A stretch of 64,000 nucleotides of DNA from Candidatus Aldehydirespirator sp. GTDB lineage: Bacteria; Actinomycetota; Acidimicrobiia; Acidimicrobiales; Aldehydirespiratoraceae. The position numbers and the translations under genes were made by a program. This document shows, piece after piece, positions 1 to 64,000 of this stretch. The notes under the pieces are model-generated. The model did no database searches. It saw only the letters and a list, made by a program, of their open reading frames with translations, and was not told the DNA's origin. The stretch covers positions 1,867,601-1,931,600 of the forward strand of contig OZ244872.1 in assembly GCA_965221215.1 (NCBI GenBank). The letters run 5' to 3'. The stretch's first letter is position 1; each line of letters opens with the position of its first letter.

Positions 1-2827
1 TCGACCAGCCAGCCCTGTCAAGGACCTGGCTCGCGATGGCGAGGCCCAGGCCGCTGCCACCCGGCTTGGTGGTGAAGCCGAAGTCGAAGACTCGCTCAGC
101 TAGATCCTCGGCGATTCCCGGCCCGGTGTCCCGGTAGATGAGCGCGTCCCCGCGTTTGCTCAACTCGATGAGGCTCTCAGAAGCGTCCGGTCCGGTGCTT
201 TGGATCCAGTACAGGCTGTTGTCGACGAGGTTGATGAACACCGGATAGAACGTCGATGCGTAGCCGGTGATCTTGGCGGCTTCGAACTCGCGGTTTGCGC
301 GGATCTCGGTGTGTGTGGCACGAAGGCGCGCGCGGAAGAGCTCGTTAAGAAAGCGGGCGATGTCACTCCCCTTGATCGTCGTCTTGGTGCGTCTCAGTCG
401 CCGCTGCATCGGCGTCAGCAGCGTGAGGTAGCTGTCGAGATGGTCGAAGTCCCGCCGCAGATCCTCGTAGAGCCCGACCAGCTGAGGATTCTTCTTCGCC
501 CAGGATCCAACCCTTCGCACATCGCTTCGTATGTTGGAGACTGTCGCTCGAAACTCGTGGTCAACCACCGCCAGAGCCAGCCCCAGCTGCACGTATTCGA
601 GTTGGTCGTCGGCCTGGGCTCGAAGTTCGACGATCTCAGCGTCGGCGGCGGCCGCTAGCTCCGTCGGGGCCGGGGCACCGCTGGTGAACACCACATCGCT
701 CGCTCGAAGGAGGTTGGCGACTCGTGACAGCGCCCTGCGGGAGTCGGCGGCCAGCGAGTCCAGGTCCTGCTCGAACTGAGCCTGCTCGCGGATCCAGCCT
801 GTGCTCGCCGAACCGCTCGGACGGGCTATGCCTGCGAGGCGCTTGTCGAAGTCGGCTCGCAGTGTTCGGAGCGCGGCGGTTGCGTTTGCGTTCAACGCCG
901 ACAGCGCTCGGTCGGCATCAGTCTGGGAGGCTGTGATCTCTTCCGTTGCCGCCGCGATCCTCCGCTTGACGAACCGGTCCCGTTCCTGCTCATCGGCCTC
1001 GCGTGCGGCTAGGCGAGCCTCAGTGGCCCCTGCCAGATCGTCGACCAGCTCGAGGGCCGGCCGCACATACGACTCTTCCACATCCGCCGCACCACGTTCG
1101 ACAAACGACAAGTCTTGGCGCATCGGCCCGGACGCTGCGAAGCCCTCCGGCTCGTCGACCTGGAGCGGTGTGACCACCTGGCGCAGGGCTCGTCTGGCCC
1201 GCGCGACCTCTTGCGCCGCTGGCTGAAGGCGATCGGCAGCCGCAAGCTGCGTGCTGAGGTGCTCAACTATCGCTGAAGTCCGTTCCTGGAAATCAGTCTC
1301 GGACAGGTACTCGGCCGCTGATGCCAGCTGTGAACGCAGCCGCCTGCGCCCTGCCGCAGCCTGCCTCTGACGCTCCTTTCGGAGCTTGTCCTCTCGAACT
1401 AGACGTTCGCGGCCCAGCTCGTAAGCGCTGACCTGCGCAGCCTCGCCTCTGAAGTATGTGGCGGCAAGCTGAATGAGGAGGTTGATCAGGAGTTGGCGAA
1501 AGTCGGAGTAGGCACGGCCCGACTTGAAACCCTCCCTGCCCGCCTTCTCCTGTAGGCCAGAGTTCTGCTGGCTCGCAAGGCTCACGGCGCCGAACATCCG
1601 CCGATAGGAGAAGAAGTAGTACGCAGCACCCAAGGAACGGCGCTCCTCGATCTCCAGGTAGTCGAAGTCAGGACGGCCGTAAGGCTGAACCCTGATCCCG
1701 TCCATGTAGACGTACAGGCCACCGAGTCGCCGCAGCTTGGCGTTCATGGAACCAAACGCCTCGGGGTCGAGCCTCGACTCGCTGGCCAAGCCCTGCACCA
1801 CTCCGATTTCGAACGAGAACGGCCCGCAACGCGGCCGCAACGAGTCCGGGCACCTGACATTGAGGTCCGCTGCCTCCTCGTCGAAGATCCTGATCGTGCC
1901 GATGAAGTCGCCGTCCTCGTCGAATTCGCCGTGGATGTGGTGATCTGCTTCCTCAAAGTCCGCCGGTCCGAAGAAGTCGTCGGGCCGCAACAGGCTCTCA
2001 GAGTCGCCGCCGCCCCGGTGATCGACGAAGTCGACGGCGAAGTCGGGGGTAGAGGCCTCGCCGAGCCAGGCGTCGGTGAAGCCGTGCAGCGTTCTCTCGA
2101 ACAGCGATGCTTCCTTAGATCCAGGGGCTCCGATCTCCGCGGCCAGATCCTCCGAAACCGAAGAGACCAGGAACACGGTGCCGGTAGCGCCGAGTGGTCC
2201 CAGGCCGGGGATGGTCCCGTACGGGTCGTCCTGCAACGCGTCCAACGTCGCCTGGATGCCGTCCAGCGCCTGCGTCCACCTCGTCGTTCGACTACGCCGC
2301 CGGAAGCGATTCAGCGCCTCCGCCAGCGGTGCCTTCAGACGGGCCACATCGGCCGCAGTCGGCTGATCGCCGTCGAGTTCCACCAGGCCGACAGGCACTT
2401 CGTCCAAATCGATGCCCGGAAGCTCGAACATCTTCCAGTTGACCAGCGCGGCCACCGCTGGGCAGCCATCCCGCTTGGACACGACCAGGACCTGGCTGCC
2501 GAGAGCACCGATGGCGAACCGGCCGATGCCCTTCTCGCCGAGTTGCACTCTCGGGGTCATCCCTGCGGGTCTTGGCGTCGAGTCGCGCTCCAGCTTCGAC
2601 TCAGTCGCGATCGTGAGCCATGCGCGCTCGAACGTCTCGCGGTCCATCCCGACACCGTCGTCGCTCACCACAAGCACGTTGGGAACTCGGAAGAAGTCGG
2701 CGATCGCGGCGGTGGCGTATGCGTCGTGGGCGTTCTTGAACAGCTCGCTGAGAGCCGTGGGAAGATTGGCGATCTGCTGCCGTCCCAGCATGTCGACCGC
2801 TCGGGCCCGGGCCCGGAAGGCTGTCAT
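1..2827 (-). CDS. Double GHKL ATPase: N-terminal MORC/HSP90-like ATPase module plus C-terminal histidine-kinase-like module (H-box-like + HATPase_c). The 3' end runs off the window.
   Basis: Minus-strand frame is open from ATG 2827..2825 to the window edge. It is absent from the ORF track because no stop lies in the window; the frame was hand-checked at three places. N-terminal motifs: LSELFKNAHDAYA (N-box), VVSDDGVGM (DxGxG), GEKGIGRF. C-terminal motifs: VVDHEFRATVSNIRSD (H-box-like), INLVDNSLYW, YRDTGPGI, KPGGSGLGLAIA. The start overlaps the dcm stop (ATGA). Confidence 0.7.
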   Translation of the reverse strand, partial: MTAFRARARAVDMLGRQQIANLPTALSELFKNAHDAYATAAIADFFRVPNVLVVSDDGVGMDRETFERAWLTIATESKLERDSTPRPAGMTPRVQLGEKGIGRFAIGALGSQVLVVSKRDGCPAVAALVNWKMFELPGIDLDEVPVGLVELDGDQPTAADVARLKAPLAEALNRFRRRSRTTRWTQALDGIQATLDALQDDPYGTIPGLGPLGATGTVFLVSSVSEDLAAEIGAPGSKEASLFERTLHGFTDAWLGEASTPDFAVDFVDHRGGGDSESLLRPDDFFGPADFEEADHHIHGEFDEDGDFIGTIRIFDEEAADLNVRCPDSLRPRCGPFSFEIGVVQGLASESRLDPEAFGSMNAKLRRLGGLYVYMDGIRVQPYGRPDFDYLEIEERRSLGAAYYFFSYRRMFGAVSLASQQNSGLQEKAGREGFKSGRAYSDFRQLLINLLIQLAATYFRGEAAQVSAYELGRERLVREDKLRKERQRQAAAGRRRLRSQLASAAEYLSETDFQERTSAIVEHLSTQLAAADRLQPAAQEVARARRALRQVVTPLQVDEPEGFAASGPMRQDLSFVERGAADVEESYVRPALELVDDLAGATEARLAAREADEQERDRFVKRRIAAATEEITASQTDADRALSALNANATAALRTLRADFDKRLAGIARPSGSASTGWIREQAQFEQDLDSLAADSRRALSRVANLLRASDVVFTSGAPAPTELAAAADAEIVELRAQADDQLEYVQLGLALAVVDHEFRATVSNIRSDVRRVGSWAKKNPQLVGLYEDLRRDFDHLDSYLTLLTPMQRRLRRTKTTIKGSDIARFLNELFRARLRATHTEIRANREFEAAKITGYASTFYPVFINLVDNSLYWIQSTGPDASESLIELSKRGDALIYRDTGPGIAEDLAERVFDFGFTTKPGGSGLGLAIASQVLDRAGWS

Positions 2828-3951
2828 GCGGCTTGCCTTGTGATCTCGGGAGTGCCGTCACCCCTCGGCGCACGCTGGCCTCGGGCGCTGGCGGTCCGCG
2901 TGCCCGCGAACGTCTCGGCGTGCTCCATCAGATGGTGGCCAAAGCGACGTGCGAGCGCGACAGGGACCGCGTTGCCGATCTGTCTCGCCTGTGAGGCCAA
3001 GCTCCCGAAGAACCTGAACTCGGTGGGGAACGTCTGCAGTCGTGCCGCCTCGCGGACACTCAGCGCCCGGTCCTGGTCCGGGTGGCCGAAGCGCCCGTTG
3101 CTGTAGCTGATGCACTTCGTGGTCAAGGTCGGGGCCGCCTTGTCCCAGCTCAACCGGCCGTACACGTCGGTGTGGCCGTCGAAGCCGCCCCGGTGGCAGT
3201 CGGGCCACAGACGCGCGGGCCAGTCCCGGCGGTCGCCTCCCTCGGGCGTCGCACGGATCCGGGAGAGGTTCAAGCTCGACAGCCCCATGGCCCGGTGGCT
3301 GCTCACGTCAGCGTCTTCCTGCCCAGCTGCGATGGGAGGCAGATCGCCGATCCAGTCACGGACCGTAGGGTGGGGGCGCTCGGCGCCGGGACCGTGCGTG
3401 GGGGCTGGCATGTCGATGGGCCCGAGACGGCTCGCCAACAGGACGAACCGCCGCCTTGTCTGGGGCACCCCGTAGTCGGCGCTGGTGATCGTGTCGCAGA
3501 CGACATGGTGCGTCTTGGAGATCTCGTCCACAAACTCCGCTAGAGGGCCCTGCGAGGCGGTAAGGCGCTGCATCCCCGGAACATTCTCCACGAAGATCAA
3601 CTCGGGGTTCAGGGACTCGACGAACCTGAGGAACTCCAGCAGAAGGAATGAGCGGCCGTCGCCGTTGGTCGGCGCGTGGCGGTGGCCGGCGAAGGGCTGG
3701 CAGGGTGCGCACCCCGCGAACAGCCTGATCTGCCTTCCCGACAGCGGCAGCGCAGCTTGAACCTCGTCCGCCTCAAGATCGCGGATGTCCCGTTCGACGA
3801 CGGCAGTCTTCGGAAAGTTCAGCCGGAACGTCGCCGCCGCGTCCGGCTCCCAGTCGATGGCCAGTTCGGGCGCGATACCGGCATGGGCGAAGCCCAGCGA
3901 CGTCCCGCCGCAGCCCGAGAAGAAGTCCGCCAGGACGACATCGGCCCTCAT
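2824..3951 (-). CDS. DNA (cytosine-5)-methyltransferase (Dcm family)
   Basis: 375-aa ORF with the canonical C5-MTase motifs: FFSGCGGTSLGF (I), GCAPCQPFAG (IV, PCQ), FVENVPGM (VI), QTFP, GNAVPV (X). Confidence 0.9.
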   Translation of the reverse strand: MRADVVLADFFSGCGGTSLGFAHAGIAPELAIDWEPDAAATFRLNFPKTAVVERDIRDLEADEVQAALPLSGRQIRLFAGCAPCQPFAGHRHAPTNGDGRSFLLLEFLRFVESLNPELIFVENVPGMQRLTASQGPLAEFVDEISKTHHVVCDTITSADYGVPQTRRRFVLLASRLGPIDMPAPTHGPGAERPHPTVRDWIGDLPPIAAGQEDADVSSHRAMGLSSLNLSRIRATPEGGDRRDWPARLWPDCHRGGFDGHTDVYGRLSWDKAAPTLTTKCISYSNGRFGHPDQDRALSVREAARLQTFPTEFRFFGSLASQARQIGNAVPVALARRFGHHLMEHAETFAGTRTASARGQRAPRGDGTPEITRQAA

Positions 3952-4446
3952 CGGCCCTCATCGGCTCCGCTCGGCAACCCTGCACGCTTGGTGCTGCTCA
4001 TCTTGGTCAATCTAGTGGAGGGCTGCGACAGGTCACCGGCAAGCCGCCCGGCGCTTCCGAGGCTCGCAGTCAGTGAGACCTGGGTACGGACTGGTTTGCA
4101 CTCGGCCCACGACCGAATGTGCCGAGCGATGGCTGGAGGCCGTCGCCATCGTAGACACTACTGACAGGTTGTTGTCCTCATGATGCTCTGATATATCTAG
4201 CTCCATGCTGAGTCACAGCAGGTCTGAGCGCGACGGCAGGACTGCAGTTGGTGCCGATGCCGACGGCGACCTTCTCGACGACTTCTCGGAGTGGGACGAC
4301 TACATCCCCGATGGCATCCACATCTCCGATGCCGAGAGGCAGAGGCTCCATAGGGAGCACGAGAAATACGTTGCTGAACTGATTGAGGAAGTCGGCGAGC
4401 CGACGCCCGAGGAGATGGCGCAGGCGGAGGCCTGGTGGGGCCCGAT

Positions 4447-5889
4447 GGTGGCGTCTCATCGCCGGTGTAATAGCAGCAGGGGCGTAGGTTCCTTCGAGAA
4501 CCTCAACTCAAGAAGGAGACCTACGCCCGTGCCTGCACGAGTATCGCCCACAGAAGCTGTCCGCGCCGAGATCGACGAGTTGTTCGGCTCGGGCCGCGAC
4601 ATCGCCGAGGTGCTCGAGGAGGTGATGCGCCTGTCGGCGCGGCTCGTGTTGCAGCAGGTCCTCGAGGACGAGGTCACCTCCTGGCTGGGCCGGGGCTGGA
4701 ACTCCCGCGCCGGCGGCGGGCGGGCCGGGCAGCGCAACGGCTACGGCGAGGTGACGGTCAAGACCACCGCGGGGCCCCTGGCGCTGAAGCGCCCGAAGCT
4801 GCGCAACACCACCGAGGCGTTCGCGTCGCAGTTGCTGGGCAAGGGCGTGGTGCGCAGCGAGCCGTTGGAGGCGCTGGTGATCTCGGCGTGGGTGCGGGGC
4901 CTGTCAGACCGCGACATCGAGGCCCTGTTGGCGGAGGCGCTGGGACCGGAGGCCGCCTTGTCGAGGTCCACCGCGTCGCGGATCTGCGCGCGGCTGCGCG
5001 ACGAGTTCGACACGTTCCGCAGCTCAGACCTCTCCGATATCGAGCTGGATTACCTGTTCGTTGACGGCAGCCACTTCAAGATGCACGGCGGGTCGCGCGC
5101 TGAGCCGGTGCTGGTCGCCTACGGCATCACCACCCTCGGGCGGCCGGTGCTGCTGGCCGTGGAGCCCGGCGGCGACGAGTCCTATGACGCCTGGGCCGGG
5201 TTCCTCGACGACCTCGCCGAACGGGGGCTGCGGTCCCCGCTGCTGGTCGTCTCAGACGGCGCGGCAGGCCTGATCGGCGCCGTCGAGCAGAAGATGCCGC
5301 AGTCGCTGCGCCAGCGGTGCCTCATCCACCGCGCCCGCAATGTCTTGGCCAAGGTCCCCGCCGGTCGCCGCGACGAACTCAAGGCCGCGTTCTGGGCGAT
5401 CTTCGACCTCGACGACGACATCGAGCCCGGCCAGGAAGCGGTGAGCGCAGCACAAGCCGGCATCGACGGCTTCGCCCGCCGCTACCAGCGCGAGTTCCCC
5501 GCCGCCGTGCGCTGCCTGCTCGCAGACCGCCAAGCGCTCACCGCGCACCTGCGGCTCCCCGCCGCACACTGGCGCAGGATCCGCCACACCAACCTGATCG
5601 AGCGCACCTTCGGCGAGACCCGCCGACGAGTCAAAGTCATCGGCCGGCTCCCCGGCGAAGCGTCCTGCCTCACACTGGTCTGGGCCGTGCTCGACCGGGC
5701 CTCAAACGGCTGGCGAGGCCTCACCTACACACCCGCCATCGCCCGAGCCCTCACCGAGCTGCGCCACCAACTCCACCAACCCGCCCACACCAACACCGAC
5801 CAGCCCGACCACACCGTCACACGCGCCGCCTAACATGACCACCGGAACCTGCGCCCCAACCGCTATTACACCCAATCTGGGACGCCACC
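4447..5889 (+). mobile_element. IS256-family insertion sequence, copy 1 (1443 bp)
   Basis: Imperfect 28-bp terminal inverted repeats, 22/28 matching: GGTGGCGTCTCATCGCCGGTGTAATAGC (4447..4474) versus the reverse complement of 5862..5889. Flanking direct repeat GGGCCCGAT (4438..4446 and 5890..5898). Differs from copy 2 at only two positions seen (5660, 5731). Confidence 0.9.
4529..5833 (+). CDS. IS256-family (Mutator-type) transposase
   Basis: GTG start 7 nt after AAGGAGA. Typical IS256 transposase sequence: VLEDEVTSWLGR.., YLFVDGSHFKM, LVVSDGAAGL, QRCLIHRARNVL, TNLIERTFGETRRRVKVIGRLPGE. Confidence 0.85.
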   Translation: MPARVSPTEAVRAEIDELFGSGRDIAEVLEEVMRLSARLVLQQVLEDEVTSWLGRGWNSRAGGGRAGQRNGYGEVTVKTTAGPLALKRPKLRNTTEAFASQLLGKGVVRSEPLEALVISAWVRGLSDRDIEALLAEALGPEAALSRSTASRICARLRDEFDTFRSSDLSDIELDYLFVDGSHFKMHGGSRAEPVLVAYGITTLGRPVLLAVEPGGDESYDAWAGFLDDLAERGLRSPLLVVSDGAAGLIGAVEQKMPQSLRQRCLIHRARNVLAKVPAGRRDELKAAFWAIFDLDDDIEPGQEAVSAAQAGIDGFARRYQREFPAAVRCLLADRQALTAHLRLPAAHWRRIRHTNLIERTFGETRRRVKVIGRLPGEASCLTLVWAVLDRASNGWRGLTYTPAIARALTELRHQLHQPAHTNTDQPDHTVTRAA

Positions 5890-5928
5890 GGGCCCGATCA
5901 AGGAGCACCTGCAGAAGGGCTCCCACAG

Positions 5929-6315
5929 GTGAGCGTCCTAGTCCTCGACTCGGGTGCAGTCACCAGCCTGGCACGCCGAGACCCTCGACGCGCGGCGAGC
6001 ATTCGCCATTCCGGCGATGGCAGCCCGCAACTCACAGTTGTTCCCGCAGTCGTTCTGGTCGAGTGTCTTTCGGGGCGTCAGCGCACCGACGCGGTGGTCA
6101 ATCGCTTCTTGAAGAAGTGCAAGGTCTTGGACGCTCCCGATGAGAAGCTGGCTCGGCGGGCTGGTGCCCTGCGAGCGCAGGCCGGTCGGGGCTCAGCCGT
6201 TGACGCGGTGGTAGTAGCGCTGGCAGAGCCGGGCGGAGCGGTTCTCACCCACGACATCGAGGATCTGCAAGCGCTGGCCTCCCACGCCCGTGAGGTGACC
6301 GTCTTCGCCGCCTAG
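5929..6315 (+). CDS. PIN-domain toxin (VapC-like)
   Basis: 128 aa with the acidic residues in PIN order: VLVLDSGA, VVLVECL, SAVDAVVVALA, LTHDIEDL. GTG start overlaps the stop of the upstream IS-split gene. Confidence 0.75.
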   Translation: MSVLVLDSGAVTSLARRDPRRAASIRHSGDGSPQLTVVPAVVLVECLSGRQRTDAVVNRFLKKCKVLDAPDEKLARRAGALRAQAGRGSAVDAVVVALAEPGGAVLTHDIEDLQALASHAREVTVFAA

Positions 6316-6554
6316 CCGGTCCGGTCGTCACGATCCGCGAGAGGCTCGCTCTCCAGGCCGAGCGCAGCCATGAAGGCGGCGGCTTCCTCGTCGGAGATCG
6401 TGTCGTCCTGAAGCTCCTCAACAGACTCGACAACGCCCACGCCCTGCGCTTGGGCGAGTTCTTCGAGCGACCGCATGGACCAGAAGTCCTCGCTATCGGA
6501 TCCACCCGCCAATGCCTGGCCGGGCTGGGGCGGCGGCTGTCCGGGCCCGGTCAC
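6312..6554 (-). CDS. Small acidic protein (80 aa), antitoxin-like composition, co-transcribed with the DUF1156 methylase
   Basis: ATGA overlap with the stop of the 932-aa gene. The segment SLEELAQAQGVGVVESVEELQDDTISDEEAAAF recalls short actinobacterial antitoxins (from memory, unverified). Its stop overlaps the PIN stop on the other strand (CTAG at 6312..6315). Confidence 0.5.
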   Translation of the reverse strand: MTGPGQPPPQPGQALAGGSDSEDFWSMRSLEELAQAQGVGVVESVEELQDDTISDEEAAAFMAALGLESEPLADRDDRTG

Positions 6555-9349
6555 AACAGGGCCTGCTGGGACGGGCCGGCAGCCGCGGCTGCGCCGGTGC
6601 GCAGGTTGGGCCAGGCGGTGATGAGGCCGTTGTAGGCGCCGGCCTCGGCGGCCCAGCCGCGGTCGTTGGCCTTCTGGTACAGCAGGTAGGCAAGCTGACG
6701 AGCCCGATCACCGTTGCCGCCGAGGATGTGCAGGAGTTCGGCCGCCTCAGACTCCGAGCGCTCCAGCCCGGCGGCCAGGTGTTGGGTGGCCTCCCACACG
6801 GTGAACCGGTCGTCATGCACCGGCGACCAGTCGGGATCGAGTTCGCTGCGCTCGTACAGGCGGAACTTGCCGGCCCGGGCCTCGCCGATACCAGATTCCT
6901 CGATGCCGGCCAGGGAGGTGTTCTTGGCTCGGGCCACGCTGTCAGCGTCACCTGAGGGACCGGAGTCGTAGCCATGCTCGGCGAACCAAGTGAGTGCGAA
7001 GCGTGTGTCGGCATCGAGTTCGGCTTCCTCGCCGTCGAGCACTTCACCAAGCACATCGTTGATGATGGCCAGCGCGGCCGACACCGGCATCGACGACCCA
7101 TCGGCCTCCACCACCCGGGCATACCGGGAGAACACCTTGATGCCCGGCCCGATGGTGGACTGTGCCATATCCACCGGAGCAATATTGCCCGACTGCAACA
7201 TCCGCACCGCCTCAGGAAGCTCCTGCCGCAACGCGGCAATGAACTCACCACGCGTAGCTAGAACCGCCGAATCAGGCCGTGGTCGGCAGGCAAGCACGAT
7301 CGAGGACGCGAGAGCGTTGGTGCCTCTGGCGAGAATTCGGCCAGGTGACTCGGTACGCATCGGCCACGTAGCGCAGACCTGCAATCCTGCACCGAAGACA
7401 GCCTGCAAGAACGTGTCCCAACCCGTCGTACGAACCTCTCCATCCTTGGATTCGGTCGCCTTGTACGCGTAGTAGATCGTCGCGGGGACATCTGGTGGCT
7501 GATTCTGCGCAACTTGAGCCATGAACTCCGCCATGCCGGACTCGAAGTGTCGCTCGGCTTCCTCCTTTGAGCCTGCCCGGTGGGTATTCGCAATGAGTTC
7601 TTCAGCTTTGGGAGTCAGCAGTGTCGAGCACTCGTCAGGCCACACGTCCGACAGGTTCCTTCGCAGCCAGACGTAGAAGAAATCCGACAAATCGGCGTAG
7701 GAAATGTTGTCATAGTACGGAGGATCAGTCGCGACGACGCCGCCCGCGGATTCTCGAACGCGCGCACGAGCATCCCGCTGGACAGCTACACCTTGGCGAT
7801 CTTGAGAGCCAGCACATGATGGCAGTTCTGCAATGACCCGCTGAACCTTAGAAAGACAGAGTTCCCAGCTGCCTCCTCGTCCTGAGAAGGGACTTGCTTC
7901 CGCGAAGTCCCATGTCATAGGAATCGCCTGGCGGGCGAACACTTCACGGAAGGCCCCTCGATCATTCATCCATGTGACGACGTTCGACCAGAGATTCGTG
8001 CACTTGTCGATGGTGAACGCCAAGTACGTCACGATTGCATCTGCGTACGCATCGGCACCGCGGCCGCCCTCAAACAATCTCATTCCGTTCGTTGCCAAGC
8101 CAGCAGCCTGCGCATGGGATCGTGCCGACATCTTAACCTGGTGAAGAAGACTTGAGAATTCAGTTAGCGCAGTTAGCTGCCGGGGCGTAAACAGCTTCCA
8201 CCATTCGTCTAGTCCGTAGATGGTAATCCAGATATTGCGAGGATCAAGCGCCACGTCGCTGGTAGGAATCCGGGAAGGCAGACCAGCATCTGCGGCCTCG
8301 ATGTCTTCGTTTGAGGCAGCGCGATACACCTTGCCGTTCGAACTCTCTAGAATGACTGCCATCAACTGATGACGCATGCGCCCAGCAAGGCTCTCCGATT
8401 TGATGTAGCTCCCGGGAATGGCGGCACCCGTCGCAATGCAGGTGCCCTTGCCCCTGTCCACCGTTCTACCGTGGGACGGCTCACCGCCTTCCCGAATCTC
8501 ATAGCTAATCGTCATAGCGTCGCGGTCGATGATCGGCGCGATCCAGACCTTGGGCTTGCCGGGCCGTTTGGCGAGCGTCCACGACGCCACTAGCGGCACA
8601 TGGCCCGACCAGCTCGGGTCCGGCGACTCCACGGTGCGGGCCCAGATCCAGGCGATAGGCGTGAGTTGCTCTCCGTTGGGGCCGGTGGCATCGGGGTACA
8701 GGTGCCCGATGCGCTTGTAGGCCTCATTGCGCATCCACTGTCCATACGCCTCGATGTCGGCAGCGAGTCCCTGGGCCCGCTCCCAGGTGGTGAGGGTCTT
8801 GTCGATGTCGGGATGGACCGGTGGCAGCCCAGCGAAGCGGGGCGGGATCTCAATCGTTGCCTTGTTGATCAGCACCGCCACCGGGTTCAGGTCCCCGGCG
8901 AGCGCAGTGAGTCCGAGTCGCTGCGCCTCCAGCGGTATGGCCCCTCCCCCGGCGAAAGGATCCAAGATCGGCGGAGGCCCATCGGGGAAGCACCGGTCGA
9001 TTTCGGCCCGGGCCTCAGCCAGCACGTCAGCGTTGTTCGAGTTCTCCCACTTGACCAGCCGCTCCAGGATCCCAAACAGCCGCTGCCGCTCAGCATCCAT
9101 CTTCTGCTCACGCTCTGCCTTCTGCTCTTCAGTCTCGTCATCGGGGGTCACGAACTCGTCATAGCCCGAGGGATCATCCACCAGCGATGCCCAGATCACC
9201 GCCCGAGCCGCTGCCAGCGGCCGCCGAGCCCACCACAGATGCAGCGTCGACGGATGCCCATGCCGAATCGACTTCTCCCGCGCCGCCTCAGCATTGATCG
9301 CCGCCAACGGCAAAGCCACCTCGATCAACTTCGGCTTGTAGTCTTTCAC
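6551..9349 (-). CDS. DUF1156-type DNA methyltransferase, probably N6-adenine
   Basis: 932 aa. N-terminus MKDYKPKLIEVALPLAAINAEAAREKSIRHGHPSTLHLWWARRP is characteristic of DUF1156. AdoMet motif LDPFAGGGAIPLEAQRLG, then catalytic VATDPPYYDNISYADLSDFFYVWL. Confidence 0.8.
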   Translation of the reverse strand: MKDYKPKLIEVALPLAAINAEAAREKSIRHGHPSTLHLWWARRPLAAARAVIWASLVDDPSGYDEFVTPDDETEEQKAEREQKMDAERQRLFGILERLVKWENSNNADVLAEARAEIDRCFPDGPPPILDPFAGGGAIPLEAQRLGLTALAGDLNPVAVLINKATIEIPPRFAGLPPVHPDIDKTLTTWERAQGLAADIEAYGQWMRNEAYKRIGHLYPDATGPNGEQLTPIAWIWARTVESPDPSWSGHVPLVASWTLAKRPGKPKVWIAPIIDRDAMTISYEIREGGEPSHGRTVDRGKGTCIATGAAIPGSYIKSESLAGRMRHQLMAVILESSNGKVYRAASNEDIEAADAGLPSRIPTSDVALDPRNIWITIYGLDEWWKLFTPRQLTALTEFSSLLHQVKMSARSHAQAAGLATNGMRLFEGGRGADAYADAIVTYLAFTIDKCTNLWSNVVTWMNDRGAFREVFARQAIPMTWDFAEASPFSGRGGSWELCLSKVQRVIAELPSCAGSQDRQGVAVQRDARARVRESAGGVVATDPPYYDNISYADLSDFFYVWLRRNLSDVWPDECSTLLTPKAEELIANTHRAGSKEEAERHFESGMAEFMAQVAQNQPPDVPATIYYAYKATESKDGEVRTTGWDTFLQAVFGAGLQVCATWPMRTESPGRILARGTNALASSIVLACRPRPDSAVLATRGEFIAALRQELPEAVRMLQSGNIAPVDMAQSTIGPGIKVFSRYARVVEADGSSMPVSAALAIINDVLGEVLDGEEAELDADTRFALTWFAEHGYDSGPSGDADSVARAKNTSLAGIEESGIGEARAGKFRLYERSELDPDWSPVHDDRFTVWEATQHLAAGLERSESEAAELLHILGGNGDRARQLAYLLYQKANDRGWAAEAGAYNGLITAWPNLRTGAAAAAGPSQQALL

Positions 9350-9404
9350 GGATGGTCACGGTACCTGGTACTGACCCGACGGATGCAGATACGGAGGTCC
9401 GCTC

Positions 9405-10550
9405 ATGGCGAACGCTACTCCCCGGGACGCACGTGCCGGATTCGCGATCTACCGTCAGAGGGATGGAGCCATCGAGCTTGATGCCATCAATTCTCGACTA
9501 GAAGAATCCGGTTACGGTCGAATCGCGCAACGCACCCTCACTCACTATCGCAATCTTGTGAAGGCCGGATTCAATCGATACATTTCAATCAACCGCTTCG
9601 ATGTCGCTCGAGCCTCCCGACCCTATGAGAACATGTCCACATTGAGCCGGTATCGATACCACGCTGTCGGCCAAGAGATCATTGTAATCTTCTCGAAGAA
9701 CAGCGAGATACTTGAAGTCCAAGGCCAAATGATCGAGTCGGGCGATGTGGGTGCAGTTCTGACGTTCTCCAACGAGGAGTCTCTTCAAAAACTACGACAG
9801 TATACGCCCCGCCCTGGTGTGTACCTCACTCTACACAAGGTCAATTCACCCACTAGTATCAGCGCAACAGTCATCGAATGCGACCTTGAGAGCAGTCCAG
9901 TTCTTCTTGAAGTCGAGTACACAACGCTTGTCTCCCTAGCTGAGATCGAAGATTCGGTTCCATCGCACAGCGTCTTGGCAGAGTTCACGCTCATTTCTGG
10001 TACCGATGGCCTGGAGGCTATGGATGTCATCGGAAGACGCCTGCACAACTTCTTTGATCTTCTTGAAGGCATGCGCGCGCTGTTGAACGAAGCTGGCCGA
10101 TACTCGGGTGACGATATGTATGCCGCTCCTCCGGTGGTACACGAAATCCGAATTTCTTCACCGGCTGTTTTGCTTCTTCAAGTGTCACATGATCTCATTT
10201 CACTTGTGCCTTGGCCCTTGTTGATCGCGCTGTTTCCGGCGTGGCGCAAGACTTGGTACAAGGGAACTCGAGAGAAACGAGAAGCGAAGTTGGCAGATGT
10301 GGAGCGACAAAAGGCCGAGTTGGAACTGAAAGCAAGGAAGATGGAGACGAGCCTGCACTCTCAAATCGTTGAAAACATGCGTGCCCAAATGCCCGGAGCT
10401 AGTATTCCTGATTCTGTAATAGAACAGATCTGGCTTTCGGCTATTCTTCCATCCTATCGTGCGCTCTCGCGCTCCGACGTTCAAAAAATCATTGTCGAAC
10501 AAGATGACGAAACTGAAGTCTCCAAAGATGGCTCTGACGATGATGGTTGA
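9405..10550 (+). CDS. Hypothetical protein (381 aa) with one predicted TM segment followed by a charged coiled-coil; lower-GC gene
   Basis: ATG is 8 nt after GGAGG. Hydrophobic LISLVPWPLLIALFPAW, then KGTREKREAKLADVERQKAELELKARKME and an acidic tail. No recognisable catalytic motif. GC is visibly lower than the flanks. Confidence 0.6.
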   Translation: MANATPRDARAGFAIYRQRDGAIELDAINSRLEESGYGRIAQRTLTHYRNLVKAGFNRYISINRFDVARASRPYENMSTLSRYRYHAVGQEIIVIFSKNSEILEVQGQMIESGDVGAVLTFSNEESLQKLRQYTPRPGVYLTLHKVNSPTSISATVIECDLESSPVLLEVEYTTLVSLAEIEDSVPSHSVLAEFTLISGTDGLEAMDVIGRRLHNFFDLLEGMRALLNEAGRYSGDDMYAAPPVVHEIRISSPAVLLLQVSHDLISLVPWPLLIALFPAWRKTWYKGTREKREAKLADVERQKAELELKARKMETSLHSQIVENMRAQMPGASIPDSVIEQIWLSAILPSYRALSRSDVQKIIVEQDDETEVSKDGSDDDG

Positions 10551-10568
10551 TGCTGCTGCGCGTGGTTG

Positions 10569-10924
10569 CTAACTTTCATCAGCAAATATTGGCCTGATCT
10601 GTAATTCAAACTTAAGCGATTCGTCGTCATGAACGGACTCGCGTACCGGTTCATCGGGATACACATCCACGGTTCGACCAGTCGCATCCATCCAGTCGAC
10701 GAGAGCGTCGGCCCAGCGGCCTTCCATAAGAGCGTCGCGGATTGCAGCAAGGTGGGTCCCTAGCTGCTTGGGTTCTGTGGAGGCAATCAACTCGAGGGCG
10801 ATTGTCTGGTTGAGGCCCTCCTCGTCCCGTGCGATGAAGACCTCCGGCTCTGTCCCATCTTCGTGGACGACAGCATAGAAGACCCGCTGTAGGCGACGCT
10901 CCCGGTCAACGGATTCATCGCTCA
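10569..10924 (-). CDS. Hypothetical protein (118 aa) immediately downstream of the SPPY methyltransferase
   Basis: Start chosen at MSDESVDRERR.., 5 nt after the stop of the upstream MTase. The longer 156-aa ORF would overlap that gene. No recognisable motif. Confidence 0.45.
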
Positions 10925-10929
10925 TCGTC

Positions 10930-12462
10930 TCACGAGTCGCCTCGGGCGAAGCCAGCGAGCCTCGGGAGGTCGTCGGATGAGAGCATCCGGATGACGTCTC
11001 GCACCGGCTTGTCAGGTCCGATGAGCGTCTGGAGCGCACGGTGCCCGGCGCTGGTCGGCGCGGGCCGATCGGTGGTCAGAAGCACAATCGGAGTGTCCGG
11101 CTCGACCGAATGCAGCACGGCCGCCTTGCCGAGTGCTTTCCAGAGAGTGTCCGTGCGGCGCAACCCGGGACGTTGCGTGACACTGAATGCCCCTGACACA
11201 TCGAAGAACCACTTGCGACCAGACCGGTCTCGAGCCTCAAAGTTGACCTCGACGCCGCAGGGCTTCTTCACCTTCTCTCCAACAACCTCGAAGCCGCACT
11301 GGAGCAGCACCGCTTTGGCCATCACTTGGGCCTTGCGTCCCTCCCGCCCGGCCCTCGCCTGAAAGTCGCCCGGCACGCTGGAATCAGGACGGGTAGCGAC
11401 ATGCGGGGAACTGCCGTTCGACGAGGCCAACGACTCGACGAGGTCCAGGAAGAACTGGCGATCGCTCCTGCGTCTGGTCGACGGCGACGCGGTCACCGAC
11501 CAGCCCACCCCATCGGATCGCTCCTCAAGCCTTTGCCGCTCATCGGCGATACGCCGTTCGGCCAACTCGATGTAGGAGGCGTCGGTGTCGAAGCCGGCGT
11601 AGCGACGGCCGGTGCGGACGGCGGCGACTGCCGTCGTGCCAGCCCCGACGAAAGGGTCGAGGATCAGGTCGCCGCGGTAGGTGTAGAGCTCGATCAGCCG
11701 CTCGGGCAACTCCACGGGAAACGGCGCAGGATGCTCGACGCGCGTAGCCGAAGCCGGGGGTATTTCCCAGACGTCTGTCGTGGCCTCCATGAACTCATCG
11801 ACATAGGCGGAGCCATCCGAGGGCCAGCCTTTCTCGGCGCGCGCGGCGGGTGGCAGCGCCCGGTCGAAGCGGCCCTTGGACGCGATCACCACCCGCTCCG
11901 TGAGGTCTCGCAGCACAGGATTGCCGGGCTGTTGGAAGCTGCCCCACGCGCAGCTGCCAGTGGCGCCCTTGGCCTTCTGCCAGACCACCTCGCCTCGCAG
12001 CAGCAGTCGCAGGCGGTCCTGCAGTATCGCGATCACATCTGCGGACAGGGAGCGATATGGGCGCCGCCCCAGGTTGGCGATGTTCACTGCAATGCGCCCG
12101 CCAGGCTCAAGCTTCCGCACGCACTCCCTGAAGACGTCCTCCAGCATCTTGAGATAGTCGACGTAGCTGGCAGGAACGTGGCCGTGCCCCACGGCCTGCT
12201 CGTACTCCTTGCCCGCGTAATAGGGCGGCGAGGTCACGACGAGAGCAACCGAATCGTCCGCTACATCGCCACACGCGTCCATGTCACGGGCATCGCCCAC
12301 CCAGAGACAGTCAGCGCTCGCATGGGGCTTGATCTCATCATCGTCACAGATCTCTGGAACCGGGAACCGCTCGTAGAACGCCGAAGCGTCGTGAGCCTCC
12401 CGGCGGCTCACGCCGAAGCTCGACGTAGACGTGCCGCGCCTACGGCCGTTCGATGCACTCAC
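10930..12462 (-). CDS. Beta-class N4-cytosine/N6-adenine DNA methyltransferase (SPPY) with a ~190-aa C-terminal extension of unknown function
   Basis: LVVTSPPYYAGKEYE (motif IV) precedes LILDPFVGAGTTAVAAVRTGRRYAGFDTD (motif I), which is the beta order. The C-terminal part (..GVEVNFEARDRSGRKWFFDVSGAFSV..RTDTLWKALGK..) matches no domain I recognise. Confidence 0.8.
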   Translation of the reverse strand: MSASNGRRRGTSTSSFGVSRREAHDASAFYERFPVPEICDDDEIKPHASADCLWVGDARDMDACGDVADDSVALVVTSPPYYAGKEYEQAVGHGHVPASYVDYLKMLEDVFRECVRKLEPGGRIAVNIANLGRRPYRSLSADVIAILQDRLRLLLRGEVVWQKAKGATGSCAWGSFQQPGNPVLRDLTERVVIASKGRFDRALPPAARAEKGWPSDGSAYVDEFMEATTDVWEIPPASATRVEHPAPFPVELPERLIELYTYRGDLILDPFVGAGTTAVAAVRTGRRYAGFDTDASYIELAERRIADERQRLEERSDGVGWSVTASPSTRRRSDRQFFLDLVESLASSNGSSPHVATRPDSSVPGDFQARAGREGRKAQVMAKAVLLQCGFEVVGEKVKKPCGVEVNFEARDRSGRKWFFDVSGAFSVTQRPGLRRTDTLWKALGKAAVLHSVEPDTPIVLLTTDRPAPTSAGHRALQTLIGPDKPVRDVIRMLSSDDLPRLAGFARGDS

Positions 12463-15393
12463 GGCCCGTCAGGCCTGCGGATGTTGCCCGCGTGGCTGTG
12501 CAGCATGATCGGGAAGCCGTTGAGAGTCACGGCAAGAAGCTACAGGTCCTATGCGACACCGACTCTGGAGCCGAGGATCCTCGCGGTAGGGAGGCTCGGC
12601 TCGCACATCAGGACTTTACCGCGTGTGAGGCTCAAATGCCAGTATTGTAATTTCGCTCGACGTAGCTCGGACCCACAGACCAGACACAGATGGACCGTGT
12701 CGAACAGTGCGTTTGATGCTACCTGACAGCCGAGACTGAGCCACGCAGATCAGGTCGGTGGGGTGGCGTAGGTGAGGAGGTCGGCGACGTTGAGGGGGAC
12801 GCTGGTCTGGGCCGGGTGCAGGGTCACGTTCTTGAACGGCTCGACCAGGTAGTGGACCTCGGGTTCGGCGTCGGGGTCTTCGGGGACGGAGACCACGGCC
12901 AGTCGCCAGCGTTCGCGGTTGTTTTGGGACTGGCCTACCTGGCGGCGGCTGACGCTGATCTGTTCGGTTTGGGGTAGGTGGCCTTTGACCTCGATGAAGT
13001 AGCACGCTCCGGTGGCGGGGTCGATGGACAGTACGTCGTAGCCGGGGTTGCCGTGGGCCTGTTCCTCGGGGACCCGGCCCAGTTTCTGTTCGGCCTTCAT
13101 CACTGCGGCTACGGCTCGGCGGTCGGTTTCGGCCTTCTTGGCGGGGTCGACGGAGATGACGGTTCGGCCGGCCAACTCGTCGAGCAGCCCTTGGGGCACT
13201 ACGACCGCGGCTGCAACGATGGTGGGCGGGCTGTTGTGGAGGTCGTCCTCTTGGGTCAGCTCCAGGCGTCGTCGGGCGAGGCGGGCCTGCAGTTCGTCGG
13301 CTCTGGCCCGGGCGCGGCCTGAGTTAATACGGGGTTTCTTGCCTGCTATCTCCTGGGCCTTGATCTCCTCGGTGCGCCGGTCCCAGTAGCGGATCTCGGA
13401 CTCCAGGCGCTCCCGCACTGCATTCCAGACCTTGGAGATCCGGGCGTGGGTGATGGCGGCGACCTCGTCGAAGTGCGGGCCGGCCAGGTGCTCGATGGCC
13501 CAGGACCGGGCCGTGTCCTCGGCGGTTCGGTCTGCCCATTCGAGGTCTAGCTGCCCGTCCAGGAGTGTCTGCTGGTCCTGGGTCAGGGGCGCGTAGTTGA
13601 GGTAGGGCTCATCGCCGGGGTCTCCGACATTGCCGGCGCGGTCGATCTCGACGTAGTGGAACCGGCGTGACACCACTTGGCGGGTGCCGTGGACCTCGCG
13701 TCCGTCGGTGATGGTGTGGTCCAGGTAGACGAGCAGACGTGGATCGGTTGACGGATCGCTGTCGTCTACCAGCACCGCGCCCTGCCGCAGGGTCGAGCCG
13801 AAGTCGGCCATGGCCTTGTTCACCACCGCCGCCAGCAGCGGCGTGCCAGGGGAGATCAGATCGGCCCGCATCGATGCGCCCGGTGGGCTATCGCTGGCGC
13901 GGTTCGGCTGGATGTGGGCCTTGTCGAAGGTCACCCGCTCGTAGCGGTCATGCACCGGCCCGAGGTCGGCCTCGGCGTGGGCCCGGACCGCGGCCGGCAC
14001 CCGGGTGATCTCGAAACGGCCGTGCTCGCGCCCTGCGATCCGTCCGCTGTAGAGGCGCAGGGCCTCGGTGAAGAACGACTCCACGAACCAGGGCTGCAAC
14101 CGGCGGGCCCGAGCGATCTCCATGTCGCGGCGGATCTTGTCGTTGGCGGCAGGATCGGCCAGCCCGGCCACCAGTGCCCGCTCGTCGAGCACACCCTGCA
14201 TCTGGCGCCCGATGTCATCGTCGATCACCTCGTCCATCCACTCGACATGGGCAGGATCCTCATCAGAGGCGATGGCCCGCATCAGCAGGTCGCGCAGCGA
14301 AATGTTGATCTGGGCGTCGCCCAGCACGTCGTACACCTGGTCGCCGTAGACGCCGCGCTGCTCCTCGATCTTGGCGAACAGCCTCTCGAACACCTTGCCC
14401 TCGCGGGTCTCGAACGCGACCAGGTTCCACAGATGGCACGGCCGATGCTGGCCGATGCGGTGCACCCGCCCGAAGCGCTGCTCGATGCGGTTGGGGTTCC
14501 AGGGCAGGTCGTAGTTGACCACCATGTTGGCTGCCTGAAGATTGACGCCCTCGCCGGCCGCGTCGGTGGCCACCAGCACCCGCGCCGTGGGATCGACCCG
14601 GAACCGGTCCTGGATGCCGCGGCGGTCGTGGCGCTTGATCCCGCCGTGGATCCTGACCACCGCCTCCGGCCGGCCCAGCTCGGACTCGATCCGCTCGGCG
14701 ACATAGTCGAGCGTGTCCTTGTGCTCGGAGAACACGATCAGCTTGCGGGCCGAATCTGAGCCGGCGCTCAAATCCAGACCAGAGTCGGACGAGTCCGAGA
14801 GAGCGCCCGTTGCGAAGCGGTCAGAGCGCAACAGGCCCCGCAGCTGGAGCCACTTGGTGTCGACGCCGCTGCGGCGCACGCCGTCGGCCAGCTTCACCAA
14901 CTCCTTGAGCTCCTCGACCTCGGCCTCCAGCTCTTCGGCGGTGCCGGCCGCGGTGGCCGCGTCGATCACGACGTCCTCCAGGTCCTCGCGCTCGGCATCG
15001 TCGTAGTCGTCGAAGTCAAAGTCCTCCAGATCAGCGATCTTCACGCCCTTCGGCAGATCGATCACTGGCACCGGACTGCCGGAAGCAGCCAGACGGCGCA
15101 ACTCCGCGGCCTGGTCGTTCAAGCGGTCCCGGCGGCGGCGCAGGGAGTGGTAGATGGCCGCGGGGGACGATGCCAGGCGGCGCTGGAGACCGGCCAGCGC
15201 GAAGCCGACAATGATCCCGCGGCTCTTGTCGCCCTCCTCGCTCATCCGCGCCGCCCGGTTCATGCCGTTGCGCACGTAGTCGGTGACTTCCTTGTACAAC
15301 TCGGCCTCGGACTCCGAGAGCTCGAAGTTGAGGCTGTGAGCGTGGCGCTGAGGGAACAGGCGCTTGCCCTCAAAGGTCCGCAGGTTCTCCTTG

Positions 15394-16836
15394 GGTGGCG
15401 TCTCATCGCCGGTGTAATAGCAGCAGGGGCGTAGGTTCCTTCGAGAACCTCAACTCAAGAAGGAGACCTACGCCCGTGCCTGCACGAGTATCGCCCACAG
15501 AAGCTGTCCGCGCCGAGATCGACGAGTTGTTCGGCTCGGGCCGCGACATCGCCGAGGTGCTCGAGGAGGTGATGCGCCTGTCGGCGCGGCTCGTGTTGCA
15601 GCAGGTCCTCGAGGACGAGGTCACCTCCTGGCTGGGCCGGGGCTGGAACTCCCGCGCCGGCGGCGGGCGGGCCGGGCAGCGCAACGGCTACGGCGAGGTG
15701 ACGGTCAAGACCACCGCGGGGCCCCTGGCGCTGAAGCGCCCGAAGCTGCGCAACACCACCGAGGCGTTCGCGTCGCAGTTGCTGGGCAAGGGCGTGGTGC
15801 GCAGCGAGCCGTTGGAGGCGCTGGTGATCTCGGCGTGGGTGCGGGGCCTGTCAGACCGCGACATCGAGGCCCTGTTGGCGGAGGCGCTGGGACCGGAGGC
15901 CGCCTTGTCGAGGTCCACCGCGTCGCGGATCTGCGCGCGGCTGCGCGACGAGTTCGACACGTTCCGCAGCTCAGACCTCTCCGATATCGAGCTGGATTAC
16001 CTGTTCGTTGACGGCAGCCACTTCAAGATGCACGGCGGGTCGCGCGCTGAGCCGGTGCTGGTCGCCTACGGCATCACCACCCTCGGGCGGCCGGTGCTGC
16101 TGGCCGTGGAGCCCGGCGGCGACGAGTCCTATGACGCCTGGGCCGGGTTCCTCGACGACCTCGCCGAACGGGGGCTGCGGTCCCCGCTGCTGGTCGTCTC
16201 AGACGGCGCGGCAGGCCTGATCGGCGCCGTCGAGCAGAAGATGCCGCAGTCGCTGCGCCAGCGGTGCCTCATCCACCGCGCCCGCAATGTCTTGGCCAAG
16301 GTCCCCGCCGGTCGCCGCGACGAACTCAAGGCCGCGTTCTGGGCGATCTTCGACCTCGACGACGACATCGAGCCCGGCCAGGAAGCGGTGAGCGCAGCAC
16401 AAGCCGGCATCGACGGCTTCGCCCGCCGCTACCAGCGCGAGTTCCCCGCCGCCGTGCGCTGCCTGCTCGCAGACCGCCAAGCGCTCACCGCGCACCTGCG
16501 GCTCCCCGCCGCACACTGGCGCAGGATCCGCCACACCAACCTGATCGAGCGCACCTTCGGCGAGACCCGCCGACGAGTCAAAGTCATCGGCCGGCTCCCC
16601 GGCGAAACGTCCTGCCTCACACTGGTCTGGGCCGTGCTCGACCGGGCCTCAAACGGCTGGCGAGGCCTCACCTACACCCCCGCCATCGCCCGAGCCCTCA
16701 CCGAGCTGCGCCACCAACTCCACCAACCCGCCCACACCAACACCGACCAGCCCGACCACACCGTCACACGCGCCGCCTAACATGACCACCGGAACCTGCG
16801 CCCCAACCGCTATTACACCCAATCTGGGACGCCACC
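15394..16836 (+). mobile_element. IS256-family insertion sequence, copy 2 (1443 bp)
   Basis: Same ends and inverted repeats as copy 1, same orientation. Flanked by the 8-bp direct repeat TCTCCTTG (15386..15393 and 16837..16844). Confidence 0.9.
15476..16780 (+). CDS. IS256-family (Mutator-type) transposase
   Basis: Same frame and start context as copy 1. One amino-acid difference seen (GRLPGETS versus GEAS). Confidence 0.85.
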   Translation: MPARVSPTEAVRAEIDELFGSGRDIAEVLEEVMRLSARLVLQQVLEDEVTSWLGRGWNSRAGGGRAGQRNGYGEVTVKTTAGPLALKRPKLRNTTEAFASQLLGKGVVRSEPLEALVISAWVRGLSDRDIEALLAEALGPEAALSRSTASRICARLRDEFDTFRSSDLSDIELDYLFVDGSHFKMHGGSRAEPVLVAYGITTLGRPVLLAVEPGGDESYDAWAGFLDDLAERGLRSPLLVVSDGAAGLIGAVEQKMPQSLRQRCLIHRARNVLAKVPAGRRDELKAAFWAIFDLDDDIEPGQEAVSAAQAGIDGFARRYQREFPAAVRCLLADRQALTAHLRLPAAHWRRIRHTNLIERTFGETRRRVKVIGRLPGETSCLTLVWAVLDRASNGWRGLTYTPAIARALTELRHQLHQPAHTNTDQPDHTVTRAA

Positions 16837-17945
16837 TCTCCTTGACCAGCCGTCGCATAACGTCGCTGACATCGGGCACGGCCGGGCCGTCACCGTCGGT
16901 GTCTGCCCCCGATCCGCCGCCACCGCCGTCTCGCAGCCGGCCCGCGAAGCGCTCGGGATCGATCAGTGTCATGAAGGCCAGGAAGTCCTCGTTCTTGCCG
17001 TTGTGGGGCGTGGCCGTCAGCAGCAGCAGATGGCGGGTGCACTCCCGCAGCGTCTCCCCCAGCACGAACCGCTTGGTGCGTCGCAACTCGTCGCCGTAGC
17101 GGTGAGCCGACATCTTGTGGGCCTCGTCCACGATCACCAGATCCCAGTCCGAAGCCTGGACCTTGGCCATCAGCTCCTCAGAGCGCGACATCTGGTCCAC
17201 CCGGGCGATGAGCAGGTTCTTCTCAGTGAACGGGTTGCCGGTTCGAGAGGCTTCCACGGCTGCCCGCGACATCAGGTCGAAGGACAGGCCGAACTTCTCC
17301 CACAACTCGTCCTGCCACTGCTCCACCAAGCTCCCAGGCGCCACGATCAAACAGCGGGCCACATCGCCCCGCAGCACCAACTCACGGATCAACAACCCCG
17401 ACATGATCGTCTTGCCCGCACCCGGATCGTCGGCCAGCAGGAACCTCAACGGCCTCTGGGCAAGCAGCCGGTTGTAGACAGCGTCGATCTGATGCGGGTA
17501 GGGATCAATGTTGGACGTGTCCACCGCTGCGAACGGATCAGCGAGATGGGCCTGTCGCATGCGGCGGGCCTCCGACGCCAGACGGAACATCGCGCCGTCG
17601 GCATCGAAACTCCACCGCCGCTCGGACACCTCCGCCAGCCCGGCCAGGTCGTCGACCAAGATGATCCGGTCACCGAGACCCCCGTCAGCCGTCTTGTACG
17701 TGAGCGTGGCCGAGTTGGCGCCGTGCATCTCCACAGCAACCACCGTCACATCCGCGTCAGCCACCACCCCTGACAGCCGCATCCCCGCAGCAAGATCACC
17801 GAAGCCGAGCGTCACACCGCCGATCCCCCGCACTGAGTCCACCCATGCACCGCTGCCTGCTCCCGGCCGCCGAAACGGCGATTAGATCCGCCAGCAGGCT
17901 ACGCATCCCGTGTGACGCCGACGAGCGGGAACAGGCCCCGGACTG

Positions 17946-20237
17946 TCAGCCGGTCGCGGCGAGACCCCGGCACATGGCGTGGAGGCGCTCCGGGGTGACG
18001 GGCAGCGACGTCACCGCGCCGGGGCGGCCGAGGGCGTCGTCGATGGCGGCAGCCACCACCGCGCCGCAGGCGTTGGTGCCGCCCTCGCCCGCGCCCTTGA
18101 CACCAAGCGGGTTGAGCGGGCTGGGGGCGTCCTCCGACAGCAGGATCTCCAACTCGGGCATCTCGGCCGCGGTGGGCATCAGGTAGTCCATGAACGTGGT
18201 CGCCTGGGGCTGGCCGATCTCGTCGTAGCTGAAGTCCTCGAACAGCGCCCCACCGAAGCCCTGGGCCGCCCCGCCCACGATCTGGCCCTCCACCAGCATC
18301 GGGTTGATGGCCCGACCGACGTCGTAGGCGATCACGTAGCGCTCGAACGACAGGCGGCCCGTGTCGGGGTCGATCACGGCCACGCCGGCGTGCAGCCCGT
18401 AGGGGTAGTTCATGTGGCTGGTGGTGTACCACTCCTCGGCCACCAGCCCGGGCCGGCCCCTTGCGAGGGGCGATGCCGGGCCCAGGGCCGACGCGATCTC
18501 GCCCAGCGTGACGGCCTGGGCGGGCGAGCCGGCCACGCTCACCGCGCCGTCGGTGAGCACCAGGTCGTCTGCGCTGGCCTCGAGCATCTCGGCGGCCGCC
18601 TCTAGGGCCCGTCGTCGCAGCGCCACGCTGGCATCGTGGGTGGCGGTTCCGGCCATCACCGTGGCCCGGCTGGCGAAGGCGCCCATCCCGTAGGACATCT
18701 GATCGGTCTGGCCGTGGACCACCGAGATGCTGTGGAGGCCGACGCCGAGAATCTCCGAGCAGATCTGGGCCATCACCGTCTCGAAGCCCTGGCCCACCGA
18801 CGCCTCTCCGGTGGTGACGGTTACCCGGCCCGAGCCGTCGACCTCGATTCGGCTCCCCGCGAAGGGCCCGAGGCCGGATTTCTCCACGAAGAAGCCGAGT
18901 CCGAGCCCGGCCAGCTCGCCGGCCGCCCGCCGCTGCGCCAGCGACTCGGCCAGCGCCGGATAGTCGACGTGGTCCAACACCCGGTCGAGCATCGTCTCGT
19001 AGCGGCCCGAGTCGTATACCACCGGCGTGCCGAGGGCGTCGATGCCGCGCTCGAAGGGCATCTCGTCGGATCCGATCAGGTTGCGGCGCCGGACCTCGGC
19101 CCGGTCGATGCCCAGTTCGGCTGCAATGGCGTCCATGGCCCGCTCCCGCACGAACGTGCTCTCGTAGCGTCCCGGCGCCCGGTAGGTGCCCGCCGGAGTC
19201 TTGTTGGACAGCCTCACCCGGCCGGTGACGCGATAGTTCGGGATCCGGTACGGGCCGGGCAGCATGGCCGCGGCCAGCGTCGCCACCGTCGCCCCGTGGG
19301 TGCGGACATAGGCGCCCTGGTCGCTGACGAACTCCACGTCGAGGCCCTCGATCACTCCCCGGGCGTCGGTCGCCACCCGCAGCCGGTGCAGCTGATCGCG
19401 CGAATGGTTGGCCGCCACCAGATGCTCCTGACGGTCCTCGATCCACTTCACCGGCCGGCCGAGGCGCAGCGCGGCCAGCGCCACCAGCACGTCCTCGGGG
19501 TACAGCTCGCCCCGCACGCCGAACCCGCCGCCCACATGGGCCTCGCGCAGCACCACCCGCGACGGCGGCAGGCCCAGCATCTGTGCCAGGGCGTCGCGGT
19601 TCTGGAACGGGACCTTGGCCGCGCCCAGAAACTCGAGCGTCTGCGTGTCGCGGTGGTACACGGCCAACGCGCCCCGACACTCCAGGGGCACGCCGGTGTG
19701 GCGCCCCACCCGGAACTCGGCCGCCAGGGTGTGCTCGGCTCGGGCGAAGGCCGCGTCGAGGTCGCCGGTGGCCTCGGTGAAGACGTAGGCCTCGGTGTCG
19801 AGCCCTTTGTCGAAATCACCGAGCGGGCCGGCCGCGTCGAGCACCGGCGGCAGCTCCGCCACCTCCATCACCACCAGCTCGGCGCCGTCCTCGGCGGTGT
19901 ACGGGTCAGCTGCGAACACCGCGGCGACGGGCTCGCCCACGTAGCGCACCCGGCCCTGGGCCAGGATGGGCTGGCGGTAGGGCACCATCTGATCGACGCC
20001 CACCTGCCTGAAGTCGATGGGCGGCACGTCGGCCACGTCGGCGCCGGTCCAGACCGCGGCCACTCCCGGCACGGCCAGGGCCTCGGCGGCATCAATCGAG
20101 GTGATCGTGCCGTGGGCCGCGTGGGATCGCACGACGCGCATGTGGAGTTGGTGCGGCAGGTCGATGTCGGCCACGAACCGTCCCTCGCCCCGCAGCAGGG
20201 GCCGATCCTCAAGGCGGGGAACCGACTCACCGATCAC
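17946..20237 (-). CDS. Xanthine dehydrogenase/CoxL-family molybdopterin-binding large subunit
   Basis: 763 aa. N-terminus IGESVPRLEDRPLLRGEGRFVADI is typical of the family. Lies in an operon with FeS and FAD subunits. Confidence 0.85.
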   Translation of the reverse strand: MIGESVPRLEDRPLLRGEGRFVADIDLPHQLHMRVVRSHAAHGTITSIDAAEALAVPGVAAVWTGADVADVPPIDFRQVGVDQMVPYRQPILAQGRVRYVGEPVAAVFAADPYTAEDGAELVVMEVAELPPVLDAAGPLGDFDKGLDTEAYVFTEATGDLDAAFARAEHTLAAEFRVGRHTGVPLECRGALAVYHRDTQTLEFLGAAKVPFQNRDALAQMLGLPPSRVVLREAHVGGGFGVRGELYPEDVLVALAALRLGRPVKWIEDRQEHLVAANHSRDQLHRLRVATDARGVIEGLDVEFVSDQGAYVRTHGATVATLAAAMLPGPYRIPNYRVTGRVRLSNKTPAGTYRAPGRYESTFVRERAMDAIAAELGIDRAEVRRRNLIGSDEMPFERGIDALGTPVVYDSGRYETMLDRVLDHVDYPALAESLAQRRAAGELAGLGLGFFVEKSGLGPFAGSRIEVDGSGRVTVTTGEASVGQGFETVMAQICSEILGVGLHSISVVHGQTDQMSYGMGAFASRATVMAGTATHDASVALRRRALEAAAEMLEASADDLVLTDGAVSVAGSPAQAVTLGEIASALGPASPLARGRPGLVAEEWYTTSHMNYPYGLHAGVAVIDPDTGRLSFERYVIAYDVGRAINPMLVEGQIVGGAAQGFGGALFEDFSYDEIGQPQATTFMDYLMPTAAEMPELEILLSEDAPSPLNPLGVKGAGEGGTNACGAVVAAAIDDALGRPGAVTSLPVTPERLHAMCRGLAATG

Positions 20238-20271
20238 GACAATCCTGTGCTTCGAGCCGAGCGAGTTCCGA

Positions 20272-20751
20272 TCACGGCCGCATCTGGTCGCGGGCCGCGT
20301 GCACCGAGGTGATGATGTTCTGGTAGCCGGTGCAGCGGCACAGGTTCGAGGCCAGCACCTCGCGCAGCTCTTCGTCGCCTATGTCGGGGCAGGATTCGAG
20401 CACCGAAGTGGCCAGCATCAGGAACCCGGGGGTGCAGAAGCCGCACTGCAGCCCGTGGTGCTCCCAGAAGGCCTGCTGGATGGGATGGAGGCGGTCGCCG
20501 TCGGCGAGGCCCTCCACGGTGCGGATCTCGACGCCGGGGCACTGCACCGCGAACATCAGGCACGACCGCACCGGCTCGTCGTCGACCAACACGGTGCAGG
20601 CACCGCACACGCCGTGCTCGCAGCCGAGATGGGTTCCGGTCAGCCCGCAGTCCTCGCGCAAGGTGTCGGCCAGGGTCTTGCGCGGCTCCACCGCCACCTG
20701 CCGCTGCTCACCGTTCACGGTGAGGGTCAAATCGACACGCTCAGCGTTCAT
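20272..20751 (-). CDS. (2Fe-2S)-binding small subunit (CoxS-like)
   Basis: 159 aa with CEHGVCGACTVLVD.. and NLCRCTGY cysteine motifs. Confidence 0.9.
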   Translation of the reverse strand: MNAERVDLTLTVNGEQRQVAVEPRKTLADTLREDCGLTGTHLGCEHGVCGACTVLVDDEPVRSCLMFAVQCPGVEIRTVEGLADGDRLHPIQQAFWEHHGLQCGFCTPGFLMLATSVLESCPDIGDEELREVLASNLCRCTGYQNIITSVHAARDQMRP

Positions 20752-20754
20752 GTT

Positions 20755-23115
20755 TCAGCCTCCTGTGGCCACGGTCTCGGCCACCGTTGCGGGCACGGCT
20801 TGGCGGATCAGCTCACGCACCCGCGACGGCGTGGCCGGCATCTCGTTCACCTCGATCCCCAGCGGCACCAGCGCGTCCGAGATGGCGTTCAGCACTGCGG
20901 CGGGGGCGCCGATGGCACCGCCCTCGCCCACGCCCTTGGCCCCGGTGATCGAAGCGTCGGTGACGGTCTGGATGTGAGTCACCTCGATGTCGGGAATCTC
21001 GCACGCGGTCGGCGGCAGGAAGTCCATCAGTGAGGCGGTCAACAGGTTGCCGTCGCCGTCCACCACCAACTCCTCGTAGAGGGCGTTGGCGATCCCCTGG
21101 GTGACACCGCCGTGGATCTGCCCCTCCACGATCATGGGGTTGACCTCCACCCCGGCGTCGGCGATCACCACGAAACGCTCCAGGCACACCGCGCCGGTGT
21201 CGGGATCCACCTCGACCAGCGCGGCGTGGCAGGCGTTGGAGAAGGTGCCGGCCGGGTCGTAGGTGGCCGACACCGCTAGTCCGGGCTCCATGTCGCCGGG
21301 CAGGCGGTGGCTGCTGTGATGGGCCAGACGGGCGATCTCGGGCAGGGCCATGCCGATGCTGGTGCCCGCCACGGTGGCCGATCCCTGCTGTAGGCGAATG
21401 TCTTCGGGGCTGGCCTCAAGATGGTGGGCCGCGATCGCCTTGAGCCGCTCGGCCAGACGCTGCCCGGCCAGCTTGGCCGCCCCGCCCGCGATGACCATCG
21501 ACCGGCTGGCGAAGGTGCCCCACCCGTAGGGGGTGGCGTCGGTGTCGCCGTGGACCACCGCCACCTGCCGGGGCTCGACGCCGAGCTCGTCGGCCAGAAG
21601 CTGTGACAGGGCGGTGGCCAGTCCCTGGCCGTGGGGAGAGGCGCCGATGCGGGCGGTTACGTCGCCGGACGGGTTCATCTCGAGCTGCACCGTCTCGTAG
21701 CCGGGGGTGATCTCCATGGCCCGGGCCGCGAAGGCGGGGGTGCCGTAGCCGGTGCGCTCACCGAACACCGAGAACCCGATCCCGAGGTAGCGGCCCTCGG
21801 CGGTGGCCTGCTGCTGGCGGCGGCGGAATCCTTCGAGGTCGACCGCCTCGACGGCCGCTTCGAGGGTCTGTGTGTAGGAGCCGGGATCAACCGGGAGACC
21901 GGTGGGCATCGCGTAGGGGAACTCGGTGACCAGGTTGGCCCGGCGGACCTCGACAGAATCGAGGCCGAGCCGGCGGGCGGCGGTGTCGATGAGGCGCTCC
22001 ATGGCCAGGGTCAGCACCGGGCGCGACACGCCCCGGTAGGGGGCGATGGGGCACAGGTTGGTGGTCACCGCCCGGGAGCGCACCCGGTACTGCGACAGCC
22101 GGTACGGGCCGGGGAGCTCGGCCAGGGCCATGAGGGGCTCCACGCCGAAGGTGACCGGATAGTTGCTGTAGGCCCCGATGTTGCACACGATGTCGGCGTC
22201 GAGGCCGAGCAGGGCGCCGCCGCTGGTGAAGGCGCCGGCAAGCCGGTAGCTGTGGTCTCGGCTGTGCCACGAGGCCAGCAGGTTCTCGGATCGGTCCTCG
22301 ATCCAGGCGATGGTCGTGTTGAGCAGGCGGGCGGCGGCCACCAGCGCCACGTACTCGCGGGGCACGCACATCTTCTGCCCGAAGGCCCCTCCCACCTCGG
22401 GAGTCACCACTCGAAGCTCGGCCTCGGGGACATTCAGGACGTCGGCCAGCGCGGTGCGCAGCATGTGGGGCATCTGGTTGGCGGCGGTGAGCGTGGTGCG
22501 GCCGGTGCCGGGGTCGTGGGCCGCCAGCGCGCCCCGAGCCTCGATGGGCAGCGCGTTCTGCCGGTGGGCCCGGATCTCGATCTCGACGATCTCGTCGGCC
22601 GCCTCGAAAGCCGCTTCGATGTCGTCGGTGGCGAAGCGGGCGTCGAGCACCACGTTGTTGCCCATCGGCATGTCGAGGCCGTCGTGGACTGCGGGCGCGG
22701 CCGGGTCGGTGGCCGCCGCCGCGTCGAGCACCGGGCGGGTCGCCTCGATGTCGACGATCACCTGCTCGGCCAGGTCCTCGGCCTCGGCCCGCGAGCCGGC
22801 CACCACCAGGGCCACCGGCTCGCCCTGATGGCGCACCGCGTCCGACGCCAGCACCGGCGTCTCCAACGGCACGAAGTCGGGCCGGTCGAGCCGGGCGCAG
22901 ATGGTCCCGATCCCCGAGAAGCTGGCCGCGGTAAACACCGGGGCACCGGCCGGGGCCTCGATCGAGCGGATCGTTCCCGCCGGAACCGGGCTGCGCACGA
23001 AGGCGGCATGGCGGGCGCCGGTGTGATTGTCGGCCACATCGGCCACGAACCGGCCCAGTCCCCGCACCAGAGCCGGGTCCTCGAACCGTCGAATCGACCG
23101 GCCCGTCCAGCTCAC
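20755..23115 (-). CDS. Second molybdopterin-binding large subunit (CoxL/aldehyde-oxidase family)
   Basis: The 892-aa ORF is trimmed to the GTG at 23115, which overlaps the upstream stop (GTGA). It begins VSWTGRSIRRFEDPALVRGLGRFVADV. Confidence 0.8.
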   Translation of the reverse strand: MSWTGRSIRRFEDPALVRGLGRFVADVADNHTGARHAAFVRSPVPAGTIRSIEAPAGAPVFTAASFSGIGTICARLDRPDFVPLETPVLASDAVRHQGEPVALVVAGSRAEAEDLAEQVIVDIEATRPVLDAAAATDPAAPAVHDGLDMPMGNNVVLDARFATDDIEAAFEAADEIVEIEIRAHRQNALPIEARGALAAHDPGTGRTTLTAANQMPHMLRTALADVLNVPEAELRVVTPEVGGAFGQKMCVPREYVALVAAARLLNTTIAWIEDRSENLLASWHSRDHSYRLAGAFTSGGALLGLDADIVCNIGAYSNYPVTFGVEPLMALAELPGPYRLSQYRVRSRAVTTNLCPIAPYRGVSRPVLTLAMERLIDTAARRLGLDSVEVRRANLVTEFPYAMPTGLPVDPGSYTQTLEAAVEAVDLEGFRRRQQQATAEGRYLGIGFSVFGERTGYGTPAFAARAMEITPGYETVQLEMNPSGDVTARIGASPHGQGLATALSQLLADELGVEPRQVAVVHGDTDATPYGWGTFASRSMVIAGGAAKLAGQRLAERLKAIAAHHLEASPEDIRLQQGSATVAGTSIGMALPEIARLAHHSSHRLPGDMEPGLAVSATYDPAGTFSNACHAALVEVDPDTGAVCLERFVVIADAGVEVNPMIVEGQIHGGVTQGIANALYEELVVDGDGNLLTASLMDFLPPTACEIPDIEVTHIQTVTDASITGAKGVGEGGAIGAPAAVLNAISDALVPLGIEVNEMPATPSRVRELIRQAVPATVAETVATGG

Positions 23116-23972
23116 GCCAAGGCCTGGCTCAGCGCTCGGGTGACCATGGTTCGCACCAGATCTCTGCGATAGTCGGCCGAACCGTGGATGTCGCCGGTGG
23201 GGTCGACCTCCTCGGCTGCCGCGGCCGCGGCCGCTGCCACCGACTCCGGCGTGGCCGCACGGCCGCTGAGGGCAGCCTCGGCGTGGGTCGCCCGCACCGG
23301 TCCTCCGGCCACGCCGCCCAGCACGATCCGGGCACCGGCGACCGAGTCGCCGTCGCGCTCCACCGCGGCGACGGCCAAGACGATGGCGAAGTCGCCCCAG
23401 CGGCGGGCGAACTCGGCCATGCCGACGCCCCACGAGTCGCCGAGCCTCGGCAGCCGAGCCCCGACCAGCAGTTCGTCGGGCGCCAGGCAGGTGGTGAAGG
23501 CCATCTGCTCGAAGAAGTCGCCTGCGCCCACCGCTCGGTCGCCGTCGGCGCTGCGGCAGTGCATCTCAGCGTCGAGGGCGCAGGCCAGTGCACACCATTC
23601 GGCCGCCGGGTCGGCGTGGGCGAGGCTTCCGCCGAAAGTGCCGCGCACCCGGATCGGGTAGTGGCCCACCCAGCGGCCGGTGCGGGCCAGCAGCACACCC
23701 AGGGGCCCGGGGATCGTGTTGTGTTCCAGATCCAGGTGGCGCACCCGGGCCCCGACGGTCACACCGCCGGGGTCGTCCAGTTCGATGCGGTCCAGTCCGG
23801 GCACCCGGGCGATGTCGACCAGCACCGCGGGTCGGGCCAGCCGGAAGTTCATGGCCGGCACGAGGCTCTGACCGCCGGCCAGCACCTTGGCTTCATCCTG
23901 ATGCTCGCGCAGCAGGCTGAGGGCCTCGTCCAGTGTTTGGGGCGCGTGATAGTCGAAGGCGGCGGGCTTCAC
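23112..23972 (-). CDS. FAD-binding molybdopterin dehydrogenase medium subunit (CoxM-like)
   Basis: MKPAAFDYHAPQTLDEALSLL..KVLAGGQSLVPAMNFRLARP. Confidence 0.85.
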   Translation of the reverse strand: MKPAAFDYHAPQTLDEALSLLREHQDEAKVLAGGQSLVPAMNFRLARPAVLVDIARVPGLDRIELDDPGGVTVGARVRHLDLEHNTIPGPLGVLLARTGRWVGHYPIRVRGTFGGSLAHADPAAEWCALACALDAEMHCRSADGDRAVGAGDFFEQMAFTTCLAPDELLVGARLPRLGDSWGVGMAEFARRWGDFAIVLAVAAVERDGDSVAGARIVLGGVAGGPVRATHAEAALSGRAATPESVAAAAAAAAEEVDPTGDIHGSADYRRDLVRTMVTRALSQALA

Positions 23973-23984
23973 GGCGGCGGCGGG

Positions 23985-24359
23985 TCAGGCGAACCCGAGG
24001 AAGCGCAGCAGGTTCCAGTCGGGCGGGCAGGGGCCGCCGATGCTGACGATCCGCTCGCCCCGGTCGGCCATGACCGCGTGCTCCACTCCGGCGGGCACAT
24101 GGATGACCTGGCCGGCCTCGAACTCGAGCCGGGCGTCGTTGGTGAGGTCGCTCACCGTGCCCCGGCCCTCGAGGCAGAAGATGGTGTCCTCGGATTCGTC
24201 GTGGGTGTGGGGGACGTTCTCCTCGCCCGGCTCGAGCACGACGTAGTTCATGTTGGCCGTCTCGGCGCCCACCCCGGGCCACACCACGAACCGGGCGTCG
24301 CTGGAGATGATGGGCGCATACAGGCTGGGCTCGTCGCGGTGGAACACACGAATAGCCAA
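23985..24359 (-). CDS. Cupin-domain protein
   Basis: 124 aa with PHTHDESEDTIFCLEG..HVPAGVEH. Confidence 0.7.
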   Translation of the reverse strand: MAIRVFHRDEPSLYAPIISSDARFVVWPGVGAETANMNYVVLEPGEENVPHTHDESEDTIFCLEGRGTVSDLTNDARLEFEAGQVIHVPAGVEHAVMADRGERIVSIGGPCPPDWNLLRFLGFA

Positions 24360-24362
24360 GGG

Positions 24363-24737
24363 TCAGCCCTCCAGATGCTCGTACAGGGCCGGGTCGGGCG
24401 GGCAGGGACCACCGATCAGGAGGGCGCCGCCATCTCCGGCCTCGATCCGGTAGGTGGTGCCTGCGTCGATGTGAAGCATTGCCCCCACCCCGATCGCGAA
24501 GCTCTCGCCGCCGTCGGGATCATCCGCGGTCGCCGATCCTTCGCACAGGTGATACACGGCATCCGACGGATGCTTGAGAATGCTGGTCCGCCCGCCGCCG
24601 TCGAGGCGGAGCAGGTGCATAGACCGGTGCACGGCCCCGACCCCGGGCCAGACCACGGCTCGGGCCTGTCCCCCCCGCTCAACGATGGGCAACTCGGGAC
24701 AAGCCTCGCCGCTGTCCAAAACCCGCACTGCGTCCAC
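24363..24737 (-). CDS. Cupin-like protein (tandem paralogue)
   Basis: 124 aa, same size and the same C-terminal GGPCPPD motif as its neighbour. Confidence 0.55.
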   Translation of the reverse strand: MDAVRVLDSGEACPELPIVERGGQARAVVWPGVGAVHRSMHLLRLDGGGRTSILKHPSDAVYHLCEGSATADDPDGGESFAIGVGAMLHIDAGTTYRIEAGDGGALLIGGPCPPDPALYEHLEG

Positions 24738-24885
24738 AACCGAACGTTAGAGGCCAGGCAAGCAGGCAGGCGAATCCGGTTCGTGCCGGCGTGGCCGTGT
24801 CCCGAGCCGACCGGTGAGTCATTTGATCCGACAGGGTGGCGACGGACGCTACCGGCACGGGAGGGCAGTGGTGTATCGTTGGTGT

Positions 24886-25095
24886 ATGGCTAGAACCAAC
24901 ATCGACATCGACGAAGCGGCATGCGCGTCGGTGATGAACAGATACGGGCTGCGCACGAAGCGCGAAGCCGTCAACCTGGCATTGCGAGCTGTCGCTGCTA
25001 AGCCCATGAGCCTTGAGGAGGCCCTGGAGATGCAGGGCACGGGCTGGGAGGGAGACCTCGACGAGATACGCGCCCGCCGGCACGAATGGACCTGA
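24886..25095 (+). CDS. vapB: VapB-type antitoxin (MRTNIDID family)
   Basis: MARTNIDIDEAACASVMNRYGLRTKREAVNLALR. The ORF is trimmed to the ATG at 24886. It overlaps vapC by 10 nt. Confidence 0.8.
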   Translation: MARTNIDIDEAACASVMNRYGLRTKREAVNLALRAVAAKPMSLEEALEMQGTGWEGDLDEIRARRHEWT

Positions 25096-25487
25096 TTCTC
25101 GTCGACACATCAGCCTGGGTGGAGTATCTCCGAGGCACCGACAGCCCGGCTCACGTCGCAACACGAACGGCACTGCTCGGCGATGCCCTCGCCACCTGCG
25201 ATGCGGTTCGAATGGAGCTGCTCGCCGGTGCCCGCAGCGAGCGACACGCCCGCGACTTGAACTCACTGCTGGCGCGCGCTGTCAGCCTCGACACGGCCGC
25301 GACCGACTACGAGTTCGCCGCCTCGATCTACCGGCAGTGCCGCCGAGGCGGCGAAACTCCCCGGTCGTTGATCGACTGCCTGATCGCGGCGGTCGCTATC
25401 CGAACCGGCACACCCGTGCTGCACACCGACCGAGACTTCGACATGATCGCACGGCACAGCCCCCTCGGAACCGTCGCCAACCGCTGA
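25086..25487 (+). CDS. vapC: VapC PIN-domain toxin
   Basis: MDLILVDTSAWVEYL.., ..DCLIAAVAI.., LHTDRDF. Confidence 0.85.
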   Translation: MDLILVDTSAWVEYLRGTDSPAHVATRTALLGDALATCDAVRMELLAGARSERHARDLNSLLARAVSLDTAATDYEFAASIYRQCRRGGETPRSLIDCLIAAVAIRTGTPVLHTDRDFDMIARHSPLGTVANR

Positions 25488-25494
25488 CCTCGGG

Positions 25495-25683
25495 CTACTC
25501 GAGTCTCAGTGCTCGGGTCGGGCAGGCCTCCACCGCCAGTTCAGCGTCCTCGGCCAGTTCGGTGCCGGGCTCGTCGACGAGGACGTGGCAAAGCATGTCG
25601 TCTCGCACCTCGAACACGTCGGGCGCGAGCATCTCGCAGTTCCCGCTGCCGATGCACTTGTCCGCCTCAAGCAAGATCCTCAT
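25495..25683 (-). CDS. Small single-cluster ferredoxin
   Basis: 62 aa: CIGSGNCEMLAPDVF...ACPTRAL. GGAGG lies upstream of the ATG. Confidence 0.8.
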   Translation of the reverse strand: MRILLEADKCIGSGNCEMLAPDVFEVRDDMLCHVLVDEPGTELAEDAELAVEACPTRALRLE

Positions 25684-26099
25684 CCGCCCCCACCTCCGGC
25701 AACCGCAAGAACGTTAGCTCTCTCGTGACCAACCCGACCGTGGGACCGACCAGTGCCGGGCACCTCAGACAGCGGCATTCCGGGCTGCGGTGCGGTAGGC
25801 CGCCAACTCGTCTGAATCAAGTTCTTCCGGTGGAGCGAGGTGGTAGTGGTGCTCACGGGCAATGGTGGCCCACCGTCGAAACTGTGCCGCGACCGCGGCC
25901 TGGCCATGACACCACACGGCCTGCGATCCTCGTTCCGCAGCTGGTGCGCCGAGCAAGGCATCAACCGCGAAGTTGAACCTTCCCGGAAGTAATGCAGGCT
26001 CTTGTTGTGAGTCTCAGCTTGGCGGTCAGCGCGCGGCTCAAGCGCCAACCCGGACTCCCCGAGAACACGAGAGTGAAACGATCCGCGTAGCATCTCATC

Positions 26100-26492
26100 A
26101 TGCGGTCCCCCAAGAGGCGACGGCCTAGGAGGCGTGAGAGGTTCGTGCCGCCGGGAACTGATCTTGCAGCAATAGCTTCTCGCGTCAAGTACGTCGGGAG
26201 TCCCGAGCACAAGGATGCGGTCACGCAGTCGGGTGTGCCACGTCCGCGCGGCGATGCCTCCATCTGCCCCCGCGAGTACAAGGATTTTCAGCTTGCGACG
26301 AGCTGGCTGCGCTCCGCCATCCGTGATGGTTCGACCGGTGGACTGTGGGAGGGCGGCTTTCCGCGCTACGCGTGGCACAAGGAGGCAGCAACCGTGTTCG
26401 AGGCACGGCTCGTGAACCGCGGCGACGGTTCATACAAGGGGTACCCCCTCCACGACGATGAGTGGCCTCCACACATGGTGGACTCGCGATGA
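26100..26492 (+). CDS. Hypothetical basic protein (130 aa); candidate toxin/effector
   Basis: RRRPRRRERF N-terminus; conserved-looking blocks YVGSPEHKD, GGFPRYAWHK, FEARLVNRGDGSYKGYPL. The stop overlaps the start of the next gene (ATGA). Confidence 0.5.
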   Translation: MRSPKRRRPRRRERFVPPGTDLAAIASRVKYVGSPEHKDAVTQSGVPRPRGDASICPREYKDFQLATSWLRSAIRDGSTGGLWEGGFPRYAWHKEAATVFEARLVNRGDGSYKGYPLHDDEWPPHMVDSR

Positions 26493-27790
26493 CTGGTCTC
26501 GAGTTCATTTCGGACTGGCAGGACGGGGAGGGACTGCGGGGAGCCGAGTTGGCCGCAACTTTCGCGTCGCTGAGAATTGACGTACGGGGCCGGCCTCTGA
26601 CGCAGGTCCTCGACCATCGGGCGCGCACTGTGCGGGACCACATCTTCGTTCCGCTCTATCCCATTGCTGAGTGGCTGGCCTCCAACTGGTGGTTCCTCGT
26701 GCACGAGCACGAGAACCGAGTCAAGCGAGAGGATCCGGCCTTCCGCCACCGGCACTCGTTGGGTGCGAGCACCGACGGCTATGCCCTCCCGAACCTGACG
26801 ATCATCGCATCAGGCGGGAGGACCAGCCTCACATGGGGTGACCAAGGGCCCGGATGGGCCGCTGTTCGGTTCCTGGACCGAGGATCGGCGGCAGTCGAGC
26901 GGGACCAGTTCATGCAAGGGTGCACCGAGTTCATCGACAGAGTGATTCGAAGGCTCGTCTCGCACGACATCTCCTCGACGTTCCTGCAAGAGGAATGGGA
27001 TGCAGTTCAGAACGCGGACGAAGACGAGCATGCATTCTGCGAGATGTCAGCCGGGCTGGGCTGGGATCCCTACGATCTGGACGACACCATGAGAGGGCAG
27101 GTGGTAGAACTCGCCGAACGCTTGGGCGAGTTGCGCAGCGAAGCCGTCGCCGTCATCGACTCGGTCACACCCTCACGAGACTGTTCGGCCCTGCTGGCCG
27201 CTATCGAGGCCGCGAAGCCGAACGAGCTCCCGCTGCCGCGTTTCAAGCCTGTCACGCGAGGCGCTGGGTTCCAGCAGCGGCCCCCGTGGGACGTTGGCTA
27301 CGCACTCGCCCGAAGGGCGCGGAGCGAGTTCGGGCTCGACGGCCAGCCGATTGCCAGCACAGAGTCGCTGGCCCACGCGCTGGGACAGGACCTCGGAGCG
27401 CTGAGGCGAGCAACCAGGCCCCTCGAACTCTTGAGTCCTCTGGAACTCGTGGACGGCGTAGTGACGCAGGGGGCTTCGGGCGATGTGGCGCTCGGCTTGA
27501 GGGAACGGGGAGAAGCCAGCATGCGCTTCCTTCTCTGCCGGGCGCTGGGCGAGGCGTTCTACTCTCGCAGAGATGCGCTCCTGACCAAGGGAGCGACCGC
27601 GCGACAAAGGCTCAACCGAGCATTCGCGGCCGAGTTCCTCGCCCCGTCTGCGAGTCTCGCGAAGCGGATCGCGCATCCGACTGTGGACGGGGAGCAGGTA
27701 GACGACCTAGCCGAGGAGTTCGGCGTGTCGACGCGGGTGATCCAACACCAACTCGAAAACCACCGGATTGCAGAATTCGCCCACAACTGA
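26489..27790 (+). CDS. Hypothetical protein (433 aa) with a degenerate ImmA/IrrE-like C-terminal region lacking HExxH
   Basis: The C-terminal RLNRAFAAEFLAPSASL..EEFGVSTRVIQHQLENHRI parallels NAFAAALLMPESKV..FEVSYETLVYRLHNLQII of the genuine ImmA at 51591..52826. The HELGH position reads LCRALGEAF. Confidence 0.55.
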   Translation: MTGLEFISDWQDGEGLRGAELAATFASLRIDVRGRPLTQVLDHRARTVRDHIFVPLYPIAEWLASNWWFLVHEHENRVKREDPAFRHRHSLGASTDGYALPNLTIIASGGRTSLTWGDQGPGWAAVRFLDRGSAAVERDQFMQGCTEFIDRVIRRLVSHDISSTFLQEEWDAVQNADEDEHAFCEMSAGLGWDPYDLDDTMRGQVVELAERLGELRSEAVAVIDSVTPSRDCSALLAAIEAAKPNELPLPRFKPVTRGAGFQQRPPWDVGYALARRARSEFGLDGQPIASTESLAHALGQDLGALRRATRPLELLSPLELVDGVVTQGASGDVALGLRERGEASMRFLLCRALGEAFYSRRDALLTKGATARQRLNRAFAAEFLAPSASLAKRIAHPTVDGEQVDDLAEEFGVSTRVIQHQLENHRIAEFAHN

Positions 27791-27894
27791 AGAGCCCCCT
27801 CCTTTGGCGCGCAATGATGCCATCTGGGGGTGACACTCGCTGAGGCCGGAAGGTTGAGCCTCCAAACTTGTTTAGCACCCTCGTTGTGCTCGCG

Positions 27895-29169
27895 CTAGGG
27901 GTTGGGGTGGACTTCTGCGAAACGGTTTATTCTTCGCAGTTCTGGGAACAGCATCCACCAGGCGGCTACTACCGCCAGGGTGCCGACCCCGCCGAAGATG
28001 ACGGCGCCGGCCACTCCGAGCAGCGCCCCGGCGACGCCGGACTCGAAGGCGCCGAGTTCGTTGGAGGCCCCGACGAAGGTGTACTCGACGGCCATGACCC
28101 GGCCCCGCATGTTCTCGGGGGTTGCCAGGGGCACCAGCGTGCTGCGCACGAACACGCTCACCGAGTCGGCGCCGCTCAGCGCCAGCAGCGCGATGAACGC
28201 CACCGCATACGAGCGGGTGAGGCCAAGCACGATGGTTCCCAGACCGAACACCGCCACCGCGGCCATCAGCGCCAGGCCCACCCGCTGCGCCAGGGGCCGC
28301 ACCGCCAGCACCGCCATCGTGGACAGGGCCCCGATCCCCACCGCGGCCCGCAGCCAACCCAGCCCCACCGCCCCCACGCCGAGGCGCTCCTCGGCGATGG
28401 CGGGCAGCAGCGCCACCGCTCCCCCGAACAGCACCGCGAACAGGTCGAGGGAGATGATGCCCAACACCACCCGGTTGCGCCGGATGAAGCGGAGCCCCTG
28501 AAGGGCATGGACGAGCACCGCCCGCACCCCGCCGGTGACCGCCGTGGAGCGGGCCACGCCACTGGCCGGCACCACCGCCAGCAGCGAGGCGGCAGCCAGT
28601 GCAGCGGCGGCTGCCAGCAGGTAAGGCGCGGCCACGTCGGCCACGAAGACGAAGCTGAACACGACCGGCCCCACCACGAAGCCGGCCTGCCAGCCCGACA
28701 TGCACATCGCCACCATCCGCTCGACCGCGCCGGGCGGCGCCAGGTCCACCGGCATGACCCGGCTGGCCGCGCTCAGCACCGAGCGGGCACAGCCGAAGAC
28801 CACAACCAGGGCGAAGATCGGCACCACCGACGCAGGATCCGACGCCACGTAGAAGTACAGCCCCGCCGACGCGGCCGCTTCGCCCACCAGCCCGCAGGCG
28901 TACATCACCCGCCGGTCGAATCGGTCCGACAGCACTCCGCTGAGCGGCGCCAGCAGCAGGGTGGGCACGAACTCCGCCAGCCCGAGCAGGCCGAGGTCGA
29001 GCGGCTCGCCGGTCATGTCGTACACCTGCTTGCCCAGGATCGTGATCTGGCCCACGGTCATGGCTGCGGTCAAGAAGATGACGACCGGCAGGGCCCAGAG
29101 CCGCGGGCCGATCCGACCTGACGACCCGGCGCCGCCCGCCGGTGAGTCGTCGTCCCGCATCGGCCCCAA
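27895..29169 (-). CDS. MFS transporter
   Basis: 424 aa, multi-pass hydrophobic, with LSGVLSDRFDRRVM (MFS loop motif). Confidence 0.8.
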   Translation of the reverse strand: MGPMRDDDSPAGGAGSSGRIGPRLWALPVVIFLTAAMTVGQITILGKQVYDMTGEPLDLGLLGLAEFVPTLLLAPLSGVLSDRFDRRVMYACGLVGEAAASAGLYFYVASDPASVVPIFALVVVFGCARSVLSAASRVMPVDLAPPGAVERMVAMCMSGWQAGFVVGPVVFSFVFVADVAAPYLLAAAAALAAASLLAVVPASGVARSTAVTGGVRAVLVHALQGLRFIRRNRVVLGIISLDLFAVLFGGAVALLPAIAEERLGVGAVGLGWLRAAVGIGALSTMAVLAVRPLAQRVGLALMAAVAVFGLGTIVLGLTRSYAVAFIALLALSGADSVSVFVRSTLVPLATPENMRGRVMAVEYTFVGASNELGAFESGVAGALLGVAGAVIFGGVGTLAVVAAWWMLFPELRRINRFAEVHPNP

Positions 29170-29175
29170 CGCTAC

Positions 29176-29318
29176 GAGGCCGAGAGGGCGCGCAGATAGG
29201 TGAGAGCCGATCGCGTCGCGGCGGGGTCATTCCCGCTCTTGTTCGCTGCGCTCACGGGCCACTCGGGCCACGGCCTCGCCCGTATGAGCCGGATTCGGTC
29301 ACCTATTCGCTCGGCCTC
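29176..29318 (-). repeat. MITE/REP-like intergenic element, copy A (short variant)
   Basis: Ends GAGGCCGAGAGGGCGCGCAGATAGGTGAGAGCC / TCACCTATTCGCTCGGCCTC. Shares the core GGGGTCATTCCCGCTCTTGTTCGCTGCGCTCACGGGCC with copies B-E. Confidence 0.8.
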
Positions 29319-29347
29319 TGAGCGCCCGCCTCTAGCCTGCGGGCGCA

Positions 29348-31456
29348 ATGGCCCTGCCCGCTCTTGGCAGCTTCCTGCCCGACACGCCCGGCGCCGACGA
29401 GCTGCTCGACGCCTTCATCGACTGGTCGCTGGCGGCCGGCCTCGAGCTGTACCCGCACCAGGAGGAGGCGGTGCTGCGCCTGCTGGCCGGCGAGAACGTG
29501 GTGCTGTCCACCCCCACCGGCTCGGGCAAGTCGCTGGTGGCGCTGGCCGGAGCGTTCGCCATGCTGGCCCAGCGGCGCCGCACCGTCTACACCGCACCCA
29601 TCAAGGCGCTGGTGAGCGAGAAGTTCTTCGGGCTAACCGCGGCCCTCGGCCCGGCCAATGTGGGCATGGTCACCGGCGACGCCTCCGTCAACGGCGACGC
29701 TCCGGTGGTGGCCTGCACCGCGGAGATCCTGGCCCAGCGGGCCCTGCGCTCGGGTCCCGACACCGCCGCCGACCTGGTGGTGATGGACGAGTTCCACTAC
29801 TACGGCGACCGCGACCGCGGCTGGGCCTGGCAGGTGCCGCTGCTGGAGATGCCCAACGCCCGGTTCCTGCTGATGTCGGCCACCCTGGGCGACACCGCCG
29901 GGCTGCGCCGCGACCTCACCGCCCGAACCGGGCGAGACACCGCGCTGGTGGCATCGGCCGAGCGGCCCGTCCCCCTCGACGTCGAATACCGCGAGACCCC
30001 GCTGCACGTCTCCATCGAGGAGCTGCTCTCCACCGGCCGCGCCCCCACCTACATCGTGCACTTCACCCAGCGCGAGGCCGCCGCCCGGGCCCAGAGCCTC
30101 ACCAGCCTGCGGGTGCTCGACACCGACGAGAAGGCCGCCGTCAAAGAGGCGGTGGGCGGGTTCCGCTTCGACACGCCCATCGGCAAGGATCTGCGCCGCT
30201 TCGTGCTGGCCGGCATCGGCCTCCACCACGCCGGCATGCTGCCCAAGTACCGGCTGCTGGTGGAGAAGCTGGCCCAGCAGGGCCACCTGAAGCTGATCTG
30301 CGGCACCGACACCCTCGGGGTGGGCGTGAACGTCCCCATCCGCACCGTGCTGTTCACCCAGCTCTACAAGTACGACGGCCGGCGCACCCGGGTGCTGTCG
30401 GTGCGGGACTTCCAGCAGATCGCGGGCCGGGCCGGAAGGCGGGGCTTCGACACCGTCGGCAGCGTGTGGGTGCAGGCCCCCGAGCATGCGGTGGAGAACA
30501 AGCGGGCCGAGATGCGGGCCGCGGGCGACCCCAAGAAGCTGCGCAAGCTGGTCCGCAAGAAGCCGCCCGATAGGGGCTACGCCCACTACGACGAAAAGAC
30601 CCTGGCCCGGCTGTGGGAGGGCGCCCCCGAGACGCTCGAGTCCAGCTTCGACGTGACCCACGCCATGATGCTCAACGTGCTGGACCGGCCCGGCGACGGC
30701 TGCGCGGCCATGAAGCGCCTGCTGGTCGACAACCACGAGCCCCGCCCCCGCCAGCGCCGCCACATCCGCAAGGCGGTGGGGGTGTTCCGGTCGCTGATCG
30801 ACGCCGAGATCGTGGAGGTGCTGCCCGAGCCCGACGCCTCGGGCCGCCCGGTGCGGGTGAACATCGACCTCCAGGACGAGTTCAGGCTCAACCAGCCGCT
30901 GGGGCTGTTCGCGGTGGAGGCCGTCTCGGTGTTGGACCGCGAGGCCTCCGACTACGCCCTGCAGGCGCTCAGCGTGGTGGAGTCGGTCCTGGAGGACCCG
31001 ATGGCGGTGCTGCTGGCCCAGCGGGACGCAGCCCGAGACGCGCTGATGACCCGCATGAAGGAGCAGGGCGTGGAGTACGAGGAGCGCATGGCTCGGCTGG
31101 CCGAGGTGACCTGGCCCAAGCCCGAGGCCGAGTTCATCGAGCCCGCCTTCGCCACCTTCGCCCGCCACCATCCGTGGGTGGGACATCTGCGGCCCAGCCC
31201 CAAGTCGGTCGTGCGCGACATGGTGGAGCACGCCGACACCTTCAACCAGTACGTGAGCCGCTACGGGCTGAAGCGCTCCGAGGGCCTGGTGCTGCGCTAC
31301 CTGACCGACTGCTACAAGGCGCTGGTGCAGACCGTGCCCGCGGTCGCCGTGGACGACCGTCTGGCCGAGGTGACCGACTGGCTGGGCACGCTGGTCCGCG
31401 ATGTGGACTCGAGCCTGCTCGACGAATGGGAGCGGCTGCGCACCGTGAGCGCATAG
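29348..31456 (+). CDS. Ski2-like DEAD/DEAH-box helicase (HelY-like / DUF3516-type)
   Basis: 702 aa: TPTGSGKS, VMDEFHYY, MSATL, GIGLHHAGMLPKYR, GVNVPIRTV, QIAGRAGRRG. Confidence 0.85.
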   Translation: MALPALGSFLPDTPGADELLDAFIDWSLAAGLELYPHQEEAVLRLLAGENVVLSTPTGSGKSLVALAGAFAMLAQRRRTVYTAPIKALVSEKFFGLTAALGPANVGMVTGDASVNGDAPVVACTAEILAQRALRSGPDTAADLVVMDEFHYYGDRDRGWAWQVPLLEMPNARFLLMSATLGDTAGLRRDLTARTGRDTALVASAERPVPLDVEYRETPLHVSIEELLSTGRAPTYIVHFTQREAAARAQSLTSLRVLDTDEKAAVKEAVGGFRFDTPIGKDLRRFVLAGIGLHHAGMLPKYRLLVEKLAQQGHLKLICGTDTLGVGVNVPIRTVLFTQLYKYDGRRTRVLSVRDFQQIAGRAGRRGFDTVGSVWVQAPEHAVENKRAEMRAAGDPKKLRKLVRKKPPDRGYAHYDEKTLARLWEGAPETLESSFDVTHAMMLNVLDRPGDGCAAMKRLLVDNHEPRPRQRRHIRKAVGVFRSLIDAEIVEVLPEPDASGRPVRVNIDLQDEFRLNQPLGLFAVEAVSVLDREASDYALQALSVVESVLEDPMAVLLAQRDAARDALMTRMKEQGVEYEERMARLAEVTWPKPEAEFIEPAFATFARHHPWVGHLRPSPKSVVRDMVEHADTFNQYVSRYGLKRSEGLVLRYLTDCYKALVQTVPAVAVDDRLAEVTDWLGTLVRDVDSSLLDEWERLRTVSA

Positions 31457-31526
31457 CGGCCCTCCGGGCAGGGTCGCCGCCGACGTTCTCTGAGCTATCA
31501 ACCCCGTGATGCGAGCGGGTCGCCGG

Positions 31527-32387
31527 TCACGATCCGGCGGTTGAGGGGCGGCGGGTGGCCCGGCTCACCAGCTCGACCAGGCTCGGGCAGCCCTCGATCT
31601 TGGAGAACCGGCGGTCGACGTACACCAGCGTGGCGAAGATCAACACGAACGACACCAGATAGTTGGCCACGAAGCGGATGGCCACGAACCAGCTCACCCC
31701 GGAGTTGTTGTAGAGCCAGATGTCCCACACCGACGAGCCGAGCTCGTAGAACGCGATCACCCAGGTGACGTCGCGCAGGGTGGCTGCGAAGCGTCGGTCC
31801 AGTCTCAGGGCCTCGGGGAAGTCGGGGACGAAGCGCACGGCCCACAGCGCGAAGGGCTTGCCGACCACGATCGTGGCCACCGCGGCCAGACCGATCAGGA
31901 TCTTGGTGCCGATGCCGATGCCGAAGTAGACCGCCTCCGAGCTGACCCCGAAGTCCACCAGCTCGCGCTCCACCGCCACGGCGATGCCGGCCCGGACCAC
32001 CAGGTAGGCGGTGATGATGGGCAGCCACTTGCCGATGGGCAGGCCCCGCCGCACCCGGCTGTAGGCGGCCTTGATCGACCATGCCGTGGCCGCGATCACC
32101 GCCACCTCGATGTTGTTGAGGCCGGCCACCTGGACTGCATCCAGGTTGTAGAACACCAGGAACAGCACCACCGGCATCAGCTGGTCGAGTTGGCTGCTGC
32201 GGCTGGGCGCCAGGCGCCGAGACTGCGCTATCGCCGGTTCGGCCACCGGTGGTGTCTCGGCCGGGGTCAGGGAGTGCTCGCTATCAGGGCGCTCGGTTTC
32301 GTAGGGATCGATGTCGGGGGAGCGCTCGGTGTCGGAGGGATCGATGTCGAAATGCTCCCGGTGCGCCTCGGTGGCCGGATCGTTCAC
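31527..32387 (-). CDS. Integral membrane protein, function unknown
   Basis: Trimmed to the GTG at 32387, which overlaps the upstream stop (GTGA). Several hydrophobic spans. Confidence 0.6.
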   Translation of the reverse strand: MNDPATEAHREHFDIDPSDTERSPDIDPYETERPDSEHSLTPAETPPVAEPAIAQSRRLAPSRSSQLDQLMPVVLFLVFYNLDAVQVAGLNNIEVAVIAATAWSIKAAYSRVRRGLPIGKWLPIITAYLVVRAGIAVAVERELVDFGVSSEAVYFGIGIGTKILIGLAAVATIVVGKPFALWAVRFVPDFPEALRLDRRFAATLRDVTWVIAFYELGSSVWDIWLYNNSGVSWFVAIRFVANYLVSFVLIFATLVYVDRRFSKIEGCPSLVELVSRATRRPSTAGS

Positions 32388-33115
32388 GGAGCGAGCGCGG
32401 CCCAGGCTCGGGCGACCTGCTCGTCGCCCATCACCGACAGCGAGGCATCGTCGAGCGGCAGACGGTTCCACATGGCCAGGAACAGCGAGCTTCCCGGCCC
32501 CCGCACCGCGGCGTCGCCCTTGGCGTGGACGCGCTCCATGACGACCTCGTCGCCGTCGGCGTGAACGATCCACTCGCCGTCGCCGTCGGTGCGGTGCACA
32601 TGCAGGCTGCCCGTCGGCAGGTCCCGGCGCTTGCGCCGCTGGGCGTTGGGCAGCACGAACTCGAAGAACTCGTCCACCCCGTCACGGCCGTGCTCGCTGT
32701 CCACCGGGGTGGTCGCGCCCACCGCGTTCTCGGCGTCCCAGCGGTGAATGCTGGTCTCGTGCAGCATCCGGCGGAAGTAGAAACCGGCATCGGGCCGGGG
32801 CGACCAGTTCCACACCGGCGTGTCGGGGTCGATGCCGGCCAGAGCGTCTACGAGCCGGTCGAGGGCGTCGGCCGCGAAGTCGACTGCCGAGTCGTCGTCG
32901 GGCACCTGGGGCATCTGCTCACGAGTCATCGGCTCGGTGGCGCGGCCGGCCACGTAGCCGCCCACCAGGGCGTACACCCATCCCATGTGCCCGGCCAAGT
33001 CCCGCAGCGTCCAGTCGCCGCAGGTGGGCACGGCCGCGCCGAGGTCGGAGCGGGCCACCTCGATCAGGCGCCGCCCGTCGAGCTCGATCTGGTTGACGGT
33101 TGCCTCAGAGTCCAT
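32384..33115 (-). CDS. DinB/maleylpyruvate-isomerase-like mycothiol-dependent enzyme family protein
   Basis: MDSEATVNQIELDGRRLIEVARSDLGAAVPTCGDWTLRDLAGHMG is typical of the TIGR03083-like N-terminus. Confidence 0.6.
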   Translation of the reverse strand: MDSEATVNQIELDGRRLIEVARSDLGAAVPTCGDWTLRDLAGHMGWVYALVGGYVAGRATEPMTREQMPQVPDDDSAVDFAADALDRLVDALAGIDPDTPVWNWSPRPDAGFYFRRMLHETSIHRWDAENAVGATTPVDSEHGRDGVDEFFEFVLPNAQRRKRRDLPTGSLHVHRTDGDGEWIVHADGDEVVMERVHAKGDAAVRGPGSSLFLAMWNRLPLDDASLSVMGDEQVARAWAALAP

Positions 33116-33221
33116 GGCCAACAGTCTGGCCTCCCAACCCGCTAGTGCGACACCCCCGTCCGCTCGGCCTCCCAACCTCCTGGTCGCGACACACGCGCTC
33201 GCGGTGAGGCAAGCTGGGGCG

Positions 33222-34013
33222 ATGGGTACCTATGCGATCAGCGGCTCAGCCTCGGGCATGGGCGCGGCCACCCGGTCACGGCTCGAAACCGCCGGACACC
33301 GTGTGATCGGCATCGACTTGCACGACGCAGAGGTGTGCGCCGACCTGGCAACGGCCGAGGGCCGGGCCGAAGCGGTCGACGCCGTCGTCGATGCGGCCGG
33401 TGGAGTGCTCGACGGGGCGGTGTCAGCCGCGGGGCTCGCTCCGCCCGCGGCGGCAGAGCTCATTGCCCGGGTCAACTACTTCGGGTCGGTGGCGCTGCTG
33501 GAGGGGCTGCGGCCCGCGCTGGCCGCCTCGGGCTCGGCCCAGGTGGTGCAGTTCGGATCCAACTCGTCGACCATCACGCCGAATCTGCCCGACGAGTTGG
33601 TGGCCGCCTATCTCGAGGGACGCGAGGACGACGCAGCGGCCATCGTGAGCGAAGTCGATGCGACCTTCGCCCAGATTGTCGCCTACGCAGGCGCCAAGCT
33701 GGCGATCACCCGCTGGTGCCGCGGAACCGCAGTGTCGCAGCCATGGGCGGGCAGCGGCATCCGGCTGAACGTGATCGCGCCGGGGCCGGTGGACACCCCG
33801 CTGCTGCGCCGGGTGCTGGCCGACGAGGTGTACGGCCCGATCGCGGAGTCGATTCCGATGCCGGTGGCCGAGACGCCCGACGCCGACACGCTGGCGCAGT
33901 GGGTGGAGTTCCTGCTGTCGCCGGCGGCGAGGTTCGCATGCGGCTCGGTGCTCTTCGTGGACTGCGGCATCGACGCCCTGCTCCGCGCCGACGACTGGCC
34001 CAACCCCTTCTGA
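33222..34013 (+). CDS. SDR-family oxidoreductase
   Basis: AISGSASGMGAAT glycine-rich motif, YAGAK active-site motif. Confidence 0.75.
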   Translation: MGTYAISGSASGMGAATRSRLETAGHRVIGIDLHDAEVCADLATAEGRAEAVDAVVDAAGGVLDGAVSAAGLAPPAAAELIARVNYFGSVALLEGLRPALAASGSAQVVQFGSNSSTITPNLPDELVAAYLEGREDDAAAIVSEVDATFAQIVAYAGAKLAITRWCRGTAVSQPWAGSGIRLNVIAPGPVDTPLLRRVLADEVYGPIAESIPMPVAETPDADTLAQWVEFLLSPAARFACGSVLFVDCGIDALLRADDWPNPF

Positions 34014-34088
34014 GCGCTCACGCCAGTGGTGGGACTCGACAGACAACCGCGCGCATCGCAAGACCGCGCCACTGCCCCCTCTGAGCGG

Positions 34089-34613
34089 TCACACCATGCG
34101 TCTGAACAGTTCGGCCGCTAGGAGGCTCAACTCGTCGGAGCAGCGGTCGAAGTCGTCCTGATCGCTGGCGGCGGGATCGACGATCTCCTCCCACGGCTCC
34201 GGTTCCAGCGTGTCCAAGCCCAAGGCTCTCACCCTTTGAGCGAGGTCTCCGACGCCGGGCGGGGCCAGATCGCGGGCCAACCGGCGCAGCGACCCGGTGA
34301 TCGGGGCTGCCTCGGGCAGATTGCGGCGGATCCAGCGCAGGTGCAGCGGTTCCATCACCACCACCAGATCGGCATCGACCGCGTGGTCGGGGCCGAACTG
34401 GCGCGACCGGTGGGCGTGATCGACGAGCCCGTGGCGGGCCAGCGCCAACCGGGTGAACACCCCCATGGGGTGGCCTTCCAGCACCAGGGTGCCCGCGCTG
34501 CGAACGTCGATGGCATCGTCGGCGTCGAGGTCCCGCAGCATCGCTGCGGCCATGGGAGACCGGGCCGCGTTGCCGGTGCACACCATGTAAACCACCGGCC
34601 GCTCCCCCATCAC
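34089..34613 (-). CDS. Low-molecular-weight protein-tyrosine phosphatase / ArsC-like
   Basis: VYMVCTGNAARSPMAA (CX5R-S P-loop). Confidence 0.8.
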   Translation of the reverse strand: MMGERPVVYMVCTGNAARSPMAAAMLRDLDADDAIDVRSAGTLVLEGHPMGVFTRLALARHGLVDHAHRSRQFGPDHAVDADLVVVMEPLHLRWIRRNLPEAAPITGSLRRLARDLAPPGVGDLAQRVRALGLDTLEPEPWEEIVDPAASDQDDFDRCSDELSLLAAELFRRMV

Positions 34614-34646
34614 CTGAACTCGCTCTTGCGAATGTCTCGGGAGTGG

Positions 34647-34976
34647 TCAGGCTCGGCTGTCCGCCGGTGACCGGCGCACGGCTCGAGTGATGCGCCACAT
34701 GATGAAGGCGACCGCCACGGCCACCGCCGCCAGGGTGACGAACTGGAGGGACCCGCCCCGGTCGCCGGAGTGCTGGGGGTCTGGTCCGGGATCAGGGGAA
34801 CCGATGATCCGGTCGGCACCGGAGGGAACCTCGTACACCGGCCGCAGACCGTCGCTGCTGTCAGCGGGCAGGGACTCGTCCTCGCCCTCGTGGGCAGCCG
34901 CACCAGAATGGGCGCCGAGCACGAGGGCGCCAACCACTGCCGCCAGCACTATCGCTCGGCAAGTGCGTCCCGTCAT
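34647..34976 (-). CDS. Small secreted/anchored protein (109 aa)
   Basis: Trimmed to the ATG at 34976. N-terminal signal-like AIVLAAVVGALVLGA and C-terminal TM FVTLAAVAVAVAFIMW. The longer ORF would read through repeat copy B. Confidence 0.45.
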   Translation of the reverse strand: MTGRTCRAIVLAAVVGALVLGAHSGAAAHEGEDESLPADSSDGLRPVYEVPSGADRIIGSPDPGPDPQHSGDRGGSLQFVTLAAVAVAVAFIMWRITRAVRRSPADSRA

Positions 34977-34977
34977 G

Positions 34978-35135
34978 GAGGCCGAGCGAATAGGCGAGCG
35001 AGTCCGGCCCATACAGGCGAGGCCGTGGGCTGTGACGCTGGGGTTTGGGCGGCCCGTGAGCGCAGCGAACAAGAGCGGGAATGACCCTGCTTCGACGCGA
35101 CTGGCTCTCACCCCACAGCGCTCCCTCTTGGCGTC
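34978..35135 (+). repeat. MITE/REP-like intergenic element, copy B (long variant)
   Basis: GAGGCCGAGCGAATAGGCGAGCGAGTCCGGCCCATACAGGCGAGGCCGTGGGCTGTGACGCTGGGGTTTGGGCGGCCCGTGAGCGCAGCGAACAAGAGCGGGAATGACCC... Confidence 0.8.
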
Positions 35136-35343
35136 GGGAGGATTGTCGGGCACGGAACTCTCCAGTGGACTCACCGACATCGGCCATGACGCTACCGCTG
35201 CCGAGGTAACGGGCAGCGTCAGAGGCCGAGCGACGGGAAGCGGCTCAATCCCGATAAATCTGATCGGGATTGTGTTGTATTGGGGTTGGCCGTGCGCTAC
35301 CCTCGCAAATCCTGACTTGTCTTATCGGAATTATCGGAATCAG

Positions 35344-36000
35344 ATGACCAGTACGCCACCGTCCTATCCCGTGAACCTGTGCCTCACCGGACATCACGTC
35401 CTGGTGGTGGGCGGCGGCCCGGTCGCGGCCCGCAAGGTGGAGGGGCTGCTGCAGGCGGGCGCCTGGGTGACGGTGGTCGCCCCAGCCGCCAGCGCCGCCA
35501 TCGCCGAGAATCCTGAGGTGGTCTGGCACCGGCGGGCCTATCAGCCCGGCGAGTCGGGCGCCTACCGGCTGGTGGTGACGGCCACCAGCGACCCGGCGGT
35601 CAACGCCATGGTGGCTCGGGACTGCGAAGCGGCCAACGTCTTCGTCAACTCGGCCGACGATCCGGACAACTGCACCTTCACGCTGCCGTCGGTGGCCCGG
35701 CGCGGCGACCTGCAGGTGGCGGTCTCCACCGGCGGGCGCAGCCCCGCGCTGGCCCGCTGGCTCCGACAGCGGATCGAGCGAGAGATCGACTCGGGCTACG
35801 CCACCCTGCTGGAACTGCTGGCCGAGACCCGCGGCGACGCCAAAGCCGCGTTCGGCACCTCGGAGCTGCCCGGCTGGGAGGACGCGCTCGACGGCGGGCT
35901 CCTCGAATTGGTGAGGGTCGGGCGCACCGTCGAGGCCCGAGCCCTGCTGCGGCGCCACCTCGGACTCGTCCCCGACGACGCACAGGCTCTGGCGTCGTGA
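35344..36000 (+). CDS. Precorrin-2 dehydrogenase / sirohydrochlorin ferrochelatase (siroheme synthase N-terminal type)
   Basis: VLVVGGGPVAARKVEGLLQAGAWVTVVAP, then SADDPDNCTF and AVSTGGRSPALARWLR. Confidence 0.8.
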   Translation: MTSTPPSYPVNLCLTGHHVLVVGGGPVAARKVEGLLQAGAWVTVVAPAASAAIAENPEVVWHRRAYQPGESGAYRLVVTATSDPAVNAMVARDCEAANVFVNSADDPDNCTFTLPSVARRGDLQVAVSTGGRSPALARWLRQRIEREIDSGYATLLELLAETRGDAKAAFGTSELPGWEDALDGGLLELVRVGRTVEARALLRRHLGLVPDDAQALAS

Positions 36001-36090
36001 CGCTCACCTCTCCCACGCCGGCTGCCGACAGCTTGCCCACCGCCCCCGACGCAATCACCCGACAGCCCTGACCGCGCTAGGAGCCGTGCT

Positions 36091-37908
36091 ATGACCCTGC
36101 TGGAGCCCCGCATCGCCCCCACGACGCCCCCGCCTCCGCCCGCCGACGGCCCGGTAGACCCCGCCATCGGTGCCGATGTCGACAAGTACCGCCAGCAGTA
36201 TGCGCTCTTCGAGGCGGGCGAGCTGAGCGACGAGGTGTTCCGGGTCTTCCGGCTCACCAACGGCATCTACGGTCAGCGCCAGGGCGGCACCAACCAGATG
36301 GTCCGGGTGAAGGTGCCCTACGGGTCGATCAGGCCCGAGCAGCTTGAAATGATCGGCTGGCTGGTCGACAACTACAGCCGGGGCTGGGGCCACATCACCA
36401 CCCGCCAGAACATCCAGTTCCACTTCGTGCAGCTCGACCAGATTCCCGAGGTGCTGGAGCATCTGGCCTCGGTCGGCCTCAGCACCCGGGAGGCCTGCGG
36501 CGACACTGTCCGCAACATTCAGGGCTGCCACCTGGCCGGCGCCTGCCCCCATGAGCAGCTCGACATAACCCCGTGGGCCGAGGCCGCCTACCGCCACTTC
36601 GTGCGCAACCCGATCAGCCAGCGGCTGCCCCGCAAGTTCAAGATCAACTTCTCGGGCTGCGAGACCGACTGCGGCCAGGCCATGTTCAACGACGTGGGCG
36701 TGATCGGCGTGGCGCGCCGCACCGACCGCGGCGAGGTCGAGCGGGGCTTCAGGGTGTTCATCGCGGGCGGCCTCGGCACCACCCCCCATCCGGCTCTGGC
36801 CCTCGAGGACTTCACTCCCCGAGAGGAGCTGCTGCCCACCATCGAGGCCTGCCTGCGGGTGTTCGACCAGGCCGGCAACCGCGACAACAAGCTGCGGGCC
36901 CGCATGAAGTGGCTGGTCGACACCCTCGGCTTCGAGGAGGTCCAGCGCCGCGTGTTGACCCAGCGCAAGTTCCTGGTGGCGTCCACCTCTTGGCCGGGCG
37001 GGATCCCCGCCGAGGTGCAGATCGACGGCGACGACCCCGCCGGCGCAATCGATCCGGCCTCGGCCACCGCCATCGGCCACGGCACGCCGGTCACCATCGG
37101 CACCGGGACCGCCTACCAGCGGTGGGAGCGGGCCAACGTGGTGCGGGGCACGCGCGACGGCACCGTCTCGGTCTACGCCCAGGCCTATCTGGGCGACATC
37201 ACCGGCGACCAGTTCCGGGCCCTGGCCGCCCTGCAGCGCGACCTCGGCGCCGACGTGCGGCTGACCAACCGCCAGAACGCAGTGTTCCGGGGCCTGCACC
37301 CCGACGACCTGGCTGCGGTCCACGACCGACTAGCCGCCATCGACATGGCCCGACCCGGCGCGGAGCTGGCCCGAGACGTGGTGGCCTGCCCTGGCTCGGA
37401 TACCTGCAACCTGGCCGTCACCCAGAGCCGCGGCCTCGGCGACGCCATCGGCCGGCGCCTCGAGGACGAGGGCCTGGCCGAGGTGGGCGGCATCCGCATC
37501 AACATCTCCGGCTGCCCCAACTCCTGCGGCCAGCACCACGCGTCGGACATCGGCTTCTTCGGGGCCGAGCGGCGGGCCAACGGACGCAGCGCCCCCGGCT
37601 ACCAGATGCTGCTCGGCGGCTACATCGGCGCCCAGCAGATGCACTTCGGCGAGAAGGCCCTGCGCCTGCCCGCCCGCAACGCCCCCGAGGCCGCCGTCCG
37701 GGTGATCCGCCGCTTCGTCGGCGAGCGCCGGGCCACCGAGAGCTTCCGGAACTGGATGGAGCGCGTCGGCGGCGTCCGGGCCGTGGCCGAGCAACTCAAG
37801 GATCTCGACGAGTTCCCCGCCTTCGAGACCGACCCGTCGTTCTACGTGGACTTCGACGAGACCGGTCCCTACACGGTGCAAACCGGCGCCTCGGAGTGCG
37901 CCACCTGA
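36091..37908 (+). CDS. Ferredoxin-dependent sulfite (nitrite/sulfite) reductase
   Basis: 605 aa with two NIR_SIR repeats. Siroheme/4Fe-4S cysteines TACPGSDTCNLA and SGCPNSCGQHH. Confidence 0.85.
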   Translation: MTLLEPRIAPTTPPPPPADGPVDPAIGADVDKYRQQYALFEAGELSDEVFRVFRLTNGIYGQRQGGTNQMVRVKVPYGSIRPEQLEMIGWLVDNYSRGWGHITTRQNIQFHFVQLDQIPEVLEHLASVGLSTREACGDTVRNIQGCHLAGACPHEQLDITPWAEAAYRHFVRNPISQRLPRKFKINFSGCETDCGQAMFNDVGVIGVARRTDRGEVERGFRVFIAGGLGTTPHPALALEDFTPREELLPTIEACLRVFDQAGNRDNKLRARMKWLVDTLGFEEVQRRVLTQRKFLVASTSWPGGIPAEVQIDGDDPAGAIDPASATAIGHGTPVTIGTGTAYQRWERANVVRGTRDGTVSVYAQAYLGDITGDQFRALAALQRDLGADVRLTNRQNAVFRGLHPDDLAAVHDRLAAIDMARPGAELARDVVACPGSDTCNLAVTQSRGLGDAIGRRLEDEGLAEVGGIRINISGCPNSCGQHHASDIGFFGAERRANGRSAPGYQMLLGGYIGAQQMHFGEKALRLPARNAPEAAVRVIRRFVGERRATESFRNWMERVGGVRAVAEQLKDLDEFPAFETDPSFYVDFDETGPYTVQTGASECAT

Positions 37909-37928
37909 ACGGACTGGGACGACGCCGC

Positions 37929-37960
37929 TCCGGTTGGCTTGCAGCCGACAACCAACCGGA
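37929..37960. terminator. Hairpin between convergent genes
   Basis: TCCGGTTGG (37929..37937) pairs with CCAACCGGA (37952..37960), with a 14-nt loop. No T-tract. Confidence 0.35.
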
Positions 37961-38003
37961 GTGCGCCACCTGAGCGAGCTGACAGACGGTCGAAGCCGCT
38001 GGG

Positions 38004-39020
38004 CTATCCGGCGGGTCGGGCAGCGATGTCGACGGCCACGGGGTGATGGCAGGCGACGTAGTGGTCGCCGTCGCCAATCGGCTCGCTGACCGGCTCGACC
38101 TCGCGGCACACCTCGGTTGCCCGCGGGCAGCGGGTATGGAACCGGCAGCCGCTCGGGGGCGCGGTCGCCGACGGCAGCTCGTCGCCGATGTCGCCCTCTT
38201 CGGCGGCCACCGCCGCGGCGGGCTCGGGGATGGAGGCCAGCAGCGCCCGGGTGTAGGGATGGGCGGGGCGAGAGTAGATCTCGGCGGTGCTGCCGATCTC
38301 GCACACCTTGCCCAGATACATGACCACTATCCGGTCGCTGACGTTCTTCACCACCGCCAGATCGTGCGAGATGAACAGCACCGTCAGCCCGTAGCGGCGC
38401 TTCATGTCTTGGAGCAGGTTCAGGATCTGGGCCTGGATCGACACGTCGAGCGCCGACACCGGCTCGTCGCAGATCAGCACCTTGGGGTCGAGGGCCAGGG
38501 CCCGGGCGATGCCGATGCGCTGGCACTGGCCGCCGGAAAACTCGTGGGGTCGCCGGTCGCCGTGGCGGGCCTCCACCCCGACCGCCTCCATGAGCTCGTC
38601 GATGCGGTCGCGGCTCCATGATCCGATGTCGTCGCCCCACACGGCCAGGCCCTCGGCGATCACGTCGCGGACCCGGCGGCGGGGGTTGAGCGACGAGATC
38701 GGATCCTGGAAGATCATCTGCAGGCGGGGCCGCACCCGGCGCAGCTCCTCGCCCTCGAGGCCGGCGAGGTCCCGACCCTCGAACAGCACCTCTCCGGCGG
38801 TGATGTCGACCAGGCGGATGATGGCCCGGGCCACCGTCGACTTGCCGCACCCGGACTCGCCCACGATGCCGAGCGTCTCGCCCTCGGCCACATCGAAGCT
38901 CACGCCCGACACGGCGTGAACAACCCGCCCGCGGCCTGCACCGAAGTGCACCACAAGGTCCTTGACCGCCAAGAGCATGTCTTCGCGGCCCCGCAGCTGC
39001 GCCCGGCCGCTGCCGGCCAT
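38004..39020 (-). CDS. Oligo/dipeptide ABC transporter ATP-binding protein (OppF/DppF-like)
   Basis: GESGCGKST, LSGGQCQRIGIARAL, ICDEPVSALD. Trimmed to the ATG at 39020 (ATGA overlap). Confidence 0.85.
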   Translation of the reverse strand: MAGSGRAQLRGREDMLLAVKDLVVHFGAGRGRVVHAVSGVSFDVAEGETLGIVGESGCGKSTVARAIIRLVDITAGEVLFEGRDLAGLEGEELRRVRPRLQMIFQDPISSLNPRRRVRDVIAEGLAVWGDDIGSWSRDRIDELMEAVGVEARHGDRRPHEFSGGQCQRIGIARALALDPKVLICDEPVSALDVSIQAQILNLLQDMKRRYGLTVLFISHDLAVVKNVSDRIVVMYLGKVCEIGSTAEIYSRPAHPYTRALLASIPEPAAAVAAEEGDIGDELPSATAPPSGCRFHTRCPRATEVCREVEPVSEPIGDGDHYVACHHPVAVDIAARPAG

Positions 39021-40072
39021 CAGCGGTCGCCCCCGACCGACATTCCTGCCGAGGTCACTCCCGCGGCCCGGTTGGCCGACATGGCGGCCGCGCCCCGCTC
39101 GGTGCCCGCCGGATGCAGGCAGGCAAAGCGGTGAAGTCCCAGCAGGCCATCCAGCTCGGGAATGCTGTTGAGACAGTCGCTTTGGGCGTAGGCGCAGCGG
39201 GGCGCGAAGGCGCACGCCTCGGGCGGGTCGATCGACTCCGGCGGTCGGCCCGGGATCGGATCGAGCCGGTGATGGACGGGATCCTCGATGCGGGGGATCG
39301 ACCGCAGCAGCGCCTCGGTGTAGGGGTGGCGCATGTCGGCGAAGAGGGTGTCGGCGTCGGCGGTCTCCACCACCCGGCCCGCGTACATCACCGCCACATC
39401 GTCGGCCCGGCCTCGGGCCACCCCCAGGTCGTGGGTGATGAGGATCATCGACATCCCCCGGTGGCGCCGCAGGTCGTCGAGCAGGTCGAGCAGATGCTTC
39501 TGCACGGTGACGTCCACCGCGGTGGTGGGCTCGTCCGCGATCAGCAGCCGGGGCCGGCAGGCCAGCGCCATGGCGATGACCACCCGCTGGCGCAGCCCGC
39601 CCGACAGCTCGTGCGGATACTGCCGCACCCGCCGGGCCGGCTCGGGCACGCCCACCGTGTCGAGCAGCTCGACGGCCTCGGATCGGGCCTCGGACCGGGA
39701 CCGGCCCAGGTGGTAGCGGAGGGTCTCGGCGATCTGCTCGCCCACCCGTTTGACCGGATTGAGCGAGGTCATTGGATCCTGGAACACCATGGTCATCTGC
39801 ACGCCGAAGAAGTGCTTGGTTCCCGCCGCGGCCAGGGCCCGCACGTCGTGGCCGTCGTAGGTCACCTCGCCGCTCACCCGCGCGGTGCGGGGCAGCAGGT
39901 TCATCAGCGTCTTGGCCGTGACCGACTTGCCCGACCCCGACTCCCCCACGATGGCCAGGGTCTGGCCCTCATGCAGGTCGAAGCTCACGCCGTTGACGGC
40001 GTTGACGTCGCCCCGCTCGGTCGCGAACCGCACATGCAGGTCGCGCACCGACAACAGCGGATCACCGGTCAT
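39020..40072 (-). CDS. Oligo/dipeptide ABC transporter ATP-binding protein (OppD/DppD-like)
   Basis: GESGSGKSV, LSGGLRQRVVIAMAL, IADEPTTAVD. Confidence 0.85.
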   Translation of the reverse strand: MTGDPLLSVRDLHVRFATERGDVNAVNGVSFDLHEGQTLAIVGESGSGKSVTAKTLMNLLPRTARVSGEVTYDGHDVRALAAAGTKHFFGVQMTMVFQDPMTSLNPVKRVGEQIAETLRYHLGRSRSEARSEAVELLDTVGVPEPARRVRQYPHELSGGLRQRVVIAMALACRPRLLIADEPTTAVDVTVQKHLLDLLDDLRRHRGMSMILITHDLGVARGRADDVAVMYAGRVVETADADTLFADMRHPYTEALLRSIPRIEDPVHHRLDPIPGRPPESIDPPEACAFAPRCAYAQSDCLNSIPELDGLLGLHRFACLHPAGTERGAAAMSANRAAGVTSAGMSVGGDR

Positions 40073-40139
40073 CAGCGCGCCCACGCCCACCGATCGCACC
40101 GCGAATGCAGCGCGGGCGCAACCCGTCGCTTCGGATCCA

Positions 40140-40964
40140 TCAGAAGGCCAGCTCTTTGACGTCGAAGTGCTGGCGTATGCGGTCGCCGGCGAAGTTCAGC
40201 GAGAGCACGGTGGCGAACATCACCGCCACCGGGAACATCGTCACATGGGCGGCGTTCTGCAGGTCGCGCAGACCGGAGCCGTCGACGATCATCTTGCCCC
40301 ACGAGATGGCGTTGTCGCCGGCCACCGACAGTCCCAGGAAGGCGAGCGAGCCCTCGGCCACTACGGCCACGGCCATGCCGAGCAGGGTCAGCGCGCCCAT
40401 GGGGATGACCACGTTGGGCAGCAGCTCTCGCACGATGATCCGGCCGTGGGTGGCCCCGAGCACCCGGGCCGCGGCCACGAACTCGCGCTCGGCGAACACC
40501 AGCGTGGAGGCCCGCGACAGCAGGCCTACGGGTGCTACCGCCAGGATCCCGATGGTGAGGCTCACCACCAGCAGGCTGCGCTCGAGGGTGACGGTTATCA
40601 GGATGGCCAGCACCAGCGCCGGGAACGACAGCAGCACGAAGAACACGAAGCCCACGCCCTGATCCAGCCGGCCCCGGAAGTAGCCGGCCAGGATCCCCAG
40701 CCCGCCCCCCACCACCATCCCGAACACGATGGCGAAGCCGCCCACGGCCAGGCTGATGCGGGCGCCGTGCACGGTGCGCGAGAACACGTCGCGGCCCAGC
40801 GCGTCGGTGCCGAACCAGGCGTCGGCGGAGGGCGCCTCCCGGGGTCCGCCGAAGGCCACCTCGGTGGGGTCGGCTATGGGCAGCAGCGGCGCGAAGGTGG
40901 CCACCAGCGCCATGATCGCCAGCCACCCCACCGCCAGCCAGAAGCAGAATCCTAGACGCCTCAC
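40140..40964 (-). CDS. ABC transporter permease (OppC/DppC-like)
   Basis: Trimmed to the GTG at 40964, which overlaps the OppB stop. Multi-pass, with the EAA-loop-like FAEREFVAAARVLGA. Confidence 0.8.
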   Translation of the reverse strand: MRRLGFCFWLAVGWLAIMALVATFAPLLPIADPTEVAFGGPREAPSADAWFGTDALGRDVFSRTVHGARISLAVGGFAIVFGMVVGGGLGILAGYFRGRLDQGVGFVFFVLLSFPALVLAILITVTLERSLLVVSLTIGILAVAPVGLLSRASTLVFAEREFVAAARVLGATHGRIIVRELLPNVVIPMGALTLLGMAVAVVAEGSLAFLGLSVAGDNAISWGKMIVDGSGLRDLQNAAHVTMFPVAVMFATVLSLNFAGDRIRQHFDVKELAF

Positions 40965-41959
40965 CGGGCCCGCACCCTCGGATCCAGCCAGCTGTAGAGC
41001 AGGTCCACCAGGAAGTTGAGCACCACGAAGGTGACCGCCACCACCATCACGATGGCCAGCACCACCGGGAAGTCGTCGCGGATCACCGCGGTCACGATCT
41101 CCCGGCCGATCCCCGGAATGCCGAAGATCTGCTCCACCACCAGCGACCCGCCGATCAGGGTGCCGGTGCTGACCCCGAAGACGGTCACCACCGAGAACAG
41201 CGACGGCCGCAGGGCGTGGCGGAACATGATGCGCATCGGCGGCAGCCCCTTGGCTCGGGCCATGTGCACGTAGTCCTCCTGCAGGGTGGTGATCAGGTCG
41301 GTGCGCAGCAGCCGCTGGTAGCTGGCCGCCAGCGGCAGGCCGAGCGTGAGGGCGGGCAGCACCATGGAGAAGAGCAGCCCGGAGACGCTGTCGCTCTCGT
41401 AGGCCGACGGGAAGATCTGCCAGCGCAGCGCCAGCAGGTACAGCAGCACCACCCCCAGCGCGAAGTTGGGCACCGACAGCAGGCCGAACGACGCCACGGT
41501 GGAGCCTCGGTCGAAGGCCCGGTTGGCCCGGTAGGCGGCTGCCACGCCCCACGGGACGGCCAGCCCCAGCGCCACAGCCTGGGCCATCGCCAGCAGGATC
41601 ACCGTCTCGGGCAGCTTCTCGCGGATCACCTGGCTCACCGGCTGGTCGTTCTGGAACGAGGTGCCGAAGTCGCCGGTGGCCATGTCGCGCAGCCACAGCA
41701 GATAGCGCGCCGGCACGGCCCGGTCGAGGTGGAATTCGGCTCGGGCCGCGGCCACGGTGTCGCAGTCCCGGCTGGCGGCGTCCACCATGGTGTCCTCAGC
41801 GGTGCCGGCCTCGATGGCGTCGCAATCCAGCTCGGCCAGCACGCCCACCACGTTCACGAGCGGGTCGCCCAGCAGGTTCATGGCCGCGAAGCCCAGGAAG
41901 GTCACCGCGAACAGCACGGCGAACAGCAGCGCCACCCGGCGCAGCACGAACCTGGCCAC
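40961..41959 (-). CDS. ABC transporter permease (OppB/DppB-like)
   Basis: 332 aa: MARFVLRRVALLF.., ..EDYVHMARAKGL. Confidence 0.85.
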   Translation of the reverse strand: MARFVLRRVALLFAVLFAVTFLGFAAMNLLGDPLVNVVGVLAELDCDAIEAGTAEDTMVDAASRDCDTVAAARAEFHLDRAVPARYLLWLRDMATGDFGTSFQNDQPVSQVIREKLPETVILLAMAQAVALGLAVPWGVAAAYRANRAFDRGSTVASFGLLSVPNFALGVVLLYLLALRWQIFPSAYESDSVSGLLFSMVLPALTLGLPLAASYQRLLRTDLITTLQEDYVHMARAKGLPPMRIMFRHALRPSLFSVVTVFGVSTGTLIGGSLVVEQIFGIPGIGREIVTAVIRDDFPVVLAIVMVVAVTFVVLNFLVDLLYSWLDPRVRAR

Positions 41960-41989
41960 CAGTCCCCCGCCCCCCGGTCGCCCAAATTG

Positions 41990-43798
41990 TCAGTTAAGCC
42001 AGACCTGGTGCAGCCAGATCCGTCCCTGATTGTTGCAGAAGAGCGGGTCGCCGGCGGGCCCCGTGGCCCCGCAGACGTTGTGGACGTTGTCGCGGGCGCC
42101 GACGGTCCAGTTGGTGTGGGTGAGCAGGATGGACTCGTAGGCGTCGCGGTTGATCGCCTGGATGCGGTGCCAGATCTCCACTCGCCGGTCGAGGTCGTCG
42201 ATGGCGCGCTGCTCGTACATCAGATCGTCGCGCTCGGGGTCGCAGTGGCGGCTGAAGTTGAGCGAGATGAAGCTGATCGACCCGCACTCCATGAAGATGA
42301 CGTCGTTGTCGGGGTCGACCGCCCCGAAGGCCGAGCTCAGCGCTACGTCGTAGTTTCCCAGCGCCACGTCGACGATCAGCTCGTCGAGGTGCTTCACCGT
42401 GGTGTCGACGTTGAAGAACTCTCCCCAAGTGGCTGCCAGCAGATCGCGGGCCCGGTCGCTCTCCACCGACGGGCCGGGAAGGCCGAGGCGCATGTTGATC
42501 CTGCCCTCCGAGCAGTTCTGGGGATGCTCGGCGCAGTGCTCGGCCACCAGCGGCCCGGCCCGCTCGGCCATGTTCGTCTCCTGGGCGACCTCGGGGTTGC
42601 GCCAGATCAGGTCGGGATGGAAGATCGACTCGGCCGCCGGTGCCACCCCCTCGCCCAGCAGCTCCACGTAGAGGTCTTGGTCGGTGGCGAACGTGAGCGC
42701 CTGGCGGGCCCGGATGTCGGAGAAGACCGGGCTCCTCGTGTTGATGAACAGCACAGACTCGTCGGCCCGCACGTTCTCAATGGTGGTCACCCCCCGATCG
42801 GCCGCGTCGCGCAGCGTCACGATGGCCCCCGTGCTGGCGGTGACCATCAGGTCGAGCTCTCCCGCGATCAGCCGCTGGGCGGCCGCGCTCGAGTCGGGGA
42901 TGGGGTACACCTCGATGCGGTCGAGATAAACGTCGATCAGATCGGCGGCCCAGTAGTCGGGGTTGCGCACCAGCACCGTCACCTCGTCCTGGATGCGGCT
43001 CTGCACCATGAACGGGCCGGTGCCGACCGGCATTTGGTTGAGCGCGGGATCGGCGGCGGCCCGCTGTAGCCACTCCGACGGCAGGACCATCCCGATCTGA
43101 GTCGTGAAGGCGTTGGGCAGGTGGGCCGAGGGCCGCACGCCGACGAACTCGACGGTGTGGTCGTCGATCTTGCGGATGGGCTCGTCGGGGTCGAATCCGG
43201 GCTGGAACGCAATCGAGATCAGGGGGTCGGCCAGCTGTGCCTGGAACGTGGCCACCACATCGTCGGCGTCGAGCCCGGTCCCGTCGTGGAAGCGCACCCC
43301 CTCGCGCAGCTTCATCCGCCAGACGCTGCCGTCGCCGATCTTGGTCCACGACTCGGCCAGGAACGGGATCCAGTTGCCGTCGGCGTCGAAGTAGGCCAGC
43401 GGGTCGAAGACCGGCCCGGCCATCAAGAAGACGGGGGTCGAGATGGCGTTGGCCGCCGGGTTGAGGCCGTCGCCCTCGGCGTAGGCGCCCACTCTCAGCG
43501 TGCCGCCGTAGACGGGGCCCGGCTCGCCGCCGTCGGCGGGCGGCGCAGTGGTGGTCGTGGTGTCCACCGGCGCCACCAACAGCTCCGACTCGTCCGGTGG
43601 GTTCTGCTCAACAACCGCGGGCGCCTCGTCAGCCTCGCCGCCAGAGGCCGTCGGCTCGGCCGCAGCGGGCTCAGAAGTCGGGGGGGCTTGGGGCTCGCCG
43701 CTGCCGTTTCCGCCGCCGCACGCCGCCGCCGCAAGGGCGAAGGCGACCACGGCCGCGAGCCCGACCCTCCGAGGAATGCGGCTCCGTCGAGCAGCCAT
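41990..43798 (-). CDS. ABC substrate-binding lipoprotein, family 5 (peptide/nickel)
   Basis: Lipobox LAAAACGGG. Paralogue of the next gene. Confidence 0.8.
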   Translation of the reverse strand: MAARRSRIPRRVGLAAVVAFALAAAACGGGNGSGEPQAPPTSEPAAAEPTASGGEADEAPAVVEQNPPDESELLVAPVDTTTTTAPPADGGEPGPVYGGTLRVGAYAEGDGLNPAANAISTPVFLMAGPVFDPLAYFDADGNWIPFLAESWTKIGDGSVWRMKLREGVRFHDGTGLDADDVVATFQAQLADPLISIAFQPGFDPDEPIRKIDDHTVEFVGVRPSAHLPNAFTTQIGMVLPSEWLQRAAADPALNQMPVGTGPFMVQSRIQDEVTVLVRNPDYWAADLIDVYLDRIEVYPIPDSSAAAQRLIAGELDLMVTASTGAIVTLRDAADRGVTTIENVRADESVLFINTRSPVFSDIRARQALTFATDQDLYVELLGEGVAPAAESIFHPDLIWRNPEVAQETNMAERAGPLVAEHCAEHPQNCSEGRINMRLGLPGPSVESDRARDLLAATWGEFFNVDTTVKHLDELIVDVALGNYDVALSSAFGAVDPDNDVIFMECGSISFISLNFSRHCDPERDDLMYEQRAIDDLDRRVEIWHRIQAINRDAYESILLTHTNWTVGARDNVHNVCGATGPAGDPLFCNNQGRIWLHQVWLN

Positions 43799-43832
43799 GC
43801 CAAATCGCCCTTCGATGCCCAGCCCGCGGCCG

Positions 43833-45659
43833 CTAGCTCAGCCAGACTTGATGCAGCTGCACCCTGCCCTGGTTGTTGCAGAACAGTTCCTCGCCGGTGG
43901 GGGCGGTCTGTCCGCAGATGTTGTGCACGTGCTCCCCCGCGCCGATGGTCCAGTTGGCGTGGTTGAAGAAGATGTAGATGTACGAGTCCTTGAGGTCCTG
44001 CTGGATCTGGTGCCAGATCTCCACCCGCCGGTCGAGATCGTCGGTCGCCCTCTGTTCGAACATGAGGGCGTCGCTCTCGGGGTCGCAGTTTCGGGGCCAG
44101 TTGATCGAGATGAATCCGATCGAGCTGCACTGGATCCACAACATGTCGTTGTCGGGATCGACCGCGCCGAACTGCCTCCAGGTGACCACGTTGTAGGCCC
44201 CGATGGCTACCTCTGTGATGTGGTTGTCTTGGAGCAGTTCCTGCTGGGTGACGTTGAAATAGTCCTCCCAGCCGTCGATCAGCAGATCCGCGATGCGGGT
44301 CTGCACCACCGACGGGCCCGAGTACTGCAACTCCATGTTGATCTTCCCGTCGCTGCAGTTGGAGGGGAAGTCCGCGCAGTAGGCGGCCACGAGCGGCCCG
44401 GCCCGCTCAGGCATGTTGGTCTCCTGTTTCACGTTCGGGTTGTGCCATATCAGGTCCGGGTGAAACATCGTGTCGGCCGGCGGGGCGGTTCCCTGGCGGA
44501 TCAGGGCCACATAGGCGTCGCGGTCGGTGGCGAACGTCAGCGCCTGGCGAGCCCGTATGTCGTCGAACGGGGGGCTCTGCGTGTTCATCATGGCGAAGTC
44601 CTCTTCGCCCCGAAGGTTCTCGATGGTTCTCACCCCCTCGGCGTCGCGCAGCGTGAGGATGGCGTCGGCGGTGCTCGTCACCATCAGATCGAGCTCACCG
44701 GCCGCGAGCCGTTCCGCGGCGATCACCGAGTCGGTGATGGGATAGATCTCTATGCGGTCGAGGTATATGTCGGTGATGTCTGCAGCCCAGTAGTCGGGGT
44801 TGCGCACCAGCACCGTCACCTCGTCCTGGATCCGGCTGTCGACCATGAAGGGGCCGGTACCGGGCGGGGACTGGTTGAGGGTCGGATCCTCGATGGCCCG
44901 GGCCAGCCACTCCGAGGGCGGGATCATGCCGAGCTGGCTGGTGACGAACTGGGGGAAGTGGACGGTCTTGTCGAGCGGGTTGAACTGAACCGTGAGGTCG
45001 TCGATCTTCACAACGCCGCCCGTGTCGGCAAACATGGGCCGGACCGCCAGCGAGACCTCGAGGTCGCGAAGCTGGGCCTCGTAGGCCGCCACCACATCGT
45101 CGGCGTCGAACTCGGTTCCGTCGTGGAAGCGCACCCCCTCGCGCAGCTTCATCTCCCAGGACTCGCCGCCGTTGATCGGGGTGAACGACTCGGCCAGATA
45201 CGGGATCCAGTTGCCCTGCGGATCCCAGTAGGCGACCGGCTCGAACACGGGATACGTCATCACGTAGGCCGAGACTGCGAAGTTGCCAGAAGTCGGGTTC
45301 AGGCTGTCGCCCTCGGCCTCGACCGCAACCCGCAGCGTGCCCCCGAACTGCGGCTGCGGCTCGGCCGGCGCATCCTCCACCGCTTCGGTAGCGGTGTCGC
45401 CGGTGGTTGGCGGGGCGGTGGTAGTGGTGGTGTCCACCGGAGCGACCAGCGGCTCTTGCGGCTCCGGCTCGGCCGCCGGCGCTGGAGCCTCGGCACTGTC
45501 GGCCCCATCGGCAACGTCGGCCGTCTCGGTGGTCTCCACCGCGGCCGGCAGCTGCGGCTCGCTGTCGGCACCGCCGCCGCATGCGGCCGCAATCAGCGTG
45601 AGCGCAAGGATCGGCGCCAACCAGGCTGGCAGTAGCTTGCAGGTCAGTCGTGCAGCCAT
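43833..45659 (-). CDS. ABC substrate-binding lipoprotein, family 5 (tandem paralogue)
   Basis: Trimmed to the ATG at 45659 (MAARLTCKLLPAWLAPILALTLIAAACGGG). Long blocks are identical or near-identical to 41990..43798, e.g. LVRNPDYWAAD, DIRARQALTFATD. Confidence 0.8.
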   Translation of the reverse strand: MAARLTCKLLPAWLAPILALTLIAAACGGGADSEPQLPAAVETTETADVADGADSAEAPAPAAEPEPQEPLVAPVDTTTTTAPPTTGDTATEAVEDAPAEPQPQFGGTLRVAVEAEGDSLNPTSGNFAVSAYVMTYPVFEPVAYWDPQGNWIPYLAESFTPINGGESWEMKLREGVRFHDGTEFDADDVVAAYEAQLRDLEVSLAVRPMFADTGGVVKIDDLTVQFNPLDKTVHFPQFVTSQLGMIPPSEWLARAIEDPTLNQSPPGTGPFMVDSRIQDEVTVLVRNPDYWAADITDIYLDRIEIYPITDSVIAAERLAAGELDLMVTSTADAILTLRDAEGVRTIENLRGEEDFAMMNTQSPPFDDIRARQALTFATDRDAYVALIRQGTAPPADTMFHPDLIWHNPNVKQETNMPERAGPLVAAYCADFPSNCSDGKINMELQYSGPSVVQTRIADLLIDGWEDYFNVTQQELLQDNHITEVAIGAYNVVTWRQFGAVDPDNDMLWIQCSSIGFISINWPRNCDPESDALMFEQRATDDLDRRVEIWHQIQQDLKDSYIYIFFNHANWTIGAGEHVHNICGQTAPTGEELFCNNQGRVQLHQVWLS

Positions 45660-45751
45660 TCGGATTGCCTTCCGTGCGGGGCCGGTCATCGAGCCGTCAA
45701 GGGGCCATCTTGTCAGAGGGGTATGACACCCCGCCAGGGAAGTGCATGCGG

Positions 45752-46663
45752 TCAGTCGCGCTCCATCTCGGCCATGCGCCGCTCGAGGTCGGCGATCATC
45801 GGGTTGGGCTCCTGGCCGACGGCGCCCGGCAACAGCTCGGCGATCTCGGCCGGTGTCCATCGGTCGCCCGACGACCACATCGAGCGCACCTCCTGCGGCT
45901 GGTTCCATACCGAGATCCGCCTGCCCACCACCGTGTAGATCTGGGCGTTGACGCTCCGGCCGGCGTCGCTGAGGAGATACACCGCCATGGGCGCCACTGC
46001 TTCGGGCTCGCCCGTCTCGAACTCGAAGGGAACTTTCTCGCTCATGCGGGTGCGGGCCACCGGCGCGATGCAGTTGGCGTTGATCGACGGCCCGCCCCGC
46101 AGGCGTATCGAGGCCGCGGTCATGGCCGCCGAGCGGGTGAGGCTGACGATGCCGCCCTTGGCCGCCGAGTAGTTGGCCTGAGCGGTGGAGGCCGAGAAGG
46201 CTCCCGAGGTGAACCCGACCAGCGAGCCGCCCGACGGCTGCTTGCGCATGCGGGCCAGCGCGGCGCGGTACACGTTGAAGTGCCCCTTGAGGTGGACGGC
46301 CACCACCTGGTCCCACTCGTCCTCGCCCATGTTGAACAGCATCCGCTCCCGCAGCACCCCCGCAGGGCACACCACGCCGTCGATGCTCCCCCACTGATCG
46401 CAAGCCGCTGCCACGATGGCGGCGCCCACGTCGAACCGCGACACGTCGCCAGCCACCGCGATGGCCTCGCCGCCCGCGGCCCGGATCTCGTCCACGGCCG
46501 CCTCGGCCACCGCGCTGGAGGGATCCGAGCCGTCGAGTGCGACGCCGTAGTCGGCCACCACCACGTTGGCGCCCTCGGCCGAGCAGGCCAGCGACACCGC
46601 CCGTCCGATGCCGCCCCCACCGCCGGTGACCGCGACAGTCTTGCCCTCGAGGTGCCCGCTCAC
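45752..46663 (-). CDS. SDR-family oxidoreductase
   Basis: KTVAVTGGGGGIGRA, YSAAKGG. Confidence 0.75.
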   Translation of the reverse strand: MSGHLEGKTVAVTGGGGGIGRAVSLACSAEGANVVVADYGVALDGSDPSSAVAEAAVDEIRAAGGEAIAVAGDVSRFDVGAAIVAAACDQWGSIDGVVCPAGVLRERMLFNMGEDEWDQVVAVHLKGHFNVYRAALARMRKQPSGGSLVGFTSGAFSASTAQANYSAAKGGIVSLTRSAAMTAASIRLRGGPSINANCIAPVARTRMSEKVPFEFETGEPEAVAPMAVYLLSDAGRSVNAQIYTVVGRRISVWNQPQEVRSMWSSGDRWTPAEIAELLPGAVGQEPNPMIADLERRMAEMERD

Positions 46664-46723
46664 GCTGTGTCGCTGGGATGCAGCGTCGCCGGGATTCAGC
46701 CTCAGGTGCTCAGGGTCGCCCTC

Positions 46724-48022
46724 TCAGCTTTTGCCCTCGCCGCCGCGACGGCGCAGCGAGGCCAGGATGTCCACCCCGGTGGCGGCCTCGATCTGCTCGG
46801 TCATGGCCACCAGCGAAGCCGGAAGCTGGCTCATCAGCCCCGGAATCCCCCCTCGGGACCCGCCGTCTCCGCTGCTGTCGCCGTTGCCGCCCGCACCGGT
46901 GTCCACCACCGCCACCCGGTCGATGCTCACGTTCTGCACGGTGGCGACGATCTTGTCGACCAGGTCCGGCAGCATGTTGAGCACCAGCACGTCGTGGCCG
47001 TCGGCGCCGGCCGCCTGGTACTGGTCGGTGAGCCGCTTGAACACCTCGACCTGGGCCTTGCCGTCCTCGACGATGGTGGCCGCCTCGGCCTGGGCCTGGA
47101 GCTGGCGGGCCTCGAGGTCGGCGCGGGCCGGCACCACCACGTCGGCCTCCACCCGGCGCTTCTCCAACTCGATGCGCTCGGTCTCCAGATCCTGGCTGGC
47201 CACCGCCTTGGCCGTCTCGCCGGCCACCAGCGCCTCCTCCTCGCGGGCCCGGGAGATGGCCTCGAGCTCGGCGGTGCGCACCCGCAGCGCGTTCTGCTCC
47301 TCCACGATGGTCTTGTCGGCCTCGATCTGGGCCACCTGGGCGGTGCGGCGGGCGGCCGCCTCGGCCTGCTCGGACTCTGCGGTGCGGTTGGCCTCGGCCA
47401 CCCGGGCGTCGCGGATCACCTCGGCGGTGAGGCGCCGGCCCACCGACTCGAGGTAGTTCACGTCGTCGGTGACGTTCTGGATCTTGAGCACGTCGAGCTC
47501 GAGTCCCAGCGTCTTGATGTCGTCGTCGGCCTCGTCGATGAGCTGCTGGCCGAACTTGAGCCGGTCCTCGTTGACCTCTTCGGGCGACATGGTGGCCAGC
47601 ACGCCCCGCAGGTTGGCCTCCAGGGTCTCTTTGGCGATCTTGCCGATGTGGGTGTGGTCGACGTGCAGGAAGCGCTCGGCCGCATTCTCAAGCAGTCCCT
47701 CGCCGCTCGACACCTTGACGTTGGCGATGCCCATCACGTTGAGGGGTATGGCGCCGCGCGAGTAGGCGTTCTGCACGGCCACCTCGAGCGGGATGGTGTT
47801 GAGGTCCATCCAGGCCACCCGCTCGATGAGGGGGATCCGCAGCGTGCGCCCGCCCTTGAGGATCCGGTAGCCCACGGTGCGCCCGTCGGACAGGGTCCGC
47901 TTGCGGCCCGAGATCACCGCCACCCGGTTGGGCGGGCAGATCACGATCAGCGACCGCACGATCAAGATCACAAAGAGAACGGCCAGCGCCACAGCGATTC
48001 CGGCCACCAGTGCTGAAGACAT
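46724..48022 (-). CDS. SPFH/flotillin-family protein
   Basis: N-terminal TM, a band-7 region (VISGRK..GYRILKGG..IPL) and a long Ala/Glu-rich coiled coil. Confidence 0.8.
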   Translation of the reverse strand: MSSALVAGIAVALAVLFVILIVRSLIVICPPNRVAVISGRKRTLSDGRTVGYRILKGGRTLRIPLIERVAWMDLNTIPLEVAVQNAYSRGAIPLNVMGIANVKVSSGEGLLENAAERFLHVDHTHIGKIAKETLEANLRGVLATMSPEEVNEDRLKFGQQLIDEADDDIKTLGLELDVLKIQNVTDDVNYLESVGRRLTAEVIRDARVAEANRTAESEQAEAAARRTAQVAQIEADKTIVEEQNALRVRTAELEAISRAREEEALVAGETAKAVASQDLETERIELEKRRVEADVVVPARADLEARQLQAQAEAATIVEDGKAQVEVFKRLTDQYQAAGADGHDVLVLNMLPDLVDKIVATVQNVSIDRVAVVDTGAGGNGDSSGDGGSRGGIPGLMSQLPASLVAMTEQIEAATGVDILASLRRRGGEGKS

Positions 48023-48118
48023 TGCGTCTACCTCCCACGCGTGCCGCGGGCCTCGAACCCACGGCCCGGCCGAGCGTAACCAGCCCCTCCCAGCCCCACA
48101 AGGGCGCGTTCAGGCCCA

Positions 48119-48216
48119 GAGGCCGAGCGAGTTAGTGAGCGAGTCCGGCCCATACGGGCGAGGCCGTGGCCCGAGCGGCCCGTGAGCGCTGCGAACAAGA
48201 GCGGGAATTCGCGCGG
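48119..48216 (+). repeat. MITE/REP-like element, copy C (short variant, 3'-truncated)
   Basis: GAGGCCGAGCGAGTTAGTGAGCGAGTCCGGCCCATACGGGCGAGGCCGTGGCCCGAGCGGCCCGTGAGCGCTGCGAACAAGAGCGGGAAT. Lies between nfeD-like and the flotillin gene. Confidence 0.75.
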
Positions 48217-48756
48217 CTATTCCAGTTCAGGGTCGAGGCGGGTGACGAGGGCGACGCCGCCCTCGATGCGCACCACGATGACCCTCGCCCCGGCCTCGAT
48301 GGCCCGGCCATCGTCGAGGGGATCGATGGGGGCGGCGGTCATCTGGGTGCGGGCGCCGGCCACGGTGAGCACGATGCGGCCCCGATGCTCGTTCGACATC
48401 GGCAGCGACACGCGGGCGATGCTGCCCTCGATCTCCTGGTCGCTCACGTCACTGGAGGCCTCGCTGCGGCGCAGGTAGGCGAAGGCGGCGCTGTTGAGCG
48501 CGCCGGCCAGCACCCCGACCACCAGGGCCAGCAGAAGCGTGAACACCGCGCCGGTTCCGAGCCACTCCGACGCCAGCCCGGTGGCGCCGAAGAACGTGGC
48601 CACGAAGGCGAGACTGCTCAGCGGTATCACCGACAACACGTCAGACAGCCCGTCCATCTCCGCGCCCGCGTCCGCCTCGGCGTCGCCGCCGCTGAACACG
48701 AACCACAGCAGCACCGGCGCCCCCGCCGCCAGCATGAAGGCATACAGCCAAGTCAT
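48217..48756 (-). CDS. NfeD-like membrane protein
   Basis: Three to four TM spans plus a C-terminal OB-like GRIVLTVAGARTQM..VIVVRIEGGVALV. Sits upstream of the flotillin gene, the classic pairing. Confidence 0.7.
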   Translation of the reverse strand: MTWLYAFMLAAGAPVLLWFVFSGGDAEADAGAEMDGLSDVLSVIPLSSLAFVATFFGATGLASEWLGTGAVFTLLLALVVGVLAGALNSAAFAYLRRSEASSDVSDQEIEGSIARVSLPMSNEHRGRIVLTVAGARTQMTAAPIDPLDDGRAIEAGARVIVVRIEGGVALVTRLDPELE

Positions 48757-48780
48757 CGGGCCGCTCCAGCCCCCGCCGTC

Positions 48781-48860
48781 CGACGGGTGCCTACTACGCC
48801 AATCGCCGCCGCTTCACGGGTGCCTACTACCCCAGTCGCCGCAGACTCACGGGTGCCGAG
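48781..48860. repeat. 33-bp tandem direct repeat, about 2.4 units
   Basis: CGACGGGTGCCTACTACGCCAATCGCCGCCGCT / TCACGGGTGCCTACTACCCCAGTCGCCGCAGAC / TCACGGGTGCCGAG, in the divergent spacer between nfeD-like and the cyclase gene. Confidence 0.8.
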
Positions 48861-48942
48861 GGCCGGGGCGAACATGGGCCAAAGCTAGTATCGCCACCGT
48901 GAGGTCCGCACCGGGTTTCTGCTGGCGGGCACCGCAGGCGCG

Positions 48943-49905
48943 ATGAGCTTCACCGACGCCTTCTTCGCGGTGCGCGACGAGGTGCGCAACTGGGGGCGCT
49001 GGGGCGACGCCGACCGCCTCGGCACGCTCAACCTGATCACCGACGACGCGGTGGCCCACGCCGCCTCGCTGGTGCGCACCGGCCGGCGGGTGTCGTGCGC
49101 ACTCGATCTCAGTCACTCCGGCGGCGTGCAGACCGGCCAGATGCACGGGCGGATCAACCCGCTGCACACCATGGTCAAGATCCACAGCCCCGACCTGGGC
49201 GACGCCGACGGCACCGGAATGGTCGCCCACTTCTCCGACGACATCGTGACCATGCCCCTTCAGGCCGCCACTCACTGGGACGGCCTCTCCCATGTGAGCT
49301 ACGACAACACCCTCTACAACGGGGTGCCGGTCTCGTCGATCAATCCCACCGGCGGCGCCACCGTGCTCGGGATCGAGAACGTCCGCCACCTCACCGGACG
49401 GGGCGTGCTGCTCGACGTTTGCGCGGCCAAGGGCGTCGACCGGCTCGCCAGCGATCACGAGGTCACCGGCGACGACCTAGACGAGGCGGCCGAGCACGCC
49501 GGGGTGGCCATGCGGCCCGGCGACATCGTGCTGCTGCGCACCGGTCGGATCCAGGTGTTCCGCGAGATGGGGGCGCAGCCCTATGTGACCGGGCCCGAAG
49601 CCGACGGGACCAGCCCGGGGCCCGGCTTCGACGCGGTGCGCTGGTTCTGGCGCAACGACGTGGCCGCGGTGGCCAATGACACCTACATCTTCGAGATCTT
49701 CCCCGGCCCGAGTTGGGACGACGCTCTGGGCGTGCACTGCCTGCATGTGGTGGACATGGGCATGACCCAGGGCCAGAACTGGGATCTGGAAGCCCTGGCG
49801 GAGGCCTGCGCCGAGGAGGGCCGCTACGAGTTCCTGCTGCAGGCCAACCCGGAGCCCTTCGTGGGCGGCTGCGGCTCCCCCGTCAACCCGGTGGCCGTCC
49901 TATGA
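48943..49905 (+). CDS. Cyclase-family protein (kynurenine formamidase-like fold)
   Basis: 320 aa: WGDADRLGTLNLIT..THWDGLSHV. Confidence 0.65.
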   Translation: MSFTDAFFAVRDEVRNWGRWGDADRLGTLNLITDDAVAHAASLVRTGRRVSCALDLSHSGGVQTGQMHGRINPLHTMVKIHSPDLGDADGTGMVAHFSDDIVTMPLQAATHWDGLSHVSYDNTLYNGVPVSSINPTGGATVLGIENVRHLTGRGVLLDVCAAKGVDRLASDHEVTGDDLDEAAEHAGVAMRPGDIVLLRTGRIQVFREMGAQPYVTGPEADGTSPGPGFDAVRWFWRNDVAAVANDTYIFEIFPGPSWDDALGVHCLHVVDMGMTQGQNWDLEALAEACAEEGRYEFLLQANPEPFVGGCGSPVNPVAVL

Positions 49906-50861
49906 GCCCCGCTCCTCGGGCCATGACTAACGACCGGGCCGCTGGACCGGAGGTTGCAGTGGTGGGCAGCGCCAACCTCGACCTGGTGGTGGAGGTGGAG
50001 GCGGTGCCGGTGGCGGGCGAGACGGTCCGCGGCGGTGACCTGCGGCGCATCCCCGGCGGCAAGGGCGCCAACCAGGCCGTGGCCGCGTCTCGCCTCGGAC
50101 GGCGGGTCGCCATGATCGGACGGGTCGGCGACGATGACGCGGGCGCGATGCTGCGCGCCGCCATGGACTCCAGCGGCGTCGACACTGCCGGGCTGCTGAC
50201 CACCGGGGGCACCGCCAGCGGCACCGCCCTGATCGCGGTGGGCGCCGACGGCGACAACGCCATCGTGGTGAGTCCGGGCGCCAACCGCCGCCTCAGCTCC
50301 GACGATGTGCAGAGCGCGGCGGAAGTGCTCGGCGCCGCTGCGGTGGTGCTGCTGCAACTCGAGGTGCCGCTGGAGGCGGTGGCGGCCGCGGTGCGCTGCG
50401 CCCAGGGCACGGTGGTGCTCAACCCCGCACCGGCGCCGGCGGCGCCGCTTCCCGCCGATCTGCTCGACGGGGTGGACGTGATCGTCCCCAACCAGACCGA
50501 GCTGGCCACCATGGCGAGACACGCCGGACTCTCCCCTATCGGCGGCGTCGACCCCGAGACCGCGGTGGCGCTGGCCCGGGGTCTGCCGGTGGCGGCTGCG
50601 GTGGTGACCCTGGGCGCGGCCGGTGCCATGGTGGTCACCCCCACCGATGCCACCCATGTGCCCGCGCCGACGGTAGTGCCCGTCGACAGCACCGCAGCGG
50701 GCGACGCCTTCTGCGCGGCGCTGGCCGACGCGCTCGTGTCCGGCGCCGATCTGGTGCGCGCCGCGGAGTGGGCCGTCAAGGTGGGAGCGGCCACCACGCT
50801 GCGCCACGGCGCCCAGCCCTCCCTGCCAACCCCCGCCGACATAGAGCACTTGCTGAGCTAA
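49902..50861 (+). CDS. rbsK: Ribokinase (PfkB family)
   Basis: VVGSANLDLVV, PGGKGANQAVAASRLG, DSTAAGDAF. ATGA overlap with the upstream gene. Confidence 0.8.
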   Translation: MSPAPRAMTNDRAAGPEVAVVGSANLDLVVEVEAVPVAGETVRGGDLRRIPGGKGANQAVAASRLGRRVAMIGRVGDDDAGAMLRAAMDSSGVDTAGLLTTGGTASGTALIAVGADGDNAIVVSPGANRRLSSDDVQSAAEVLGAAAVVLLQLEVPLEAVAAAVRCAQGTVVLNPAPAPAAPLPADLLDGVDVIVPNQTELATMARHAGLSPIGGVDPETAVALARGLPVAAAVVTLGAAGAMVVTPTDATHVPAPTVVPVDSTAAGDAFCAALADALVSGADLVRAAEWAVKVGAATTLRHGAQPSLPTPADIEHLLS

Positions 50862-50990
50862 GAGGGCGCTCAAATAGGCGAGAGCCAGTCGTGTCGCAGC
50901 GGGGTCATTCCCGCTCCTGTTCTCTGCACTCATGGGCCACCCAAACCCCAGCGTCATCGAGCTGACAGCCGGATAAGCCCGGTTCATTTC
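50862..50990 (-). repeat. MITE/REP-like element, copy D (long variant, one end diverged)
   Basis: AGAGGGCGCTCAAATAGGCGAGAGCCAGTCGTGTCGCAGCGGGGTCATTCCCGCTCCTGTTCTCTGCACTCATGGGCCACCCAAACCCCAGCGTCA... Confidence 0.7.
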
Positions 50991-51016
50991 AGATATGTCA
51001 GCGGGTCGGGTCCAGG

Positions 51017-51568
51017 TCAAGCCTCAAAATAGGCACGATCTCGAACACCCCGATGAACAGGTCGCAGCGAGCGGCCCACCTTCTCGATGGCATTCGCGAT
51101 GTCACGGGCTTCGGTCGCCGAGATGTCGCCGTTGGCTACAGCCGTTTGGAGGATCTGGATCGAGTCGATCACTCTGCCCGGGCCGAGCGAGGGTCGCCGG
51201 GCAGCAAACTCGTAGGCACCGTTGTCGTCGGTGGCGAACTGTCCCCAGAGCTTCTCGGCGAAGTAGATGCCCTCGGCTTCGCCACGATCCCCCCTTGGCG
51301 GCTCCCGTCCGTCGTTGAGACCCACCTGAAGGCGGTACACGTCACCCATTTCGGCAACGCTTGGCACGGCAGGGTCTCCGAGCCAGGCCGCGGCAAGGAC
51401 GTCGGCACAGTGGCTCTTGCCTGCATGCATGGCTGACTTGATCTCGGCGCGGATTCCCTCTGTCCATCTGGGCTCCGGCCGGTGGCCGTGGCAGTCCCGC
51501 AGCACATCCAGTCGCTGGACAGCCGCGAAGTGGCGAAGCGTGACAGCGTCATGGATCACCGGGTCCAT
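51017..51568 (-). CDS. PIN-like nuclease-domain protein (DUF4411-like), partner of XRE-ImmA
   Basis: 183 aa with acidic positions in PIN order: VIHDAVTLRHF, DRGEAEGIYFA, FATDDNGAYEF. Lies 22 nt downstream of the ImmA gene. Confidence 0.55.
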   Translation of the reverse strand: MDPVIHDAVTLRHFAAVQRLDVLRDCHGHRPEPRWTEGIRAEIKSAMHAGKSHCADVLAAAWLGDPAVPSVAEMGDVYRLQVGLNDGREPPRGDRGEAEGIYFAEKLWGQFATDDNGAYEFAARRPSLGPGRVIDSIQILQTAVANGDISATEARDIANAIEKVGRSLRPVHRGVRDRAYFEA

Positions 51569-51590
51569 GCTCCGATGGTACGAGCCGGTT

Positions 51591-52826
51591 TCAGGCTGCT
51601 ACGGGATCCTCGTCAAATGCCTGGATCGCGATGTCTGGAGGATCCTGAGGGGTCGAGTAGTCGCTATCGATGGCGCTTGCCGCCTCCGGTCCGATGGAGT
51701 TGAGCGCCTCGATCATGTTGTCCACGTCAACGTCGAGTAGCTGCGCCAGGGGCCCAGCCCCGACGGTTCCATCCAACGCGCCTCGCAGACACCGCGCGGC
51801 GAGCAGTGCGGGCGGGCGCCTCTCGGGCCTGGCTCCCCGCGCTGCAAGCAGGCTGCGAGCCATCCCGTCGTCCTCAAGGTGCTCGACCAATCCGGTCCAG
51901 CCGATGCTCCGCAAGCGATCTCGTCCGTGGGCGTTGATGATCTGGAGGTTGTGCAGGCGATAGACGAGCGTCTCGTAGCTGACTTCGAATCTTATAAGCA
52001 TCCGTGCCAGAGACTCCGCCCCGCGACCGTGCTCCTTGATGATTCCGAGAACTTTGGACTCTGGCATCAACAGTGCAGCGGCGAACGCATTGGCCAGCCG
52101 TTCCTCATTGGATCGGGCCCGCAGATCCCGGTCAATGTTGATCATTGCCCCATCGCCGCTGAGTACGTGCCCCAACTCGTGAGCCAGCGTGAACAGAGCC
52201 CGAGATCTGAGCTGGTCGGCGTTCACCAGTATGAACGAGAACTCGACATCGGTGATCGACAAGCCGAGCGGTGAATCCTTGCCTAGGCGCTCGACCATTA
52301 CATCCACGCCCAAGCTGTCCTCAATGGCCGAGGCCAACTCAGTCAGACGATCCTCTCCCTCGGTAGCCGGATCGAGACGATGCAAGGCCCAGTCGGCTAG
52401 AGCGTTGGCGTGTTCCAGCCATCTGGGATCGCGGCTTGGAAGCCCGCCAATTTGGGCAGCGGCAGGATGCCCGCCGTCGCTCAGCACTTGGTGCAGTTCC
52501 GCCAGAGCTGTGATTCGCATCCGAGTGCTCCGGCTACCGCCGTCATCGCCGTTGGTGCGGTGAGCGACCGGAAGCCGCCCCAAGAGCGAGTGGGGCTCGA
52601 GGATGGCCAGTTGTGACACACCCAGGAAGTTCGCGATGGCAGCGAGTTCGGAGGCCTTCACGTTTCGCCGGCCGTGTTCGAGGTTGGACACGGCGCTGGC
52701 GTCTACCCCCAGCGCGTCCGCGAGATCCGCGGCCTTGAGTCCCGCAGCCTCTCTCAGCCGCCGGATCTGGCGACCGATGGACACCTCCACAGCGACAGTA
52801 TGGGCCGCATCTTGTGGAAATCGCAA
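51591..52826 (-). CDS. XRE-family HTH fused to an ImmA/IrrE (COG2856) zinc metallopeptidase
   Basis: HTH IGRQIRRLREAAGLKAADLADALGVDASAVSNLEHGRR; peptidase FTLAHELGHVL; NAFAAALLMPE. Confidence 0.85.
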   Translation of the reverse strand: MRFPQDAAHTVAVEVSIGRQIRRLREAAGLKAADLADALGVDASAVSNLEHGRRNVKASELAAIANFLGVSQLAILEPHSLLGRLPVAHRTNGDDGGSRSTRMRITALAELHQVLSDGGHPAAAQIGGLPSRDPRWLEHANALADWALHRLDPATEGEDRLTELASAIEDSLGVDVMVERLGKDSPLGLSITDVEFSFILVNADQLRSRALFTLAHELGHVLSGDGAMINIDRDLRARSNEERLANAFAAALLMPESKVLGIIKEHGRGAESLARMLIRFEVSYETLVYRLHNLQIINAHGRDRLRSIGWTGLVEHLEDDGMARSLLAARGARPERRPPALLAARCLRGALDGTVGAGPLAQLLDVDVDNMIEALNSIGPEAASAIDSDYSTPQDPPDIAIQAFDEDPVAA

Positions 52827-52909
52827 GTACTCCTGCGCGTGAGCTGCCCTGTCGTCGGATCAAGTCGTATGTTCTGGAGTGGACAAGAGAGCCTGAGGGC
52901 CGCTATGCG

Positions 52910-53713
52910 CTAGCGGCTAAGGACGAGGGTGGACCATTCGCCTTCGGTGCGGCGCTCCACTTCCGCCAGAGGGTGCAGGAAGCCCGCGGCCTGAGAGCAC
53001 TGCGACGGCGAGAGGCCCCCGACGGCGAGCCAGCCACCCGGTGCGGTGTGCGACACCAGTTCGTCGGCGAGCGCCGCGACACCCGCTCTGGCGATGTTGG
53101 CCACCACGGCGTCGAAGCGACCCGCGATGTCCGCAAGAGGGGCGAGCGTCGTTTCCAGCTGAGAGCTCACGGCGTTGATGGCCGCGTTGCGCTTCGCTGC
53201 TTGGACCGCCTCATCGGCGATGTCGACCGCCACGACCCGGGCTGCGCCCAGCCGCAGAGCGCACAACCCCAGAATCCCGCTGCCGCAGCCGACGTCGAGC
53301 ACCCGCTCGCCACCGGTGATCCGCTCCAGCAGCACCTCGATCATCTGACGGGTGGTGGGATGGTGGCCGTTGCCAAACCCGCCGAAGCCCAACTCGACCA
53401 GCCCCGGCCGGTCGCGACGATCATGCTCCGACCAGGCCGGACAAACCGTGAGCCGGCCGCCAAAACACACGGGTCGAGTGTCGGCGATCCACCTCGGCAG
53501 CGCCGCGCCGCCCTGAGGCTTCGTCACCGCCACCAGGCCCTCGGCCCGAAGCGACGCCGCCATCCCAGCCGCACCGGTTGCATCGTCAAGTGTCGCCAGC
53601 ACCACCCGCCGAGCGCGGCCGGGCTCCACCACCTCCAGCGAACGCACACCAAGCGCCATGAGCCGCCCAACAACCCCAGCCAAATCGCCAACAGTGGTAG
53701 CCACCACAATCAT
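52910..53713 (-). CDS. Class I SAM-dependent methyltransferase, PrmA-like
   Basis: VLDVGCGSGILGLCALRLGAARVVAVDI; FDAVVANI. Start trimmed to MIVVATT because the first 10 codons of the ORF derive from the adjacent remnant. Confidence 0.65.
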   Translation of the reverse strand: MIVVATTVGDLAGVVGRLMALGVRSLEVVEPGRARRVVLATLDDATGAAGMAASLRAEGLVAVTKPQGGAALPRWIADTRPVCFGGRLTVCPAWSEHDRRDRPGLVELGFGGFGNGHHPTTRQMIEVLLERITGGERVLDVGCGSGILGLCALRLGAARVVAVDIADEAVQAAKRNAAINAVSSQLETTLAPLADIAGRFDAVVANIARAGVAALADELVSHTAPGGWLAVGGLSPSQCSQAAGFLHPLAEVERRTEGEWSTLVLSR

Positions 53714-53720
53714 CACCCCA

Positions 53721-53900
53721 GTGTCGCAGCGCGACAGCCTCATGGATCACCGGACCCACGCTTCGATGGCACAAGCCGGCGAACACACTGGCCAGCCGCT
53801 CCTCATCGGATCGCGCCCGCAGGTCCCGGTCGACGTTGATCGTTGCGCCGTCACCGTTGAGGACGTGCCCCACTCGTGAGCCCGGTTGAACAGAGCTCTG
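53721..53900 (-). pseudogene. Decayed remnant of a second PIN-like/ImmA module
   Basis: 53721..53778 aligns to 51530..51590 (PIN-like 5' end plus spacer). 53779..53900 aligns to 52081..52205 (ImmA interior, HELGHVLNGDGATINVDRDLRARSDEERLA). About 80% identity by eye, with roughly 490 bp missing between the two segments. Confidence 0.7.
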
Positions 53901-53968
53901 GATCCACCAGGCGACAGAGGACCTCCAGGAAGCAGCGTGTCACAGGTGGTGCGTACAGTCCGGGCTCG

Positions 53969-56040
53969 ATGAGCGACGAGTCTGAACTTGCGAATGAGGC
54001 GCTGAGCCTGCTGCGGCGGCTGACCAGTGATCCCGCATCTCAGTTCCGGGCCGACCAACTCGAAGCGATCCTGGCGTTGGCGGGTGATCGGAGCCGGGTG
54101 CTGCTGGTGCAGCGGACGGGCTGGGGCAAGAGCGCGGTGTACTTCATCGCTACCCGGCTGCTGCGCGACCGTGGGCTTGGCCCCACGCTGTTGGTGTCGC
54201 CGCTCCTGGCGCTCATGCGCAACCAGATTGAGGCTGCTGAGCGTCTCGGGGTCAGAGCCGTCACCATCAACAGCTCGAACCGTGACGAGTGGGACGAGGT
54301 CGCAGGGCTGATCGAGGCAAACGCAGTAGATGTGTTGCTGATCTCGCCTGAGCGACTGGCGAACCGGCAGTTCCGCTCCCAGGTGCTGCCCATCGTCGGT
54401 CGGCGGAGCGGACTACTCGTGATCGATGAGGCCCACTGCATCTCTGACTGGGGCCATGACTTCAGGCCCGATTATCGGCGGCTGGCACGGGTGCTCGATC
54501 TGCTGCCAACCGGCGTGCCAGTGCTGTGCTGTACCGCCACTGCCAATGATCGTGTGGTGGATGACGTGACTGCCCAACTCGGAGCCGACTTCGTGCCAGT
54601 GAGGGGCACTCTTGCTCGCCGCGGCCTGCGACTCCACGCGCTGGACAAGCCGATTCAGGCGGAACGGCTGGTGTGGCTCGCCGCCGCCATCAACGATCTG
54701 CCCGGCACCGGCATCGTCTATTGCCTCACGGTCGCGGACGCCGAGCGGGTCTCAAGCTGGCTCCAGACGCAGGGCATTTCTGCGGTTGCCTACAGCGGTG
54801 ATAGCGACGACGACCACCGGCGCGCTGTCGAACAGGATTTGCTCGACAACAACGTGAAGGCTGTGGTGGCTACATCGGCTCTGGGTATGGGATTCGACAA
54901 GCCTGACCTTACGTTCGTGATCCACTACCAGTCACCGGGTTCGCCGGTGGCCTACTACCAGCAGGTCGGCCGCGCCGGACGGGGCCTCGCCGAATCATGG
55001 GGGATTCTGCTGCGGGGCACCGAGGACGCCGACATCCAGGACTACTTCATTGAGTCGGCATTCCCGCAGGCTGCTCTGGCTGAACGTGTCGTGGACCGCC
55101 TCGAGGGCACCGCCGTTTCCATGACGACGCGGGAGATCCTCGCGGAAGTGAACGTGAGGCCGGGCCGACTGGAGAACCTTCTCAAGATCCTCGAAGTGGA
55201 GGGGCGGTGGAGCGTGAGGGCCGAGGGTGGCTGCGGACGCTCCAGCCGTGGACGTTCGATACCGAGCGAGTCGCTTCGGTCACCGCGCTACGCCGGGCCG
55301 AGCAAGAGCAGATGCGCAGGTACATCACCACCGACCAATGCCGGATGCAACTGTTGCGCGGCTACCTCGACGACCACGATCCCGCACCGTGCGGGATCTG
55401 CGACAACTGCACCGGCGAGAGCATGGATCGGGCCTTCGATCCGGCCGTCGTACAGCAGGCCGTCGAATTCCTGCGCAAGTCCGAGCGGGTCATCGAGCCG
55501 CGCAAGCAGCTTCCGGACGGAAAGCGGACCGCGTTGGATGAGAGGCTTGAGGAGGGGCGCGCCCTGGCCATGTGGGGAGATGGCGGCTGGGGCCGGCTGG
55601 TGCGTAGCGGCAAACAACAAGATGGACGGTTCGACGACCAACTCGTTAGGGCGGCACGCGATCTGATCCGCGGTCGCTGGCGACCCGAGTCCGAGCCGGA
55701 GTGGGTGGCGTTCGTGCCCTCGCTGCGTCACCCCGAACTCGTGTCGGACTTCGCTCATCGGCTGGCGCAGGCGCTCGGGCTGGACTGCCTAGATGCCGTC
55801 GTCAAGGTCAGCGATACCAAGCCGCAGAAGACGATGCAGAACAGCCAACAGCAGTATCGCAATGTTGTGGACGCGTTCGAGATCAGCGGTGAAGTACCGT
55901 CGGGTTCAGTGCTGCTCGTAGACGACATGGTCGACTCGCGCTGGACGCTCACCGTTGTGGGCTCGCTGCTGCGTGAAGCAGGAGCCGGCCCGGTGTTCCC
56001 GTTCGCCTTGGCGGACACGGGCGGGAGGTCAGGCGCTTGA
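53969..56040 (+). pseudogene. RecQ-family helicase fused to a C-terminal ComF-like phosphoribosyltransferase domain; frameshifted
   Basis: QRTGWGKSAVYF, VIDEAHCISDWGHDFRPDY, TATAN, SALGMGFDKPD, YYQQVGRAGR. The frame breaks after ..KILEVEG at the G-run 55201..55204 and resumes in the +1 frame (EREGRGWLRT..CGICDNC..VLLVDDMVDSRWT). Confidence 0.75.
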
Positions 56041-57038
56041 GGCACGACGACTCGCTGGCCACGATCTTGCTCGTAAGCCGCCTCTGCACCGACGGGGTGC
56101 GACCGCTCAAGGCGTCAGAATACTGGAGCCTGCGCGATTGCAACCGCGCTGATGGGCGGCAACAGGCGGGCCCGGGATCGCTGCTTGGACGGGGCGCGGA
56201 TCAACTCGTGCGCGATCACGGTCTGCCCGAGGATCTTGGCGAGCGCATTGCTGAGCTCATGGACCGTGCCACGGCGGTTGCCTTCGAATTGGACCGACTG
56301 GAGCAGTCAGGCATCAAGACACTCACGGCGTTCGATCAGCACTACCCGCGTGCGTGGCTTGAGAGGCTCCGTGCCAAGGCACCGCCGCTGGTGCACGCCG
56401 CCGGCGCGCTCGAACTGCTCGATGCGCCCGGGCTGGGTGTGGTCGGCAGCCGCGACGTGTCCCAAGCAGGGGGCGAGGTGGCCATAGAGGTTGCTCGGCT
56501 CGCAGCATGTCGGGGCCTGCCGCTCACGTCGGGCGGCGCCTGCGGCGTCGACCAACTTGCCATGAATGCCGCCTTCGAGTCTGGCGGAGCCGTCGTCGGC
56601 ATGCTGGCCGAAGCGCTGTCGCGCAAGTTGAAGAGCCCCGACGTGCGAAGGGCCGTGTACGAGGGCAGCACGGTCATGTGCACGCCCTACAGTCCCAGTG
56701 CCCCCTTCAGCGCGGGCAACGCCATGGGTCGCAACAAGCTCATCTATGCGCAGGCTGCGCTCACGGTGGTTGTAGCGAGCGACGATGGGACTGGGGGTAC
56801 ATGGTCGGGCGCCGTCGAAGCCCTCAAGCACGGCTACGGGCCGGTCGCCGTGTGGCGAGGCGACGGGGAAGGTCCTGGCAACGATCCCCTTCAGCAGCGA
56901 GGCGCCCTGCCTGTGTCCAGCCTCGAAGACGTCGAGGCACTTCTTGAGGCCACCCAAGCACCATCAGCGGAATCGCCCCAGTCGCCGACGAGCACTGCCG
57001 AACAGCAGCCGCTGTTCGTCACGATGTCGCCCCTGTAG
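56037..57038 (+). CDS. DprA/Smf-like (SLOG-fold) protein
   Basis: GVVGSRDVSQAGGEVA..LTSGGACGVDQLAMNAA..GNAMGRNKLIYAQA..VVVASDDGTGGTWSGAVEAL. TTG start overlaps the RecQ-PRTase stop (TTGA). Confidence 0.75.
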   Translation: MRHDDSLATILLVSRLCTDGVRPLKASEYWSLRDCNRADGRQQAGPGSLLGRGADQLVRDHGLPEDLGERIAELMDRATAVAFELDRLEQSGIKTLTAFDQHYPRAWLERLRAKAPPLVHAAGALELLDAPGLGVVGSRDVSQAGGEVAIEVARLAACRGLPLTSGGACGVDQLAMNAAFESGGAVVGMLAEALSRKLKSPDVRRAVYEGSTVMCTPYSPSAPFSAGNAMGRNKLIYAQAALTVVVASDDGTGGTWSGAVEALKHGYGPVAVWRGDGEGPGNDPLQQRGALPVSSLEDVEALLEATQAPSAESPQSPTSTAEQQPLFVTMSPL

Positions 57039-57086
57039 TGCTGGGCCACGAGTGGGTCGGCGTCGCGTCGGCGACCTCACTGCTGG

Positions 57087-57524
57087 CTACTCGCGGTGGT
57101 GGGACTCTATGTTTGAGTCGAGGGTGTGGTAGTCGGCGGCGTCGTCTACGAAGATGGCCCACTCGGTGTGCAGGCCGGTGGGCAGGTCCATGGTGCCAGC
57201 GCAGATGGCAATGTGGTCGGTCTGGCGAGGTAGACCCTCCGCTACCTGCCAGAACAGTGAGCTTCCGCATTCTCGGCAGAAGCCGTAGGCCACGTTGGGA
57301 TCGTCGGCGGGGTGATGCCAGGCCAGGCTGGCATCGGACAGGAGCCTGAGGTCGGAGCGCTTGCATCCCGATCCAGCCATGTAGTGGCCGGTCCAGCGGC
57401 GGCAGCGCCAGCAATGGCAGTTCCAGACCTGGCGGATCGGGCCGTGCACCTCGTAGCTGACCGCGCCGCACAGGCAGTGGCCCGAGGGCGGCGAGTCTGG
57501 CTCCAACCGGGGGTTCTCGCTCAC
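57087..57524 (-). CDS. GFA/CENP-V family zinc-binding protein
   Basis: CLCGAVSYEV..WNCHCWRCRR..FCRECGSSLF. Confidence 0.8.
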   Translation of the reverse strand: MSENPRLEPDSPPSGHCLCGAVSYEVHGPIRQVWNCHCWRCRRWTGHYMAGSGCKRSDLRLLSDASLAWHHPADDPNVAYGFCRECGSSLFWQVAEGLPRQTDHIAICAGTMDLPTGLHTEWAIFVDDAADYHTLDSNIESHHRE

Positions 57525-57622
57525 GCCAGCACCTCCCTGTTCTGTGACCGGCAGCGGTAGGGTCGCGATTGTTGCACGGCCCGGGGCGCCTACGCTCTCG
57601 GCCCGAGTTGCGGAGGGTGATC

Positions 57623-59350
57623 ATGGCAGAGCGCGAACGCTGCTACGACTATGTGATCGTGGGCGGGGGCTCAGCCGGCTGCGCCCTCGCCAACCGGCTC
57701 AGCGCCGACCCTGGCACCTCGGTGCTCGTGCTGGAGGCGGGCCGGCGGGACTGGCGCTTCGACGTGTACATCCATATGCCGGCGGCGCTGTCGTTTCCCA
57801 TCGGCAACCGCTTCTACGACTGGCAGTACAGCTCCGAGCCCGAGCCCCACATGGGCGGCCGCCGCGTTTACCACGCCCGCGGCAAAGTGCTGGGCGGATC
57901 ATCGAGCATCAACGGCATGATCTTCCAGCGGGGCAATCCCCTCGACTACGAGCGCTGGGCCGCCGATGAGGGGATGCAGCGCTGGGACTATGCCCACTGC
58001 CTGCCCTACTTCAAGCGCATGGAACTCTGCCTGGCCGGCGACGACCCGAGCGGCCCCGGCCCCGACCGAGACCCCCGAACCGAGGATCCCGCCGATTCGG
58101 GCGGCGACCACCACGTCGCGGGCGGCGGCGTCTACCGGGGCGACCGGGGTCCGCTGGTGCTGGAGCGAGGTCCGGCCGCCAACCCGCTGTTCGAGGCCTT
58201 CCTGGCCGCCACCGAGCAGGCCGGCCACCCCCGCACCGCCGACGTGAACGGCTACCGCCAGGAGGGTTTCGCCGCCTTCGACCGCAACGTCCACCGGGGC
58301 CGGCGCCTCAGCGCGTCGCGGGCCTATCTGCACCCGGTGCTCGACCGGCCCAACCTCACCCTCGTCACCCGGGCCCTCACCACCAGGATCATCTTCGAGG
58401 GCAACCGGGCGGTGGGTGCGGCCTACACCAAGGCCGGCCGCAGCCGCACGGTGCGAGCCGGCGAGGTGATCTGCTGCGGCGGCGCCATCAACTCGCCGCA
58501 GCTTCTGCAGCTCAGCGGCGTCGGCCCGGCCGGGCTGCTGCACCGCCACGGCATCGACGTGGTGGCCGACGTGCCCGCGGTCGGCGCCAACATGCAGGAC
58601 CACCTGGAGGTGTATATCCAGTACGCCTGCAAGCAGCCGGTGTCGATGCAGCCCAACCTGGCCAAGTGGCGGCATCCCTGGATCGGTCTGCAGTGGCTGG
58701 CCCGCCGCGGCCCGGCGGCCACCAACCACTTCGAGGCGGGCGGCTTCATCCGCAGCAACGACGAGGTCGCCTACCCCAACCTCATGTTCCACTTCCTGCC
58801 CATCGCCATCCGCTACGACGGCTCCACGCCCGCCGGCGGCCACGGCTACCAGGTGCATGTCGGGCCGATGTACAGCAACTCGCGGGGGACGGTGGCCATC
58901 GTGTCGGACGACCCCCGAACCAAGCCCGCGCTGCGCTTCAACTACCTGTCCACCGACGAGGACCGCCGCGAGTGGGTGGAGGCCGTCCGCCACGCCCGCC
59001 ACATCCTCACCCAGCCGGCCATGGACCCGTTCAACGGCGGCGAGGTGTCGCCCGGACCCGGAGTCGGCACCGACGAGGAGATCCTCGACTGGGTGAGACG
59101 CGACGCCGAGACCGCCCTGCACCCGTCGTGCACCGCCCGCATGGGCCTCGGCGACGACTCGGCGCTGCACCCCGACTCGCTCGAGGTCCACGGCACCAGG
59201 GGCCTGCGGGTGGTGGACGCCTCGTCAATGCCGTATGTGACCAACGGCAATATCTACGCGCCGGTGATGATGCTGGCCGAGAAGGCCGCCGACCTGATCC
59301 TGGGCAACACCCCGCCAGCTCCCGAGCCGGTGGACTTCTACCGGGTGTGA
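57623..59350 (+). CDS. GMC-family oxidoreductase (choline dehydrogenase-like)
   Basis: [34 protein letters not shown]-terminal HPSCTARMG. Trimmed to the ATG at 57623. Confidence 0.85.
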
Positions 59351-59364
59351 CCTAAATCACACCC
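59343..59364 (+). terminator. Perfect 8-bp hairpin spanning the GMC oxidoreductase stop codon
   Basis: GGGTGTGA-CCTAAA-TCACACCC. No strong T-tract. Confidence 0.35.
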
Positions 59365-59460
59365 GCTTTGACCCTTGATTCCTTGCAATCCACACCCGTG
59401 ACCGAGACAATTCTCCATAGCGCCGAGACGCGGCGCACGCAGCGCAAAGGAGGACTGCAA

Positions 59461-59610
59461 ATGCGTTCCATTCCCCTGAGCAACGCCAGAGTCGGTGCCA
59501 ACTCTGTGTGGCGCGACGCGCTGGGACCCGGCTATGCCGTGGGCGCAGCCGAGAGCTTGTTGCGGGTTACCGGCGACGCCGCCGCCCGCCCCTACCGGAG
59601 CAGCCGCTGA
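59461..59610 (+). CDS. Small ORF (49 aa) with a strong Shine-Dalgarno sequence, function unknown
   Basis: AAAGGAGG is 6 nt before the ATG. MRSIPLSNARVGANSVWRDALGPGYAVGAAESLLRVTGDAAARPYRSSR. Followed by the hairpin GAGGGG-TGCGAG-CCCCTC at 59638..59655. Confidence 0.35.
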   Translation: MRSIPLSNARVGANSVWRDALGPGYAVGAAESLLRVTGDAAARPYRSSR

Positions 59611-59774
59611 CTCAGTAGTCGCACAAGACGAATCCCCGAGGGGTGCGAGCCCCTCATCTGATCTCGAGGCCCCGCCGGTATTGGCAATCCCCCAGCCGAT
59701 ACGGCGAGGGCCTCGACGCGTCGCCCCGTCCCACCCGGTGGATGCCGTTGTTGTGCTCGGATCTCACGGGCCGC

Positions 59775-60584
59775 TCAGGCCGCGGCCTCGCTCTGCTCGG
59801 CCTGTAGGGCCGCGGCGATGGCCTTGCGCACCGCGATGGGACTCTCGACCTGCATGAAGTGGCCCACCCGGTCGAGATACACGGCGGGTCCGAAGGCTTC
59901 GATCATGCCGGCCGCCGCCCGATTGGGCGTCATCTTGTCCTCGCGGCCCAGCACGAGCGTGACCGGACACTGCACCCTGGCCGCGGCCGCCTCGGCGCCG
60001 TCGTAGGCGTTGCAGGCGGCCAGATCGCGGGCCAGCACTCCCTCGGGGGCCCGGTCCAGCAGCGAAGTGTTGCCGCCGATCAGCCACATGCCCGGCGAGG
60101 CGTGCCCGCCGGTGTGGGCTCGGCTGCCGATGCCCCACGAGGTGATGAGTCGCCCGGCCACCGGGTCGTCGGCATCGGCGGCCGATTGCAGGGCGGGATG
60201 CACGGGCATGGCCCCGGCGGTGCCGAGAAGCACCAGCGACCGGACCGCCTCAGGCCGCCGCGCGGCCGCCTCTAGCGCCACGAACGTGCCCATCGAGTGC
60301 CCCACCAGGTGCGCGGGCGCCAGGCCCAGGGCCTCGGTGGCGCCGGCCAGCCACTCGCCCATCTCGCCGATGCCGGCCAGCGCGGGGCCCTCGCTGCCGC
60401 CGTGTCCGGGCAGGTCGACCGCGGCGGCCCGGTAGCCGTGGTGCGCGATCCAGCGGGTCTGGAGTTGCCAGACCGTGCGGTCGCCGCCCGAGCCGTGCAC
60501 CAGCACCACTGCGGGCTCGTCTCCGTCGATGCTGCGGCCCCCGGTGGCGCAGCGCACCACCTTCCCGTCGATCAGCGCCTCCAC
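59775..60584 (-). CDS. Alpha/beta hydrolase
   Basis: VVLVHGSGGD, nucleophile elbow GHSMGT. Confidence 0.8.
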   Translation of the reverse strand: MEALIDGKVVRCATGGRSIDGDEPAVVLVHGSGGDRTVWQLQTRWIAHHGYRAAAVDLPGHGGSEGPALAGIGEMGEWLAGATEALGLAPAHLVGHSMGTFVALEAAARRPEAVRSLVLLGTAGAMPVHPALQSAADADDPVAGRLITSWGIGSRAHTGGHASPGMWLIGGNTSLLDRAPEGVLARDLAACNAYDGAEAAAARVQCPVTLVLGREDKMTPNRAAAGMIEAFGPAVYLDRVGHFMQVESPIAVRKAIAAALQAEQSEAAA

Positions 60585-60686
60585 TGTCAGCCGATCCTGT
60601 CGGGCGTGTCCCTCGTCAGCGCCTCAGAGCAGCGCCCCAGGGTCGCTTCGCAGAGCAGGCCCATCGAACTTGAACCGTGACCCTCG

Positions 60687-61979
60687 TCAGCGTTGCGAGG
60701 CCTTGAGGGCCCGCTCCAAGTCCTCGATGATGTCGCGGGGATCCTCCAACCCGACCGAGAGCCGCACGAGGTCCTCCCCCACCCCGGCCGCGGCCAGATC
60801 GGTGGCCGACATCTGCTGGTGGGTGGTGCTGGCCGGGTGGATCACCAGCGTCTTGGCGTCGCCCACGTTGGCCAGATGGGAGGCCAGCCGGACCGCGGCG
60901 ATGAACTTGGCCCCCGCGTCGCGGCCCCCGGCGATGCCGAAGCTCAAGATGGCCCCGGTTCCCCTCGGGTAGAGCCGGCGGGCCAGGCCGTGGTCGGGAT
61001 GGTCCGGCATGGACGGATATTTGACCCAGGTGACCGCGTCGTTGGCGGCCAGCGCCTCGACCACCGCCTCGGTGTTGGACACATGGCGCTGCATCCTCAG
61101 CGGCAGCGTCTCGACGCCCTGAAGGATCTGGAAGGCGTTGGCCGGGCTCATGCAGGCGCCGAAGTCGCGCAGCCCCTCGGCTCGGGCCCGGCTGATGAAG
61201 GCGCCGGGGCCGAACTCGTCGCTGAAGCTGATGCCGTGGTAGCCGGCGTAGGGCTCGGTGATGGTTGCGAACAGCCCCGAGGCGTCCCAGTCGAAGTGGC
61301 CGCCGTCCACGAGCATGCCGCCGAGGGCCACACCGTGGCCGCCCAGGAACTTGGTGGCCGAGTGCATCACGATGTCGGCGCCGTGCTCGAAGGGCCGGAT
61401 CAGGTACGGAGTGGAGAAGGTGGCGTCCACCATCAGCGGCAGGCGGTGACGGTGGGCGACGTCGGCCACCGCGGCGATGTCGAGCACCTCGATGCCGGGA
61501 TTGCCGAGGGTCTCGGCGAAGACGAGGCGGGTGTCGTCGCCGATGGCGGCCTCGAACTCGTCGGGCCGGCGGGGGTCCACCAGCGTGGCGGTGATGCCGA
61601 ACCGGGGCAGGGTCAGGTTGAGCATGTTGTGGGTGCCGCCGTAGATGTTGCGGCTGGCCACGATGTGTCCGCCGGTGTCCATGAGGGTGGCCACGGCCAG
61701 GAAGAAGGCGGCCTGCCCGCTGGCGGTGGCCACCGCTCCCACCCCGCCCTCTAGAGCCGCTACCCGCTCCTCGAGCACGGCCACGGTGGGGTTGGAGATC
61801 CGAGAATAGATGTGGCCGGGGATCTCGAGGTTGAACAGCCCGGCCGCGTGGTCGGTGTCCTCGAAGGAATACGAGGTGGTGAAGTAGATGGGCACGGCCC
61901 GCGCCCCGGTGGCGGGGTCGCTGTGCTGGCCGGCGTGGAGGCTGAGGGTGTCGAAGCGAAGGAAGTCAGGCTCTACCAC
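60687..61979 (-). CDS. metY: O-acetylhomoserine/O-acetylserine sulfhydrylase (PLP-dependent)
   Basis: [21 protein letters not shown] (PLP lysine), [15 protein letters not shown]. Confidence 0.85.
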
Positions 61980-61991
61980 ACCGCGAGCCTA

Positions 61992-62143
61992 GAGGCCGAG
62001 CGAATAGGTGAGCGATTCCGGTCCATACGGGCGAGGCCGTGGGCTGTGATGCCCGGGGTTTGGGCGGCCCGTGGGCGCAGCGAACAAGAGCGGGAAAGAC
62101 CCCGCCGCGACGCGACCGGCTCTGGCCCATTTGCGCGCCCTCC
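61992..62143 (+). repeat. MITE/REP-like element, copy E (long variant)
   Basis: GAGGCCGAGCGAATAGGTGAGCGATTCCGGTCCATACGGGCGAGGCCGTGGGCTGTGATGCCCGGGGTTTGGGCGGCCCGTGGGCGCAGCGAACAAGAGCGGGAAAGACCCC..GCGCGCCCTCC. Confidence 0.8.
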
Positions 62144-62205
62144 TAGGTGTTCTGAGCGCAGAAGGTTGCAGCAGCGTGACGGAGTGGCCCAACTAGGCTC
62201 GCACG

Positions 62206-62994
62206 GTGCAGGCGGAGGCAGTGGCGGCGGCCCGCCAACTGGTCGACTCGGCCCAGCGGGTGACCGTGCTCACCGGGGCTGGCGTCTCCACCGACAGCGG
62301 CCTGCCCGACTTCCGCGGACCGAAGGGCCTGTGGACGCGTGACCCGGCAGCCGAGCGAGCCTCGAACATCGATGTCTACGTGTCAGATCCCGAGGTCCGC
62401 CGCAGCAACTGGGCCCGCCGGGCCTCCGGGGCGCTGTGGGCCGAAGTCGAGCCCAACCGGGGCCACGAGGCGCTGGTCCACCTCGAGCGGCGGCGCAAGC
62501 TCCATCTGCTCATCACCCAGAACGTGGACGAGCTCCACCAGCGGGCTGGCAGCGACCCCGCGCTGGTGGTGGAGATCCACGGCACCACCCGCAAGGTGCA
62601 GTGCCTGTCGTGCGAATACCGCGACGACATGGCGGTGGCCCTCGAGCGGGTGCGCGCCGGCGAGGAGGATCCCGACTGCCCGCGCTGCGGATGGCTCCTG
62701 AAGTCGGCCACCGTGTCGTTCGGCCAGAGCCTCAACCCCCTCGACCTGGCCCGGGCCGAGCGGGCCGCCCTCGAATGCGACCTGTTCCTGGCGGTGGGCA
62801 CTACCCTGGCCGTGTCGCCCATCAACATGACCGCGCCGGTGGCCGTGCAGTCGGGGGCCCGCCTGGTGATCGTGAACGGCGAGCCGACCGAGTTCGATGC
62901 CCTGGCCGACGTGCTGGTGGGCGGCTCCATCAGCGAGGTCCTGCCCGCCATCTGCGGCCTGGACGCTCGGCCTCTTGTTGACAGGTTCTTGTGA
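62206..62994 (+). CDS. NAD-dependent protein deacylase (Sir2 family)
   Basis: VLTGAGVSTDSGLPDFRGPKGLW, QNVDELH, zinc ribbon CLSC..CPRC. Confidence 0.85.
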   Translation: MQAEAVAAARQLVDSAQRVTVLTGAGVSTDSGLPDFRGPKGLWTRDPAAERASNIDVYVSDPEVRRSNWARRASGALWAEVEPNRGHEALVHLERRRKLHLLITQNVDELHQRAGSDPALVVEIHGTTRKVQCLSCEYRDDMAVALERVRAGEEDPDCPRCGWLLKSATVSFGQSLNPLDLARAERAALECDLFLAVGTTLAVSPINMTAPVAVQSGARLVIVNGEPTEFDALADVLVGGSISEVLPAICGLDARPLVDRFL

Positions 62995-63085
62995 TCTCAA
63001 TACGGTCAGAAGCAGCCGTCTTCCGGCTGATTTGCAACCGAGGCGCTCCCGGCGCCCGCCACTATTGGAGTATTGGAGAAACATC

Positions 63086-63739
63086 ATGACTGCGCCTGTC
63101 AACCTCCCACCGACCATCGCCAACTCCGAGGTGATCACGCTGATCCCGTGGCTCGACCAGCGCGTCGACGCCTTCGGCCACGATCCGAGATCGACCTACG
63201 TCGAGCAGTTCTGGCTGGCCACGCTGGGACCGGCCACCACCTGGTTCCTGCGCCATTGCGCCGATCTGCTCGACGAGGTGGCCAGCACGGCCGTCAACCT
63301 GCGGGAGACGGCCAGCGCCCTCGGAATCGGCCACGAGGGCGGCGCCCGCAGCGCCATGGCCCGCACGGTGGGCCGAGCCTGCCGGTTCCGGGCGGCCCGG
63401 TCGGTGGGATCAAACACCCTGGCCGTCCGCCTCCGGCTGCCCCAGCTCAGCCGCCGCCAGCTGAATCGACTGCCCAAGCCGGTGCAGCGACGCCACACCG
63501 AGTTCCTGGAGAACTATCTGTGCCCGGACATCGTGGTTCGACAGCAGCCGCGGGCCCGGCGGCTGGCCTCGGGGCTGATCGAGTGCGGCGACACCATCAG
63601 CGAGGCCGAGCGGCAGCTGGCCGGCATGGAGTTCCATCCCGCCGTGATCGCCGAAGCGGTGCAGTGGGCCTGGTGCCTGCACCACGGCCCGACCCTGGAC
63701 TCGGCAATGCCTGCTGAGAGCGAGCCCAACTTGGTGTGA
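63086..63739 (+). CDS. Hypothetical protein (217 aa)
   Basis: ORF trimmed to the ATG at 63086. No motif recognised. Confidence 0.45.
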   Translation: MTAPVNLPPTIANSEVITLIPWLDQRVDAFGHDPRSTYVEQFWLATLGPATTWFLRHCADLLDEVASTAVNLRETASALGIGHEGGARSAMARTVGRACRFRAARSVGSNTLAVRLRLPQLSRRQLNRLPKPVQRRHTEFLENYLCPDIVVRQQPRARRLASGLIECGDTISEAERQLAGMEFHPAVIAEAVQWAWCLHHGPTLDSAMPAESEPNLV

Positions 63740-63776
63740 TCCGGCCGGCTCGCTCGGCCTCTCTAGCTCGGCCTCT

Positions 63777-64000
63777 CTAGCGGGCCGCGTTGAACGTGGA
63801 GGCCAGCTCCACCAGGGTGCGCACCCCGAAACCGGTGCCACCCTTGGCGATCTCGCCGTCGTGGGACTCGGCCCGGGCCGGGCCGGCGATGTCGAGGTGC
63901 ACCCAGGGAATGTCGTCGGCCACGAACTGCTGCAGAATCAGTCCCGCGGTCAGCGCGCCGCCATGGTTGCCGCCGATGTTCTTCATGTCGGCCACGTTGG
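63777..64000 (-). CDS. pepA: Leucyl aminopeptidase (M17), C-terminal part; 5' end beyond the window
   Basis: ..NIGGNHGGALTAGLILQQF..WVHLDIAGPA..GGTGFGVRTLVELA. Confidence 0.75.
   Translation of the reverse strand, partial: NVADMKNIGGNHGGALTAGLILQQFVADDIPWVHLDIAGPARAESHDGEIAKGGTGFGVRTLVELASTFNAAR

Follow-up and report, generated by a model that had tools for sequence, protein, structure and literature searches.

Two co-oriented genes lie at positions 53969 to 57038 of the window, the stretch of 64,000 nucleotides that was analysed here, whose host replicon is an Acidimicrobiia chromosome. [quoted passage not shown] The features of the locus are as follows:

53969..55204, + strand: 5' part of rqlH/psyrT (aa 1-412), RecQ-like SF2 ATPase core and most of the RqlH-specific linker (Pfam, PADLOC PsyrT)
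54050-54565, + strand: Pfam DEAD match in rqlH (E 4.6e-22)
54119-54133, + strand: Walker A motif GWGKS, aa 51-55 (sequence)
54425-54436, + strand: DEAH motif, aa 153-156 (sequence)
54701-54982, + strand: Pfam Helicase_C match in rqlH (E 1.5e-16)
55201-55204, + strand: frameshift site, GGGG, one base fewer than in all homologues (homologue alignment)
55207..56040, + strand: 3' part of rqlH/psyrT in the -1 frame (aa 414-690 of the repaired protein), zinc module and ComF/PurF-like PRTase (Pfam, PADLOC, fold)
55291-55413, + strand: Pfam RecQ_Zn_bind match (31 bits, cut-off 25)
55339-55410, + strand: cysteine cluster of the zinc module (sequence)
55489-56016, + strand: confidently modelled PRTase fold (AF2 pLDDT 75-97, residues 95-270 of the modelled 3' part)
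55909-55938, + strand: PRPP loop VLLVDDMVDS, aa 648-657 (sequence)
56023..56028, + strand: Shine-Dalgarno-like GGGAGG, 8 nt upstream of the TTG start of rqlI (sequence)
56037..57038, + strand: rqlI/psyrA, DprA-like (SLOG Rossmann) putative antitoxin of 333 aa, short form (Pfam, PADLOC)
57076..57103, + strand: terminator-like hairpin just 3' of rqlI (consensus match only; shuffled sequence yields such hairpins no less often)

Adding a single G at the frameshift site restores an uninterrupted RqlH of 690 amino acids (window 53969..56040), numbered from the ATG at 53969, a start that agrees with 690-residue homologues. The repaired protein aligns along its full length (100%) with intact 690-amino-acid proteins at 90% identity, is 53-55% identical to homologues from Mycobacterium MAGs, and shares 49% identity, across 97% of its residues, with the RqlH encoded by an E. 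coli IncF plasmid. Its Pfam helicase domains span residues 28-338, its best sequence matches in the PDB are RecQ cores (E 3.5e-52), and it scores 238 bits against the NCBIfam family model recQ_fam (TIGR00614), above the cut-off of 219.8. The NCBIfam equivalog model for RecQ itself (TIGR01389) gave 280 bits, under its cut-off of 640, and Pfam returned no HRDC or RQC domain at E<0.01. Helicase_C ends at residue 338 and RecQ_Zn_bind begins at residue 442, leaving a spacer of ~100 residues; the zinc module that follows has the arrangement C458-x16-C475-x2-C478-x2-C481, with CGICDNC at 55390-55410. A scan upstream of rqlH found no sigma-70-like promoter, a result that is uninformative for this phylum.

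The C-terminal region scored 26.0 bits against Pfam Pribosyltran, marginally under the cut-off of 26.3, and gave a weak match to GntX in NCBIfam (E 1.7e-4). Comparison of a family profile with the PDB matched the PRPP loops of PRPP synthetase and HGPRT (E about 1e-6), and a Foldseek search with the AF2 model had PurF, H. pylori ComF (7p0h) and ShosT (8zvd) near the top of its hits. Since the Pfam match is marginal, it is on the basis of the family profile and the fold search that we predict the C-terminus to be a type I PRTase fold. With an SF2 ATPase, the characteristic linker spacing, a Cys4 zinc module, a PRTase-like C-terminus and no HRDC domain, the repaired protein is, as judged from its sequence, a probable member of the RqlH clade.

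The TTG start of rqlI overlaps the TGA stop of rqlH by 4 nt (TTGA, 56037-56040). Its product carries the motifs GSRD (aa 137), SGGACGVD (aa 165) and GRNK (aa 231), and matches Pfam DNA_processg_A (E 4e-28 over aa 88-266), SLOG LDcluster4 (E 5e-7) and the S. pneumoniae DprA structure 3uqz (E 8e-9). Canonical DprA models were matched at scores under their cut-offs (73 bits against 191 for TIGR00732; 58 against 495 for PRK10736). RqlI is 33% identical to the PsyrA of the E. coli plasmid and is a short form: it ends at residue 333 in a low-complexity tail and has no counterpart to the last ~90 positions of the PsyrA model, where E. coli RqlI has its HTH region. Querying a phage collection with RqlI retrieved no PsyrA-type copy, only distant DprA-like phage proteins (24-34% identity), and Rfam gave no match on 50-58 kb. 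A preliminary description of this DNA had proposed a RecQ core with a CxxCDNC zinc motif, a ComF-like PRTase at its C-terminus, a DprA/SLOG partner overlapping it by TTGA and a frameshift in the helicase gene, and each of these proposals is borne out by the evidence above.

It had also suggested a PADLOC search. The PADLOC PsyrT model (689 positions) was matched at positions 6-409 by the 5' piece of rqlH (E 4e-175, 582 bits) and at positions 411-685 by the 3' piece (E 4e-90, 301 bits), so that the two pieces span the model from end to end. The downstream protein matched the PsyrA model (E 4e-79, 264.6 bits, positions 6-310 of 398). These matches fall on neighbouring genes of one orientation, rqlH first and rqlI second, an order common to 47 related loci. 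We read the locus, with a probability of about 0.92 and by analogy with characterised members of the family, as a chromosomal copy of RqlH–RqlI (PsyrTA), a two-gene toxin–antitoxin and putative abortive-infection system, in an Acidimicrobiia host. This family assignment holds whether the frameshift is a mutation or a sequencing error.

An uninterrupted toxin frame is expected of a PsyrTA system; the window copy as sequenced has a 1-nt deletion in a G-run. Every aligned homologue (~30) reads GAG GGN GCG GTG at this site, and the run of the closest intact homologue is GGGGG, one G longer than the GGGG of the window. The product as sequenced would comprise 412 native residues followed by 153 out-of-frame residues (565 in all), with a stop at 55664-55666; because it lacks the zinc module and the PRTase, it is predicted to have neither helicase activity nor toxicity. 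The 277-residue C-terminal open reading frame from GTG 55207 is likewise expected to be inactive, since in E. coli the PRTase domain is not toxic by itself. In a GC3-based scan of the window for other frameshifts, overlapping open frames were common, the window having 68% GC.

Whether this represents a very recent real inactivation or a homopolymer sequencing error stands at roughly even odds. The case that the missing G is a sequencing or assembly error, and that the cell makes an intact, functional 690-residue RqlH, comes close to an even bet: the deletion sits in a homopolymer, no further stop or frameshift interrupts rqlH, and all catalytic motifs are present. Moreover, in a comparison with 119 homologues the repaired protein departs from the family at 0 of the columns with >=97% conservation, against a median of 1 and a maximum of 12 such departures in the others, so the window copy gives no sign of long-term decay. 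Against an error, the other flanking genes that were compared with relatives are intact, inactivation of rqlH is frequent in the lineage, and the nearest relative (L001, RqlI 95% identical) inactivated rqlH independently through a 1.2-kb deletion corresponding to window 54792-55996. Programmed -1 ribosomal slippage on G GGG C, yielding low, regulated amounts of full-length RqlH, is hardly credible. Re-pairing of a P-site tRNA-Gly following a -1 slip on GAGGGGC is conceivable and would give the same protein as the repair, but the site has no canonical X XXY YYZ heptamer and the G-run is too short for transcriptional slippage; we reject programmed frameshifting because the shift occurs in 0 of the roughly 30 homologues aligned here, all of which are in frame.

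A census seeded with RqlI yielded 79 loci (73 assessable species and 6 that were not assessable), and revealed an intact RqlH at 47 of them, fragments, frameshifts or nonsense mutations at 15 and no RqlH at 11. RqlI is intact in nearly all 79 loci, and about 25 of the 73 species retain it beside a decayed or missing RqlH, the deletions, truncations and frameshifts having arisen in independent events. Its dN/dS of 0.12-0.32 indicates purifying selection, also where RqlH is gone. Universal conservation as a housekeeping operon, the outcome that the preliminary description had set against its own proposal, is thus not what related species display, about a third of them lacking RqlH or carrying a decayed one.

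The pair lies in a variable segment of ~6 kb (50.9-57.05 kb), bounded on one side by a PfkB kinase gene and on the other by GFA, GMC-oxidoreductase and PLP-enzyme genes. At the same site, relatives carry HigB with a PD-Lambda-2_B-like gene, RES-Xre, PhdYeFM-PIN, PemK or a Dcm methylase, and in a more distant relative type I restriction–modification genes adjoin the pair. The preliminary description had suspected a conflict role in an accessory context, which the PADLOC assignment and these toxin–antitoxin and restriction–modification neighbours support. Twelve full-length RqlH homologues are found on plasmids from Cyanobacteria, Proteobacteria, Actinomycetota and haloarchaea; on the E. coli IncF plasmid the partner of RqlH is a full-length PsyrA (577 bits), and the E. 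coli pair sits within a type I hsd operon. In most comparisons the dS of RqlI and RqlH (0.8-1.0) exceeds that of flanking genes (0.25-0.6). Across one genus the pair occupies a single chromosomal site next to GFA-GMC-OAHS, which also resembles vertical inheritance. A neighbouring open reading frame of 183 aa (51017..51568) has an orthologue with only a weak precomputed match to DUF3368 (PIN-like); it had no match in Pfam (E up to 10), PADLOC or NCBIfam, and BLASTP found no similarity between it and the 183-aa partner of the RmrA-like gene of the E. coli plasmid.

PsyrTA is reportedly a toxin–antitoxin system, an account credited to Sberro in 2013. [quoted passage not shown] E. coli RqlI can neutralise without its HTH region, as a 1-320 truncation rescues (PMC4670107). 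Phage defence by PsyrTA was reported in 2022 (Millman et al., preprint 10.1101/2022.05.11.491447), and the theme of a PRTase as toxin recurs in ShosTA (PMC11961720, PMC12961424). One study in a native E. coli host detected no protection by PsyrTA against the phages tried, so the defence role is not universal. By analogy with E. coli, the unrestrained PRTase of the window's RqlH would be toxic and RqlI bound to it would neutralise it. During phage infection a DNA-level or protein-level cue is assumed to free the PRTase, which, like the related ShosT, may then act on DNA or nucleotide metabolism and would thereby halt replication of both cell and phage.

Comparison with characterised relatives shows how closely the window pair follows this pattern. 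It shares with RqlHI of extraintestinal pathogenic E. coli (Russell & Mulvey 2015, PMC4670107) the gene order, the stop/start overlap and the RqlH architecture of RecQ-like ATPase, linker, Cys4 zinc module and PRTase; the acidic motif of the PRPP loop is conserved as well, DDMVDS in the window and DDIVDS in E. coli, with D653-D656 (DMVD) aligning with E. coli DIVD660-663. In contrast, E. coli RqlI has 400-462 residues and a C-terminal HTH while the window RqlI has 333 and none, and the Acidimicrobiia host and the frameshifted toxin gene are likewise features of the window. The M. smegmatis RqlH (MSMEG_5935; Ordonez, Unciuleac & Shuman 2012) is alike in length (691 vs 690 aa), domain order and spacing, and like the window protein it lacks HRDC and ends in a ComF/GPATase-like domain. 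Its ATPase spans residues 1-346 and its zinc domain 435-499; ATPase, linker and zinc domain (residues 1-505) form the motor of a 3'-5' ssDNA translocase/helicase (PMC3378886). The M. smegmatis protein is, however, reportedly solitary (PMC4670107), whereas the window RqlH is translationally coupled to a DprA-like partner. Solitary RqlH proteins of other actinomycetes (Arthrobacter, Tsukamurella) also differ from the window pair in lying among core genes. Together, the housekeeping-looking contexts of solitary RqlH in M. smegmatis, Arthrobacter and Tsukamurella are in keeping with a role in repair for at least some family members.

ShosTA shares the logic of the window pair, a PRPP-binding PRTase toxin with a DprA-fold antitoxin, although ShosT fuses its PRTase to a pyrophosphatase-like hydrolase and RqlH to a helicase; ShosT structures gave a TM-score of 0.41 normalised to the query. 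Membership in ShosTA was rejected, as ShosT was matched at E 0.002 only and the PADLOC ShosA model gave RqlI 74 bits, far under the 265 of PsyrA. DpdF is the RecQ-like helicase of the Dpd 7-deazaguanine DNA-modification/restriction system. It ranked second among PADLOC families for the window helicase core, at 299 bits, and the C-terminus too is matched by some of its sub-models; this candidate was also rejected, since 299 bits lie far under the 582 and 301 of PsyrT and the NCBIfam DpdF model gave 146 bits against a cut-off of 550. No dpd genes were identified among the annotated neighbours.

Could the pair instead be a housekeeping recombination or repair operon, in which a RecQ substitute and a DprA-like RecA loader are inherited vertically in Acidimicrobiales with no conflict function? 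We consider this improbable. RqlH has genuine 3'-5' helicase activity and classical RecQ is missing from the mycobacteria that possess RqlH (PMC3378886), the pair keeps its GFA-GMC-OAHS-adjacent site across a genus, solitary RqlH adjoins core genes in Arthrobacter and Tsukamurella, and RqlI is under purifying selection even without RqlH. A housekeeping function sits poorly, however, with the decay or absence of RqlH in about a third of related species, with toxin–antitoxin and restriction–modification neighbours, with plasmid copies across phyla and an E. coli pair inside an hsd operon, and with the toxicity and phage defence that experiments have revealed in E. coli and cloned systems of the family.

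A machine for competence or DNA uptake, the counterpart of ComFA/ComFC/DprA and acting on incoming ssDNA, is more improbable still. In its favour, the PRTase fold is of ComF type (H. pylori ComF 7p0h, E 2.6e-4, besides the weak GntX match), the helicase belongs to SF2, the partner has a DprA fold, and the parallel has been drawn explicitly in the literature, in the Discussion of a 2015 study (PMC4670107) and again in 2017 (PMC5512222). Yet the window helicase is RecQ-like and not of the ComFA kind, and it is fused to its PRTase; competence genes are absent from the segment and its flanks; and the partner is by score PsyrA and not canonical DprA. The preliminary description had three functions cooperating on incoming ssDNA, a picture that published genetics replaces with antagonism, a toxic PRTase restrained by a DprA-like binder, with no transformation phenotype (PMC4670107). 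Nor is the fused analogue new: the helicase–PRTase fusion has defined the RqlH clade since 2012 (PMC3378886). The architecture, toxin–antitoxin behaviour, defence role and competence analogy of RqlHI are all already in print.

As a discovery, then, the RqlH–RqlI pair is of little value, as PADLOC would tag it automatically, and with respect to the PRTase substrate and the infection trigger the window is no more tractable than the E. coli system. What the census adds is that the paired form is widespread in an Actinomycetota class, against an early survey, and that the toxin has been lost repeatedly while the antitoxin was kept. It is possible, although less likely than not, that the short, HTH-less RqlI of Acidimicrobiia has a function of its own, either as an orphan antitoxin that would immunise the cell when elements carrying RqlH enter it or as a DprA-like ssDNA/RecA mediator. 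If true, this would revise the picture of 2015, in which Gram-positives were represented almost only by genomes with RqlH alone and RqlI-only genomes were confined to Gram-negatives (PMC4670107). The RqlH-less genomes of Acidimicrobiia provide a natural data set on the role of RqlI without RqlH.

The G+C content of the window ranges from 64 to 73%, and three long open reading frames occupy its 53.9–57.0 kb region:

53876..55666, plus strand: first part of a split rqlH, the RecQ-like helicase–phosphoribosyltransferase (PRTase) toxin gene
55207..56040, plus strand: second part of rqlH, in another frame
56037..57038, plus strand: rqlI, the DprA-like antitoxin gene

The first two are a single gene. 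Its frame switches at a GGGG run (55201–55204), where ~30 aligned homologous genes read GAG GGN GCG GTG (E-G-A-V) and the closest intact homologue has GGGGG. Putting back one G yields a 690-residue RqlH that begins at the ATG at 53969, the start given in a preliminary description of the locus, and shares 90% identity along its full length with intact 690-residue proteins in public data. Repaired RqlH carries GWGKS (residues 51–55), DEAH (153–156), a RecQ-spaced Cys4 cluster (C458, C475, C478, C481) and the PRPP-type loop VLLVDDMVDS (648–657); RqlI carries GSRD, SGGACGVD and GRNK. The rqlI start is a TTG, preceded 8 nt upstream by GGGAGG, within a TTGA that also holds the rqlH stop codon. All motifs quoted in the preliminary description were found in the two proteins, and the TTGA overlap and frameshift it reported are both seen in the sequence.

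The locus is a new acidimicrobial member of the already known RqlH–RqlI (PsyrTA) system; its RqlI is short and its toxin gene is disrupted. Pfam matches DEAD, Helicase_C and RecQ_Zn_bind in RqlH, with Pribosyltran at 26.0 bits, slightly below its 26.3 cut-off, and DNA_processg_A and a SLOG family in RqlI. PADLOC, a check already proposed for this locus, labelled the pair PsyrT and PsyrA: the RqlH pieces cover positions 6–409 (E 4e-175) and 411–685 (E 4e-90) of the 689-position PsyrT model, and RqlI matches PsyrA at E 4e-79 (265 bits; related ShosA, 74 bits). NCBIfam places the helicase inside the RecQ family, yet far under the RecQ equivalog cut-off, and RqlI falls far under that for DprA. Searching the PDB with a C-terminal-domain profile built from 15 diverse homologues retrieved the PRPP loops of PRPP synthetases and HGPRTs (E ~1e-6); no solved RqlH/PsyrT structure beyond the RecQ core was found there. 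For the last 277 residues of RqlH, AlphaFold2 gave a model that was confident in its PRTase part (pLDDT 75–97) and whose best structural matches were PurF, H. pylori ComF (7p0h), APRT, PyrR and the toxin ShosT.

The RqlH clade was defined on M. smegmatis MSMEG_5935 (Ordonez, Unciuleac and Shuman, 2012; PMC3378886), a 691-residue protein with a RecQ-like ATPase (1–346), a 90-residue spacer, a Cys4 zinc domain (435–499), no HRDC domain and a ComF/GPATase-like C-terminus, whose residues 1–505 have 3'-5' translocase and helicase activity. E. coli RqlH is genotoxic when the downstream DprA-like RqlI is missing (Russell and Mulvey, 2015; PMC4670107); toxicity requires the PRPP loop, the PRTase is held back by both helicase activity and RqlI, the two proteins interact, and the HTH tail of RqlI is dispensable. 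The pair was identified as the PsyrTA toxin–antitoxin by Sberro et al. (2013) and placed among phage-defence systems by Millman et al. (2022; 10.1101/2022.05.11.491447), who noted that a DprA-like antitoxin and a PRTase toxin are common to PsyrTA and ShosTA; ShosT binds PRPP, and its toxicity depends on that binding (PMC11961720, PMC12961424). One native-host study of PsyrTA saw no protection. The preliminary description had read the locus as a fused analogue of the ComFA/ComFC/DprA trio. The architecture is real; its novelty does not hold, since both the architecture, published since 2012, and the parallel, drawn outright in the 2015 Discussion (PMC4670107) and restated by Iyer et al. (2017; PMC5512222), belong to the known RqlH/PsyrTA family. 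Published work also shows the parts as antagonists, not as cooperating partners.

Model systems show a helicase motor, PRTase-dependent genotoxicity, physical neutralization by RqlI, and defence in heterologous assays. From the strong homology and conserved catalytic residues, we infer that the window pair would behave likewise: K54 and D153 of its RqlH correspond to K49 and D148 of published mutants, and D653–D656 to D660–D663 of E. coli RqlH.

As sequenced, rqlH would encode 412 native residues and then 153 out-of-frame ones, a product without the zinc domain and PRTase. The odds that this frameshift is a real mutation, as opposed to a sequencing error or very recent event, are near even. 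Loss of RqlH has a precedent in the window's nearest relative, L001 (RqlI 95% identical), which independently lost window 54792–55996: there, 9079–9972 is joined to 9961–11614, a 1.2-kb deletion that takes nearly all of RqlH after about residue 275, zinc and PRTase domains included, and leaves RqlI intact. RqlH remnants or absence also recur among 79 species-representative loci, which again favours a real mutation. Pointing towards error or recency, the missing base falls within a homopolymer, no second lesion was found in rqlH, and repaired RqlH keeps the conserved residue at every alignment column with conservation of 97% or more in 119 homologues, a set of columns at which other members depart up to 12 times (median 1).

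The closest genomes are MAGs from the class Acidimicrobiia and belong to the Candidatus Aldehydirespirator group. Metabolic genes flank the locus upstream (Band_7 protein, cyclase, PfkB kinase) and downstream (GFA, GMC oxidoreductase, α/β-hydrolase, Cys/Met PLP enzyme, Sir2), and the segment between them, at 50.9–57.05 kb, is variable. Upstream of rqlH it holds:

51017..51568, minus strand: 183-residue partner of the HTH–M78 gene, 22 nt downstream of it
51591..52826, minus strand: fused XRE-HTH–M78 (ImmA/IrrE) peptidase, 411 residues; PADLOC matches to RmrA (Rosmer antitoxin, E 5e-20) and capP/capH
52910..53743, minus strand: PrmA-like SAM methyltransferase; Pfam PrmA E 1e-40, PADLOC mad2 E 3.5e-20
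53720..53904, minus strand: decayed second copy of the HTH–M78 module, directly upstream of rqlH

Profile searches found no family match for the 183-residue protein; it has PIN-like motifs (an N-terminal D, GEAE and TDD), and an orthologue matches DUF3368 weakly. Together with the peptidase gene it probably forms a Rosmer-like toxin–antitoxin pair. The PrmA-like gene scores under every NCBIfam PrmA equivalog cut-off and, among the loci examined, occurs only in the window and L001. The decayed copy joins a 129-bp piece with 84% identity to 52079–52207 (M78 gene, HExxH region) to a 60-bp piece with 83% identity to 51529–51588 (the start of the 183-residue gene), with ~490 bp absent between them; its position suggests that the module was ancestrally divergent from rqlH. 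Further downstream, ARAGORN called a 100-nt tRNA-Ala with anticodon AGC (63164..63263, minus strand), unusual for a bacterial tRNA-Ala in length and anticodon.

Within one genus the pair occupies the same site beside GFA–GMC–OAHS, and the surrounding content varies. The HTH–M78 module changes place, lying downstream of rqlI in six relatives (L003, L005–L009). In L029/L080 and L031, the HTH–M78 gene stands alone upstream of rqlH, divergent from it at a distance of 100–160 bp. Gene calls with Pfam found the pair surrounded by genes of toxin–antitoxin and restriction–modification systems: a Dcm methylase, the divergent HTH–M78 gene, RES–Xre, PhdYeFM–PIN, PemK and a second DprA-like gene in the relative L080; HigB and a PD-Lambda-2_B-like gene in the relative L081; and RHH–PemK, HsdM, a Dcm methylase and HsdR in L082, from the more distant Candidatus Poriferisodalis, whose flanks are unlike the window's. 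The second DprA-like/SLOG gene of L080 (16692–17840, 382 residues) lies in the same island, 3.5 kb downstream of rqlHI, with the RES–Xre, PhdYeFM–PIN and PemK modules in between.

Twelve full-length RqlH homologues are plasmid-borne (Nostoc, E. coli, Sinorhizobium, Acinetobacter, actinomycetes, haloarchaea), which is evidence of mobility. On an E. coli IncFIA/IncFIC conjugative plasmid (NZ_OX030731.1, 624–12731) the order is RmrA-like HTH–M78 (380 residues), 183-residue hypothetical, HTH gene, hsdM, hsdS, rqlH, DprA-like gene (PsyrA, 577 bits), hsdR. The pair thus separates hsdS from hsdR within a type I restriction–modification operon and, as in the window, lies near an HTH–M78 gene with a 183-residue partner; no sequence similarity was detected between the two partners. 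On Halanaeroarchaeum plasmid pHSR2-01 (4935–7016), a full-length homologue (47% identity) adjoins an IS200/IS605 transposase and has no DprA-like partner at the locus. Solitary RqlH in Arthrobacter and Tsukamurella sits among core metabolic and secretion genes, in agreement with the 2015 survey of Gram-positives (PMC4670107).

Among the 79 loci, a census seeded with RqlI, RqlH is intact in 47, absent from 11 and not assessable in 6; in the other 15 it is fragmented, frameshifted or interrupted by nonsense codons, though one of these is probably intact. The RqlI reading frame is intact in nearly all. For rqlI, ω was 0.12–0.23 between the window and L001, L002 and L003 (without intact RqlH) and L004, L005, L029 and L031, and 0.16–0.32 among RqlH-less lineages; RqlI is therefore under purifying selection. 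Its dS was 0.8–1.06 between the window and the L003–L031 genomes, and the 5' part of rqlH gave 0.65–0.80 with L004, L005 and L031 and a lower 0.37 with L029; for the same genome pairs, dS of the flanking genes (GMC, OAHS, hydrolase) was 0.21–0.64. The higher values of rqlI and rqlH in most comparisons suggest exchange at the locus, and are consistent with allele exchange or faster evolution of the pair. The 2015 survey found RqlI-only genomes confined to Gram-negatives (PMC4670107), in contrast to the RqlI-only loci of this acidimicrobial lineage. The retention of RqlI without RqlH across the lineage, as seen in RqlI-seeded loci, is the sole mildly new point.
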